Assembly: GCF_006345805.1 (NCBI RefSeq)
Contig: NC_042998.1
Span: 97,650,001 to 97,714,000, forward strand
Origin: Octopus sinensis
Lineage: Eukaryota
DNA length: 64,000 nt
Reading direction: 5' to 3'
Each line of letters opens with the position of its first letter. Within the stretch, counting starts at the first letter, position 1. A program made the position numbers and the translations under genes. This document shows positions 1-64,000 of the stretch, piece by piece. A model generated the notes under the pieces. It did no database searches and was not told the origin of the DNA. It was given only the letters and a program-made list of their open reading frames with translations.

Positions 1-91
1 ATCGCCACAATCCCCTTTGAATAAGATGCCAGTCCATAGCAAAATTAAATACATAGGAATTATTACACTGGTTGTGTTAACAAGACTGCTA

Positions 92-486
92 TCTCTTTTA
101 CTCTTTTACTTGTTTCAGTCATTTGACTGTGGACATGCTGGAGCACCACCTTTAGTCGAACAAATCGATCCCAGGACTTATTCTTTGTAAGCCTAGTACT
201 TATTATATTGGCCTCTTTTGCCAAACCGCTAAGTTACGGGGACGTAAACACACCAGCATTGGTTATCAAGCGATGTTGGGGGGACAAACATAGACACACA
301 CATACATATATATATATATACAACGGCCTTCTTTCAGTTTCTGTCTACCAAATCCACTCACAAGGCTTTGGTCGGCCCGAGGCTATAGTAGAAGACACTT
401 GCCCAAGGTGCCACACAGTGGGACTGAACCCGGAACCATGTGGTTGGTAAGCAAGCTACTTACCACACAGCCACTCCTACGCCTAT
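92..486 (-). mobile_element. tRNA-head SINE, full length (octopus OR-type, CORE-like), CR1-type tail
   Basis: A/B-box-like head (ggagtggctgtgtggtaag...gggttcagtccc), ccttgggcaagtg core start, central microsatellite, tail ggtgctccagcatg..cagtcaaatgactgaaac and (AAAAGAGT)n; near-identical copies at 1182 and 11235. Confidence 0.9.
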
Positions 487-1181
487 GAATTAGTGTAAAT
501 TTTTCTGGTTGGGTTGCAGAAATCCCATAGTTAGTTGTGTAGGTAAACTTTTAGAGAGAAAAGTAAGAGGGAGGCTAGAATAAATGACAGATTGATAAAA
601 TAACATGACATAGCATCCATCATCTCTAATCAATAGGGAACATGATATTCAGAAAATCATCTTTGACATCATGACCATCACTATCACCAATACCAAACAC
701 CAGCATCATAATAATGATAGTCATTTCACTAAATTCTTGCTTCAACAAAGACATTGGAGAAAGGTATGGTCCTTCAGTCTGTCAGATCTTGTCAAACCAT
801 CCAACCCACACCAGCACAGAAAAATGCATATAAAATAATGAAGTTGTTTATGATTATGATGGTGTTGTTGTTTTTGATGATGATGATGATGATTTTAAAA
901 ATTAATTAAAACAACAGCAAGTGTCTTTCAATGAAAGTGTTATTCCTGACTAGTGTAAGCGCTTCAGAAGAGATTCACAGGGGAGACTTCAAACTGATGG
1001 ACAAATTTCTGAAAGTATAGCTAAGAAAGTCATTAATGATATTAATACAAGAGGAGACTAGCTCGAATAAGATGTAATTTTGGTTTGCCCCAGGATGTGA
1101 AAGCTTGTTCCTATTTTTCATGAAACAATGCCAGAGAAGTAGCTAATCAAAAACAAAATTCTACTTTACCTTTGTTGATAT

Positions 1182-1579
1182 ACTCTTTACTCTTTTACTT
1201 GTTTCAGTCATTTGATTGCAGCCATGCTGGAGCACCACCTTTAGTCGAACAAATCGACCCCAGGACTTATTCTTTGTAAGCCTAGTACTTATTCTATCGG
1301 TCTCTTTTGCCGAACTGCTAAGTTACAGGGACATAAACACACCAGCATCGGTTGTCAAGTGATGTTGGTGGGGGACAAACACAGACACACAAACACATAT
1401 ATATACATGTATACGACAGGCTTCTTTCAGTTTCTGTCTACCAAATCCACTCACAAGGCTTTAGTCGGCCCAAGGCTATAGCAGAAGACACTTGCCCAAG
1501 GTGCCACACAGTGGGACTAAACCCGGAACCATGTGGTTGGTAAGCAAGCTACTTACCACACAGCCACTCCTGCACCTAT
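1182..1579 (-). mobile_element. tRNA-head SINE, full length, same family
   Basis: Aligns end to end with the copy at 92-486. Confidence 0.9.
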
Positions 1580-1586
1580 TGTGTGA

Positions 1587-1705
1587 CACTTATAGCACCT
1601 AGGTTTCCCAAGCAGTCACCCGTCTAAGTACCAACTAGGCTCAACGTTGCTTAACTTCGGTGATTGGACAAGAACCAGTGCTTTCAACATGATATGGCCA
1701 TAAGC
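1587..1705 (-). pseudogene. 5S rRNA pseudogene / dispersed 5S copy
   Basis: Minus strand reads gcttatggccatatcatgttgaaagcactggttcttgtccaatcaccgaagttaagcaacgttgagcctagttggtacttagacgggtgactgcttgggaaacctaggtgctataag (about 119 nt, recognisable metazoan 5S). Several apparent CpG transitions; no T-run terminator. Confidence 0.9.
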
Positions 1706-1739
1706 ATGGGGAATTTTTTAAACTCATTCCCACTTTCTG

Positions 1740-2800
1740 TAGTACAGAGAAAAGCTGAAAGTTGAAGATTAGCATATGAGAGCCATTAAATCACAAAACC
1801 AAAGGGGCTGCAAAATTGGTTGTAAGTTCACAGAGGAATTTGATGTAAGGGTCAGTAGGCATTCACCAGGCTTCTTCAGTTCTTTAAATATTTCTAATGG
1901 CAATGAAGCAATCCAGAACCGGATGTCTGTGCAAAGTTTTCCATGCTTGATGAAATGGTTCCTATTGTAGAATTTGTAGCTGAAGAAGTTCCAATCCCGG
2001 AAGAATGGGCTAGCACAAACTCCAAGAGCCATTTGAGAAGATACTTTGCTCAGTGTATAAGAAAGGAGCATGTAGGAATTTGATACTATGTAGTTAGTAT
2101 CAAATTTCTACTATTTCTATGTAATCAGTATCAAAGAATTCAGTACAGAAAAATGGGTACACAAAAGGAGGGCAGTGAAATCTCCAGGAGACTGATTAAA
2201 GAAAAAGGACTTCACATGCACATAAGTAATTAGCAATATAAATATGCATGAAACGAAGTCTCTGAACTGCTCTGTTGGCTTGCAAAGTGCAGTAGATATT
2301 TTCAATAAGTTAAGTGAGTTAGTGCAGATGGTAGATGTAGTGACAATATAATAGGCAGAGTAGAAGAGAGACTGAAGAAATGCAAGGATTGTTAACTCTG
2401 TAAACAGTTGTAAATAGCGCAAGGAGTGTGGTACTACAGAGGCTTAAATTTAGGATTTGTGGTGGTTGAAGATAAATGGGTCACACATGGTCTTTTTGAT
2501 GTACAGTCTGAGTTGGAAAAAAAATCAAGTAGCACATATGTGAGTTGAGAGAATGCCTGAACGTTAAAAGTATATGCTGATGTAAGGAGAAATAACTGCA
2601 CTAGTAAAAACGGGAATGGGCAATAAGGGTCTGATATAAGAGCTGTGTACAGACAGCACAAAGTACCTACAACAAAGACTAAGTAAATCACAATAAGGAG
2701 TGAAGAAGTCAGATAACAATGTGTCAGACCTCGTCTCTTTCTCTCTAAGTGCCACACCTGTTTTACAGGCATCAGTAACTATAGAACTACATGCCAAAGT
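1740..2800 (-). mobile_element. Highly degenerate CR1-group LINE ORF2 remnant
   Basis: Frameshifted patches: LSKVSSQMALG, PFF, PSMEN..GSG, LQP, resembling the region C-terminal to the RT core. Confidence 0.45.
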
Positions 2801-3479
2801 CTGAAGATTCATGGTTTTTCTTGAAGGAAACAGCAGTAGTTTCCCATTGCTTTCTGTTGGTTTATTTACAGTTTATTCTGATAGTCAACTGTTCTGAGCT
2901 TATCCTTGAGGCACAGAGTATATTTAACTTTTCAGTAGAGGGACTGGTTCACGATATCAGTATGTGTCCATACATTGGCGGGCCTGTGTGACACACTAAA
3001 GGGATGATCTGGAGGTCAGTCCTCCTCAGTCTTGTATACCTTAGTCATAGAACCAGTTTCTGTTATGTGATCCATAACTATCAAGTACTTTTGATAGGTA
3101 CTGCCATGCTGGGTCAGAGAAGACCTAGGAATAGCAGTGACTAAAGGGTTACTTGACACTTTCCAAAATTCCTGAACTACTTAAGCTGGAACCTCACCAC
3201 TAAATGCAGTTTAATACCTTGCCCAGATGAGATAAAAGAGATTCAGTTTTTCATATAGAAAAATATAAGGGTGAAGGAACTCATTAGAATAGTAACTCAT
3301 CATCATTGTCGTTTAACGTCCACATTAAAAAAATAACAAGTCTAAGTATGACTGGGCCAAACTTCTTGGATCATATAAACAAATTTAGCCTTTGACAATT
3401 CTCCTTTAAACATCAGTTTTCCTGTAGACTTCATAACACCTTTGATCTGATATATATATGACCCCTTTCCAGACATTCA

Positions 3480-3900
3480 AATGCTAACCATGACATTGCT
3501 ACCACTGTTTAATTATTGGAGACATGAGATAAGGTGATGAAAAGATGTTACATTTGATGAAGGAGATGACTGAAGGCAATACATGATGCTGCAGAAAACC
3601 CAACTTTCGACAAAAGTTTAATGCATGCACTCCTGCCTTGCCTATATTTTATTTAGTTTTTGTATGCATCTCCATCCATCTAAAGCTCCTATACCCTCAT
3701 AGTTACTCCACCGTCTATTCTAAATGCTGTCCTACTCATGACATACTGAATATCACTTTTCCCCCCACACCTCAACCACCTATATCCTGCCTTCTTCCCC
3801 ATCATGTTTTTGTTATTGCCTTCTGCACAGTGGCAGCTCGTGCATAGGCACTGCGGAACTGCAGCACCCCCTATTTCCACTTGATATTATCGATATCATT
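3480..3900 (+). mobile_element. Degenerate RTE ORF end plus pyrimidine-rich 3'UTR
   Basis: aaggagatgactgaagg..gatgctgcagaaaacc (KEMTE..A.EKT-like) followed by sequence resembling the RTE 3'UTR at 62.8-63.6 kb. Confidence 0.4.
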
Positions 3901-4884
3901 CAATATGAGTCCTTTTTTTTTTCTTTAATTCATTCCTTATACTTGTACATTATATAAAATCTTTAAGCTTAATGTCAGTAGCCATCCTCTAGTTTATGAA
4001 AAAAATACAAAAATCCTTGTATAGAACTGTGCGCTTCACAGTTCCAGCAACACAGCATTTGGCTGATGTGCGCATGCCCACATGTCTGAGATAGGAAGCT
4101 TCATGCTAGGGAGAGATACTCATAACCATCACATGAAGTAACTGTGAAAGGTAATGTTTCTTTTTGTCTGTGTGTTGTGCTTTAAAAAATATTTATATTT
4201 TTGAATGTGATAAACTGTAGAATAAGATTATTATCCTGCTTCCAGCATCAGTGTTCCTGCCAAGATTTGAAAAATAGGGCAGATTTTCCCCATTTATTTT
4301 GTGATTTGGGGGGGGGGGGTGAAAAATAAAGGGGAATTCATGGCAGTGAACAAATTAAATACACTACCTGGCAGTGGCTAAAACGTGAACCAATCAAGTT
4401 TATGTATAAACATTTTTATGTTTGTTTCCCTTTACACAATATTAAAACGGCTAAAAATTTTCTGAAGCAGCACCCTAACTAATTTTATCTACAAGCTACC
4501 ACTGCTTCTGCAACCTTTACCTGTTCTCTTCAATTCTCATCACTATGCTCTTTTGGACATGTTACCTTATGATGTCTTTGACCCCTTGTTATCATCTTTC
4601 TCTCTCCTCTGCACCACTTCAGACACTCAAGCATAAAATGCAGTAGCACACATCTCTTTCTACTCCCTTCTTACCACCCTTGTAAGAGACTTTCACCAAT
4701 TTCCTGATATTAAGCTTTCCCTTACCCTTCCATTATCCAGTTCTATATCCTTCCTTTATGTATCATTTAACCCATCCACGTATAATGTAGGGTAGCACTA
4801 CATCCTATGCTCAACCTTCTGCAATGCCTTATCACACTCACTAGCACTCTAACATTACTTTCCACTTCCCTCTCCCAACAATAA

Positions 4885-5420
4885 ACTTACTGATTTCAAA
4901 TTTTGGCAAAAAAGCCAGCAATTTTTGGGAAGGGATAAGTTGATTGCATTGGCTCAGCATTCAACTGGTACTTATTTTATTGATCCCAAAGGAATGAAAG
5001 CCGAAGTCAACCTCAGCATGATTTGAACTCAGAATGTGAAGACGGACAAAATGCCACTAAGCATTTTGCCTGGCATGCTAACGATTCTTCCTGCTCACCT
5101 TAATAAGAAGCTTAGCTTAAGTTGTAGGGATTCAAACCCCAACTGCAAGATATTCAGTCAGAGATCATGAGTAAGCCACCACCATTTCACGTGACTGATC
5201 TATATTTGAATTTGAAATTTTGGCGCAAGGCCAGCAATTTCTGAGAAGGAGGTAAGTAAATGACATTGACCTCAGTGCTTAACTGGTATTTATTTTACTG
5301 ACCCCGAAAGGATGAAAGGCAAAGACAACTTCAGCAGAATTTGAACTTAGAATGTGAAGACAGATGAAATGCCACTAAGCATTTTGCCTGGCATGCTAAT
5401 GATTCTACCAGCATGCCACT
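4885..5420 (-). mobile_element. Two tandem copies of a second tRNA-derived SINE family (gagctggcagaa-type)
   Basis: Both contain the reverse complement of ttagcatgccaggcaaaatgcttag..gagttcaaat..ctttcatcctttcgggg..taagtaccagt, shared with 47040-47256 and 53091-53290. Confidence 0.8.
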
Positions 5421-5749
5421 GTAAGAACAATCTTGTGCCGGAACTAACAATCCAACTCATGCTGGAATGTCAGATTGACTCACCCATATACTTAGTCTAC
5501 CTGCATATCTCCACTCTGGTTTCTCCTCATGCCAAGCAGATAAATCTTTCGCCTTTTACTTCACCCTGCCGTATCAACATTACTTTGTTTCCTTTTCTTT
5601 TATCCCAACTATGTTCCTTTTATTATTCTCCACATTACCATCCTTGCACTATAAATCTGTTCCTTACATTATAGGTTACTCTTTCACTTAGCAAGCTGCA
5701 AGGCAACTTCTGTAGAACTGGTGCCACAAAAAAATGCACCAAGCACTCT

Positions 5750-5970
5750 CTATTGTCAAACTGCTAAGTTACAGGGATGTGAACAAACTAACACTAGTTA
5801 AGTAGGAGTCAAACATATAAACATGACAAGCTTCCATACAGTTTCAACCCACCAAGTTCACTCACAAGGCATTGGCTGACCCAGGGCTATAACGGAAATA
5901 TTTGGCAAAGGTTCCACACAATGGGACTAAATCCAAAACATGGTTGCAAAATAAGCATCTTTACCACAAT
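5750..5970 (-). mobile_element. Degenerate OR-type SINE
   Basis: ctgctaagttacagggatgtgaacaaac..cactcacaaggcattggctgacccagggctata..gggactaaatcc match the family. Confidence 0.7.
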
Positions 5971-6619
5971 ATCTGTCCATAAAAATAACTAGCCTATCTG
6001 GTAGGGAATCGAATGCTAATGTCCCATGTGGCAGGTAAAATACTTGCCACTATTCTACTGAGAACTAGCTAATTAAAATTTCCATGTTGAACCTTACATT
6101 ATTTAAGAGTAAAAAAGAAAAAAGGTGCCAGGCAATGGGACTGAACCCAAAACTGTGTAGTAGCAAGGCAAGCACCTTAACCACACAATCATACCTGCAC
6201 CCAAAAAAATAATTAGCTTCTCTGGCAGGAAACTTAACCACTATTCTATTGAAGACTAGCTAATTAAATCATGTTGAATCTTACTTTATTGAGTAAAAAT
6301 CATTTATTCAAGCATAGTTTGAATTGTGATTTAGTATACTCAGTCACAACGCATACATATGTTAGCAGTAGAAACCATGCAAGCTGATGTATATAATGTA
6401 CTTGGATTTCAGTGTCAGAAGCCTAAGATCATTAGGTGTGAAGAAGCTTTTACTTGAGTCATAGTGTCTCATTAAGTAATACATGTCATTTCACACAGGC
6501 AACTCTCATGGTACAAACCTATGATCAAATGCACTAACTATGAATCTATGTTAGGAAACTTATTTACTTCCCTAGCTGCAATTCATAACCAATTATTTTT
6601 GCATGCCATGATCAATTAT

Positions 6620-6990
6620 CAGATGTGGAGGTGTGGTTAAGAAGCACAATTCCACACCATGTAGTCTCGGGTTCAGTGCCACTGAGAGACCTGGGTGTCT
6701 TCAACTACAGTTTTGGGCTGAATATCTTGTTAGTGGATTTGATAGACAGAAACTGAAAGAAGTCCATTGTGTGCATATGTATGTTCAAACCCTTGTCTTG
6801 ATCTCATGTGATGGTTATGAGTATCACTGCTATACAATTCCAGTCTTCCACAAAAAACATATCAGGCCATGGGAAATATCCATCATGCTAAAGGGTTGGC
6901 AACAGGAAGAGCCTCAGATGTAGAAAATCTGTTACAAAATATTTTGTCTGACCCAATGCAAGCATGGAAAAAGACATTAACTAATGATGA
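6620..6990 (+). mobile_element. SINE with OR-type head/core but RTE-type (GAT) tail
   Basis: Head gtgtggttaagaag..gggttcagtgccac, core gtggatttgatagacagaaactgaaagaag, tail caggaagagcctcagatgtagaaaatc..gcatggaaaaagacattaa..gatga. Confidence 0.65.
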
Positions 6991-7928
6991 ATTCCACAGA
7001 GCCATTAAAATGTATTCCAGTGTCAATGTCTGACTTTGCATTAGGGCTCTCAAAGAATTAAAACAAGATTAGCCCTTCTCATAACTTATCAGCAGTCTCA
7101 ATACAAGGACTATGTTGTTCATTCTAACAATACGCTATATCATCACTTTCTCTACCATGACTTGCGTTTCAACTCCCCCACCATCACACCCTTATATATT
7201 TTTCCATTTGTTATTGTAAAAGTTGAGGTTAAGTGATAGGTGTTTACAGTTGAGTGGGAAATATATCAGAATAGTTTGATAGAAACAGTTCTCTCTATAT
7301 AAACTAATATTACACATCAATCAGTAAAGTCGTCATATCATATTTTCCATGTGCTTGAATGGGTTAAAGGGTTGCATCAAGCTCCAATGCCAGCTTTGAC
7401 GTGGTTTCTATGACCAGATACCCTTCCTGATGGCAACCACTTTACAGAATGTACTAGGTGCTTTTCTTATACCACTAGCACCAGTGAAGTTGCTCACTCC
7501 AAAATGTAATTTTCTTTTGAAATCTTACATTCCTTTACAATTTTGTGTCATATTTTAAAAAGTCTGACAGGAATATGGTCAAACAAATAAGAAAATAAAA
7601 TCAACAAAACTTCAGGGGAGGGGATATTTTTTATTTATATTTTTGAGATAATGCCAATGTTTTTAAATGAGATAAAAGAAAAACTGTATAAAATATGTTG
7701 TAATTTATGTTTTTTATGTTTAAATTTCATCAATATTATGAAATGCAATTTCACATACAAATATTAATTGACTAATGTTTGTTTTGTTGCTTTTTTTTTG
7801 GTGTGTTGAAAGTGAGTGTTTTGAAAGTGTGTCTTGAGAACAATTCTAAACAGAAATGTCATAAAATGAAGATGAAGTTATACAATGAAATTATATTTAA
7901 AATTATGCTTTCCTTTTTAAAAATACAT

Positions 7929-8320
7929 CTAAATAATTCCATTAGCACAATTATTTAATGGTATATTATTATTTTGTGCTTTTGAATGACTCTTACGAGC
8001 TTTTTTACTTAAGTCTGTCACTTCATTATGATCTTTGTTAGATTCTTCAGCATTAGAAGATAGTTGAAAGATATTTTCAACTGGAGAATAACAGCACCAT
8101 TCTTCTGACAACGGATTAAAATATTCAAGGGAATCTAAAAATTTCTTGCCACTAAAACCACCAACAGCAAAAAGTTTGTTTCCAAGTGTAACTACACTAA
8201 CATTGGCTCTGTCCATACCAAGTTGAGGGCCAAGACTCCAACTGTCATTTTCTTTGTCATAAACTTCTGTAGAGCGTAGAGAACGTGTACCATCACTGCC
8301 TCCAACAACCATGATTTTGC
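7929..8320 (-). CDS. IVNS1ABP: Coding exon 12, Kelch 5-6, C-terminal tail, TAG stop
   Basis: (G)KIMVVGGSDG...LFAVGGFSGKKFLDSLEYFNPLSEEW; stop TAG at 7931-7929. Confidence 0.95.
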
Positions 8321-11300
8321 CTACATGAAGAAAATAAAAAATTGAAACACTTGTTTATAAGGACAGGAAAATGATTTTACAAAAACCTTTAGATTATTTT
8401 ACTTCAATAAAATTGAAGCTGAAAGAGTTGTAAATGTTAATAACCAATCAATCCAATCTAAGATTTTGGCTTTCAAACTCAAATGTATTGATTTTCTTGC
8501 AACTTATTTTTAAAGTCAATATGTGTATGAATGCATATTCAGTCCCAAGAGTTCAATGAGATAAGACCTCCCCACTGATAAAAAAAATAGTACTCAGATG
8601 ATCTGATAACTTATTCTCAACAGTTATAACGGATAAAAAACTTTTTCTTTTTTTTTTTTTACTGACTAAACGATTTCAGTTTGCAACAGATTTAACATTT
8701 CCTGCAGCATTTATTTAAAAACTTGATGCATTTTTAAGTAAATATGCCTAGATTTCCAGTCTATTCAGTTTGATTTACAAGGGAAATAACTGTCTTTCTT
8801 GAGAAAAAATGAAATTTGTTCAAATACAATCAAGATTGGTAAGTCAATATTTACTTAAAATATTAGATATATTGTGAAATCATTTAGCTCATTAAATGTC
8901 TTAATCATGTCCAAGTGAGAAAAGAAAACTAACACAAAACTAAAAAAAAGAACATTAAAGAACACTGAATCAATGAAACTAAAATTTAAATAACTTAAAG
9001 AAAGGACTAAACATTACCTTCAATAATGTCTGCACCAGCACCTCGGCGAGGAGTATTTAGACAGCTATATGTTTGCCAAACGTCAGTATTAGGATCATAA
9101 ACATTGACAGAGTTCAAGCAATTCCAACTGCTGCTACCACCAATAGCAAAGATTTTACCATCATAAGTGCAAAGAGCAGCTTGAAAATGACCTATCAATT
9201 AAAAAGCAAAGAAAAATTTTCCTGAACAACATACAGTAATGAAAACAGCAAAAAAGAAAAAAGAATTCCATTGCAAGTCAATAAAAGACAATATTACAAT
9301 ATTTTACCTTAATTTATTTTAAAATACTTTTAATAAAAACTCAAATACAACAGAAACTAAGCGAAATTCACTAACAGACTCTGATGATGACTAAAAGTAG
9401 CAAAAACATAGAAAGGTAGATATCTACAAAGAAAACAGTCAATTACAAATTTTTTTAACATGATGACGGAAAGTTTCATAGGACTAGACACTGCAAGTTT
9501 AGATATATTTATGATTGAATAATGAGCAATAAATGTTATTGGCACAAATTTGCAGTGGAAAGATATAGTTGATAGAAACTACACTTATACACATTATTTC
9601 ACCAACCTTGGAGAAGGCCCCCAGCAGATTATGAAGATTGAAACAAAATATAGAATAACAGATATTAGAAGCAAAAACAAGATTACTAATAAATATTACC
9701 ATCACCCCTGCCAACTACTTCCAAAATTGCACTTAATTTGAGTGTCCTATTCTTATTTGCATGTCTTTATTTAAGTTTTTGTTATTTTATTCTATATTTA
9801 TTAACAAGTAATTTTCATGATAATTCTTATTAGAACAGTATTAACAGTTACGGTAAACTTTTAACTTCCTGTAGAACACAGTACCCAACATGTCAGCCAG
9901 TCCTGAAACACCCAATAATCCCTAAGAGATACTGCTTTCTTTGATTTGAGTTTCCTACAGTCGAATGCCCTTCCTGACACTAACTCTTGCCTGTTTTAAA
10001 GCAGGGTACCATTTTCCTCACCCCAACCACCCAAAGCTTACTGCCAGGACGTGTTTTCATGGCTAATTAAATAGATATCATCTATACAATAGTACCACTG
10101 TTTAGTGTTAACATTTATGCAGCTATAAGCTTCCTTTCTTTTTGTTTCATCACACAACACTTATTTTTTGACAAGAACAAAATTTTGAACTACTTTACTC
10201 TCAATTGGTTTCATTACTTATCAGTTTTAAATTTTATTTGGTGGTATCAGCTAACATCAATAAATGATGGTATTTATTACTTTAATGTGAAGTTTGCTTT
10301 TACAAAACAACATTCATCAACATTGAATGTCCGTTTTCTGTACTGGCATGTTTTGAACAATGACAGAAGTTGGCAAGCCTTTCTACAGCTGGATGCCCTT
10401 CCTAATGCCAACCACTTTACGGAGTGTACCGGGCACTTTTTATGTGGCACTACAATTGCAAAAAAGGCAGTATGTTGATATTATATTAAAATGAAGTGCT
10501 AACCTAATAATGTACATTCCTGAGAGTCAATGCTCACCAATCAAGAGGCCAAAAATAAGATAAATGGAGCATTGCAAGATAATGAATTCTAGATTGACAA
10601 TCATTATATAGTGAAATCAAGAATTTATTTTACACAATTACAAACCTTCATTCAGTAAAGCAATGCTGTGCCATTTGTTAGTAACTGGATCATAAGCTTC
10701 ACAATCTGCAATACAGCGTTGACCAGTGCAGCCACCAATGCAATAGATCTTGTTATTTAGTGCAACAACACCTAATAAAATAAAAAAAATATACACTTGG
10801 CTTAATGGCAAACTTCAAGTTTAGAAAAATATTCAAGATTTTGTTTATCAAATTCAAGAAAAATTACTTACCAGGACATGAGCGTTCTGTCTGCATATCA
10901 GCAACAAAAGACCATTTGTTAGTTTCTGTGTCATAGCATTCTACAGACCGCAGTTCATGGTGACCATCAGAGCCACCACATGCATACAGCTTGTTGTTAA
11001 GAACAGCCACAGCAACACGTCCACGTGCAACTTTCATTGGTGGCAAACTTGTCCAAACATTATCCTGAATATTAAACATCTCAGCACTTCTCAAACATTC
11101 ACCTCTCTCGTAACCACCTAGAAAAATGAAATGAAAACATCTTCATAGAAATGCTTACAATCAAGAATTATTTTAGTTGTTACTATCATTCAGTAAAGCA
11201 TTTATCAGTAATATAGAATGATAAAACTGGAGTATACTCTTTTTTTTTTTTTTTATACGTGTTTCAGTCATTTGACTGTGGCCATGCTGGAGCACCGCCT

Positions 11301-11444
11301 TTAGTCAAGCAAATCGACCCCGGCACTTATTCTTTGTAAGCCCAGTACTTATTCTATCGGTCTCTTTTGCTGAACCGCTAAGTGACGGGGACGTAAACAC
11401 ACCAGCATCGCTTGTCAAGCAATGCTAGGCGGACAGACACACAA

Positions 11445-11489
<45 letters not shown>

Positions 11490-14400
11490 CATACATACAT
11501 ATATACGACAGGCTTCTATCAGTTTTCGTCTACCAAATCCACTCACAAGGCATTGGTCGGCCCAGGGCTATAGCAGAAGACACTTGCCCAAGATGCCACG
11601 CAGTGGGACTGAACCCAGAAACATGTGGTTGGTTAGCAAGCTACTTACCACACAGCCACTCCTGCGCCTATGTTTTTTTTTTTCAAAACTTGTGTATTTT
11701 GTTTGAAGGTGTTTAATCATTAGATCTAGTCCAAAATTTGCTGTTTAAAACATCCAACCGCATGTATCAAATGGATCTCCACATTTATATTCGTAACATA
11801 TGTTTATCTGAACTGTAATGTTCATATTTTTTAATGTCTTTTCCTTATCTTTCCTTACACTACTAGGATCAGTGTACTAAAATTGCAGCTACTTATCCAC
11901 TCTTAAACAACATCTCCCCGAGAAATTTTGCTGTAAGATAATCCTGGTACAGCTGCTAGTTTACAGGTATTTCCACTACAGTAGGTAATTTTTTATTTCA
12001 GCTTTTTATGTCCTATTAGATATGCCATGGTGTGAAGTCTCTCTACAATCTAAAAGGAGAATCTAGATTGCATATTATAAGTGAGTAATATATTATTTTA
12101 TGTAAAGAAATAATACCTGCATCAAAAGTAATTTCAGTAGTTTCTGGTAAAAAATAATGTTTATTCATTTGTATGAATGTAACAACTGAACACGTCAATA
12201 TGGTTGCTAGAATTATCAGCCTAGCACTCTAAAAATCCTCAGGAATTAAGAGACATTAAAACTTTAATGTTTTTTAATAATTTTTTCGCTTTCAAAACCT
12301 AATTCCTGTAAATTATAAAGAGCGCGCAATGTTCACTAGTATAAAAGTTACCTCCCCTGATATACCAACAAATCATTTTACAACTATCCATCATTATTAT
12401 CGTTTAACGTCCGCTTTCCATGCTGAAATGGGTTGGAGGGGGAGCTATCCAGACTTCAATTGTCTGTGGTGGCAAGTTCTATAACACACTTAAAACAGAA
12501 AACAATGAAAAACGTGAAAGAATGGTTACTTACCAACAGCAACAAGATTTTTATTGAGTATTGCAAGTCCAAAACTGCATCGTGCTGTACTCATTTGTGC
12601 AAGGAGAGTAAGGGAGACGTTTCGTTCAATAGATCCAGGTCTACTAACATCAGTGGAAGGAACATTGGTAGGCGACTCTGGGTCAGATACTGTACTACTT
12701 GGACTATGAGGTGGACATGGTCTTAAATGGAGGGTGACAATGGACAAAGAACCATTCATTATAGTTATTCCAACTGAGGTACGCTCTGCAAATAAAAGAT
12801 AAATGAAAAAAATTAAGCTAAGCAACTTCAAAAATGTAGTGTATGTTGTAGAAAACAATGAAGACTGGATGGATATTATTACACAATGTAACTGCTTTAT
12901 ACAGCATGATGTTATAAACTGTTAGTACATGAAGAAACAATTATATTAAAATGATTGAATAGTACAGTAGTGGCACAGTTTGAAACTACAAGAATTGTCA
13001 TAGGGCTTCATTTCATGCCAATAAGTTGTAATTACAGCTTTAAAGATATTTAACTCTTGCAAAAGACTGAGTCACAGGAATTTGATGAAAAATGACTATA
13101 TAATAATTTGCATCATTAATTCATCTAGAAAGTCATGAGCATTACTCATATTGACCAATGAGAAGTTTTACAACTGCTGTTCTAACTCAACTCTGGCTGT
13201 CACATCTTTTATTCCAACAGGGTGAGCTACAATACAAAGGTGCCAATAGCTGTAAGAGCACAAGACCTCTTATTACATAAGTGAAATTTGGTGGTTCTCA
13301 AAAATTCAAAAGTAATAGGTGAAATTTATTCAAAACAGATTTTTTTAGGGTTTCATTTACCTTGCAAGTAAATTGCCTACTTGAACTTCCTGTCTATCTG
13401 TTAGGCATTATTTCAGTATGCAACCATTTCTCCCCTTGCTTTAAAATTAAAGCACTGACTTGATTTTTGTTGTTTCATTAACATATTCCTTGACCCAACA
13501 TTCCTTATGAATTCCTCTGAAACCAAGTGTCCCAATTGGCAATTCAGCCTTTCTTTAACTACTCACTAACTACTATTCTTCTGCACATTCCAATGATGCA
13601 CTTGATCTTTTTCTTTTTTTTTTCAATATATTGAACTATTTGTACTTCTTTAAATATTGACTTTCAGACAATAGTAAATCAATTCTTACATTTTTGACCC
13701 CTTCATGCAGGACCTTTTTTTCTATCATGATCTACCTGTAAAGATGTTTTGCATCGATTACTATACTATACTACATAGGAAGATCAGCTATCTTTGTTTT
13801 TCAGTTTGAAATTATGCAATTAATCATGACATTTCTTCTATGTTCTACAAAGATGTTAGGAAGACAGTTTCAATAAAGAAATGGAATTGGATCACTGCAT
13901 AATAATCAACCATAAAATGGGGGGGGGGGGTTTTTTTTAAATAACAGCAAACTATATTAATTTCCTTGATTTTGTATTAATGAAATAAAATAGACTTTTG
14001 TAACAGATGCACTCCAGCATCTGGCATACAGGCATAGTGTCTCCACAGTGTTTTCTACTGCTACAATAACAGCCTGTTTTGTACAGCTGACTTGTGTTGT
14101 ACCTTCTCTACTTACCTACTCACCTCTTTACCCACACACCTTATACAACCACTTCCTCCCAGAACATCAGCACTACTACTACTACTACCAAGAAACAGCA
14201 ATAAAAAAAATACTAACCTGCTGATTGGTATGATGCTAGTAAAGACCATTCATGTTCACTCTGAATCCATTCACAATCACCAGAAGCAAGTTTTCTCAAC
14301 TGATTTGGAGAAAAATTACTTGCATCCATTTTATTTTTGCAATTAGCTAACTGAAAAAGTACAAACAAAAAGTCACTAATAGAATGAGTGTTGAAAATAA

Positions 14401-17400
14401 ATATTTCTTATCTGTTTAAATAAAAATAAGTTGCTGATAAACAATATGAACAATTACTATACACATCTACAGCAAAATTGTCAATTCTTTTACTGGTGAT
14501 GGTCTCATTGAATTATAAGCCATGCTTGAAATTAAGAAATTCATCCTCAAATTTTCCACAACAATATAGAATATTAATTTGCATGCATTGACTGTGCTTA
14601 AAGATTGAATAATTCTTATAGCATTTTATCAACAGTGAAATAAGAATCTAGAATATAGAAAAAAAAAACTATCATTTCATTGCTGTTAACTGCTACTATC
14701 AAAATCATGCCAAGTCCATTAAACACTGTTACCCTGTTCCTTATGACAGCTTTTTATAGCAAAACAGAATATTGGGTGGTTGCTATCCTCATCCTTGAAG
14801 ACTCCTGTTGGACAAGACACCACTGTCACAAAATTAAATATCAACCTCAAATGTAGACACTGCAATTTTGTAAGCTACCGTACAGTCCTCCTTTATAATT
14901 GTTATTTAGTTTCAGGTCAGACTTGACTGAGCAGACATGATCAGCCTGTCTTTTGAATAACAAAGACTTAGTAGCTTTCAAAAAATACCGCAATGTGCCC
15001 TTCATTGGTATACCTATTTTACAGTTTTGATATTGGGTGTAACTAATTGCAAATGCACCAAGCAGTAAAACTTTCAATAGATGCAAAGTTTCTGAATTAT
15101 TTACACCAGGATAAAATTTAAAAAGAAATATATAACTGTTGTGGTTTACCTGCTTCTTCTTCGACAACAGTTTGTAGTCTTTTATCATATCATCTTCCTC
15201 TAAACTAGAGTCATCCAAAAATCCACAGTCTTGTAATGTTTGATTGTTGTTTAGATAAAGCATGTGTGTCTAAAGTTAATTAAAAATACAGAGAGAAAAA
15301 TTCTTGAGAAGAATTTAAATAAAAGAAGTGAACTAAATTAGATTTTAACACCATGTATTACTCAAATCCACCTAATAATGCATATTCCTCCCCATTCTGA
15401 CACATACAGCCTGAAACCAACCAATTTTGATTATATTTGTTTTCAAACAAGTAATGAACTCTCATCTGAGAAGGAAAAAGAAAAAAAAAAAAAAGATCCC
15501 TACCTCTACCATTTATTTACATTCTTTAATGTTTGCTATTAAAATCAACACACATACAGCAGACTTCTTGCAACTGTTTACAGGCAGGGCTTTTTTATTT
15601 TATTTTTATTTTGAAACTTTCATGCATACTCTGATATGTTTCTGAAGGTTGTAACTCAACTAGTGTATTTCATAATAAATAAGTTGCAAAAGTCAGGGTG
15701 AAAACATTTCTTTTATTGTGATGTTTCTCCTATGTCTATTACAATTATTACTAGCAACTGTCTTTTTTTTTTAGTGTATCTGTCTTTAATTTTTAATCAC
15801 ACATAGACAACATTATTTTTTTAGCACAATGACAATTTACAGAAAAACAGAAAAAAGAGAACTAAGTCTTTTCTACAATAATCTGATCACAATAATTATA
15901 AGTATTTGAATAACAATTCCATTTTCAAGTATTTTCTGCATTATCATTACAAAACTGAGGTAAATTTATATAAAGACGCTAAGAGTTAAAATTATTTAAA
16001 AAAATTTTAGCTACTAAATGAATGCTACAGAGAAATTAGAAAAAATTAAAAATTTCAACAAACCTGTTCAGTGAGATAATTGAAAGAGCCTCTAGCTTGA
16101 GCAAGCATATTTTTAGCCCAATTGAATACCAGATGAAATATATGAGCATCAATTTTGTTACCAAGAATAGTTTCATCAGCACCTAATTGGAAATAAAAAA
16201 AATTTTTTAATTAATTAATATATCTAAGTTTTTCTTAAAAGAATTTTTCAAATTAAATTTTAAATATAAATTAATTTCAGTAATATTATCTGTCTTTCTC
16301 CTAGTTGGAACAAATTTACAAATTATGAAATATTAATGTCTTTTTAGAACTGAAAACGGATTCAAAATCTCATTAAACTAGAATGACAGATTTTAATTGC
16401 TCTTCACTGTCAGGACATTATGTCAGGAATGCCAATATTTTACGAAAAACATTATTTTGATGGGTTAAAAACCTGAGAAAAATAGTTATGATATACTATG
16501 CATTAATGTTATCTTCATGTAGAGATATAATGTTGGAGATATTTAGTTTTTCACCCAATTTGGTTTGTTATAGGTTAGTCAAAAAAAAAGTAATTACATA
16601 ACCTTTCTGCAAGTCTGCAATGATTAATGAAGGAGAGGGAGATAAACAAAGAAACTATAACACTTGGATTACTGCAGTAGGAAGCAGTTGTTTGCAACAT
16701 GGTGGATTAAAGGCAGCCAAAAGGCCAGCAGGTGCTGTTTGAGTAACAGATACATCTGAAAAGCTTAACCAGAGTCTTTCATAAAAGTCATTTTCTCAAG
16801 GTACCAGGTGATTGCCAAGTGAACAATTTAACCAAATATGTGTGTGTATGATGGACTCTCCTATTGTTAGACAACGTAGGAGCGTTTGACAATTTCTTAC
16901 TGAACAACCACAGGTAATTTGTTTCAGTGATCAAATGTTTGTGTATTTCTATGCCAGAAATAATCCAAATTTCTAATGGCAACACTTTAAGCTAAAGTGA
17001 AACACTCAAATCACTAAGAGCTGATATAGAGTATTTAAAAGTACATCAAAAGCCATAAAATTGCACTATGGCAAATCTACCCATCACCTAACATGAAAAT
17101 ACACACGTAAATCACTGGATGATGAAGCATACATTTTTAAATGTAATACTTTTTTTTACTGATTTCAGTTAATGGATTATGGCCATGTTAAGGCACAGCC
17201 TTAAAAGTTTTTGTGTTTATAAATATTCTATTTTATCAATCTTGAAAGAAGCCAAAATGACGTAGTCCTGGTGTTAAGGGAAATAACTCAGTCTTTAAAC
17301 ACACTGTCACAAGCACAAAATAAAAATTCTAAAAGTACTATCAAAAGTACTATTTGCATCACCGGTCTGGAACTCCTATCTTGCCCAGGATATCAATCGT

Positions 17401-20400
17401 CTGGAAGCCATTCAGCGATGTGCAACCAAAAGAATACCTTCCATCAGGCATTTGCAATATTCTGAATGCCTTACTTCACTGTGCATGGACACATTGAAAC
17501 TCCAACGTCTGGCAGCTGACTTGGCAGACACCAATAAAATTATCAACCATCTTACAAACAATAACTCTGAGCACCTTTTCAAACTACCACCCGTCTAACA
17601 CCCGTGGACATATTTACAAAGTCAGAAAACAGCACAGCTCCCATGACTTTAGGAAACATTTTTTCACGCTGAGAGTTGCTGAAGCATGGAACAAACTGCC
17701 GGCATCGGTTGTTAGTTGTCGGAGCACTGCATCCTTCAAAACTTCCATGCTTTCTGAGATTCGCCAACACGAAACCTGATTTTCTCCCCTCCATACACAC
17801 ACAAACATGTATCTGACTCATACATTGTTCACTTTCCAGACATTTGTACATTATTGCATACACTTTATACGCACTTTCTGACAAGTTGTGGTGCACCTGA
17901 GCACTGTATACAATAATTTCATTATTATTATTATAATTATTTTTTCAAGCTCTCTCAGTAAATGGTCCAATAAATATGCTACTTTATTAAAGATTTATAT
18001 TGTTTTCTTGAAATTTTTAGAAACAGTAATACATTTTATCAGATTGTAAAGAATACAAAATACAGCAGATCTTTACTGCTCATATTGGTCTAATTTTTTT
18101 TTTTCTTCTTTTCATCAAAAACTACTTACCCACTATTTCTATGAGGATGCGAGGTAAAACAGACAGCTTATTACTGTTTATTACATCAGCAACATGTTTC
18201 TGTATATAAGCATCTATTTGTGTCTTTAACTGATCATTATCACCTGCACACCATCTGATTTCTGCAACAAAAAAACAATAAAAATGTGATACGGAAAAGA
18301 GATTTGGCATAAATAACATCTACATCAACCTGTATGTATATATAAATATGCATGTGATCAAGTATATGTACACGTGTATATGAACCATGTACATATAAAT
18401 TTACACACATGTTTATAAGCACATACACACACACACACATACATACATACATGCTTAACATACACATCTACACTCCCTAACACATGCTCACAAACCAACA
18501 ACATATGACTGTCTTTTCAGCTTATCTCAGAATAACTACTTTTAATAGAAAGTATTAAATGGGAAGTAGAACTGTTAGTAAGTGATGTGTGTTGTGTACA
18601 GAAAAATGACACTACAAAAGGTGCATAAGCTAGATTTATTACAAGAAAGTAAAATTATGGTAATTTTCTCTAGATAGTAATAATTCTAATACTGGAGGAA
18701 GCAGTTAAAAACTTAGAAACAAAGTGGACACTAATATAATGAAGTGAACCAAAAATCCTAATATAACACCTAGTGAGAACCAACCATTATCTTAAATTCT
18801 GGACAAGAAAAGCAAGGAAGACAAGTCAAAATTTAAATTTATTAAAAATAGAATGCAGTGGGGAATGAGCTTGCCCTTTGGTGGTAAAGTGACAACTTGT
18901 GACATAATCCTCCTCACAGTCTAAACAGTAAGGTAAATCTTAAGTATATAGGACTTTTGTGAACACTGAATGACCTAACTTAAAAGAATGAGTGGAAAAA
19001 ATACCTAGGGGTGTTCACTGTACAATGAAAATGAAATTAGACAAGGCCCTAACTGATAACTAGGCCATTAAACAATCAAATTTATTGGTGTGATCAGACA
19101 ATATGACTATAAAATGAAGAACAAGGCTCCTGAATTTTTATCAAGCAAATGGATTATCAATAGCTTCAGATTTATTAAACCAGTAAGCCACATCAAAGTG
19201 GAATTAAAACTAACTAATCTTAAATCTGTTTTTCAAACTAAGTTTATAACAAAATTTAACCAGCAAGAACATTTTATAAAGATTAATGCTAAGTTTAGAC
19301 TATCAATCACGAAAACAGCAACAGAAGTTTGGAAGCTAAAAGATGCATCGATTAAGAGTGGGTGACGACAGAAACGTCCACACTAACTGCTACTTAACTA
19401 TAGTTGAGGGCTGGTCAAATAGTAATATAGTGGAATATAAATGCTAAAAGATAAGCAATAGAGAATGAAAAAGAAAACAAAAAAAAACCAGAAAAACTAT
19501 ACCACCACAAATTGTCACAAGCTTTTTTTTTCTTTTTTCCATGTTCCACAGTGAGAGGATGAGTGGTGGAGTGTTATTTTTTTTTTTATTCTGTGAAATA
19601 GTATTATCAACAAAGGGACAGTGAGGAAGCATGTCCAAACTAATTTTAGCACATCTTTCAACGAAAAGAAAGATATGAAAGAGTCAGTCTTAGATTACTG
19701 AAAATGTACAAAGGGCTATAATGAAGTTAGTGTAGGAAAAGTTGAATACAAGATAATACAAGTTAAATGTCAGGATGTGGAACCACATGCTATATAGTCC
19801 TGGTGAGATAACCGCAAGAAAATTTTTTTTAAATCTTGGCAAAGAACAAACATTTGTATTGAGGCGACAAACATATCTCTGCTTGCCTCAGTTTGTGTGA
19901 CTGACAATTCTACATCAAGATCATTTAAAAGGAAAGAAAGACATCTAGTTGTAAAAACAATTCCTTCAGCAAGATTAAAAATCTATATATTTGCAGAAAA
20001 TCCTACTCATGCTAAAGAGACAAATGTAAACAATAATGGAATAGAACAGTATTTGAAATAACTTCCTAATATAATCAATTGCATTTCCATTTTGTGGAAG
20101 TTTTTTCCTTTTCTCATTAATCTTTTAGACAATTCTTGATCATAGAACCAGTCACAAATTGTTTCCCAATACAATTTGAAACCTCTTACTTAGAACACCT
20201 GTATTTTTAAGGCTACTGATGTAGCTGCACCATCACAACAACAAATACAGAAGACATGGAACTCAAGAGATATCATGCGACAAGTTTCATCAAATCGAGT
20301 CAAACCAGTGTTCACATTCATGTTTGATACTCACTTATTCTCATGATAGACTTCACTAAAATGCATTTATGGTGAATATGTGAAGCCAATCAGACAAGCT

Positions 20401-23400
20401 ACTGCAAATCTTTCTGAAAGTGTCCTTCACATCATCTTACAAGTAGTCTCATTTCATGAAACTATCATAATTGGGCATGGTTTCCAGATGTACATAACAT
20501 CAGATTGTCATCAATTTTTTCACTCACAGTCCTCCCAACTATGAGAATATCCATGCATTTGCCTCAAATGAACCAATTCTATAGAGATACATCTTCATGG
20601 TCATAGTTATAAGTCCTAGACTAACTGACTTTATAACTTATATTTATTCAGATATCAATAGTTATGATTAAAGACTCCACACATTTCCATTTAATTTCAT
20701 TTGACTTTCATTATACTGCTCCAAGAGCTATAAAACTTCTTGACAAGCCTAGCCTTCATACACTCCTAGCATATAATCTCAAGACTGTTTACTTTCATAC
20801 ACTCCTACAACTAAAGGACAATTTTCCTTAAAACTACTTATCTCAATGGAACTGACTAATTGGCAATGCTATTATTAAACTTATGGATGTATCTTATATA
20901 TTGCTCAGAGAGACAGAGTTAAAACATGATGTTGCAAATGAGCAAAAGAGACACTAAAATTTTCAAGTGTTCACACCTAAAATGCAATTTTGTGTGCATG
21001 TATCAGAGAGCAAGAAGGAAGGAGAGAGAGAGAGAGGTTATTAAATAGCAATGTCAGAATATTTTGGATATATATATATAAACCAACCTATGAATGTATG
21101 CACCCAACATGTACATCATATATAAGCAGATACAACAAAACTATTACGTACGTACGTACACACACACACATACATATATATATATAAACCTTTAAATATA
21201 GACATACAAGCACATAAAATACCTATAACTGATACATACACATGAATGTACTCATACATGCACACATTACATATTCCCACACATACATGCCTACATTTAA
21301 CACCAACAGATATAAACATGTGCACACACACACACACACACAAATATATAGAAAGTGGGTCATTCAAAAGTAATAATTGTAAAACTAGATAGTAATTGTT
21401 ACTTGAAATACTATGAAAACAAAAACTGCTAATTATTACATTATTTTTGCTTCCATTGATTTAAAAGAAACTAAAATGAAAGGCCTAGATACATATGATG
21501 CACATTCACTATCATAACTAACAATTGATACAGTGATGCCTTAATCTCAGAATAGAAATAAGAAAAAGAACCATCAATGTTGGCAACATAGAAATTGATA
21601 CTAGCCACAACTACAGTATTGTAGTGAAAGAACTATTTGGTAGGTGTTTGACTAAATAAATGTGATTAAAAAGAAAATAGAAATTTTTAACTTAGCTTAA
21701 ACAATTCACAGTATGTGATAGATAAGTAAAACTACATTAATGATATACAGATATTTGCCAATTATTAGGTGTGTGTGTGAGTGTGTGTAGATATATAGAT
21801 GTAGATATTTTTAGCACAGTACTGACTATAAATAAATTCAACAGCAGTAGTTATAAAAATTTGTTTTGGACAAGTATTTTTAACCTTATCCTAAAGTCTT
21901 ATGATGCAATGAAGGAGTGAAAAAAACAAAGTCTTTTACAGCAATTAATAAATTAAATACTGACAAATACAGAATTAACAGGAATGATATGGAAAATTGT
22001 TTCAAAAAGTAATTTAGCAACGAAAAGTAACACAGAATAGTAACAGCAAGAAAGGTATATTAATAATATTATGTATACAAGAATCTTGAATAAAGCGTTA
22101 AAAACTTATTCCATAGTGTTGTCACCAAGACAAATATATTTACATATAGTGTGACAGGAATATTATTCTCATGCACTTTTCAATAAGAAATCATTTAAGA
22201 AAGTCAAGATACATTTGAAAGAAAACTATTGAATAAATCATTATTTCTAAGCAATAAAATCTAGTGTCTGTCCAAAAGAGGAAATTAGGAAAATTCCAGT
22301 CTATTATATATTAAGTACAAGGAATTTTAGAATATTAACATAGCAAATTTGTGAAATAGGTAAGTATTTTTTTCCAGCTATAATATTAAGAATAAGCTAT
22401 TTTCAAAATAAAAATATAACTTACAAGCTGAATCTATTTAAAAATCAATAATTTATTTCCTTTACAACATAAAGGATCAATTACCAAAGTTATCACTATA
22501 CATCTAAGTTTCTAGCCTTCCTGAAGACATTTTTAATTGAAGTATTATAAATTATCAGAATTTCACAATACAATTTACTAGCTAATCACACAAACCAATA
22601 TTTAATCTTAACTTTAATACAAAATAATCAAAACAGTATATTATAAATATATAGATCATATAGATTTCAGAATACTGATCAATTATAGTTAAAAAAAAAA
22701 TTTACTGAGGGAAAGAAAAAAGTAAATGAGAGGGTGAGAGTGAAAAAGGAAAGTGGATGAGAGAGAGAGGGAAAGAGAAGAGGAAAAGAAAGAGAAAAAG
22801 AGAGTGATAGAGAAAGAGGGAGGGAGAAAAGTTCCTCAACTGCAGAGAATGCTGCAGTTAAGACAGTAACTACTGACAAACCAAGAGAATGTGTCCCAAG
22901 AATGATAAATACCAAGACAATTTGAAGGGGAGAGGTTAGCCACCAGGAAATCAGAGCAGGCCTTGGCTGCTGAAGCAATCCGGAATTGCATGGCTGCCTT
23001 GTACACTGTCTTTACCTCCGCACCTGGAAGCTGCAGTCTGCAGGAGGCATAAAGAGAGGTTGTTACCGTACATTACAGTAGTTAACTTACCTGCCTGTAG
23101 TACAGTAAAGACAGAGGAAAACAATTTATATTTACGATAACTGTATTACAGTCTGCAGTGATGGTCATCACTTGAGTTTGAATTGTTAATTTTATTCAAC
23201 ATGTGGAAAGAGAGGAGAAATTTCTAAGGGAAATAGTGGGAACTAAATATTTAACCCTTTAGCATTCAGAATGCACCAAATGTAATGCTTATTTATTTAC
23301 ATTTTTTTGAATTAATCATGCATTATCTTGTAACTTTGTGACTTCCATGATGTATATTTTTAGAATGACACTGTAGGGTAGGCATGAGAGGCCAGATCTG

Positions 23401-26400
23401 GCTGGTATGAACATATAACAGGTAGAATACTTGGCCAGATATGGCTGGTTTAAGTGCTAAAGGGTTAAAATGCATAAATGTTTATAAATATTTACAATCC
23501 ACAAGGAATAAATGGTAAAGCTGCATAAACTATTTAGTGGAGTTCCATTATAAGTTTTTATAAATAAATATTTACATTTTAATTAAATTTGTATACAAAT
23601 TCATGTATTAATAAACATTGGAGCATTATAATATCTGGTTTAGTGAATGACCTTCAGAGCAGACTGTAAAAGCAATTTTAAGGAAAAAAAAAAAAAAATT
23701 GACGGTTGGAATATATATTTTCTTTCTTCCTTTCTGATCAATTACCAACCCAATTAAATAAATCACAAACTGATATATATGCATATTCAATATAAATAAT
23801 TTGTGAAATCAGTTTTTCTTCTTCAAAATATTAAAATTTCTGCTACAGAATAGTGTTTCACATTTACTGCAGCATATGTATAAAAAAAAAATCTTTTTTA
23901 GGTCGAATTTTAAATTATTGGTTAAGAATTTAGAAAAATATTAAACAATTCTAAGGGATTTTCTAAATATAAGTCTATCATCTATAACTACTGATTATTA
24001 AATCAAATTTCATTCATATATATATTTATATAAAATTAAGAATTGTTTTGTTTTTCTCTCTCCACACAATAATATTTAATGTCATGAAATAGTGATTGGT
24101 AATTGCCATATGAAGTAGAAACATTCATAAATGTGACATTTTAGTGCTATAATTAAAATTAAACAAACAAAAAAAGAAGAAAAAAAATCAGTATAGTAGC
24201 ATGTTCATTCCAATTGAATAAAATCAATTTCAGTGTTTAATACTAGGAAATAGCATGTTCATGTGCCAGCAAAAGAGGTTAATAAAAATAAAAATGCAAA
24301 TAAAAAAGAGAATGATAAACTAATTCTTTAAAGTTACAGAAATAGTCAGGATTTAGAAAATCAAAGATTTAAGTATAATTACTATATTAAGATAAATGCA
24401 AGTTAGTTGTCTTTATCTTTTTTTTTTTTTTTTTTCAGACATAGAACTTAATTGTTTAAACTTATGGCCAACTAAAATGGATATAACTATAGAAAAATAA
24501 AATTACATAGGAAAGTGTGAAGATATTTCCTATGTAATTTTTACTTATAAAAAAAAAAGATAAAGACAATGAATTGGGAATATATAATTGTATACTATTT
24601 TACATTAAAAATTCAACTTTATTACATAAATAAGCTCGAAAAGTAAGCATTTTCAAGAGCAGGTCCAATCATTATTTGCAACACAGATCTGTCACAAATT
24701 ACCAAATGACGAACAGTTTAGATTCCTCTCAATTTGTCTGGACAAGTCAAATGAAAATGTAATTGTTTTTCAACAGGATTCAAAACCCAAACCGTAAACC
24801 TGTATATTTACTAACAACTTTTTAGGCTCCTGCACTACCATCATACCACTATTCTGTCTAAGCAAATTTGCTTAGCTCGAACCATTTGCTTGTCTTTCTA
24901 GCCATGCCTATTTTAGGACAACTCCAAAATTTCACAGCTTATTTGAGAGGTAGCTTGGTAGCTACAGCTTCAGAGACTATGTGACTAGTACAGGAGCACT
25001 ACTGCTAGTTCAATTTCATTCAAAATTCTTTCAGCTCTAGGTTCATATACAACTTGGTATATCTGAACGCAGGGATAATCACAGAGACAAATATTACCTC
25101 TATGCATAAAAGACTGGAGTTTCAGAATAATACAATTTCATAAACTGAAACATTTTAAATAATATTCTTACCACAAAACTTTAAATCTGCTCAATATGGT
25201 GAGAAGAAAATGCATGTTTAAAATTACATTATTACTCAAAAAAATAAAGAACTTTATATTAATGAAAATTAAATCATATCTATTTCAATAAAATGAAAAT
25301 CAAAAATGACTAAGATTAGCAAACAGTTGTAGAAAAAATATTCTTGAACCTGAAAATAAATTTAAAAAAAGGCTTTACAAGAAATGTGTGTACATATTGC
25401 AGATATAGTAAAATAGATCAAGTGGACAATCAAAAATGAAAAAATATTCTTAAAAAGTAATAAAGAAATAGACAATTTAAGAAAATGCTCATAAATCTAA
25501 ATTGTAATACTAAATAAAAACATACTTCAGCATATTGGATTTTTGTTTCACTAGTGAATATATCATAAGTGAAGCTCACCCACTTTTGGAGTTCCACTTT
25601 GACATGAGAGTATCTGTTACAGAGCAAATATAAAAATTAACATCTGATAGAGATACATTATTAACATGTTAGTTTAAATTATAAATTGTATAGATATCAC
25701 AGCAAGTAACAAAAATATGTATTTTTTTAATGTGTAAAATTATGGAAAGAAATATAAGCCTTAAAATATTTTTTTTTTGTTTGAAAACTATCAAATGAAT
25801 GTTTTCATGTGTATGCTGTAATAATATGCAGATACAAAAATCAAACAATCTAGATATTGTTTTTGTACATTTCTCAAAAACTTAATTCTTTAACTAGTTA
25901 TTTAGTTAACTGATGATTTAATAATTAATTAACTATCAAATTTTGGAGATATTTAAACGAAGATATCAGCATATCTTTTTTACCTTATTTTCATTCTTCA
26001 AGCTTTAAATGAAAGTAAAAAGAATATAAAAACAGTTTCTTGTATAAAAGAAAAAAAAAGAAAGAAAAGAAAATATATGAAATTGTTAACTTACCGTCCA
26101 GTGTAGGCATAGTTAAGTAAGTGCTGGAAACTTTCATAATCAACATCAGTTAATTCATACATATTATCTGAATCTTTTGTGGTAAACAGATTGAAAAAAT
26201 AAGTGCTGACAGCAGCCATAACAGCTTTATGAGCTGAGATTTCATGCTTTCCAACCACCAGCTTTACATCACAGAACTGTCCATTTTTCTGTAACAAATT
26301 TAAAGATGACAGCAAATCTTTATGGTGATTGTTATCAACAAAAACCATCTCCTTTTCCATGCCTTCATTATCTACATCCATGATGTCAAGGGAGCCTGAA

Positions 26401-26731
26401 AAAAAAAATGTAAAAAGATAAAAAAAATGAAATTATACAACACAGAATCAATTCAGATTTTGTGACTAAATTTTTTTTTTTAACAAAAACAGGATTACCT
26501 GAAGACTACCTCTCAAGACTAAAGAAACTACTTCACAATAAAAAAAAAATATCGGACTCATGGACATTACGTGTGAGTAAATGAATGTTAGCTTAATATA
26601 TAAGTTACACAAAGGGGAAAAATACAATATCCTTATGAACATCTGAAAAACTAAAAAGAGAACTTACCATCATAATTATTTTGTGCACCTTCAGAATTAC
26701 TGGAGTTTAAAAAATCATTCAATACCTTCAT
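7929..26731 (-). CDS. IVNS1ABP: Influenza virus NS1A-binding protein homolog (BTB-BACK-6xKelch, KLHL family); spliced CDS, 12 coding exons, 727 aa
   Basis: Exons 26668-26731, 26095-26395, 22913-23037, 18130-18261, 16064-16182, 15150-15269, 14218-14350, 12534-12785, 10872-11117, 10646-10771, 9018-9191 and 7929-8320 join in one open frame (2184 nt) with GT-AG introns. Motifs matching NS1-BP as I recall it: [68 protein letters not shown]..IFQ. Confidence 0.9.
9018..9191 (-). CDS. IVNS1ABP: Coding exon 11, Kelch 4-5
   Basis: (G)[33 protein letters not shown]...RRGAGADIIE; acceptor gatag, donor GTAATG. Confidence 0.93.
10312..10460 (-). mobile_element. 5'-truncated RTE 3' end
   Basis: cagctggatgcccttcctaatgccaaccactttac is the shared RTE terminal motif. 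Confidence 0.75.
10646..10771 (-). CDS. IVNS1ABP: Coding exon 10, Kelch 3
   Basis: (G)VVALNNKIYCIGGCTGQRCIADCEAYDPVTNKWHSIALLNE; acceptor ttattag, donor GTTTGT. Confidence 0.93.
10872..11117 (-). CDS. IVNS1ABP: Coding exon 9, Kelch 1-2
   Basis: (G)[14 protein letters not shown]...LYACGGSDGHHELRSVECYD...W; canonical splice sites. Confidence 0.95.
11235..11671 (-). mobile_element. Young full-length OR-type SINE in intron 8
   Basis: Full family sequence with many CpGs intact; T-rich target. Confidence 0.92.
12534..12785 (-). CDS. IVNS1ABP: Coding exon 8, Ser/Pro-rich linker and start of Kelch 1
   Basis: (E)RTSVGITIMNGSLSIVTLHLRP...MSTARCSFGLAILNKNLVAV; acceptor atttgcag, donor GTAAGT. Confidence 0.93.
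14218..14350 (-). CDS. IVNS1ABP: Coding exon 7, linker
   Basis: LANCKNKMD...[15 protein letters not shown]; acceptor tactttttcag, donor GTTAGT; phase 0-1. Confidence 0.88.
15150..15269 (-). CDS. IVNS1ABP: Coding exon 6, linker
   Basis: THMLYLNNNQTLQDCGFLDDSSLEEDDMIKDYKLLSKKKQ; acceptor actttag, donor GTAAAC; phase 0-0. Confidence 0.88.
16064..16182 (-). CDS. IVNS1ABP: Coding exon 5, BACK domain
   Basis: (G)ADETILGNKIDAHIFHLVFNWAKNMLAQARGSFNYLTEQ; acceptor ttccaattag, donor GTTTGT. Confidence 0.88.
17351..17940 (+). mobile_element. 5'-truncated CR1/L2-group LINE with (ATT)n tail, in intron 4
   Basis: FASPVWNSYLAQDINRLEAIQRCATKRIP...RGHIYKVRKQ...FRKHFFTLRVAEAWNKLP; one frameshift near 17585; 3'UTR then attattatt. 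Confidence 0.9.
18130..18261 (-). CDS. IVNS1ABP: Coding exon 4, BACK domain
   Basis: (E)IRWCAGDNDQLKTQIDAYIQKHV...LPRILIEIV; acceptor ttgcag, donor GTAAGT. Confidence 0.92.
22913..23037 (-). CDS. IVNS1ABP: Coding exon 3, end of BTB / start of BACK
   Basis: (R)LQLPGAEVKTVYKAAMQFRIASAAKACSDFLVANLSPSNCL; acceptor cctcctgcag, donor GTATTT; phases 2 to 1. Not captured in frame by the ORF track. Confidence 0.9.
23255..23464. mobile_element. piggyBac-type MITE
   Basis: TTAA|ccctttagca ... tgctaaaggg|TTAA: TTAA duplication and terminal inverted repeats. Confidence 0.88.
26095..26395 (-). CDS. IVNS1ABP: Coding exon 2, BTB/POZ domain
   Basis: FCDVKLVVGKHEISAHKAVMAAVSTYF...FQHLLNYAYTG; acceptor poly-T CAG, donor GTAAGT. 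Confidence 0.95.
26668..26731 (-). CDS. IVNS1ABP: Coding exon 1 (MKVLNDFLNSSNSEGAQNNYD+G)
   Basis: ATG at 26731 with in-frame TAA four codons upstream; donor GTAAGT at 26667-26662; phase 1 joins exon 2 in frame. Downstream Met codons in exon 2 are alternative starts. Confidence 0.7.
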
Positions 26732-27889
26732 TGTAAGGTTTTAGAGACAGTAAAAGCAATGCTAGATTGTAGAAGAAGCGTCTAGACAGAGACCTTTCTA
26801 AAGCTCATATACCTCAGCAGCCTGTTAGATACTATTAATATATAAGCAACCAATGCTGGGGAAGATTGGAATGCAGCTGCTGATTCAGCTGCTGAAGGTA
26901 TGCCTGATAAGCTGACAAGAAACAGGTTATTTTCAAAATCTTTTGCATAATCCTTATTAAGTCTTACTGACGTGTCACAAACTTAGCAGACGATTATTTC
27001 TTGAACTTTAATTCTCGAGTACATACTGGAATGTTACTTCTGAATAGTAATATTCCTAGTTGAACATGGTGGCCAACAACAATAATTTGTTGTAAATTTA
27101 TTATAATGAACAGGGGGAATGTAGTGACTTCAGTGACCTCTGCTTCATCTCATATCACTTCCCCTCAAGCACTCCCAACTTGCTCATTTCTTTTCTGTTT
27201 CTGTCACACATCATTCACAATAATCATTACCAAAGTCCTTTTTCAGAATATTTTCCCCTTTAACTGTTGTCTTCCAACATCTGGAGACATGAACTTTCTG
27301 CCTAAGAGGGTGAGCAAAGACCATGGGCACAATCCCTTCCTCCTAAACAACACAAGAGTAGACTATATATGTACATATATGCAGTTTCCGTGCCCTGATT
27401 ATCAATCACCAGCTATGGTACTACTCATCTGTGTGCACATACACATTCAAAACTACCTGTTTTTCCCTATCACTACTCCAAAACCCTTTTTTTTTGCATG
27501 CATCTCAACTTCATATTATAAAATTCAGAGATTTTAGCTGGTAATTCCTATGACTATTTATTTTCTGCCAACTACTTACTATAGCAAAAACAAGCTATAC
27601 TTCATCCCACAATCAGTTCCACTTTATATGATTGAACTCTTCTCACAGAGAAAAGCCTTTATCATAGTTTATTAGGGGAAGTGGGGCATCTAAAACAGAT
27701 GAAAAGAAAACAAATTCACAGATCTGAATAGAGAAGTACTGTTATGGGGGCTGTTTGTTAAGCATTCTAACATGCTTGCTAATAGCATAGAAAATAGCTC
27801 AATTATTGTCAGATTTTTAAATATATTACAATTTGTAATGTATTGTTTGAAGATACCCCCATACTAAATTCATCACTGAAAAAGGTTGC

Positions 27890-28110
27890 TGACTCATTGT
27901 ATCTTCGTGCACAGCATGCACAGCCTTCACAAATCTTTATCAACACCTAGCTTCCTTAGTGGCCTTCCAAGTCAATAAATGCTAGGAATAGTGATCTACT
28001 CTAAACCATATATTTCTCCTGCAGTTGCCTCACTCAGAAGATAGTATCCAGGCATGAAGCCACCTGTCATGGATCAGTTGTCTCCATAACCTGATCCAGT
28101 TGTTTGTTTC
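27890..28110 (-). mobile_element. Degenerate RTE reverse-transcriptase fragment
   Basis: GFMPG..IF*VRQLQEKY..FLAFIDLE..RKLGVD..VKAVHA, with deletions. Confidence 0.7.
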
Positions 28111-31025
28111 TTCTGGAATTTTTTTCTCACATATTGCACAGCACATGCCTTTCTGAAATCTCAACTTAACAGTATTTACTGATTGTATCCAATATGCCTG
28201 ACCAAACATCCTTTTATTTAACTATTAAATAGGTCAGATTCATACTTCATAGTCACAAAACAAAATTTCTAGCAAAACTTGCCCCAGCTTTCCTGGCATG
28301 TGCAGAAAATGTATGAAACCCCAAAATACAAGTGGGATGAAATTGCTGTAAGCCTTCTCAATTTCTGCCAGTTGAGTTGTTCTGTAACAGCATTGAGAAA
28401 ATGCTCAACCATGATCTCACAAGCACTGCTGTACCAACAGTGAGATACATCTCAGTACCGTGTTCATTCGTCTAACTAAGGGTGAAATTAAGGGAGTGAT
28501 CTTAACTGTTTGTGATAAAAAAAATTAATTATACAAAGGCTAAATATTTTTGCTGTATTGTTTACTTATAGAGCATATCAAAAAAAGATAGTTACACAAA
28601 TATTTTTACAATGTAACCTTGTATATGGTTACATGCTACATCAATTTCGACTCATATCTTTTTGTAGGGCCAGAAGTTGCTGTAAGCCTTCTCAATTTCT
28701 GCCAGTTGAGTTGTTCTGTAACAGCACTGAGAAAATGCTCAACCATGATCACACAAGCACTGCTGTAACAACAGTGAGATACGTCTCAGTACCGTGTTCA
28801 TTCGTCTAACTATGGGTGAAATCAAGGGAGTGATCATCAAAACAAGAATCCAAGGTACTTAAAAAGTAACAATGCTGAGATCTTCAAAGCTGATCTTAGT
28901 TGCTTCATGTATATTTCAAGCATTCAGAATATTGGATGCTCACCCTAATCTATACAGCACTACAAGTTTTAATTCTGCTATCAAAGGCAAATTGGACTAT
29001 GTATAACTATATCAGTACTGATCAATAACATTTCAAAGAGTTACATTATTCTCCTGGGCCAATTTCATTATGCTACAAATGCATTTACATATTTAAAACA
29101 TGATGGTCTCCATGGATCAGTTGATTTTTTTTTCCACCATCAGTGAGTCTTTGAAAACTTAGCAAGCTATTTCTGTGTTGCACAGACTGTCACCTTGAAT
29201 AACACAGGAACAAATATTCTGCCACCTGATGAAGGTTTACTATTCCAATTAGTCAAAGAGTGATGTATTTTGGATAAAAACAAGGCATCTGACCAGGTTA
29301 AATTTTGTTCATCTTTTAGAGTTGAAGTTCTATATCATATTAAAGTATATTACATATTAGATATTGCTCAAACTGACATCACTATGCCTTCACCATGCTG
29401 CTATTAATCTGGCCTTATAGTGTTTAACAAAGCTACACATCAAAATAGACACTCACATTAATTACTAGACTGAAAGTCTAGTCTTTGTTGGCATAATGTA
29501 GAACATCCTCAGATTATATACAACCTGAACTGTAGCACATAACAGCAGGATCAAAGAGAAGAGCCAATTTGCAGAATGCTTAATATTAAAATTTACTGAA
29601 GTAGCTTTTCACCTAATGTTTCTGCTTTAGCTATCAACAAGCTCATCCAAATAAGTTGGAATATAACTGACTGTTGATACATAATCTCCGACCACTTCTA
29701 ACCTGAAAACTGGGGTACGGCTTAATTCCAGGAAAGTTCAAGCTCTGAACTGGTCAGTCAGTGTATAAACAAACAATTTAGATTTTTTATAACAGGTAAA
29801 ATAGTATGGTTAACATGACAGGTTAACGAATACCAGAACATACAAATTGTGTATATTCTAATATCCATTAACTTGTCAGGTTTATTATGTTGTCAACATC
29901 TGACAACTGACAATGGCTGGGAAACTAAGAGAGAGGATTTCCAAATATTTATTCTATTACCCTCTTGACCCGGCTCTCTTCTCAAACAGCTGTGTGACAA
30001 AGAAATAAACAAATGGAGTTAGGGCAAGGAAGAGACTCCTTTCAGAATTGCGAAGAGAAAGAGAGATTTTTTGGTGCTGGTGAACAGAGACATTTCCCAT
30101 ACTGGTGTGATAAGATGCAGCCAACATTTCTGTGAAGTGGCTGGCAGAGACAACCAAAGACTTGTGAGTGGAGAGAGATATGCATCTCACTTTGATAGTC
30201 ATAAAGCTATTGTTACTGTTAAATAGTGCCAGACAATACCAATTTTGCAAAATGTCTGATCATGGGGAAATATTACCAAACAGATATGGGTTGGCAGTTC
30301 ACAAAATTTTGATGGGCTATTTTCAAGCAAAACCAACCAATCTATTCATTAAGTTAGTTGGCCATTGTGGAACTACTTTTGTTCTAGCCTTGCTGTTATG
30401 AGTGCATCTATCAGAACCATGATATATTAAGTCATGTTGATACTTGTTCATTTGTATTCATTCTTATTTTTCCAAGATATAATGTCACTAAGTTGGAAGT
30501 AAAAAAAAATAAAACAAACAGAAAAAGACATTAACTAGGAGGGTTTTTACTGCTTAACAAGATCATAACCTCCATGTCTGTATATCAATGATCTTGCAAA
30601 TTGAAAAAGAAACACTTAGAAATTTATGGTTACTCTCACTAAAACTGGGCTTGCTGTCAATCACTGGGTATGTGAAGTCAATCCTATAATCTTTTATGTT
30701 GATCATCTTGATTGCAAGAGATCTAAACATTGAAAGCTGTAAGCCTCCTCATGGACGAACTGGTTCTATACAAGTTAGTTAACCCATTTGTTACCATATT
30801 TCTGTTGGCATACACTTTTACTTCAGTTAATTTTGGAAATAACTAAGAGTTTAGTATAACGTCATTAAGCTAAACTTCGGAATATTAACATTAAATTTCA
30901 ATGGAAGGTTTTAATTTAAAATAGGAAGTTCGTATCCTGGAACATTCTCAATGACTGGCATGACAGCAACACCACTGTCAACTGCAACCAAAACAAAATG
31001 CACCAAGAGAAATTACAGACCTTAA

Positions 31026-31183
31026 CCCTTTGAACCCTAGATACCAATTGTCCTGAGCACCCTCACCCCAGCAGTTACTTACTGTCTGGTTTTCCAATGC
31101 AGAAAATACTGGCTGGTAAAGCAGCTGCCGGGGTATCTATCTGCAGCTGACAGCTGGAATAGTGGCCACTGGGGTTCTGAGGG
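31026..31183. mobile_element. piggyBac-type MITE (158 bp)
   Basis: TTAA|ccctttgaaccc ... gggttctgaggg|TTAA. Confidence 0.82.
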
Positions 31184-31440
31184 TTAAGCTGATGAATTAA
31201 TTTTGAAAATGGTAAAAAGTATCATTGTATTGGAAAACATGGTTTCTGTCAGGACATTAAACTACAGTTGCTACTTATAGTGAGATTACGGAGTTCTTAA
31301 TTGAGAACAATAACATATTCATTGACCTAGAAAAGGACTACTTTTGACTATTGTCCCATGCTATAGTCTACTGTTTTAAGAGAAAGTTGAGTATACGTAA
31401 ACAACTTATGATGATAGTGAACATGAAGTGTATATGAGAT

Positions 31441-31503
<63 letters not shown>

Positions 31504-31928
31504 CACAAAAGAGTTGTATGTTGACTAATGTTGGAATAGACCAAAAACTAAGACAAGTACTGAGGAGAAATCTGACTAAAGCGGTATAGCAGGGTCGTGA
31601 TGATTGGAAATTTATTATATTGCAAATCCAATCACTATAGAATGTACATGTCAAGTTCGCAACAGACTTGGGAGCTTAAAACTCAACAGACAAGAGGGTG
31701 CATCATTAACAAACTCTAGATGATGAATTGTTGAACCAAATGCCTTGTGCTTGCTATTTGCTTGAACTGTTAGTGTTCTAAATTTAAATATCACCCTTTT
31801 AGTTGTCGACTTAATCCATGGATCAGTTTCACACTATTGCCTGGCAACTTGAATGCCCTTAGTGGAAGTCCCATCTATTGCAAGCATTCAAGGTAGGTTT
31901 CCGGTTTAAGGATAGTCCTCCTTCCCAC

Positions 31929-32330
31929 CTGTTGAGAGGGTTATAGGCATTGCCTTCTCCCCCTGAAAAAAGTACAAATAAAACTAGAAACCCTTCTTAA
32001 TTTAAAGTAACAAGCAAAGCAGACCTACAGCCTTTTAAAATAACAGTCGCCTAACATAACATGAAATAAAGAAATGGAACACTAGAAGCATCTTTAATAA
32101 AGGAAAGTTTTAGTACCTCAAAATCCAGTAAAACTATACCGTCACAATAGTAGCCCAATCAAAATTTTTTAACTCAATCTTTCAGAGACATCAGTAATTC
32201 AAACCGATTAAATTGGTTAAGTCACAGAGAAAGTACTCAATAAGTGCAGCAAAACACTGCTATATCAAGTGTTACAAAAATAATTTAGACGTAAGATGGA
32301 TTACGAGAATGGTGAAGAGTGATGGAAGAG
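31929..32330 (-). promoter_or_regulatory. Candidate 5'UTR exons / TSS region of the kelch gene
   Basis: Strong minus-strand acceptor (ttttatttgtacttttttcag, exon edge 31962); candidate donors near 32074 and 32118; sits at the boundary where CpGs become frequent. No transcript evidence. Confidence 0.4.
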
Positions 32331-32371
32331 GGAATCTAATAAAATAGTTTCAGTGCTTTGATAAGTTGTCT

Positions 32372-32885
32372 TAAGGTAAGACTTCCGCCCTCCCGTCCCC
32401 ACCCCCAAACCACCCTTAAATTTTTTTTTTTTACACAAACCCCGCTTTTCTGCTACGAGGAATACGAATCTGCAAAAAAAATTGGCAAAAATCGACATTT
32501 CTAAATTAACACCCACCCAACCATTTCATTTTTCACTTTTTTCAGAAATTTTTTTTCAAAATGTGCAGAAACATACGGAGATTATGATTCTGAAAAAACA
32601 TTTTCCAAAATTTTTTTTAAGAATTTTTTTTCCCTAAATATGCGGGAAAGTACGGACATTATGATTCGGACCATTTCAAAACATTTCTGTACTTACGGTT
32701 TGGGTTTTAGGGTTTAGGGTGTTAGGGTTAATGTTGGGTAATTTTCCGGAACCTCCGTATCCGAAAACGGGGATTTTTGGCAAAAAAAAATGATATAATG
32801 AAATTATTGCATACAGTGCTCAGGTGCACCACAATTTTGGGAGAAAATGGGGGAGGACGGGCGGAAAGTTATTTACATAACCTTA
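32372..32885. mobile_element. MITE-like element with imperfect terminal inverted repeats
   Basis: taagg..cttccgccctcccgtcccc versus gggggaggacgggcggaaag..cctta; internal repeats tacgga(g/c)attatgattc; superfamily not assigned. Confidence 0.5.
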
Positions 32886-35799
32886 CAAAACCAATTAAAT
32901 CAGCCCTTCTTTTTCGTAAGAGTACTTCTATTATTATACCAAGCGTGGGTAAGGCTGTACTTTGACAGGCATATGCTATGAAGGGAGCTGAGGAACAGCC
33001 CTTGCATGGATGCGTAACGTACTGGAAAATGATTAAACATTATCCTAGCTGAAAACCTATCATTTAAGCCTCATCGAGCAGGCTTATAATCAAAGATTAT
33101 TCCAACCGAGACCATCCTATCTGTTCGCATTGCGAAGTCTGCATTGTCCAATCTATTCTTTCACCGTAAAGGTAGATACAACTAATTTTACTGTTATATC
33201 GAGCTGGTTAAGCGACCGCATAGATTCTCCGTTGGCTCGTTGCCATCTCTTCCTCGTGAGCATGCTGTCTAGATTTATAACTTGAAACCACGTGGTAATC
33301 CATTTTAAAGACGACTGATCATTGAAAATTTGAACACTAGATCGAACGAACTGAAGCGTCGATAATATTATTATTATTATTATTATGGTACTAATAAAAA
33401 TTCAAGTTCCCATATCACCCAACTTTCTAGCATATTTAGGCGATATGAAAGTTATTTTTCTGTTGTTCAAAATGCATACAAAACTAGAATATGACGGCAA
33501 TACTTTCTGCATAAAATATGCATTCATTATAAAAAAAAAAATCCCCACTACCACGAAGCAACTGTCACGTCTGTTTTCAATGAATAGAAAAAAAAATCCA
33601 TTTTGTGACGAAAACAATTAACATTGGGTTTTCGTTAACAGATTTTTTTCAACTTGAAATGTATACTACTATATAGGATAGCGAGATAAAAATCTGAACA
33701 TAGCTAGCTACTCGCTGGATTACTGTGCCTTTCTGTAAGCACACAAAAGAGAATATTCACAGAAGTATTCTTCTTAAATGAAGAGTTGCGGTTACAGACT
33801 GGTTGCCATGGCTTATAAAATATAAACATTTAATGCTAATCCTAATAGCAATGCAATGTTGGTCTGCAACACAAATTAGAAATTAAAGCAATAGATTTTA
33901 CAAAGTTTACATTATTCTATATTTTCACAAGTAATTGTTGCTGTCAAGTTGATTGGCAGTTTTTTGTTTTGCTTTTATCAACACGTGGTTAATGGCCGTC
34001 TGATATTCTTACAAGGACGGATTTATTTTTAAACACCCAACGCCATTACCAAAATTTAGCCAAATGATGACCAGCAAAACGTCAACATAATTAGATTTTT
34101 TTTGTCTTTTCAAAATTAAATTTTTTCAAATAATCATTAAGTTTAGTCGCGGAGGATTTTTTTTTTAATTAGTGTAACATAAGGGACATACTGAACTTAA
34201 AACATTACAATCTTCAGTATTACTTTATTCTTTTTTTTTCGTGTAGATAGATTTTATGTAACAGAAAATGTAGGTGTTTTTAGCACAATTTTGGAATAGC
34301 TGCCTCTCAAAATGACGTAACTAACTCATGAGACGGATCTTTTTTCATTTTCATTTTTTTTTTCAAGTATTCCTCTTAATCATAATTCTTTAAATTTTTT
34401 TTACTCTTTCTTCCACTTCCTAAGAACAGCTTCGATGATTTAAATTTTTCTTTCACATTTTTTATTACGTAAGGAATAGAAATCTTAATTAAAAAATACA
34501 TTAAGTTTCGCTCTGAAGGACAACAGTAAATGAACAACAATTCAAAAGAAAAAAATCCTCGATTACATATACTTTTCAAGGAATACCGCTATATCCCTAT
34601 AAAAATATGGCAACCCAAAATACAGGCGGCATTACATGATGCACTCTCGCGAGTATCGTCATCACCTGATATGTCGTCTGTAAGGCGAGACGCTAACGAT
34701 GACATAAACTTCGTTGTCAGCAGCCCAGCTCCAACATAACATATCAAATTGCCATAGGTTGAAAAATATTAGTTACCACCAAATTACATGTCAGAATCTT
34801 AATATCATTCGGCAACAGTCTATCTCTAACGCAGTATTTTAGATGGGCTTATGGCGCGAAAAAAATCTATCAGCGACATCCCATGAGATAGAATTTAAAC
34901 CAAGGACAGATGGCAAGTCGCTCAGGCCTAGACAATCCCACTGGCTCCATGATGTCAAAAATTAAATTTATATAAATTATTACAAGAATGTTAGTTAATA
35001 AATAGGTTTCGTTCTTTTCCGTGACGAAAGCATTTATTCAACATGCGACTTTCTTTATCAGTAAAACCTGTTGATTTATATCCTCATTTACCTCAGGTCA
35101 AACTCTACTAAAAAAAAATCACTAAATGTAGTTCTAGATTATTTTTCATTCAAGAGATCACAGCTGGAATACTGGGACAAAAAAATATAGTTTTTGATTC
35201 TTAGATCACAAGAAAGCAATTTTATGCAATATATTTTTAAAAAAAGGATAACTTTTATCAAATGTTATTAACAATAAAGAGTAAGGCCACGTAGGGGTTC
35301 CGTTATTGGCTCGTGACATAACCGTAACACATAAGACTAAAATTTATTTTTCATATTTTACCTAAAAAAAAATTATGAAAACAATTTCAAACATTGCCCT
35401 TTTTTAACCAATTAAATTGAAAAAAAAAATTTCTTGACCAGACAAAAAAAATAATAAAACAGCTTTTGATATTCGGTCGATCAAACTTTTGGCAGAGATA
35501 GCTCATAATTTCACTTCTATTCCACAGACAAATTTATTTTAAAAGCATAAATGGCAGGATTCTATTTAACTTTCAATCACCCATAATATGAACGTTTGGC
35601 ATTAGACAAAATTATGTAATTACTACACCTGGAACTCCGTTCAAATAAAGATTCAAAATTAGAAATATAACATTCCAAATTGCAACCAAGCTGAGAGCTC
35701 AATACAACTTATAGTTGCTAGATAAAGTTCTCTCATCTAACTAAACCAAGTTTGCTTTGCTTTTATTTTTATCAGCAAGCAACGGGGCAATCTAAGCAC

Positions 35800-36050
35800 T
35801 CTCTAGTGGAAGCGCAGCACATGTGGTGCTGGATCAACAAACGCGATCCAATAACACAATAGTGGCGAACACTGGCATCGAGAGCGAGATAGGTTCAAAC
35901 TTATGAGAGAAACTATGATGATCAATATGATTGGACCAATGAATCCATCTCGAGATGTATAGTTGTTTGTGTTCATTTCAGATTGATGAATCACTGTTGC
36001 TTGGAAAGAAGAAATACAATCATGGATTCTTAGAAATCAAAGACCCACAG
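35800..36050 (+). mobile_element. Merlin / IS1595(ISXO2)-like transposase remnant
   Basis: Ordered patches MWCWIN, ANTGI, DRFKLMRE, MIGP, then QIDESLLLGKKKYNHG (35979 onward), matching the IDES..GKRKYNRG motif; broken by stops and frameshifts. Confidence 0.65.
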
Positions 36051-39049
36051 CCAAATTAGCGAGTGTAATGTCGTTGTTGGCCAAACATATTTAGTATTGC
36101 AATGTCCAATTCCAAGAAAAATGGTAGCGACAGAAATGTAAGGACTCGCTTACTGATTACGTTAGCACATTGCAAATATATTGTTACTAACAAATAATTC
36201 GCCAAATTATATGGTTTGGTCGCTTTGAGATTATGCTGTTAATGTTTACTCGATTCTGACATTGGGCCTATAGCGCGGATGGGCGCATCGGGTCCACTCT
36301 TCTTAAGTAGTACCAAAAAGTCCCCGTGAAGGAAAGCTTTGAGTATTACAGTGAACTCGCTTTTAAAATTTACTCAGCGAAATCATTGTTAAACCTTAGG
36401 AAATGTAATATTTTCTTATTTATTACATTACAGAACTGGATATTATGTGTCTTCTACCTAAAATTTAGAACTATTCACCGATTCACAATTTTAACCGTAA
36501 ATTAAAAAAAAAAGCTTATTTTGTTTTATTTTAAAAAAGATTAAATATTCTGGAAGATGCGATTTACTTTCACTAAAAGAATTTAATTTTTTTTAAATGA
36601 GGGAGACTAACTTCCTGACTGCCGCGTTAATAAAAAGCACTCTTGACTAAAACGAAAATAAACACGCCTGATAAATAGCTGTCCACTTGTTTACTCAAGT
36701 TTTTGATAAAATTAGCAGTTTCATTATTAACCTATATTTCAAAATAAAATAAAATAAACAAATTCGTATGTCTACATGTGCAGTATTTCAAATATTCTAA
36801 GTTCAATTTAGTGTTGTCAATCGTCTCCCAAGTTGACCATCTCCAAGATTTTTACTCTGATTCACTTACTTCATTGGGAACATGTGTAATATAATTTGAT
36901 AGAAAAAAAAACAGTACGATTTTCTCCAAAATTTCAGTGGTCAAGGTTCGTAATTACCAAATTAAATTCTCAAAATTTAGAGGACTGGAAATAATTTTAA
37001 ATGATATTCTATATTTAGTTTTGTCAAGAAAAAAAAATGCAATACAAGTATTTACGATAAAGCGTCGAGAATCCAACACGACGGTCCGATACAAGAAGAC
37101 CCATGAAGAATGAAAAATACCCATCTCGTTAAAAGATCTTACCATTTTTTTTAATGGCGTTAAGATTAGTGAAGGGAGATTTGCCCGCTATTTCTAGCAA
37201 GTCGATTGATCAAGTTGAGATTCTCTCATCTCGTGTTGGGTCTTATTCTTTGATTTTCTTTTTAATCAAGCGTGCTTGTCTAACGGTATTTCAAGGTAAG
37301 TATGGAGTGTATTCGATAATGAACATTCTCGAGCAGACTATTGAAATAACTTGTTTTATATTACCAACAGAGATAAAGCACACAAAACAAATCTACATAT
37401 TTCTCCCTTACGCCTTTATATAAACTTTTGAACGAACACGAAATGATGCTTTTTTCGGAATAGATCTCGAAACACATCATATACAACTGTAAATATTGGG
37501 TTGAAAAGCCCTTTAAAAAAAGAAGTCTAAGTACCCTGTTATGTCAACAGGAATCGTGGGTTCGTGTCTCACGGACAGCCTTCGACTTATTCAAAAAGGA
37601 TTTTCATCTCGATGTTTACATGCTATAATTTATAGCTTTATATGATGTGCTTCGAGATGCATATGTTTATATATAGATAGATAACACAGACGTGTATTTA
37701 GCTGGGTGCGTTCAATTACGTCCCTTCATGCAAAATAAAAAGAAAAAGGGGAGGCTTCCATACAATAGACTGATATCGTAACTCAGTCGCACCCCCACCC
37801 CCAAAAGTCCCTTAAAAAATAAGACAGTAGCAGAACATCGAAAAAAATCTTTTTCTTCCACGGCTACCAAACTAAAAAGCCATTTAATTGTCTTTTTCTT
37901 TTTAACACGTGTTACTGGCCGATTAAATTTTACAATGATGGAATTATTTTTAATCACGTTCGTCGAAATTTTTTTTTTAAATATGCAATGAAATGTTACT
38001 ATACATTTAGATATTTCCTTTTTCTTTCCAAAATTCTTTTGTTTATTTTTATGCATTATCAATCATTACAACTCATCCACATTGGATTTTACATATTAAA
38101 TGGAACGTAGCAGATGAACGACAAATGCTTCAAAAATTAAATTTCACCTTATTATTTAATAACCAACCTGGAGATATTGGATCATCCGATGGAATCTCGA
38201 AAGATTGTCATTCATACTTTTAATAAACATAAAACGACAGATACTAAAAATAACTACTCATTTTTCTTTTATTTACTGATTCCAAGTGATGGATTACATT
38301 AAAGGGCCTATTTTTGTAGAGATATAGGAAATTTTTCACGCCATGCTGCTTTGTCTTTGAATCGTACGGATGTCGAAATAACAGTTTCTAGAAAAAAATG
38401 AATATCCATGTTATGCCAGAAAAAAGTTGGCCTAAGTAAAATAATACCACGATTCAGTGCACGCTTTGCGTAGGACAAAAGATGAATGGTATGTAACTTA
38501 CATAAGGTACAGTGCTTGCTTACTGTTTTGTGTCATGGTAATTAACTGTTGAAGTCATCAAGCGCAACATACTGATAATATTAACGCAAAAAAAAATGTA
38601 ATTAAAATGAATAAAAGGTTTGGACGAGTACGAGTAACTATTTGGTAATTAATGAAATTAGCGTGTAGTAAAATAAAGCAAAATAGCTGAAGATAAAGAA
38701 TCAATGAAAAATACACAATGCAAAGAAAGAAAACAAATTAATATTGGACACACCTGTGCGAGAGGTCGACGAAGTTTGGTCCATTGCAAATACAACACTG
38801 CGCCAAAAATAACTTCAAATTAGAGGCCTGATAGCTCAGAAGTGAGAAGTAGTGACCATAAATGAATTAGAATAACAGAATTTGTTGTATCTGGCGTTCA
38901 CTATGGTAGTCAGCTATATATATATACACATACACACATATATGTGTGTGTGTATATATATGTATGTATGCGCAGAGGAGAGGAAGAAACCTCAGCAACT
39001 AACATATGAACGTATATACGCTGGCTGCTAACCCGCGATATTGTCCGAC

Positions 39050-39057
39050 TGACGTCA
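39050..39057. promoter_or_regulatory. Perfect CRE palindrome TGACGTCA in a CpG-rich block
   Basis: Motif seen directly; function not demonstrated. Confidence 0.3.
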
Positions 39058-40429
39058 CCAGCTCATTATCATATCATGCCTTCTCCCCCTACTATCTCCT
39101 TAGTTTATTAATCGATTCATTTATGTCATGTATTTGGCTTTCGCTACTACATTCGCTGGCAATAATTACTATTTAACTATCTTTCCATCTTTATTATTGT
39201 TATCTAACATTTAATGTAAATAAATAATCGAAATATCGTTTTTTTTTTCTTGTTCTGTTTTTATATTATCGAGTTTTGAGGGTTTTTTTTTCTTTAACTG
39301 GGCATCCTTAGTATGTTTTCGCGCTTACACATGGCTAGAAAACTTGAGTGTTGTCGAACCAACGAGAAAGAGCCAACATGTGACCGTTCATAGTGCTAGT
39401 AATAGTAGCAAAATATACCTCGAATAGAATAAAAGGAAAAGGTAATTTATTATTTGGGTAATGTAATGCTAGCCACACTATGCATGGAATCAAGGCGAGT
39501 TGGTCATTGCTAGAATACCTTTAGTCATATGGGTTACTTAATATAGACTGACCTAGGGCTTTATAACTTAAGCGATGTCCATTGTCTTCAGAATATTTGT
39601 TAAATGCTTACTGAATTAATAGGCGTTATTTCACTAAACAACGAACTTTGAAATTTTCAAATAAATTTTTTTTTTAATGTGAATAAATTAATTTTAAAAC
39701 AAACAAAATAACAGTAGAACAAATATATGGCCCCATTTTCAAGTGCCTCCGAGACCGGCAGGAGAATTGAAGGGGTTATTTCCAGGCCAAACATCTGGTT
39801 TAAATGCTGATAACTGATTTTACTCTGTCAAAAACATCCCATGATCAGACTGGTGTTAAACTGGGCGGCAGCTTAGGACTACTGCCCAAGAATAGTTACA
39901 GTCCATCCGAAGGGCTTCTGCACAGATTCCGTCAACCGAATTTCATTCACAATAGAAGCTATAGCTGATTTGCGCGCAGTGAGATCGAACCAGGAACCAC
40001 GTGATTGTAAAGTAAACTTATTAAATATCTTACCAACTGCATGAACTCGATTTATGCAATCTTCACGAATGTTACAAGTGCAAAAACGAAAGCAATGTAA
40101 CAAAAGTTTACTACTGTTTTTACATGACTCCACACATATTACTACTATATGTAACATTTTATTTTATTAGTACCTTGTCGGAATTTTCCACGTGTACTAT
40201 TTTATTCTGCGTGTTTACAGCATTTTAATGTTTTCTATATTTTCCATATGTGTACCATACATACATATTTTTTACAGGTCTATAAATATCTTGTTATTGC
40301 TAGGGTATTACTCATTAACTAGGGAAAAAGGAAAGACACAGGGAATTACACCAGCTGTTAGGGCACCTCTCCCGCCACTATTATTTTAGAAATAATTGCC
40401 TTGCTAAACCCATTTTCACTATGATCACA

Positions 40430-40772
40430 AAGGCATGGCTGTGTGGTTAGAAAGTTGCTTCCCAGCCACATGGTTGCGAGTTCAGTCCTACTGCGTTGTT
40501 CTCGATCAAAGCCCTGCGAGTAGGTTTTGTAGACAGAAACTGAAACGTTATGTGGATGGGGAGGGAGTCCTACCACCGCTTGACAACCAGTGTTGTTTTG
40601 TTTACGTTCCCATAACTAACGGTTCAGCAAAAAAAAAAACTAAAATGAATAGTAGGCTTTGTAAAAAACAAAGTACTGGATTTAATTTGTTCGACTAAAC
40701 CCATCAAGGAGGTGCCCCAGCAAGGCCACAATCTGATGACTGAAACAAGTAAAAAATAAAAGAATAAATAAA
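40430..40772 (+). mobile_element. Diverged OR-type SINE
   Basis: Head, core and tail ggaggtgccccagcaaggccacaatctgatgactgaaacaagtaaaa. Confidence 0.8.
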
Positions 40773-41069
40773 CCCTCTGAATAGGACTATGCACGGCTGT
40801 TTGTGGTTAAAAAACTTGCTTTACAGCCATGTGGTTCAGGGTACACAACCAAGCGTGGCAACGCTGGTAAGTCTTTAGCTTCAAGTTTAAGGATACAATG
40901 TCAGTGAAATTTATAGGATATTTTATAGGAATCTGTCATACTTGATTTCTTTATTAGGCAGAAAAGCCCAAACACAGAGGGGAAGACAGACAGCGACAAC
41001 ACAACATGGGGACATAAATTACAAAGTGATGAATAAAATGAAAAAAATAATAGAATCTGTCATAGTTAA

Positions 41070-41425
41070 AAGTGCAGATGTGGCTGTGAGGTTAAGAAGG
41101 TTGTTTTGTAACCACGTGGTTTCAGGTTCAATTTCACTGCACAACATCTTGGATATGTTGTCTACTATAATCCCAGGCTGGGCAATGCCTTGAGAGAAAC
41201 TGTTATGTGTGTGTGTGTGTTTCTATTTGTCACACCACCGTTGCTTGACAACCAGTATTGATTGGGCTATGCTCCTGTAACTAAGAGGTTCAGCAAAAGA
41301 GACAACAGACTAAGTACAAGACTTTAAAAAACATAAGTACTGAGACAATTTGTTTGACTAAGCCACCCAAAGCAGTGTCCCAGCATGGCCACACTTCAAT
41401 AACTGAAACAAATAACAGATAAAAG
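41070..41425 (+). mobile_element. Diverged OR-type SINE
   Basis: Head gtggctgtgaggttaag..ggttcaatttcactgc; tail cccagcatggccacacttcaataactgaaac. Confidence 0.75.
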
Positions 41426-41449
41426 CTCATGCACAAATGTGCATCGATG

Positions 41450-41700
41450 GTTAGATGTTCTACCACAGTAATATTATCTACTCCTCAGAGTTGGCTGGGC
41501 TCATCCCACCTTTGCTTAGGAATTCCCAAACCACTTGTGTCTCTTCCTCTTATTTCCATTGTCTAATTGCTATGTTTTGTCCTTCCTTTCCAGAACATCA
41601 GCCTTCTGGAATTCCCTCCTTGCTTGTATCTTTCTTGTAGGTCTTGATTTATAATACTTTTAAGAGAAATATTGCCAGCATTACTCTCACCAATCTAGGA
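41450..41700 (+). mobile_element. CR1-group LINE ORF2 C-terminal remnant
   Basis: FYH..YSSELAGLIPP, then ttccagaacatcagccttctggaattccctcc (FPRT.ALWNSLP-like) and gatttataatactttaagagaaat (DL..FKRN-like). Confidence 0.6.
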
Positions 41701-41791
41701 AGTGCATACAAAGGCTATGGGTGTTGCCACTTTCTCCAGACCCTAACAAGTGAAAGAAAAAAGACTACATTATTCAATATATTATCCTATT

Positions 41792-41835
41792 CTCTCTCTC
41801 TCTTTCTCTCTCTCTCTCTTTCTCTCTCTCTTCTT

Positions 41836-41869
<34 letters not shown>

Positions 41870-41880
41870 CTCTCTCTTTT
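41792..41880. repeat. (CT)n microsatellite, interrupted
   Basis: Seen directly. Confidence 0.95.
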
Positions 41881-42420
41881 ATTAAGACTTAGTTGCTATT
41901 TCTAGTTGGTCAAACAACCACAAAACACCTCCTTTGTTGAACAGTGATCCTAAAGTAGAATTCATAGATGCACAAAAATATTCATTTCCACATAGTTTTT
42001 AAGCAGACTACATTGGAAAGGGAACAGTGGTATCATTTTAGAAAGAGGCGTTAATGTTAGCATTGAATATTAAAATGAAATTAATATGGCGCATAGAAGC
42101 TATAACTATCACACAAAAACATGAACAGGAAATAAATGTTTTGTAATGCAAATTATCATGATATGTTTATTATTTATTTTAGAATACCAGGCAGCAAGCT
42201 GGTAACCAACCACTCAACAGAGATAAGACAAATTAATTGTAAACAGATATTTGAATAGAGAGAAATGTTCCCCTGATACAGACACATACATACATCCTAC
42301 ACACATGCATGCAAGCATAGATTAGCAGTCAGTGAAATTAGGCTGAAGAATAGGGATCAAATTTAAGAGTTGCCTCTGCTCAGTGGTCAAAGGAAAAGGT
42401 TACCTATCAGGTCACCAATA

Positions 42421-42648
42421 CAGTCGTAGCCAAAAGTTTGGAACATAGGCCTGAAAATTGAAATTTTTATATTAAATAGCCAAAGTTATATTTAATTTGC
42501 AATATATTACTTGGTCAGAAGTTTGGAATATAGGTCTGAAGATTAGAATTTTTATATTAAATGCCCAAAGTTATATTTGAATCAAATTGTACTTGGTCAT
42601 AACAATTATGATTTTTTTTTTAATGTTCCAAACTTGTGGCTACAACTG
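42421..42648. mobile_element. Tc1/mariner-type MITE (228 bp) with internal ~95-bp tandem duplication
   Basis: TA|cagtcgtagccaaaagtttggaaca ... tgttccaaacttgtggctacaactg|TA. Confidence 0.9.
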
Positions 42649-42894
42649 TACATTGGGCACTCTGTCCATCAAGAATGCTCTCTCTTCTGTATGAGAAAAG
42701 TTTGGATGGACTGTCAGATACTATAGAGGATGTCACCATGATAGTCTCAGAAAGCAAGTTAAATTTGCTTTTTGCCCTGAAGTTAAAAAAATAAGTACCA
42801 GTCTAATTCTGGAGTTTGTAGGATCACTTGTACTCTCTTTCCCAATGTATTACATCTATTTTGGAAATCAAAAAATCAAATGGAAATTGTAGTT

Positions 42895-43302
42895 GTGATA
42901 CCTGTGCCAGTGACACATAAAAAGCACCATCCGTACATGGCTGATGCCAGCGCCACCTTGACTGGCTTCCGTGCTGGTGGCACATAAAAAGCACCAACTG
43001 ATCGTGGCTATTGCCAGCCTCCCCTGGCACATAAAAAGCACTATCCGTACATGGTCAATGCCAGCGCCACCTTGACTGGCTTCCATGCCAGTGGCACATA
43101 AAAAGCACCCACCGATTGTGGCCATTGGCAGCCTCCCCTGGCACGTAAAAAGCACGCACTACACTCACGGAGTGGTTGGCGTTAGGAAGGGCATCCAGCT
43201 GTAGAAACACTGCCAGATCAGACTGGAGCCTGGTGCAGCCTCCTGGCTTCCAAGATCCCAGTCGAACCGTCCAACCCATGCTAGCATGGAAAACGGACGT
43301 TA
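42895..43302 (+). mobile_element. RTE-tail element with tandem ggcac(a/g)taaaaagcac array; (GAT)n tail displaced to 43838-43860
   Basis: ttggcgttaggaagggcatccagctg..gctagcatggaaaacggacgtta; interrupted by a LINE. Confidence 0.85.
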
Positions 43303-43832
43303 GTTAGTTAGTTAGTTAATTTGGCTCAAAAGCAAATAGCAAGGCCATGTAGGGGGACATGGAGTTAAGTACAGGGTGGTGTTCATGTAAAGAGTTCAGG
43401 TCACTTGAGGTCAAGGGAGGCTTTGAACAAAGCGGTCGTCGGCATCTTCACCATCTCGTCTGGCAGCTTGTTCCACGGATCCGCAACCCAGACGGAGAAA
43501 GCTCCTCTCCTTCGATTGAGATGAAATCGTCGCAGGTAGAGCTTTTCGGAATGACCCCGCAGCCGATGCTCTGGAGCAGGAGTGAAGAACAGCTCTTTCA
43601 AGAAGTTACACTTTCCGCTTATGATGTTGTGAGCGAGAATGAGATCACCAAGGCGGCGGCGTTTTTCAAGAGAATAAAGGTCGAGCGTCCTCAGCCTTTC
43701 TTCGTAGGACAAATTTTTGAGACCATGAACCATGCGGGTAGCCAGCTTCTGGACTCTTTCGAGATGCTGTATGTCTTTGAGGAGATAAGGAGAAGAGGCT
43801 TGAATCCCATACTCCAATATGGGTCTCACCAG
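43303..43832 (-). mobile_element. 5'-truncated CR1-group LINE with (TAAC)n tail, nested in the RTE-tail element
   Basis: LVRPILEYGIQASSPY...LERVQKLATRMV..LSYEERL...WNKLPDEMV..FKASLD; cgtta at both junctions (43298-43302, 43833-43837). Confidence 0.93.
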
Positions 43833-46640
43833 CGTTAGACGATGATGATGATGATGAATGAATGTATATTTTATATAATAGTGCTGTTTCTGGTAAGTCA
43901 ATCATATTGTTTCAATCCTTTCATTATTATGTTGAAATTCACCAGCTTTGCTTCAATCAGTTTGGAAAATAATGATGAATTTAGTGAAATAAATTTGTCC
44001 TTATTAAAGCTAGTATTTAGAATATAATTTAACATAAAATCTTGATGGTTACCAACCATTCAAGCAGAGATTAAAAGACAAATCAATTGTGGACATACAT
44101 TTGCCAAGACAGGAATGGTCTTTTGACACACCCACATACACAGGTATAGATTAGTGGTCAGTAAGTTATGGGTAAAAATTAGGGATTAAATTTTAAAATA
44201 GAGTTCAGAAAGTAACTGGAATAAAAGAAATAAAATAGAATATCAGCCAGAAAATAAGATATTAAGTTTGAAGTATAAATTGGCCATTGAACATCATGAC
44301 TGAGACTTAAGGCACTTCTCTTTACCATTGCCTTTGAGGTAATATTTCAGAAGTTGAGAAATGAATATGTTTGGAAACCCTTAATAATCTATTTTTTATT
44401 GAAGAATAAGACTAAGAGTGGCTGAAACAACACTCAAAACTGGTAGAATAGCCTTAACTCAAAATGCCTAAAGACAAAGACCCAAGTATTAGTTAATTGT
44501 CAAGTTTTTCAGCTCTCAACACCTGAAGGAGTTGTTGGGGTACTTTGTGACATATGGCATGTCTACAGCATTTTAAGCTTGATGGAGTCAATCCCCTTCC
44601 AGATTTGTCTGTAAGCAATTTCTTCCAGAGAGAAAGAGAAAGAAAGTGAGAAAGAGAGAGAGAAAAACAATCTATCTCATTACTGTTGCTCAAAGAATTT
44701 CTTATGAGAAAAGAAGATCATTAATTTTAATGAGTTGTTTGTTGAGAGCGGGAAAGGTAAATTTAACAAGAGTAGTAAAATATTTCAGTGATATAAGCAG
44801 TGATAAATGAAATTGCAATGTTATTATCACTCCAAATATGTTTGATGCACATCCAAACTGGGGAACAAGCTATTCACTGTGTGGGAAATATATCTCACTT
44901 GTTGACAAATGGTGTGTATATACCTAGATCAGCTTGCAGTGCTATCTACCTAGACTGTGAGATGTTAACATTTCTGAGTAGTTGTCTCTTCATTGGTCAC
45001 AGACACTAAGCAGGGCACTACGAGCTGAATTAAGAGATTACCTCTCTTATGATTTTCCAGTCATTGTACAATGACTGGCAATGCTATATGGTGGCTCACC
45101 ATAAGTAAATTATGGAGGGGTAGCGCTAAGCAATAATACCTGAAATTGCGATGTTATAATCAGTCCAAATATGTTTGATGCATGTTCGAACTGGGGAACA
45201 AGCTACTCACTGTGTTTTGTATGTATATGTATACATACAAAACACCAAAAGGCTTCAAAACGGTGCATCCTAGAGAAGGGTTTTATGAGTTTGTAATCAC
45301 AAAGTATAATTTAGCTATCTGTTTATCTGTCCTTTTATATTTTCCCCCTCTCTATGCATATTCACCACACTCTCTCACTCTCACTGTTTATGTATATTTC
45401 TCATACATGCTGCTTCCCACTTTCTCTCTCTCTCTCTCTCTCTCAATATAACATGGTAATGCAAGTCAGTCATGCAACTGTCTATCTATCTCTTTCTGTC
45501 TTTTATGCTATTCTCATTGTAAACTTTACTCCTCTCTCTGTATATTTACCACACTCTTTCTCACTCTTCCTCTGCATATGTATATCTCTTACACTGAATG
45601 TGTATGTTTGTGTGTGTGTGTGTGTGCGCGTGAGTAAAGAATTTCATTAGAGTGATAGTGTCTAAAGACCCTCACACAGTGTCAGCAGCAAGCTCAGGAG
45701 ACACTCAAACAGAGAAGGAATAGACTTGATATGTGAACATGAGCCTTTAATACACAGTTCCAGGAGACAACCAATCATAGGATGTATTGATTAAGAGACT
45801 CCATCACACAGACTCAGGAGATGGTGTCCCATTTCAATTTAAACAACTTTAATTTCTAGTGAGTCTTAGTTTTACCATGACCATCAACAAATCACACAAG
45901 CACATTTTCAGTTGACAGTTTACACCGTGAAGAGCCCTGCTTCACCTATGGTTAGCTTTACACTGAATGTTCAAGAGTAAGCAGTATGAAAAATCTTTTC
46001 CAGCTAAATGGGAGTAGTTAGTAGTAAAGAAACCAGTTAAGTAGATATAGTTAGCAGTGAGAGTGCCAGCTGCATGGGAGTATTTAGCAGTAAAGTACCA
46101 ACTTTATTGAAGTAGTTAACAGTAAGAGTACCAGTAGTACTAGAGGAGTTAGCAATAAAAATATCAAAAAAGAAATCAACCAACTCATATGCACATTATA
46201 AATATACTCTGTAAGCAGAACAGAAAAAACATGCAACACTCTTCTTAAGTTCAACATGTCACATTGTTTTGTTATCAATATTCTAATCATGGAGTTTTGT
46301 ATCTTTGTCAGAAGCTAGTTCCTGCCTTGCAGGTAGAAGTCAATTGATTAAACATTAGCAAGCTTGCTTGCTATACTATAATGGGAAAACATTTGTAGAA
46401 ATGATTTTCTTTCTTGCTGATTTGAAAATGGCAAATGAAGGGACATCCAGAAAAACACATCAGAGTGAAATGTCTCCTTCCAGTAAGTAAATAATATCCC
46501 AGTGCTATGGTATGTATTGAGTAGTTACTTTATTTCATACATTTGAAACAATCCAATCCATAAAAATAAATAATAAATAAATATGATGGATGATGTAATA
46601 GAAGCAATATAAACCAGATCAGCCAATAAAATAAATAATG

Positions 46641-48320
46641 CATCATCATCATCGTTGAATGTCTGCTTTCCATGTTAGCATGGGTGAACGGTTTCACAAG
46701 AGCTGGCCAGGCAGAAGCTTCAACAGACTTCTGTGACTTTTAGCAGGATTTTTACCGCCGGATGGCCTTCCTAACACCAACCATTCAGCAGAGAGGACTT
46801 ACTGCTTTTTACATGGCACAAGCACAAGCAAGGTCAGTTTTGGCAAGGTTTTTTCACAGCTGAATGCCCTTCCAAAGACCAACCACTTTACAGTGTGGAC
46901 TGTGTGCTTTTAAGTAGCGCCTGCACTGACAGAGTCACCAAGCACTTGCAAAACAAAAATAAAAAAAATTTTAGTGGGGGAGGAGGTGATCTTGTGTTGG
47001 ATAATGAAAGGTAATAGTGAGACAGATACAGGTGTCTTGAGGTGAGCTGGCAGAAACGTTAGCATGCCAGGCAAAATGCTTAGAAGTATTTCGTCTGCCA
47101 TTACGCTCTTAGTTCAAATTCCGCCTTTCAACTTTGCCTTTCATCCTTTCGGGGTTGATAAATTAAGTACCAGTTACGCACTGGGGTCGATCTAATCAGC
47201 TTAACCCCTTTGTTTGTCCTCTCTATGTTTAGCCCCTTGTGGGCAGTAAAGAAATAAGATACAAGTGTCTTGTAGAGGAAATACAAGGTTACCCAGCCAA
47301 AGAGAGAGAGACCAGGAATGAAGACAGAAACAAGTGCTCTACCACAAAGGAAATATACGGTTACTCAACCTAAGAGAAGTGCAGGAGAAGGAGAGAGAGA
47401 TTGGGAGACAGCAGGATAGAGATGGTGGAAAAATGCCGGGTATACAAGGAACGGAGATCAGAATATAAATGGGATGGTTGAATAAAGGAAAAGAGAGATA
47501 TAGATGGTGGCAAGTGCCTTGAGGGTATAAGTGGCAAGATATTGTGAAGGAAATGCGATTAAAGAGAGTAAGTGGTGAAAAACCTGGGTATATATAGAGT
47601 TGGTGGGCTACCGGATAGCAATGGTACAGAAGAACAGGGCCATGAGGACAGGATTGCGGAGTGAGAGCTAGGCATAGTGTATGAAGGAGGAAATGTGAGA
47701 AAGAGAAGAGATATGGAAATGTAGATTGGTTTGTTGGGGTATGATGAGGGGAAAAGTTTTCTTGTTACATGCGGGTGGAACACATAGGTCAAGGGCAAAC
47801 AGAGAGTAATGATACAGTGGCATAGGGCCAAGTGGACAGGATTGAGGAGTGGAAGGTAAGCATAGTGCATGAAGCAGAAATGTGAGGAAGAGAAGAGATG
47901 TAGAGACATATTTTGGTTTGTTGTGGTAGGGTGTGTGAGTGAGTGGGACACACAGCACTTCTAGGGCTCAGTTTCGCTGACATGGGCAGATCTTCTCAAG
48001 AATTTCATATTGCCAGACATCTTGGTCCATTGTCACTTCCTCTGTGCGGCTCAACTTCCTGAGATCAGTCCTTACCACTTCATCTCACATCTTCTTAGGT
48101 CTCCCTCTTTTGCAGGTACCATCCACTTTCAGTGACAGGCACCTCTTTATGCAGCTGTCCTCATTCATATGCATCACATGTCCAAACCAATGTAGTCTTC
48201 TCTCTTACATGCTGCATTTGATTCCTCTTATGTCCAACTTTTCTCTCAATACATTTGAAATTTGCCATGCATGTGCACTGATGTTGCACATCCACTGGAG
48301 CATACTACCTTCATTTCTGC
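46641..48320 (-). mobile_element. 5'-truncated RTE LINE: ORF2 C-terminus, long 3'UTR, (GAT)n tail
   Basis: Antisense of 48044-48300 reads like W.GHVMHM.ED..IK.CLSLKVDGTCKRGRP; 3'UTR matches the copy at 62.8-63.8 kb; tail catcatcatcatcg at 46641. Confidence 0.88.
47040..47256 (+). mobile_element. gagctggcagaa-type SINE inserted in the RTE 3'UTR with a 16-bp TSD
   Basis: agataca(g/a)gtgtcttg at 47024-47039 and 47257-47272. Confidence 0.9.
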
Positions 48321-48409
48321 AGAGTGGCACAATTGAAGTGTAGGGGCCTATAACCTAGCAATCCATAGATTAAAACTACACTCTGTGAAGAAATGGATAT
48401 TATTTTTGA

Positions 48410-48542
48410 TACTCTTTTACTTGTTTCAGTCATTTGACTGCGGCCATGCTGGAGCACCGCCTTTTAGTCGAGCAAATCGACCCCGGGACTTATTCTTTGT
48501 AAGCCCAGTACTTATTCTATCGGTATCTTTTGCCGAACCGCT
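48410..48542 (-). mobile_element. 5'-truncated young OR-type SINE (tail portion)
   Basis: Near-consensus tail with CpGs intact; ends abruptly at gccgaaccgct. Confidence 0.9.
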
Positions 48543-49319
48543 TGATATTTATACATCACACCTGAGTTGTTTACAAATATACAAACCAGGTTCATGTATA
48601 TATAACTACAAGGGTAGGTACAATTTGTATTGTGCAGCAAAAATTTATACGGGGTCAAGGGATCACCAACTGACTGAGGTACACCAAATCCCAAGTAGCA
48701 TAATGGGCAGAGATGAAAGCAACCACAAGAATTTATGCTTGGCACATAGGAGAGAAAAGAACATACATACATAATTACATATTAATAAAAGGTTGCTGTG
48801 CAGTTTTTTTATTATAATATTCCACAAGTAAGGTACTGGTCAACCTAAGTTTATAGTCGAAGATACTCTCTCAAGATATTATGTAGTGAAATCAGACTTG
48901 ATACCTCTTCACCATATCTACACTTACCTGTATTTCTCCATGTTATGATATTTTGCCTTTGTTAAAGCATAAATAGTTTTTTTCATATTTCTTTTATTGC
49001 TTATTCCCACAAATGAGCTCCAAAAATGAAGTGAGAAGAAAATAGCAATTGCTAAACTGACCGTATTCCCATGGGAAGGACTGCTATTTTTAGTATCCTA
49101 TTTTCACTATTTGTATTATTTTTATAGTTGTTAACAATGATGGTTTGTTATATTATCTATTTATTATGGTTGTTAGAAGTTTGTGAACACTCGTTTTAAC
49201 TTCTAAAATTTAGTTTTGTACAATGACCAGGATGCCTATATTTTTTTAAAATATACAACTGGTATATATATATATATAGCTTACTTTCAGTTCAGGTCTC
49301 ACTACACACCATCTTGGGC

Positions 49320-49605
49320 TAATGTCTTCTACTACTGTGGGTTTAGTAGGTGGAAACTGAAAGAAGCTTGCCATGAATATATGTATGTATGTATGTGATG
49401 GTTATAAATGACCATCACTGTCATATAAACGATACAGATTGTTTCTAGTCTTCCCTGAAAATTATCCAGCCATAAAGGAATAGTAGCTTGCTTGGAAACA
49501 GGCAAGGGTTGATGACAGGGAGGGCATCCAACCATAGAAAATCTACTTCAACAAATTGTTTGACCCATACAAACATGGAAAAGTGAACATTAAATGATGA
49601 TGACA
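49320..49605 (+). mobile_element. SINE core plus RTE-type tail
   Basis: ggaaactgaaagaagc core end then gacagggagggcatccaaccatagaaaatc..acattaaatgatgatga. Confidence 0.65.
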
Positions 49606-49799
49606 TATTGTATGAGAATAAGAGTTATTAACAATGTACTTTGTTAAATTAAATCATTTGTATAATGTCTTCCTACACTAAATCATTTGTTGAAAAAAAA
49701 TCTGAACAAAAATTAAAATGGTTTTAAACTCACAATGTAATAAAACATTAACAAAACACATAATTAATCACTGGTATTGTACATTTGTTGTAGGTTCAT

Positions 49800-50280
49800 A
49801 CTTTAAAACAAAAAAGGCGACTTTGGTAACGATCACGCTCGAATGGTGCCCTTTTACGTGCCACTGGCATGGAAGCCAGTTGGCTGCTCTAGCAATGATC
49901 ACACATGGATGGTGCTCTTGGCACCCTACTGGCACGTGCATAAGTGCCAGTAAGGCGACGCTGGTAACGATCACACTCGAATGGTGCCCTTTAAATGCCA
50001 CTGGCATGGAAGCCGGTTAGCTGCTCTGTCAATGATTATGCTCGTATGGTGCTCTTTGCACCCTGCCAGCACGGACGCCAGTCATCGAATTTGATTTTGA
50101 TTTTGCTTTTGATTGATTTGATTTAATTTCACTTGCCTCAACAGGTCTTTGCAAGCAGAGTTTTAGTGACCAAAGAAGGAGAAGGTTACGTACAAGTGGG
50201 CTGGTTATGTCCCTGGCATAGGCCATGAGATTATGGTTTCATTTGGCTTGCCGGGTCTTCTCATGCACGGCATATTTCCA
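49800..50280 (-). mobile_element. RTE ORF end (WKYAVHEKTRQAK*) with short 3'UTR and tandem array
   Basis: Reverse complement of catttggcttgccgggtcttctcatgcacggcatatttcca; repeated gccactggca..ggtgc units. Confidence 0.75.
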
Positions 50281-51844
50281 AGCACAGAAATGTACACACA
50301 CAGATAGAGAGTAAGAGAGAGGGAGAGAGAGAGACATTACAATTTGTTAAATACTTTTCCTCTTCTCATACACATAAAGAGAAAATTCTCACACACATAA
50401 GTATATAGAGAGGTGGGAGAGGAAAGAACAAGAGAAACATTAAAACAACTGATGTCAAACAAGTCAGCATTGAAGCAGCAATACCAAATAAGTGGGCCAA
50501 AACAGTTATGCCAAAACATCTCTTCTCCTATATTTTCATGTCACAAACCACTTTTGTTACTTTCAAGACAATTTCTTGCATTTTCCTCCTTCATATTGAT
50601 TGGAGAAGAGCTGGCTAGCTTTTGTGTTCAGAATTCAAACTGTAAGACTGTAAAAATAAAGTCTTTAAGGATCTTAAATTTGTTAAGATTGATCACTTTT
50701 TGTTTTGTAATATAATACTTGTTTTTGATATTTAAAAACAGGTCAGAGCTAATACCTGTTAAAAAAGAAAGTTGAAGATTGTAAATGACAATCAAAAGGT
50801 TGTCTGGAACATAAAGACTGTAAATATGATTGATGCATAACATAAAGGCACATTCAATATGTCAGTAATGCTGTCAAAATATGCAAAATTTTCCTCTTCT
50901 CCCCCCTCTCTCTCTCTTTCTCTCTCCTCCTCTCCACACACACATATATATCCCACAAACTTTGCTACCTGCACCAGGATATATATTGCTTGGGCAGTAC
51001 AATAGTGCAATTGTCATTAATCTTCAAGTAAGATTAATGACAGGGAGGGCATCCAGCCATAGAAAATCTACCTCAACAAAATTGTTTGACCCAGACAAAC
51101 GTGAAAAGGTGAACATTAAATTGATGATGACATATTGTATGAGAATAAGAGTTATTAACAATGTACTTTGTTAAATTAAATCATTTGCATAATGTCTTCT
51201 GATTGGCTCTCGTATTTCATTTCATTACATAAAAAAAAAAGCAACATTTTTTGTTCATTTGTTAAATTACATTCCTTGTACAGCTTAGTCACCCATGTTG
51301 TAAACATTATGAACCAAAATTCTACTTTTAATGATATTACAAAATGTGTTGGTTTATTCATTCATTTGTTTATTAATTTCTTAGTTTGCATTACCATTTC
51401 CATGCTTACAAGGATTAAACAAATGAATTTTTAAGCCTTTGATAACCCTTATCTGTTTTTCTAATAAAGACTTCCCTGTTCAATACAACTTTTAAAGCAC
51501 AGAACTTAGTGAATGGTTTGTTCATAGGAGAAATGACAAAGTCATTGCTTGTAACTTGTGATTTTCAGAGAAGTACCAATGAAAACAAACATAGACTCAC
51601 ATGCACTGCACAGCACCTTGGGCAAGTGTCTCCTACTATAGTACCAGGTCAACCAAAGCTGTGTGAGTGGGTTTGGTTGATGGAAACTGAAAGAAGCTTA
51701 TTGCATAATGTTAGTTTTATCCTGTTTTTGTATAACATATATGTAGCACCCCGAATTGTCAGGAAATTAGTGTATGGCAGTGACATGCTTACACATTGTA
51801 CATCTCTCCTGATGCTTCCACCAACCTAAGGTGGGCACCAGAAA

Positions 51845-52100
51845 CATCATCATCATCGTCATCGTTTAATGTCCGCTTTCCATGCTAGCATGGGTTGGAT
51901 GATTTGACTAAGGACTAGTGAACCAGATGGCTGCACCACGGCCACTGCTGATGCCACCACCTGATGTCATCATAGGCATTGTTATTCCAATGTTCATTCT
52001 TCCAAGCTTGCATGGGTCAGACAGAATCTCTTATGGTAGATTTTATTTTCTATAGCCGAATATCCTTCCTGTTGCCACCTTCTTCTCTTTCTAAGGAAGG
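51845..52100 (-). mobile_element. RTE-tail element fragments
   Basis: catcatcgtttaatgtccgctttccatgctagcatgggttgga. Confidence 0.75.
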
Positions 52101-52927
52101 TAATATTTTTTCATGGCCAGACATAGGAAACTGGAATTAAACAACTTCACTTGTATGACAGTGGAAGCAGTGGCAGAGACAACAGCAACCGCAACAATGA
52201 CAATAGAAGAAAAACCAGCCCAAGCCTCAAGAAATTTGCTGGATCAGGAAATGTAAAAATTAATGAAAAACAGAGAAGGCATCTTTTGTAGCACTGATCT
52301 CACCAACAGTATTAATTGTAATAAACAGTCACTAACCTACTCCACAGCAACAGCTGATGATATAAAAACACAATCTATTTTTTTTTTAATTACTCAATTC
52401 TAAAAGGTCTGCTTTATATTTTTATTCATTTACTTTTTGCCATTTGTTTGTAACTGATTTCTTTTTGTGCAGATTTAACAATGCAAAAACAGCAAGTGAC
52501 ATTCTTTTTAGACCTTATTGTTCTTTAATGTTTCTTTCTATGTTATCTGTTAATTGTTATGATGGCTATTTTGGGCTTAGTAGAGTAGTAATCGGAGTTG
52601 TTTTATGATAACAGATATTCAAGTAACAAAAGAAAGATGGCAAACAAATATTTTATTATTAGCAATTTTACAGGTAATTATTTTAGACAAGTCAAGACTT
52701 GCAATTTGAATCTGTCCTTATATTCACACTGTGCTTTGTAAGAAGTAAACAGAATTGTTGTTATGAAAAATAAAGTCCCTTTCCACACCACCAAGCTCAC
52801 CACCACAGATACAAACACACATCATGTGAAAGTAAACCGCCAGCAAGGCCACCATCTCTGATAATGTTTCATCTATTATACTCAAACAATGTACACCAAA
52901 GTGAACCTCAAGCCTCTCTAAACATTC

Positions 52928-52929
<2 letters not shown>

Positions 52930-53005
<76 letters not shown>

Positions 53006-53008
53006 TTC
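52930..53008. repeat. (CT)n microsatellite
   Basis: Seen directly. Confidence 0.95.
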
Positions 53009-53090
53009 TCATTCTCAAGGCAGTCAGACTTTCTCACTCATTTCCAAATAGCTCATAAGTGACAATGACCATTGTTATTGTTTAACTACC

Positions 53091-53290
53091 AAGGCAGTGA
53101 GCTGGCAGAATCATTAGCACACCAAGCAAAATGCTTTGTGGCACTTCATCCGTCTTTGCATTCTGAGTTCAAATACTGCTGAAGTTGACTTTGCCTTTCA
53201 TCCTTTCAGAGTCAATAAAATAAACTGAATATGAGGGTCGATGTAATCGACTTATCCCCTCTCTTGGCCTTGTGCCAAAATTTGAAATCA
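53091..53290 (+). mobile_element. gagctggcagaa-type SINE
   Basis: aaggcagtgagctggcagaatcattagcacacc..gagttcaaat..ctttcatccttt. Confidence 0.8.
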
Positions 53291-53639
53291 TTAATGTTTT
53301 TCCATGCTAACAAGGTTGACAGCAGCTGACAATCCAAAGGGCTGTACCAAGATCCAAATGCTTTTCCTAATGTCAACCAAGTACCCTCAATTGAAAGACA
53401 AGTACCCTCAATTGGGTGGGACTGTAGTATTTAAGAAGGCGGTTTTATGCCATATGAAGAGAATGAAAGTATGATAGAGGGACAGAAACAGGTGTCTTGC
53501 AGTAGAGGAGATACATGGTTATTCCAATTGGAAAGAGAGAGAAAGAAAGAAGATGGTGATGAAGAGGTATCATAGCATACCTTCAAGTCACAGGTGTAGT
53601 CAGATATTAACATCAACCTTCTATAACCCATTTTCTCCC

Positions 53640-53960
53640 ATCTTAATGACTAACAGTACAGCTTTAGTTAAGCTAGATCTATAGATCTTCTCTGCTATTT
53701 CACTTGTTAATGGATCATCATCCTTGATAAAATTGGTGAAAACAGTGTCATTGTACTTAATTGAAATGCAAATCTAACAAAATTGTCCATATATGGACTC
53801 CACTCTATGCATCTTGCATTGATGGCTTCCTATCAGGTTGTATCAACACAATATGTTCTGATGGAGCTCTTTCTGATTCACATTCTATGGAGTCTGGCAT
53901 GCCATATGATTCAGTTTGTTGTCTACACTCTTCCTCTTATATCTCAACGATCCACTCATC
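53640..53960 (+). mobile_element. Degenerate CR1-group RT fragment
   Basis: KLSIYG, FLSG, DG.LSD...SGMP..SV, TLFLLYLND across frameshifts. Confidence 0.7.
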
Positions 53961-54087
53961 AGATTTTATATAGAGATTTTTGTACTGCATAAGTGTGTTG
54001 TGTCCTTAAGCAAAGCACTTTATTTTATTTTCCTCTAATCTATTCAGCTACCTGAAAATGAGAACCAGTTGAGTTGAGGTGTGGCCT

Positions 54088-54130
<43 letters not shown>

Positions 54131-54409
54131 GCTATCACAGCCTTGTTGTTTCATAAGGTCAAAGGTGGAAAGAGTGTCTATGTCTGCTTGCACCTGCAAA
54201 AACATTTAAAACAGTTAACAAAAGCATGGTATATGCTACCAGATCATTTACACCTGCAAGTGACAGTTATGGGATTTTTGTTTTGGTATTTTTATCATAG
54301 TAAATTAAATAAATAAATTTTGCCTTGACAAGAAACCTTTCTACACTTATATAAAAACATGATCTTTCTTCTGTGTAGTAAACTATGCAATGCATTATAA
54401 AATATCTTT

Positions 54410-54630
54410 TATCTTTTATTAGTTTCACCCATTGGACTGCAGCAATGCTGGGATACCCAGCATGGCTGCAGCATTTTAGTCTAATTAATCTGCCCCAGTA
54501 CCTATTTTGATAAGTCTGGTACTTATTTGATTAGAATCTTTTGCTGAACTGCTAAGTTACTGGGATATAAACACTGCAACACTAATTGTCAAGCAGTGGC
54601 GATAGGGCAAACACAGGCACACAGACACCC

Positions 54631-54663
<33 letters not shown>

Positions 54664-54830
54664 AAGCTTCCACAGTTTCCATCTACTAAATTAACTTACA
54701 AAGCATTAGTTGGTTTGGGTGTATGATAAAAAAAAAAACACTTGCCCAAGGTACCAGACAGTGGGACTGAACCTGAAACCACATGGTTGTAAAGCAAGCT
54801 TCTTAACCACTGAGCCATGCAGGAATAAAA
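54410..54830 (-). mobile_element. Diverged OR-type SINE
   Basis: ttttgctgaactgctaagttac..(CA)n..cacttgcccaagg..gtgggactgaacc. Confidence 0.75.
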
Positions 54831-55225
54831 GCAGAAAACTAGGTAAGCTATATTATGTGCTAAAAGTAAAAAATTTCAAAAATACTTTTGAAAACATATC
54901 TGCATATTAAATATTTCAGCTATTTTTTAAAATACAGTTCCACTTGTATATCTGTACTGAAGGCCTCCACCATTGATATAGACAACCACCTCCTGCCCTG
55001 CCACAGTATTAGGTTCTCTCTTTCATAAAATCTATTATGATCTGCCAAGTTGTCAAACTTGCACACACACACACACACGCTCTCCCACATACACATTACA
55101 AGAGGTAAATACTTGAATATATATATCCACATCCCAACATTTTATTTGTCAACATAGTATTCTATCAACACAGTTTTCTCTCTTGCTTTATGGGTAATGT
55201 GTGTGTGTGTGTGTGTGAGAGTGAG

Positions 55226-55723
55226 ATCATCATTATCATCATCGTTTAATGTCCATTTTCCATGCTAGTGTTAGATGGACTGTTTCACAGGATCTGGTGA
55301 GCCACGGTGCTTAATCATATTCAGTGTCTGCTTTGGCATGGTTTCTGCAGCTGGATGCCCTTCCTAATGCCAATATATATACATAATGCAAGTTCCACCT
55401 GACTAGCTCCCTGTGCCAGTGGCATGTAAAAAGCACCATGCAAATGTAGTTGATGTCAGTGCCTCCTGACTGGCTCCTGTGCCAGTGGCACACAAAAGGC
55501 AACATCCGAACATGGTCAATATCAGTGCTCCCTGAATGACTCCCATGCCAGTGACACATAAAAAGCACCCACTACACTCTCAGAGTGATTGGCGTTAGGA
55601 AGGGCATCCAGCTGTAGAAACCATGCCAGATCAGATTGGAGCCTGGTGCAGCCTACTGGCTTGCCAGTCCTCAGTCAAACCATCCAGCCCATGCTAACAT
55701 GGAAAGCAGACATTAAATGATGA

Positions 55724-55726
<3 letters not shown>
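55226..55726. mobile_element. Two RTE-tail elements in inverted, head-to-head orientation
   Basis: (CAT)n start, (GAT)n end; ttggcatggtttctgcagctggatgcccttcctaatgccaa is almost the exact reverse complement of ttggcgttaggaagggcatccagctgtagaaaccatgcca. Confidence 0.85.
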
Positions 55727-55760
<34 letters not shown>

Positions 55761-56063
55761 AAATAGCAAGGGATTATCTGGGCAAAATACTTCATAAGCC
55801 CTTTGTTGGCACACCAGGCTGACAATATTACTTAGATTAATGAAGAACTCCAAGTAATCTTTTGATAGGGTCCAAAGCTATGGTTTATCACAATACTATA
55901 TTGTAAATCTGTGGACAAACTTCAGATAAACTGATTTTTACAGTGATATATAACAGACAAGTCAAAAATAATGGTCATTACATAAAATAAAGGAATTATA
56001 TATAATGAACATTATTTTAACTTGTTTATTATGTGTGTGTGTGTGTGTGAATATATATATATA

Positions 56064-56200
56064 GGGAGAGTTTACGAAAAAACAAAAGACGAAGACAGGT
56101 GGTGTACAAAACAAACAGATGTATTAGTATAACACTCAGGAATAGAAAAAGTCTTTTATGTTTCGAGCCTACACTCTTCTACAGAAAGGTACACAGAAAA

Positions 56201-56232
<32 letters not shown>

Positions 56233-56510
56233 TAACAATTTAATAAATAAAGCATATGCATGCATACATATATGTACATACCTACATCTATATGTATATA
56301 TACTTGCATATATGAGTACAGGACGCCTCAAATAAACATAGAACACAACGAGAAACGAAAACATAACATCAAACAAGGAAACAGACTTTTTTTTTAACAA
56401 CGTAAAAACAGTCTACAAGACAAACAATACAAGGAATATTCCCCTTCTTCAGCTGCCCCTGTTTTGACTCAATGCGTGTTTCGAAGGTAAGGGCAGAACA
56501 CGATCTATAT
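56064..56510 (-). mobile_element. Penelope-like element terminal remnant with hammerhead-like motifs
   Basis: Minus-strand ctttctgtagaagagtgtaggctcgaaacataaaag (56188-56153), a second ctgaaga (56452-56446) and cgaaac (56483-56478). No ORF, so the family call rests on these motifs only. Confidence 0.55.
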
Positions 56511-56556
56511 CTAGCATGTTGACCGTCCACTTTTAGTGGTCAGCCCTTAAATTTTG

Positions 56557-57371
56557 TATATATATATATATAAAACTCAAAATGTGTGTGTGTGCTTTTT
56601 ATGCGTTTTCACATTTTCATCCAATTTTGATGAAATTTTTTTTTATTAAATGGCTAATTTACCCAGGCAACTCACTGCCACGTTATCAATACCTAGAGAT
56701 ATCCCTTCTAGGAGAAAAATTGATAGAACTGAAGAGACTACACACACACACTTTTTACAAAAAAAGTTGCCCACGAGAAAATTTTTTACAGGAACACCTG
56801 ATTTTTGTAATTTTGGTGTCAAAAGGACTGTCATGTTGCAACATTTCACACAAATATTTTGGCATTGTCTTGAGGCCTCTGATTCTCAAGAAAATTGCAC
56901 AAAACTTTGAAAAAAATTGATTGTTCACATTTTTGCAAAGTTACACATTAGAAAGCTTTTAACTGGAAAGTCCGATTTCCTTGGTTTTTATGGCTAAAAG
57001 GATGCGGTTAGTGGTAAAAAAGGTGGTGCTTCATGTTATTAAGGCAACAATTCTTATGGGTTGCTGCATCAGAGATGTCTTTATACCCAGGATACCTCTT
57101 ACTCCATCAGATAAGCAATGATCCTGTCCCTTGTGTGGACTTCAGTTCTCCTCTTCAACTTTGCTTTGCCATGTCCATCAACAAGTCCCAAGGCCAAACA
57201 CTAACAATGACAGGCCTCCATTTAGGCCAACCATGCTTCTCACATGGCCAGTTATACGTCAGATACAAAAAAATCCTTTTTGTGTTCGCCCTGAAAGTCA
57301 AAACGAAAAATATTGTCTACTGTGAGGTGCTGTAGGCCATCCAACATGCTGCAGCTTCCCTGCTGAACTAG
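56557..57371 (+). mobile_element. Non-autonomous Helitron with PIF1-helicase C-terminal remnant
   Basis: PLQLCFAMSINKSQGQTL..LHL..PCFSHGQLYV..LFVF..KTKNIVY.EVL*; short hairpin cagc..gctg, then CTAG|T at 57368-57372; 5' end is a TATATATAAAA-TGTGTG-type start (terminal TC not visible). Confidence 0.88.
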
Positions 57372-57810
57372 TTTATGGTGAGTGAGTATTATTGTTGCTA
57401 TTCTTTAAAAATTACCATTTTTTTTTATTTTGTCCACTACAGCTTCTCAATCTCCTTACAGATGGCTTGAGTTTTGGCATCACTGCACTCACTGCTTTTC
57501 ATGTTAATGGAAAAGGACGTTTATACCTGTGAATGGTTAACTATCCTTTTCAAGGCTATTGTGAGAATGATAACATGGCACTTTACATTCATTTGTTGCA
57601 AACCCTGCAATGCTCTTGTGGCTTCTCCAAGGCTTTTCAACCTTTATTTATGGTCTATGGGAAAAATCACTTCCTCAATGTCAGTGTTTGCAAGTGAACA
57701 CAAAAAATATTCAAAGAGATGTACAATGAAAAAAATGGTAGAGCCTGTTAAGACCATTGCCAAGTATTTAATACCCAAGCAACACTGGGTACTCCTGCTA
57801 GTGTATATAT

Positions 57811-57864
<54 letters not shown>

Positions 57865-57944
57865 ATATGTGTGTGTATATATATATATTTTAATATATTT
57901 ATTTATTTATAGATTCTTTTTAAATGTCTATGTAGTTATTATTT

Positions 57945-58448
57945 TCTTTTTTTTTTTGTAGTTTCAGCTCATAGCTGTGGCCATGCTGGAGCACCGCCAT
58001 TTTGCTACACTTTATTTACTGAGATCTTCCTTTAATATATGGCACTTGGTGTAGAATGGAGTTTGATGTAGCTACCTTCATTTACACCTCTTGCCATGAG
58101 GTACGTTCATCTGGGACTCAACAGGAAGAGGTCCAGTCTTGATTTATAAACGCTGACATCTACTTTGTGGAGATTCTTCAGCTTCTTTGGGAGAATATTA
58201 AAAAGCTGTGGGCCCCTGAAACCCAGGCTGTTGCAGTAACTGGTCCTGAAGTGCGATAGCATTGCTGGGATCTTTGGCACTATGCAGTGTCGACCCATTC
58301 TGGCATTGGTGTAGTTTACAATGCCAAAATTTGGCACAATTCCTTCAAGGATCTTCCAGATGTATATTACTGCATACCTGTCCTGCCTTCACTCCAGGGA
58401 ATAGAGTCTTAGCTGTTTCAGCCTTTCCCAGTAGCTGAGCTGTTGCAA
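57945..58448 (-). mobile_element. 5'-truncated CR1-group LINE with complete 3' end and A tail
   Basis: LQQLSYWERLKQLRLYSLE*RQDRYAVIYIWKILEGIVPN...GPQLFNILPK.LKN...KSRLDLFL; 3'UTR ends ggcggtgctccagcatggccacagctatgagctgaaactac(A)n. Confidence 0.9.
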
Positions 58449-58656
58449 AGAGATGATATATATTTTAATGTATATATTTATTCTTTAAATTCATCTGAAA
58501 TCGGAGTCATGTTTATGAATTAAATTACCTGGTCTTATGTTTCTTCATATTATATATTTATATCTTTTGTCTCAAGTTCCTCTTGAGCACTTCTAGGTGC
58601 AAGACTTAACTCTGTGAGAGAATTTCTGATTAATCATATTCTTTCTCAATGCAATT

Positions 58657-58661
58657 ATATG

Positions 58662-58693
<32 letters not shown>

Positions 58694-58781
58694 TGTATGT
58701 ATGTATGTATGTATGTATGTATGTACGTACGTATGTAGGTATGTATGTATGCATGTATGTATATGCATATGTATATGCATG

Positions 58782-58816
<35 letters not shown>

Positions 58817-58818
58817 GT
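58657..58818. repeat. (ATGT)n/(AT)n compound microsatellite
   Basis: Seen directly. Confidence 0.95.
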
Positions 58819-58819
58819 G

Positions 58820-59070
58820 AAGGCACATGGCTTGGTGGTTAGAGTATTCAGCTCACAATCATAAGGTCATGAGTTCAATTCCAAGCAATGCGTTGTGTCC
58901 TGTATTTCACATTGCTCCAATCCACTCAGCTGGCAAAAATATGTTATACCTGTATTTCAAAGGACCAGCCTTGTCACATTGTGCCATGCTGAGTCTCCCT
59001 GAGAACTACATTAAATGTATGTGTGACTGTGGAGTACTCAGCCACTTACATGTTAATTTCATAAGCAGGC
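58820..59070 (+). mobile_element. Third tRNA-derived SINE type
   Basis: ggcacatggcttggtggttagag..gagttcaattcc head, then cattgctccaatccactcagctggcaaaaat; related fragment near 54000-54075. Confidence 0.65.
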
Positions 59071-59169
59071 TGTTCCATTGAACCTTTGTCGTTGTAACCA
59101 ACTGAGTGCTGGATATGTATGTATATGTATAAAGGTTTATGTATATATAGACTGAGACCTTTGGTATTA

Positions 59170-59437
59170 TATCATGCTTGAGAAGAAGACCCATCAAGCC
59201 AAGTAAAATCACAGTTGTGGTAGATACTGGTGTCACACAAATAGCACCTGTGCTGGTGGCATGTAAGGGCATTCTTTACATTCTCAGGGTGGTTGGCATT
59301 AGGAAGGGCATCCAGCTATAGAAACCATGCCAAATCAGACTGAAGTTTAGTGCAGCCTTCCAGATTGCCAGCCCTGGTCAAACCGTCCAACTCATGCCAG
59401 CATGGACAACGGATATTGAATGATGATGATGATGATG
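59170..59437 (+). mobile_element. RTE ORF end (LEK.T..AK*) with short 3'UTR and (GAT)n tail
   Basis: ttgagaagaagacccatcaagccaagtaa .. ttaggaagggcatccagc .. gaatgatgatgat. Confidence 0.78.
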
Positions 59438-59439
59438 TT

Positions 59440-59441
59440 AT

Positions 59442-59517
<76 letters not shown>

Positions 59518-59552
59518 ATATATATATGTGTGTGTGTGTGTGTATATATATA
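59440..59552. repeat. Quasi-palindromic (CA)n-(TA)n-(TG)n microsatellite
   Basis: Seen directly; similar arrays at about 38925-38970 and 57800-57890. Confidence 0.95.
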
Positions 59553-60664
59553 TTAAGAAAAAGGAGGTAATTAGAATTTTGGATAATGATTTATTTAGCA
59601 CTTTCATTTCATTTTTGAGAATCATCAGACATGATATCTTTGCAGAAATTTCATGTGTTTTGTATCTATACTAGACTTACTACCCAGCCTTGCCCAGTAA
59701 AGTATTCATAGAACTGTTTGCCAGTTTGTAGAATGGGAATTCACAGTACTTATGCATTTCTATATATTTAACCTAACTTCAGGCCTTATTTAATTGGAAC
59801 AATCCAAACAATATTAATCAATTTACATGAGTAGAAGCTTTTTTTAAACAATTTTTATTCTGAAAAATCACCTGTTACTTTTGTTTTAAGGTGAAAGTGA
59901 GGGGAGAGTGAAAGATGTATAAATATGTATATGAAATGGACATGACAACACACCCCATCACTCACTCTGTCTCTCTTTTTCTCTCCCTCTTCCTTTCTCT
60001 CTTTCTTTCTCTCTCTCTCTCTGTCTTTCACACACTCACATCCATTACATATACACATACATACATCTTTCACTTTCTCCTCTCTTTCACTTTAAAACAC
60101 AAATAAATAAATAAATAAATTTTACAGAAATTAATGAACTCCAGATGGTGAAGTCACATTCAGTTAAAAATATTTCTAAATGATTAAAATATTGTGTATG
60201 TCAAAAAAACAACAGTTTTTTTTTTTTTCTTAGAGAGCTCAAAGACAATGTGTGTGTATGTGTCACAGATAGTGAACATGTATTTGTGTTGATTGACATG
60301 CCAGGGCATTCATTATATGTGTGTGTATTCTGTATGTGTGTTGAAATCATGGAAGTCATGTATTTTTTTCATCAAGAAATAACAAAAAATTGTATTTAAT
60401 CATTTAAATAGAGGTTCAAATGTCACAAAAAATTGCACTGCACTGCCAACAATAAGTATAAAAATAAATATGTAAAAAAATTAAGATAAAATATACTATT
60501 TCTGAGATATTTCAGTTACACACAAACATCCCTAAAGTTTTAGTATTATCAAGATGTGAGGTAGCTGAAACAAATCTGGGGTTGTGGCAGAAAATGTTTT
60601 CTGTTCTTTTGGATTTTTCTTACTTTCCTTTTTTTTCACCCTCTAACCAAACCTCCAAAATTTC

Positions 60665-60707
60665 ACCACACACATACTTACACACACACACACACACACA
60701 CACACCA

Positions 60708-60754
<47 letters not shown>

Positions 60755-60820
60755 ACACAAACAAACACACACTCATACACACATAATATACACATCATAT
60801 ATATATACACACACATATAG
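60665..60820. repeat. (CA)n compound microsatellite
   Basis: Seen directly. Confidence 0.95.
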
Positions 60821-61009
60821 ATCCCATATTCAACCTCTGATTTTTTCAACTACCTTGCATATTTATAAAAGGTATAAAATTTCTGTAAAGATACCATTTC
60901 TGATGATTCTCCAAAATGAGATGGAAGCATTAAATAAATAATTATCCAAAATTCTGACTACCTCCTTTTTCTTAATATATAAAATCTGTACACTACTTTA
61001 AACAATTTA

Positions 61010-61158
61010 TACATGCATGCATACATACAATACATACAATACATACATGCATGCATACATACATACATACATACATACATACATACATGCATACATACAT
61101 ACATACATACATACATACATACATACATACATGATGATGATGTGTGTGTGTGTGTGAA
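61010..61158. repeat. (ATAC)n then (GAT)n/(TG)n microsatellite
   Basis: Seen directly. Confidence 0.95.
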
Positions 61159-61328
61159 CTAGAAGTGTAATTAGAGTGTCAGGTAAAATGCTTTTGTCTT
61201 ACAGTATTCATTTTGACTCTTTGTGTTCTTAGCACTCAAATTTGCTTTTCAGCCCTTGGGATCAATAAAGTACCTGTGAACAATTTGTTTTTTCTCCTCT
61301 CCCCCAATCTTTGTTTCTTTCTTTTGCA

Positions 61329-61372
<44 letters not shown>

Positions 61373-62259
61373 ATTGGCTTTAGATAGACTTAGCAGCTCT
61401 GCCTCGTTAAAATGCTCATCATACTGAATATTATAAACAGTGCTATCTTAAAACATGTTATGATTGCTACAACACCAAGACCCAGGAAGCCCATAGGGCC
61501 ACAAATATTACTTAATGATATATCAATAAATAGGTGTTAGTATCCACTTCTTCAGCACAGCTTTCAAACTCAGGGATATTACAGGTTATAAAGTATTGTA
61601 TTTGATGGCATACAGCATGTACCTTTTTTTTGAAAGATTAGTCTTAAAAATCATCCCAGGTCCAATATGCAAAATTGGGGCCATATAACATGCTTTAATG
61701 CAGCAAAACTTTTTTCTCCTTGAAAATGCACAGCTGAAATTGAGGCTTGTCAAATATGCTTGTTTGTATGTTATGCTATCAAATACAGTAATAAGTATTT
61801 CATTTCCCAACCCGTGCTAGCACAGAAAACAGATGTTAAACGATGATGATGATGATGATGTAACCTTGCTTTCATTTCTTTTTCTTTTAAGTATTATGAT
61901 TCAATTTCAATGAAACAGAATACTATACACTCTGTTTGTGAAACAATGTGTCATGTGCAAGTTTCAAATAATACATGTGCAGGCTACAGGCACAGGTATG
62001 GCTGCGTGTTAAGAAGTTGGCTTCTCAACCACATGATCCTGGGGTCAGTCCTATTGCCTGGCAATGGCTTGTGTGTGGATTTGGTAGAGGGAAACTGAAA
62101 ATCACAATGTATGTATGTACACACAGATATATGAATGAATGCATGCATCTATAAGTGTCTATATGTTTGTGTGCATGTGTGATTTTATTGTCTTGTCTTG
62201 ACATCACATAAAAGTTGTAAATGATTATTACTGTCATAAAGTATTGTTTCTAGAATAAG

Positions 62260-63862
62260 AATTGGGTGGAGGAAGTTCAGAGAGCTATTACCTCTGTTGG
62301 CAACAAAAGGACTCTCTCTCAGAGAGAAAGGTAAACTGTATGATGCTTGCATGTGAATGGCTGTACTCCATGGTAGTGAGACATGGGCTCAGAATGCAGA
62401 AGACATGAGTAGACTGGAGAGAAATGGAGGCAGTATGCTCCATTGTATGCACAAAAGCAGCACACACGTATGACAAAGTGCAAATGTATTGAGAGAAAAG
62501 TTGGACATAAGAGGAATTAAATGCAGCATGAAAGAGAGAAGACTACATTGGTTTGGCCATGTGATGCATATGTATGAGGACAGTTGCATAAAGAAGTGCC
62601 TGTCACTGAAAGTGGATGGTACCTGCAAAAGAGGGAAACCTAGGAAGATGTGAGATGAAATGGTAAGGTTGATCTCATGAAGTTGGGCCTCACAGAGGAA
62701 GTGACAATGGACCAAGATGTCAGGTTATATGAGGCTCTTGAGAAAACCTGCCCATGTCAGCAAAACTGAGTTCTAGAAATGCTGTGTGTCCCACCCACAC
62801 TTAACAAGAAAACTTCTCACACACCCTATCACAACAAACCAAACTATATCTCTACATCTCTTCTCTTCCTCACATTTCCACTTCATGCACTAGGCTCACC
62901 TCCCATTTCCCAATCCTGTCCTCTTGGCTCTGTCTCACTATATCATATCATTGCTATCTGCTAGCCCCTGACCTGTGTGTTCCACCCACATGTAACAAGA
63001 AATCTGTTCACACACCCTACCCCAACAAACCAATCTACATCTTTACATCTCTTCTCTTCCTCACATTTCCCCCTTCATACACTATGCCTACCTCTCACTG
63101 CCCAATCCTGTCCTCACAGCCTTGTTTCTCTGTATCATTGCTCTCCAGCAGCCCCCACTCCTGCCACTCTATATATACCCAGGTTTTCACCACTCACTTT
63201 TCCACTCTTCTGCACTCTCTAATTCCACTCCTTTCACAATATCCTGCCACTTATGTTTTGACCTTCAAACCACAAGGGCATGCTCTGGCACTTGCCACCA
63301 TCTATATCTCTTTCTTGCTTTACTCAATCATCCCATTTATACTCTGATCCCCATCCATTGTATGTCCGGCACTTTGCCACTATCTCTATCCTGCTGTCTC
63401 CTACTCTCTCTCTCCTTCTTCTGCACTTCCCTCAGGTTAGGTAACCATGTACCTCCTTGCAGCAGCACCCCTCTTTCTGTCTTCATTCCTGATCTTTTTC
63501 TCTCTCTCTCTGGCTGGCTAACTTTGTACCTCTTCTATGCCTGTTTCTGTCTCTCTGTCTTACTATAACCTTTCATCATCTGACACAAGATCACCTCCTC
63601 CAATGCTCCATCTCCTCACAAATGATTTTTGCTTTGCAAGTTACTTGGTGACCCTATCAGTTCAAGTGCCACTTAAAAAGCATCCAGTTCACACTGTAAA
63701 GTAGTTGGTGTTAGGAAGGGCATCCTGCTGTAAAAATCCTGCTAAAACAGTTACAGAAGTCTGTTGCAGGCATCTGCCTGGACAGCTCCTGGCAAACTGT
63801 CCCACCTATGCCAGTATGGAAGGCAGACGTTAAACGATGATGATGATGATGATGATGATGAT
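62260..63862 (+). mobile_element. 5'-truncated RTE LINE: ORF2 C-terminus, ~1.1-kb 3'UTR, (GAT)n tail
   Basis: KFRELLPLLATKGLSLR.KGKLYDAC..AVLHGSETWA...LHWFGHVMHM.EDSCIKKCLSLKVDGTCKRGKPRK; ends gacgttaaac(gat)n. Confidence 0.92.
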
Positions 63863-64000
63863 ACAAGCAGTATCATTCATTTCCAATATACTGCAAGAAC
63901 TTGCCTGGCTGCAAGGAAATACTACATCGCTTGGAACTAGGTGAGGGTTTGTGACAGGAAGAGCATCCAGCCATTGAAAAATCTGCCTCAATAAATTCTA

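Follow-up and report, generated by a model that had tools for sequence, protein, structure and literature searches.

A two-hairpin 3' module common to a decayed CR1-like LINE fragment and an abundant SINE of octopus

The analysis confirmed that a decayed LINE fragment and an abundant SINE of octopus end in one module of about 60 nt, which is composed of two hairpins and is followed by 8-nt repeats. Both elements are found in the window, which here means the whole 64-kb stretch of Octopus sinensis DNA that was analyzed. The module opens with HP1 and HP2, continues with AAAC, and closes with an 8-nt repeat (NNTAAAAG) present two or three times, with no poly(A). The module is probably the 3' UTR of an octopus CR1-like LINE group that was copied onto the SINE, and it would serve recognition by the reverse transcriptase (RT) of the LINE.

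The LINE fragment is located at 57945–58465 on the minus strand. It is the sole copy of its family in the window. It is truncated at the 5' side at around 58465, and retains the C-terminal part of ORF2 and the tail module. The orientation is given by the ORF2 C-terminal remnant (58107–58436, minus strand), whose translation is SYWERLKQLRLYSLE*RQDRY...LLSPR*. The remnant contains an in-frame TGA at 58389–58391 and a frameshift near 58110, after which the ancestral frame (VPDERTSWQEV*MKVATSNSILHQVPYIKGRSQ*) runs on until about 20 nt before HP1. Two intact-looking C-termini (P0005 and P0006) were used for comparison with this remnant. The translation is 60–70% identical in amino acids to ORF2 C-termini from Octopus vulgaris and other contigs, and the best relatives of the region in both protein and DNA are on the Octopus vulgaris chromosome OX597818. 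The copy in the window is a dead, 5'-truncated pseudogene.

As RNA, the 3' end of the LINE (57998 down to 57945) reads GGCGGUGCUCCAGCAUGGCCA-CAGCU-AUG-AGCUG-AAAC-UACAAAAAAAAAAAGA. HP1 corresponds to 57979–57998 on the minus strand, GGC-G-GUGC[UCCA]GCAU-G-GCC, with 7 bp and a G/G 1x1 internal loop, and is supported by RNAalifold, pair counts, and single folds. HP2, CAGCU-AUG-AGCUG, corresponds to 57965–57977 on the same strand and is supported by pair counts and the single-sequence fold. The remaining part of the tail (57945–57964, minus strand) consists of the AAAC spacer at 57961–57964 and what is left of the terminal 8-nt repeats, which are A-rich and degenerate, based on alignment with LINE tails ending in (NNTAAAAG)2-3; the 3' end is approximate here. 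Microsatellites of the types (TA)n, (TG)n, and (TACA)n are dense around the LINE fragment (57800–57935, 58600–58830, and 59400–59560). Just upstream of the fragment, an ORF on the plus strand (57033–57335) contains "...MSINKSQGQTLTMTGLHLGQPCFSHGQLYV...", which resembles the C-terminus of a Helitron/Pif1-type helicase.

The SINE is a short, non-coding, repeated element of about 400–450 nt, and 5'-truncated copies are present. The window contains three full-length copies, one truncated copy, and three divergent relatives (at 40.7 kb, 41.4 kb, and 54.4–54.8 kb), and further copies are seen in the 12-kb sequence that carries the LINE copy L001. The full-length main SINE at 11230–11680 (minus strand) is composed of a head with A-box-like (TGGCTGTGTGGTAAG) and B-box-like (GGTTCCGGGTTCAGTCCC) motifs recognized by eye, a body that a (TA/TG)n microsatellite interrupts, and the tail of LINE type. 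It is oriented on the minus strand because the head with these motifs is at the opposite end. Neither ARAGORN nor Rfam gave a tRNA call for the head, so the description of the SINE as tRNA-derived is based on motifs seen by eye. The (TA/TG)n tract inside the SINE bodies is variable in length, and SINE copies therefore seed microsatellites. No convincing target-site duplications were seen by eye around the SINE and LINE copies.

As RNA, the SINE tail reads ...GGCGGUGCUCCAGCAUGGCCA-CAGUC-AAAU-GACUG-AAAC-AAGUAAAAGAGUAAAAGAG. HP1 (11280–11299, minus strand) is the same in sequence as HP1 of the LINE, and HP2 (11265–11278, minus strand) is CAGUC-AAAU-GACUG; both are supported by the sequence, pair counts, and folding. 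A covariance model of the module finds nine instances in the window: four in main SINE copies, three in SINE variants, one in the LINE, and one at 17150–17202. Besides the copy described above, the main SINE has its tail at 98–152 (minus strand, 77.5 bits) in the second full-length element (about 96–486), which ends in ...AAACAAGTAAAAGAGTAAAAGAG, at 1187–1241 (minus strand, 72.5 bits) in the third full-length element (about 1179–1580), and at 48410–48463 (minus strand) in the 5'-truncated copy (48410–48542). Two of the divergent relatives are on the plus strand, one with its tail at 40706–40760, about 70% body identity, and HP2 of CAAUC-UGAU-GACUG, and the other with its tail at 41369–41423 and HP2 inner pairs of UU/AA.

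The third variant (full element 54405–54817) has its tail at 54408–54469 on the minus strand, recognized by folding and the covariance model. Here a 17-bp near-perfect hairpin, GCUGCAGCCAUGCUGGG-UAU-CCCAGCAUUGCUGCAG (−29.5 kcal/mol, z = −4.6), stands in place of HP1. The 3' half of the conserved box is retained and is paired with a new upstream complement.

Close to the third full-length element, a full-length 5S rRNA match is seen at 1587–1705 on the minus strand (Rfam RF00001, 89 bits, model positions 1–120). It is on the same strand as the SINE at 1179–1580, about 8 nt upstream of its 5' end, and has no T-run terminator. The region 1179–1705 looks like a 5S-SINE fusion generated via template switching of the reverse transcriptase, or like a member of a "5S" SINE family. 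Such a "5S" SINE family is listed for O. vulgaris (PMC13282606).

Positions 57975–57998 of the LINE (ctgtggccatgctggagcaccgcc) and 11276–11299 of the SINE are identical at 24 of 24 nucleotides. With up to three mismatches, this pattern occurs four times in the window and 0 times in 100 dinucleotide-preserving shuffles. A second block, gtttcag, is found at 57961–57967 in the LINE and 11261–11267 in the SINE. Beyond the 24 identical nucleotides, the flanking CUGAAAC is common to the LINE and the SINE, and the whole HP1-HP2-AAAC-repeat module can be aligned. An earlier note on this DNA had pointed out both blocks, together with the hairpins CAGCU-AUG-AGCUG of the LINE and CAGUC-AAAU-GACUG of the SINE. 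All of these are present as it described them, with the hairpins read on the minus (RNA-sense) strand, and the shuffles give no match by chance. What the note overlooked is HP1, the hairpin formed by those same 24 shared bases, and the 8-nt repeat that stands at the terminus in place of poly(A). A possible reading of the T-run at 11241–11255 as poly(A) did not hold: it is an expansion inside the terminal repeat of the SINE, and other copies have AAGTAAAAGAGTAAAAGAG.

A check proposed in the earlier note was whether other copies of the LINE carry the tail, and the answer is positive. The module follows ORF2 and is located at the very 3' end in seven of seven further LINE copies with retrievable ends, or eight of eight including the window copy. 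These copies are L001 from an O. vulgaris chromosome, L002, L009, and L010 from ENA contigs, L003 and L012 from Logan runs, and L013 from an NCBI assembly; L011 (a chimeric or bacterial contig) and L014 (a copy without the 3' end) were left out. They were obtained by profile searches with the ORF2 C-terminus, which found close relatives of 60–70% amino-acid identity whose contigs were then retrieved. The first single-sequence protein search gave four matches. The profile searches yielded more than 2000, each of them a short metagenome fragment with no name. One protein similar to the LINE is annotated as bacterial: P0003, "hypothetical protein, partial [Escherichia coli]" (NCBI/UniRef), is 70% identical to the octopus LINE ORF2 C-terminus, and almost certainly reflects eukaryotic DNA that contaminated a bacterial assembly. 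Scans with GGTGCYCCAGCATGRCYRCAG of metagenome and genome contig collections, which contain no usable cephalopod DNA, gave only chance matches; these are in bacterial genes rich in GC and have neither a hairpin nor a repeat.

In the LINE copies, the ORF2 stop is located 1–150 nt upstream of the module. Two intact-looking copies (L010 and L013) have a TAA stop 1–2 nt before HP1, and therefore the module is the entire 3' UTR. The similarity between the SINE and the LINE begins at about this stop/HP1 boundary. No full-length LINE of the window family was present among the copies recovered; 5' truncation is seen in the window copy and in every close copy.

Eight LINE tails and eight SINE tails were aligned (16 sequences). 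HP2 has the form CAGNN-loop-NNCUG (columns 24–28 with 39–43), and its outer pairs C:G, A:U, and G:C are almost invariant. Its inner pairs in LINEs are CU/AG (the window LINE, L003, and L012), CC/GG (L002, L009, L010, and L013), or UU/GG (L001), and those in SINEs are UC/GA (the main SINE), or UU/GA and UU/AA (the variants). The two inner pairs thus show four Watson-Crick and two wobble combinations, with pairing kept in 16 of 16 sequences. In contrast to these pairs, the loop is variable in sequence, and is 3 to 8 nt in length. Over the whole HP2 helix, 92.5% of cells are paired, versus 5–46% when the 3' partner is slid by 1–3 columns. None of 500 shuffles reaches the pairing, the double-change cells, or the covariation score of HP2, a statistic that ignores kinship, the four to six main-family SINE rows being copies of one family.

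HP1 has the RNAalifold consensus GGC-G-GUGC[YCCA]GCAU-G-GCC with a conserved G/G 1x1 internal loop, and 93.8% of its cells are paired. In L001 and L002, the pair 5:20 is U:A instead of C:G, and U-G intermediates of this change exist; a G-U pair is seen at 7:18 in 15 of 16 sequences. This G-U pair and the U-G intermediates indicate that the pairing fits the sense RNA strand only. Overall, the pair counts show 92.5–93.2% of cells paired versus 5–47% for slid partners, and these values, too, are reached in 0 of 500 shuffles. Three pairs have changes on both sides. The compensatory changes follow subfamily splits, and so represent only about four independent events. With this count, the covariation of the stem anticipated in the earlier note is seen: the inner pairs vary, remain paired in every sequence, and are not matched by the shuffles. 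Its proposal that structure is kept rather than loop-proximal sequence also agrees with HP2, whose loop varies freely while the inner pairs stay paired.

The minimum-free-energy folds are −17.5 kcal/mol (z = −3.0) for the LINE tail and −17.7 kcal/mol (z = −3.65) for the SINE tail. Single folds of seven of eight tails give HP1 and HP2, with energies between −16 and −25 kcal/mol; z ranges from about −1.3 to −3.9 and is mostly about −3. The eighth is the SINE variant at 54405, which folds as one long hairpin instead.

Within the 3' region, conservation is strongest in the module. In the 320 nt upstream of the module, the identity between LINEs is about 67% (mean over locally aligned stretches). 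The identity in HP1 is 86% between LINEs and 85% between SINEs and LINEs, and that in the outer three pairs of HP2 is 92% and 88.5%, respectively. The inner two pairs of HP2 are 66% identical between LINEs and 30% between SINEs and LINEs, and are always paired. HP1 is thus kept in sequence and HP2 in shape. The AAAC spacer is followed by 8-nt repeats of AGTAAAAG, AATAAAAG, AATTAAAG, or ATTAAAAC. The arrangement (NNTAAAAG)2-3 after the hairpins is seen in L001, L003, L010, L013, and SINE copies, and L009 has ATTAAAAC.

It can be proposed that the ORF2 protein would bind HP1 and HP2 of its own LINE transcript, and that the terminal repeats, by pairing with the nicked target DNA or slipping on it, would prime target-primed reverse transcription. 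The SINE would have gained the module as its own 3' end, likely when the enzyme switched template from the LINE. SINE RNA made by Pol III and presenting the module could then be accepted in trans and copied by the enzyme of the LINE. If recognition occurs in trans via the module, selection would therefore be expected on the sequence of HP1, the base pairing of HP2, and the repeats, and the inner stem and loop of HP2 could drift as long as the stem is paired. We infer the protein binding, the mobilization in trans, and the direction of transfer by analogy with tested stringent LINEs.

The earlier note proposed that this LINE family supplies the RT for the SINE. At the family level, the shared tail and the seven further LINE copies support the proposal. 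It is not supported at the subfamily level, where the exact inner stem of the SINE is found in no sampled LINE. Neither the UC/GA inner stem of the SINE nor its exact AGTAAAAG repeat is present in any sampled LINE, and the donor subfamily would thus be unsampled or extinct.

The LINE is called CR1-like on the basis of its 3' architecture and a C-terminal motif. A hairpin in the 3' UTR is followed by a tandem repeat of about 8 nt without poly(A), which is a CR1-type feature. The C-terminal motif Y.eRL..L.L.SLE.RR.R presumably resembles that of chicken CR1. A more distant relative is L016, from marine metagenome/Logan contigs, which is about 47% identical in the C-terminal domain. It is near-full-length, with ORF1 and ORF2, and contains the domains Exo_endo_phos_2 (APE) and RVT_1 (RT) and the same C-terminal domain as the octopus LINE. 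Its RT matches L1 and R2 RTs in PDB, and ORF1 has no homologue in PDB. The 3' UTR of L016 (3812–3885) contains an HP1-like hairpin with the core UGCUCCCAGCA and a different, still-pairing outer stem, CCGCU/AGCGG, after which come a hairpin of 3 bp and (CAGTTA)3. As a lead from the single sequence of L016, the HP1 core (UGCUCC(C)AGCA) may have existed long before the octopus family. The family of L015, 53% identical at the protein level, shows a vague resemblance in the 3' UTR. The covariance model did not find the module in either L015 or L016.

A hairpin and an octamer microsatellite are the hallmark of CR1 tails and of SINEs mobilized by CR1 (PMC4316615, PMC5729268). Amniote CR1 and its SINEs TguSINE1 and PittSINE (PMC4316615, PMC5729268) are similar to the octopus pair: a 3' hairpin described as the "RT-binding site" is followed by 8-nt repeats with no poly(A), the LINE copies are severely truncated at the 5' side, and the SINEs have a tRNA head and a LINE tail (the octopus head shows tRNA-like motifs by eye). 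The octamer of amniote CR1, AUUCURUG, and the octopus NNTAAAAG are unrelated by eye. The octopus tail has two adjacent hairpins and a cephalopod host, whereas one hairpin is described for amniote CR1.

In bivalves, both BivaV-SINE2 and BivaCORE-SINE1 have been paired to CR1-14_CGi via shared tails with compensatory changes (PMC4824008), and HCD-SINEs have CR1, CR1-Zenon, L2, or Nimb partners (PMC11481361). These pairs show the same logic and scale as the octopus pair: LINE and SINE have 35–61 nt in common at the 3' end, the stem-loops are conserved, and compensatory mutations are present. They belong to a different mollusc class, and their SINE and LINE families are other ones, as judged from the descriptions. 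The two papers make no mention of an octopus pairing (PMC4824008, PMC11481361). SINEs of the Deu type on CR1-type tails are also a recurrent combination, as in AmnSINE1/SINE3 with CR1-4_DR and SINE2-3_SP with CR1Y_SP (Table 1 of PMC3747384). The octopus SINE is likened to them by the RepeatMasker class of octopus SINEs, which are classified mainly as tRNA-Deu or tRNA-Core (PMC8967140).

In the "stringent" L2-clade systems UnaL2/UnaSINE1 and ZfL2-1/-2 (PMC1636434, PMC4176376, PMC3747384), the shared tail is essential and ORF2 binds the stem-loop. The mobility of UnaL2 requires the tail (PMC1636434), and the ORF2 protein of ZfL2 binds its cognate 3' stem-loop (PMC4176376). The conserved internal irregularity of their stem resembles the G/G mismatch of the octopus HP1, and terminal short repeats are present in both; in UnaL2 and ZfL2 they are used for slippage and priming. 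UnaL2 and ZfL2 belong to the L2 clade, with (TGTAA)n repeats and a single stem-loop whose loop is specifically read. In the octopus module, by contrast, the loop of the variable hairpin is free and the conserved sequence is in the other hairpin.

This difference in the loop touches on an alternative in which the module is selected for another job, such as 3'-end formation, RNA stability, export, or localization, and the SINE is mobilized via another feature. The unconserved loop of HP2 would fit this alternative, as the recognition by ZfL2 is loop-specific (PMC4176376). On the other hand, the module is at the extreme 3' end beside the terminal tandem repeats, where target-primed reverse transcription starts, and it is the only part common to the LINE and the SINE. 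In CR1 and L2 systems, a 3' end with this layout is accepted as the site where the RT binds (PMC5729268, PMC1636434). A different job for the module is thus considered improbable.

It is improbable to a similar degree that the SINE took the tail from the LINE group long ago and has since been amplified by another LINE, such as RTE or Dong-R4. Octopus has RTE and Dong-R4 LINEs in abundance or with recent activity (PMC8967140, PMC13282606, PMC9115989), and the lack of the exact SINE HP2 among the sampled LINEs would be expected from such a fossil tail. However, three SINE variants with only about 70% identity in their bodies are most alike in the module, and compensatory changes occurred on the SINE lineage itself. 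This conservation and these changes argue for continuing selection on the structure during the amplification of the SINE. A chance chimera, in which a SINE-tail fragment or a separate SINE insertion abuts this one LINE copy and the 3' end of the family is different, might be suspected from a single, decayed copy in microsatellite-rich DNA, but is hardly credible and was rejected because every LINE copy with a 3' end carries the module, the seven independent copies from other sources having it at the same place after ORF2 with HP2 variants different from that of the SINE.

Recognition of the shared module by the LINE enzyme remains the preferred reading, and the octopus pair then brings no new concept. 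It is one more case of the shared-tail rule, which was reportedly set out by Ohshima, Okada, and colleagues. The mechanism is well known, and the pair can be considered a solid, if ordinary, example of it; the pairing itself is not visibly published. A full-text literature search, with Repbase, Dfam, and SINEBase outside its range, found no octopus SINE-LINE partnership, and the literal tail and head sequences were not found in full-text papers. Octopus is absent from the table of SINE/LINE pairs by Ohshima (Table 1 of PMC3747384). Recent octopus repeat papers give SINEs and CR1 families without pairing them, and none of the papers searched names the LINE that drives octopus SINEs. No repeat class of octopus genomes is larger than the SINEs, which make up about 11.6% in O. 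vulgaris, and CR1 families are among the recently active LINEs of this species (PMC13282606). The SINE expansion is octopus-specific (PMC8967140).

With the partner lineage and the recognition module identified, the activity of the SINE and the LINE could be dated together, and the partner lineage would explain which SINE variants could spread. The module is a compact RNA element with natural compensatory variants, suited to a retrotransposition or binding assay. It can be speculated, quite tentatively, that the module is an undescribed RT-recognition element of a cephalopod CR1-like lineage that drives the octopus-specific SINE expansion (about 12% of the genome), rather than the RTE elements on which octopus work has put the emphasis, that its HP1 core is older, and that the 5S/SINE fusion at 1179–1705 is a template-switch footprint of the same enzyme.

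The remaining instance of the module in the window, at 17150–17202 on the minus strand, is decayed (covariance-model match, 32 bits), and the sequence upstream of it matches the SINE as little as the LINE ORF. It may belong to a further non-autonomous element, or to the 3' fragment of an old LINE, with the same tail.
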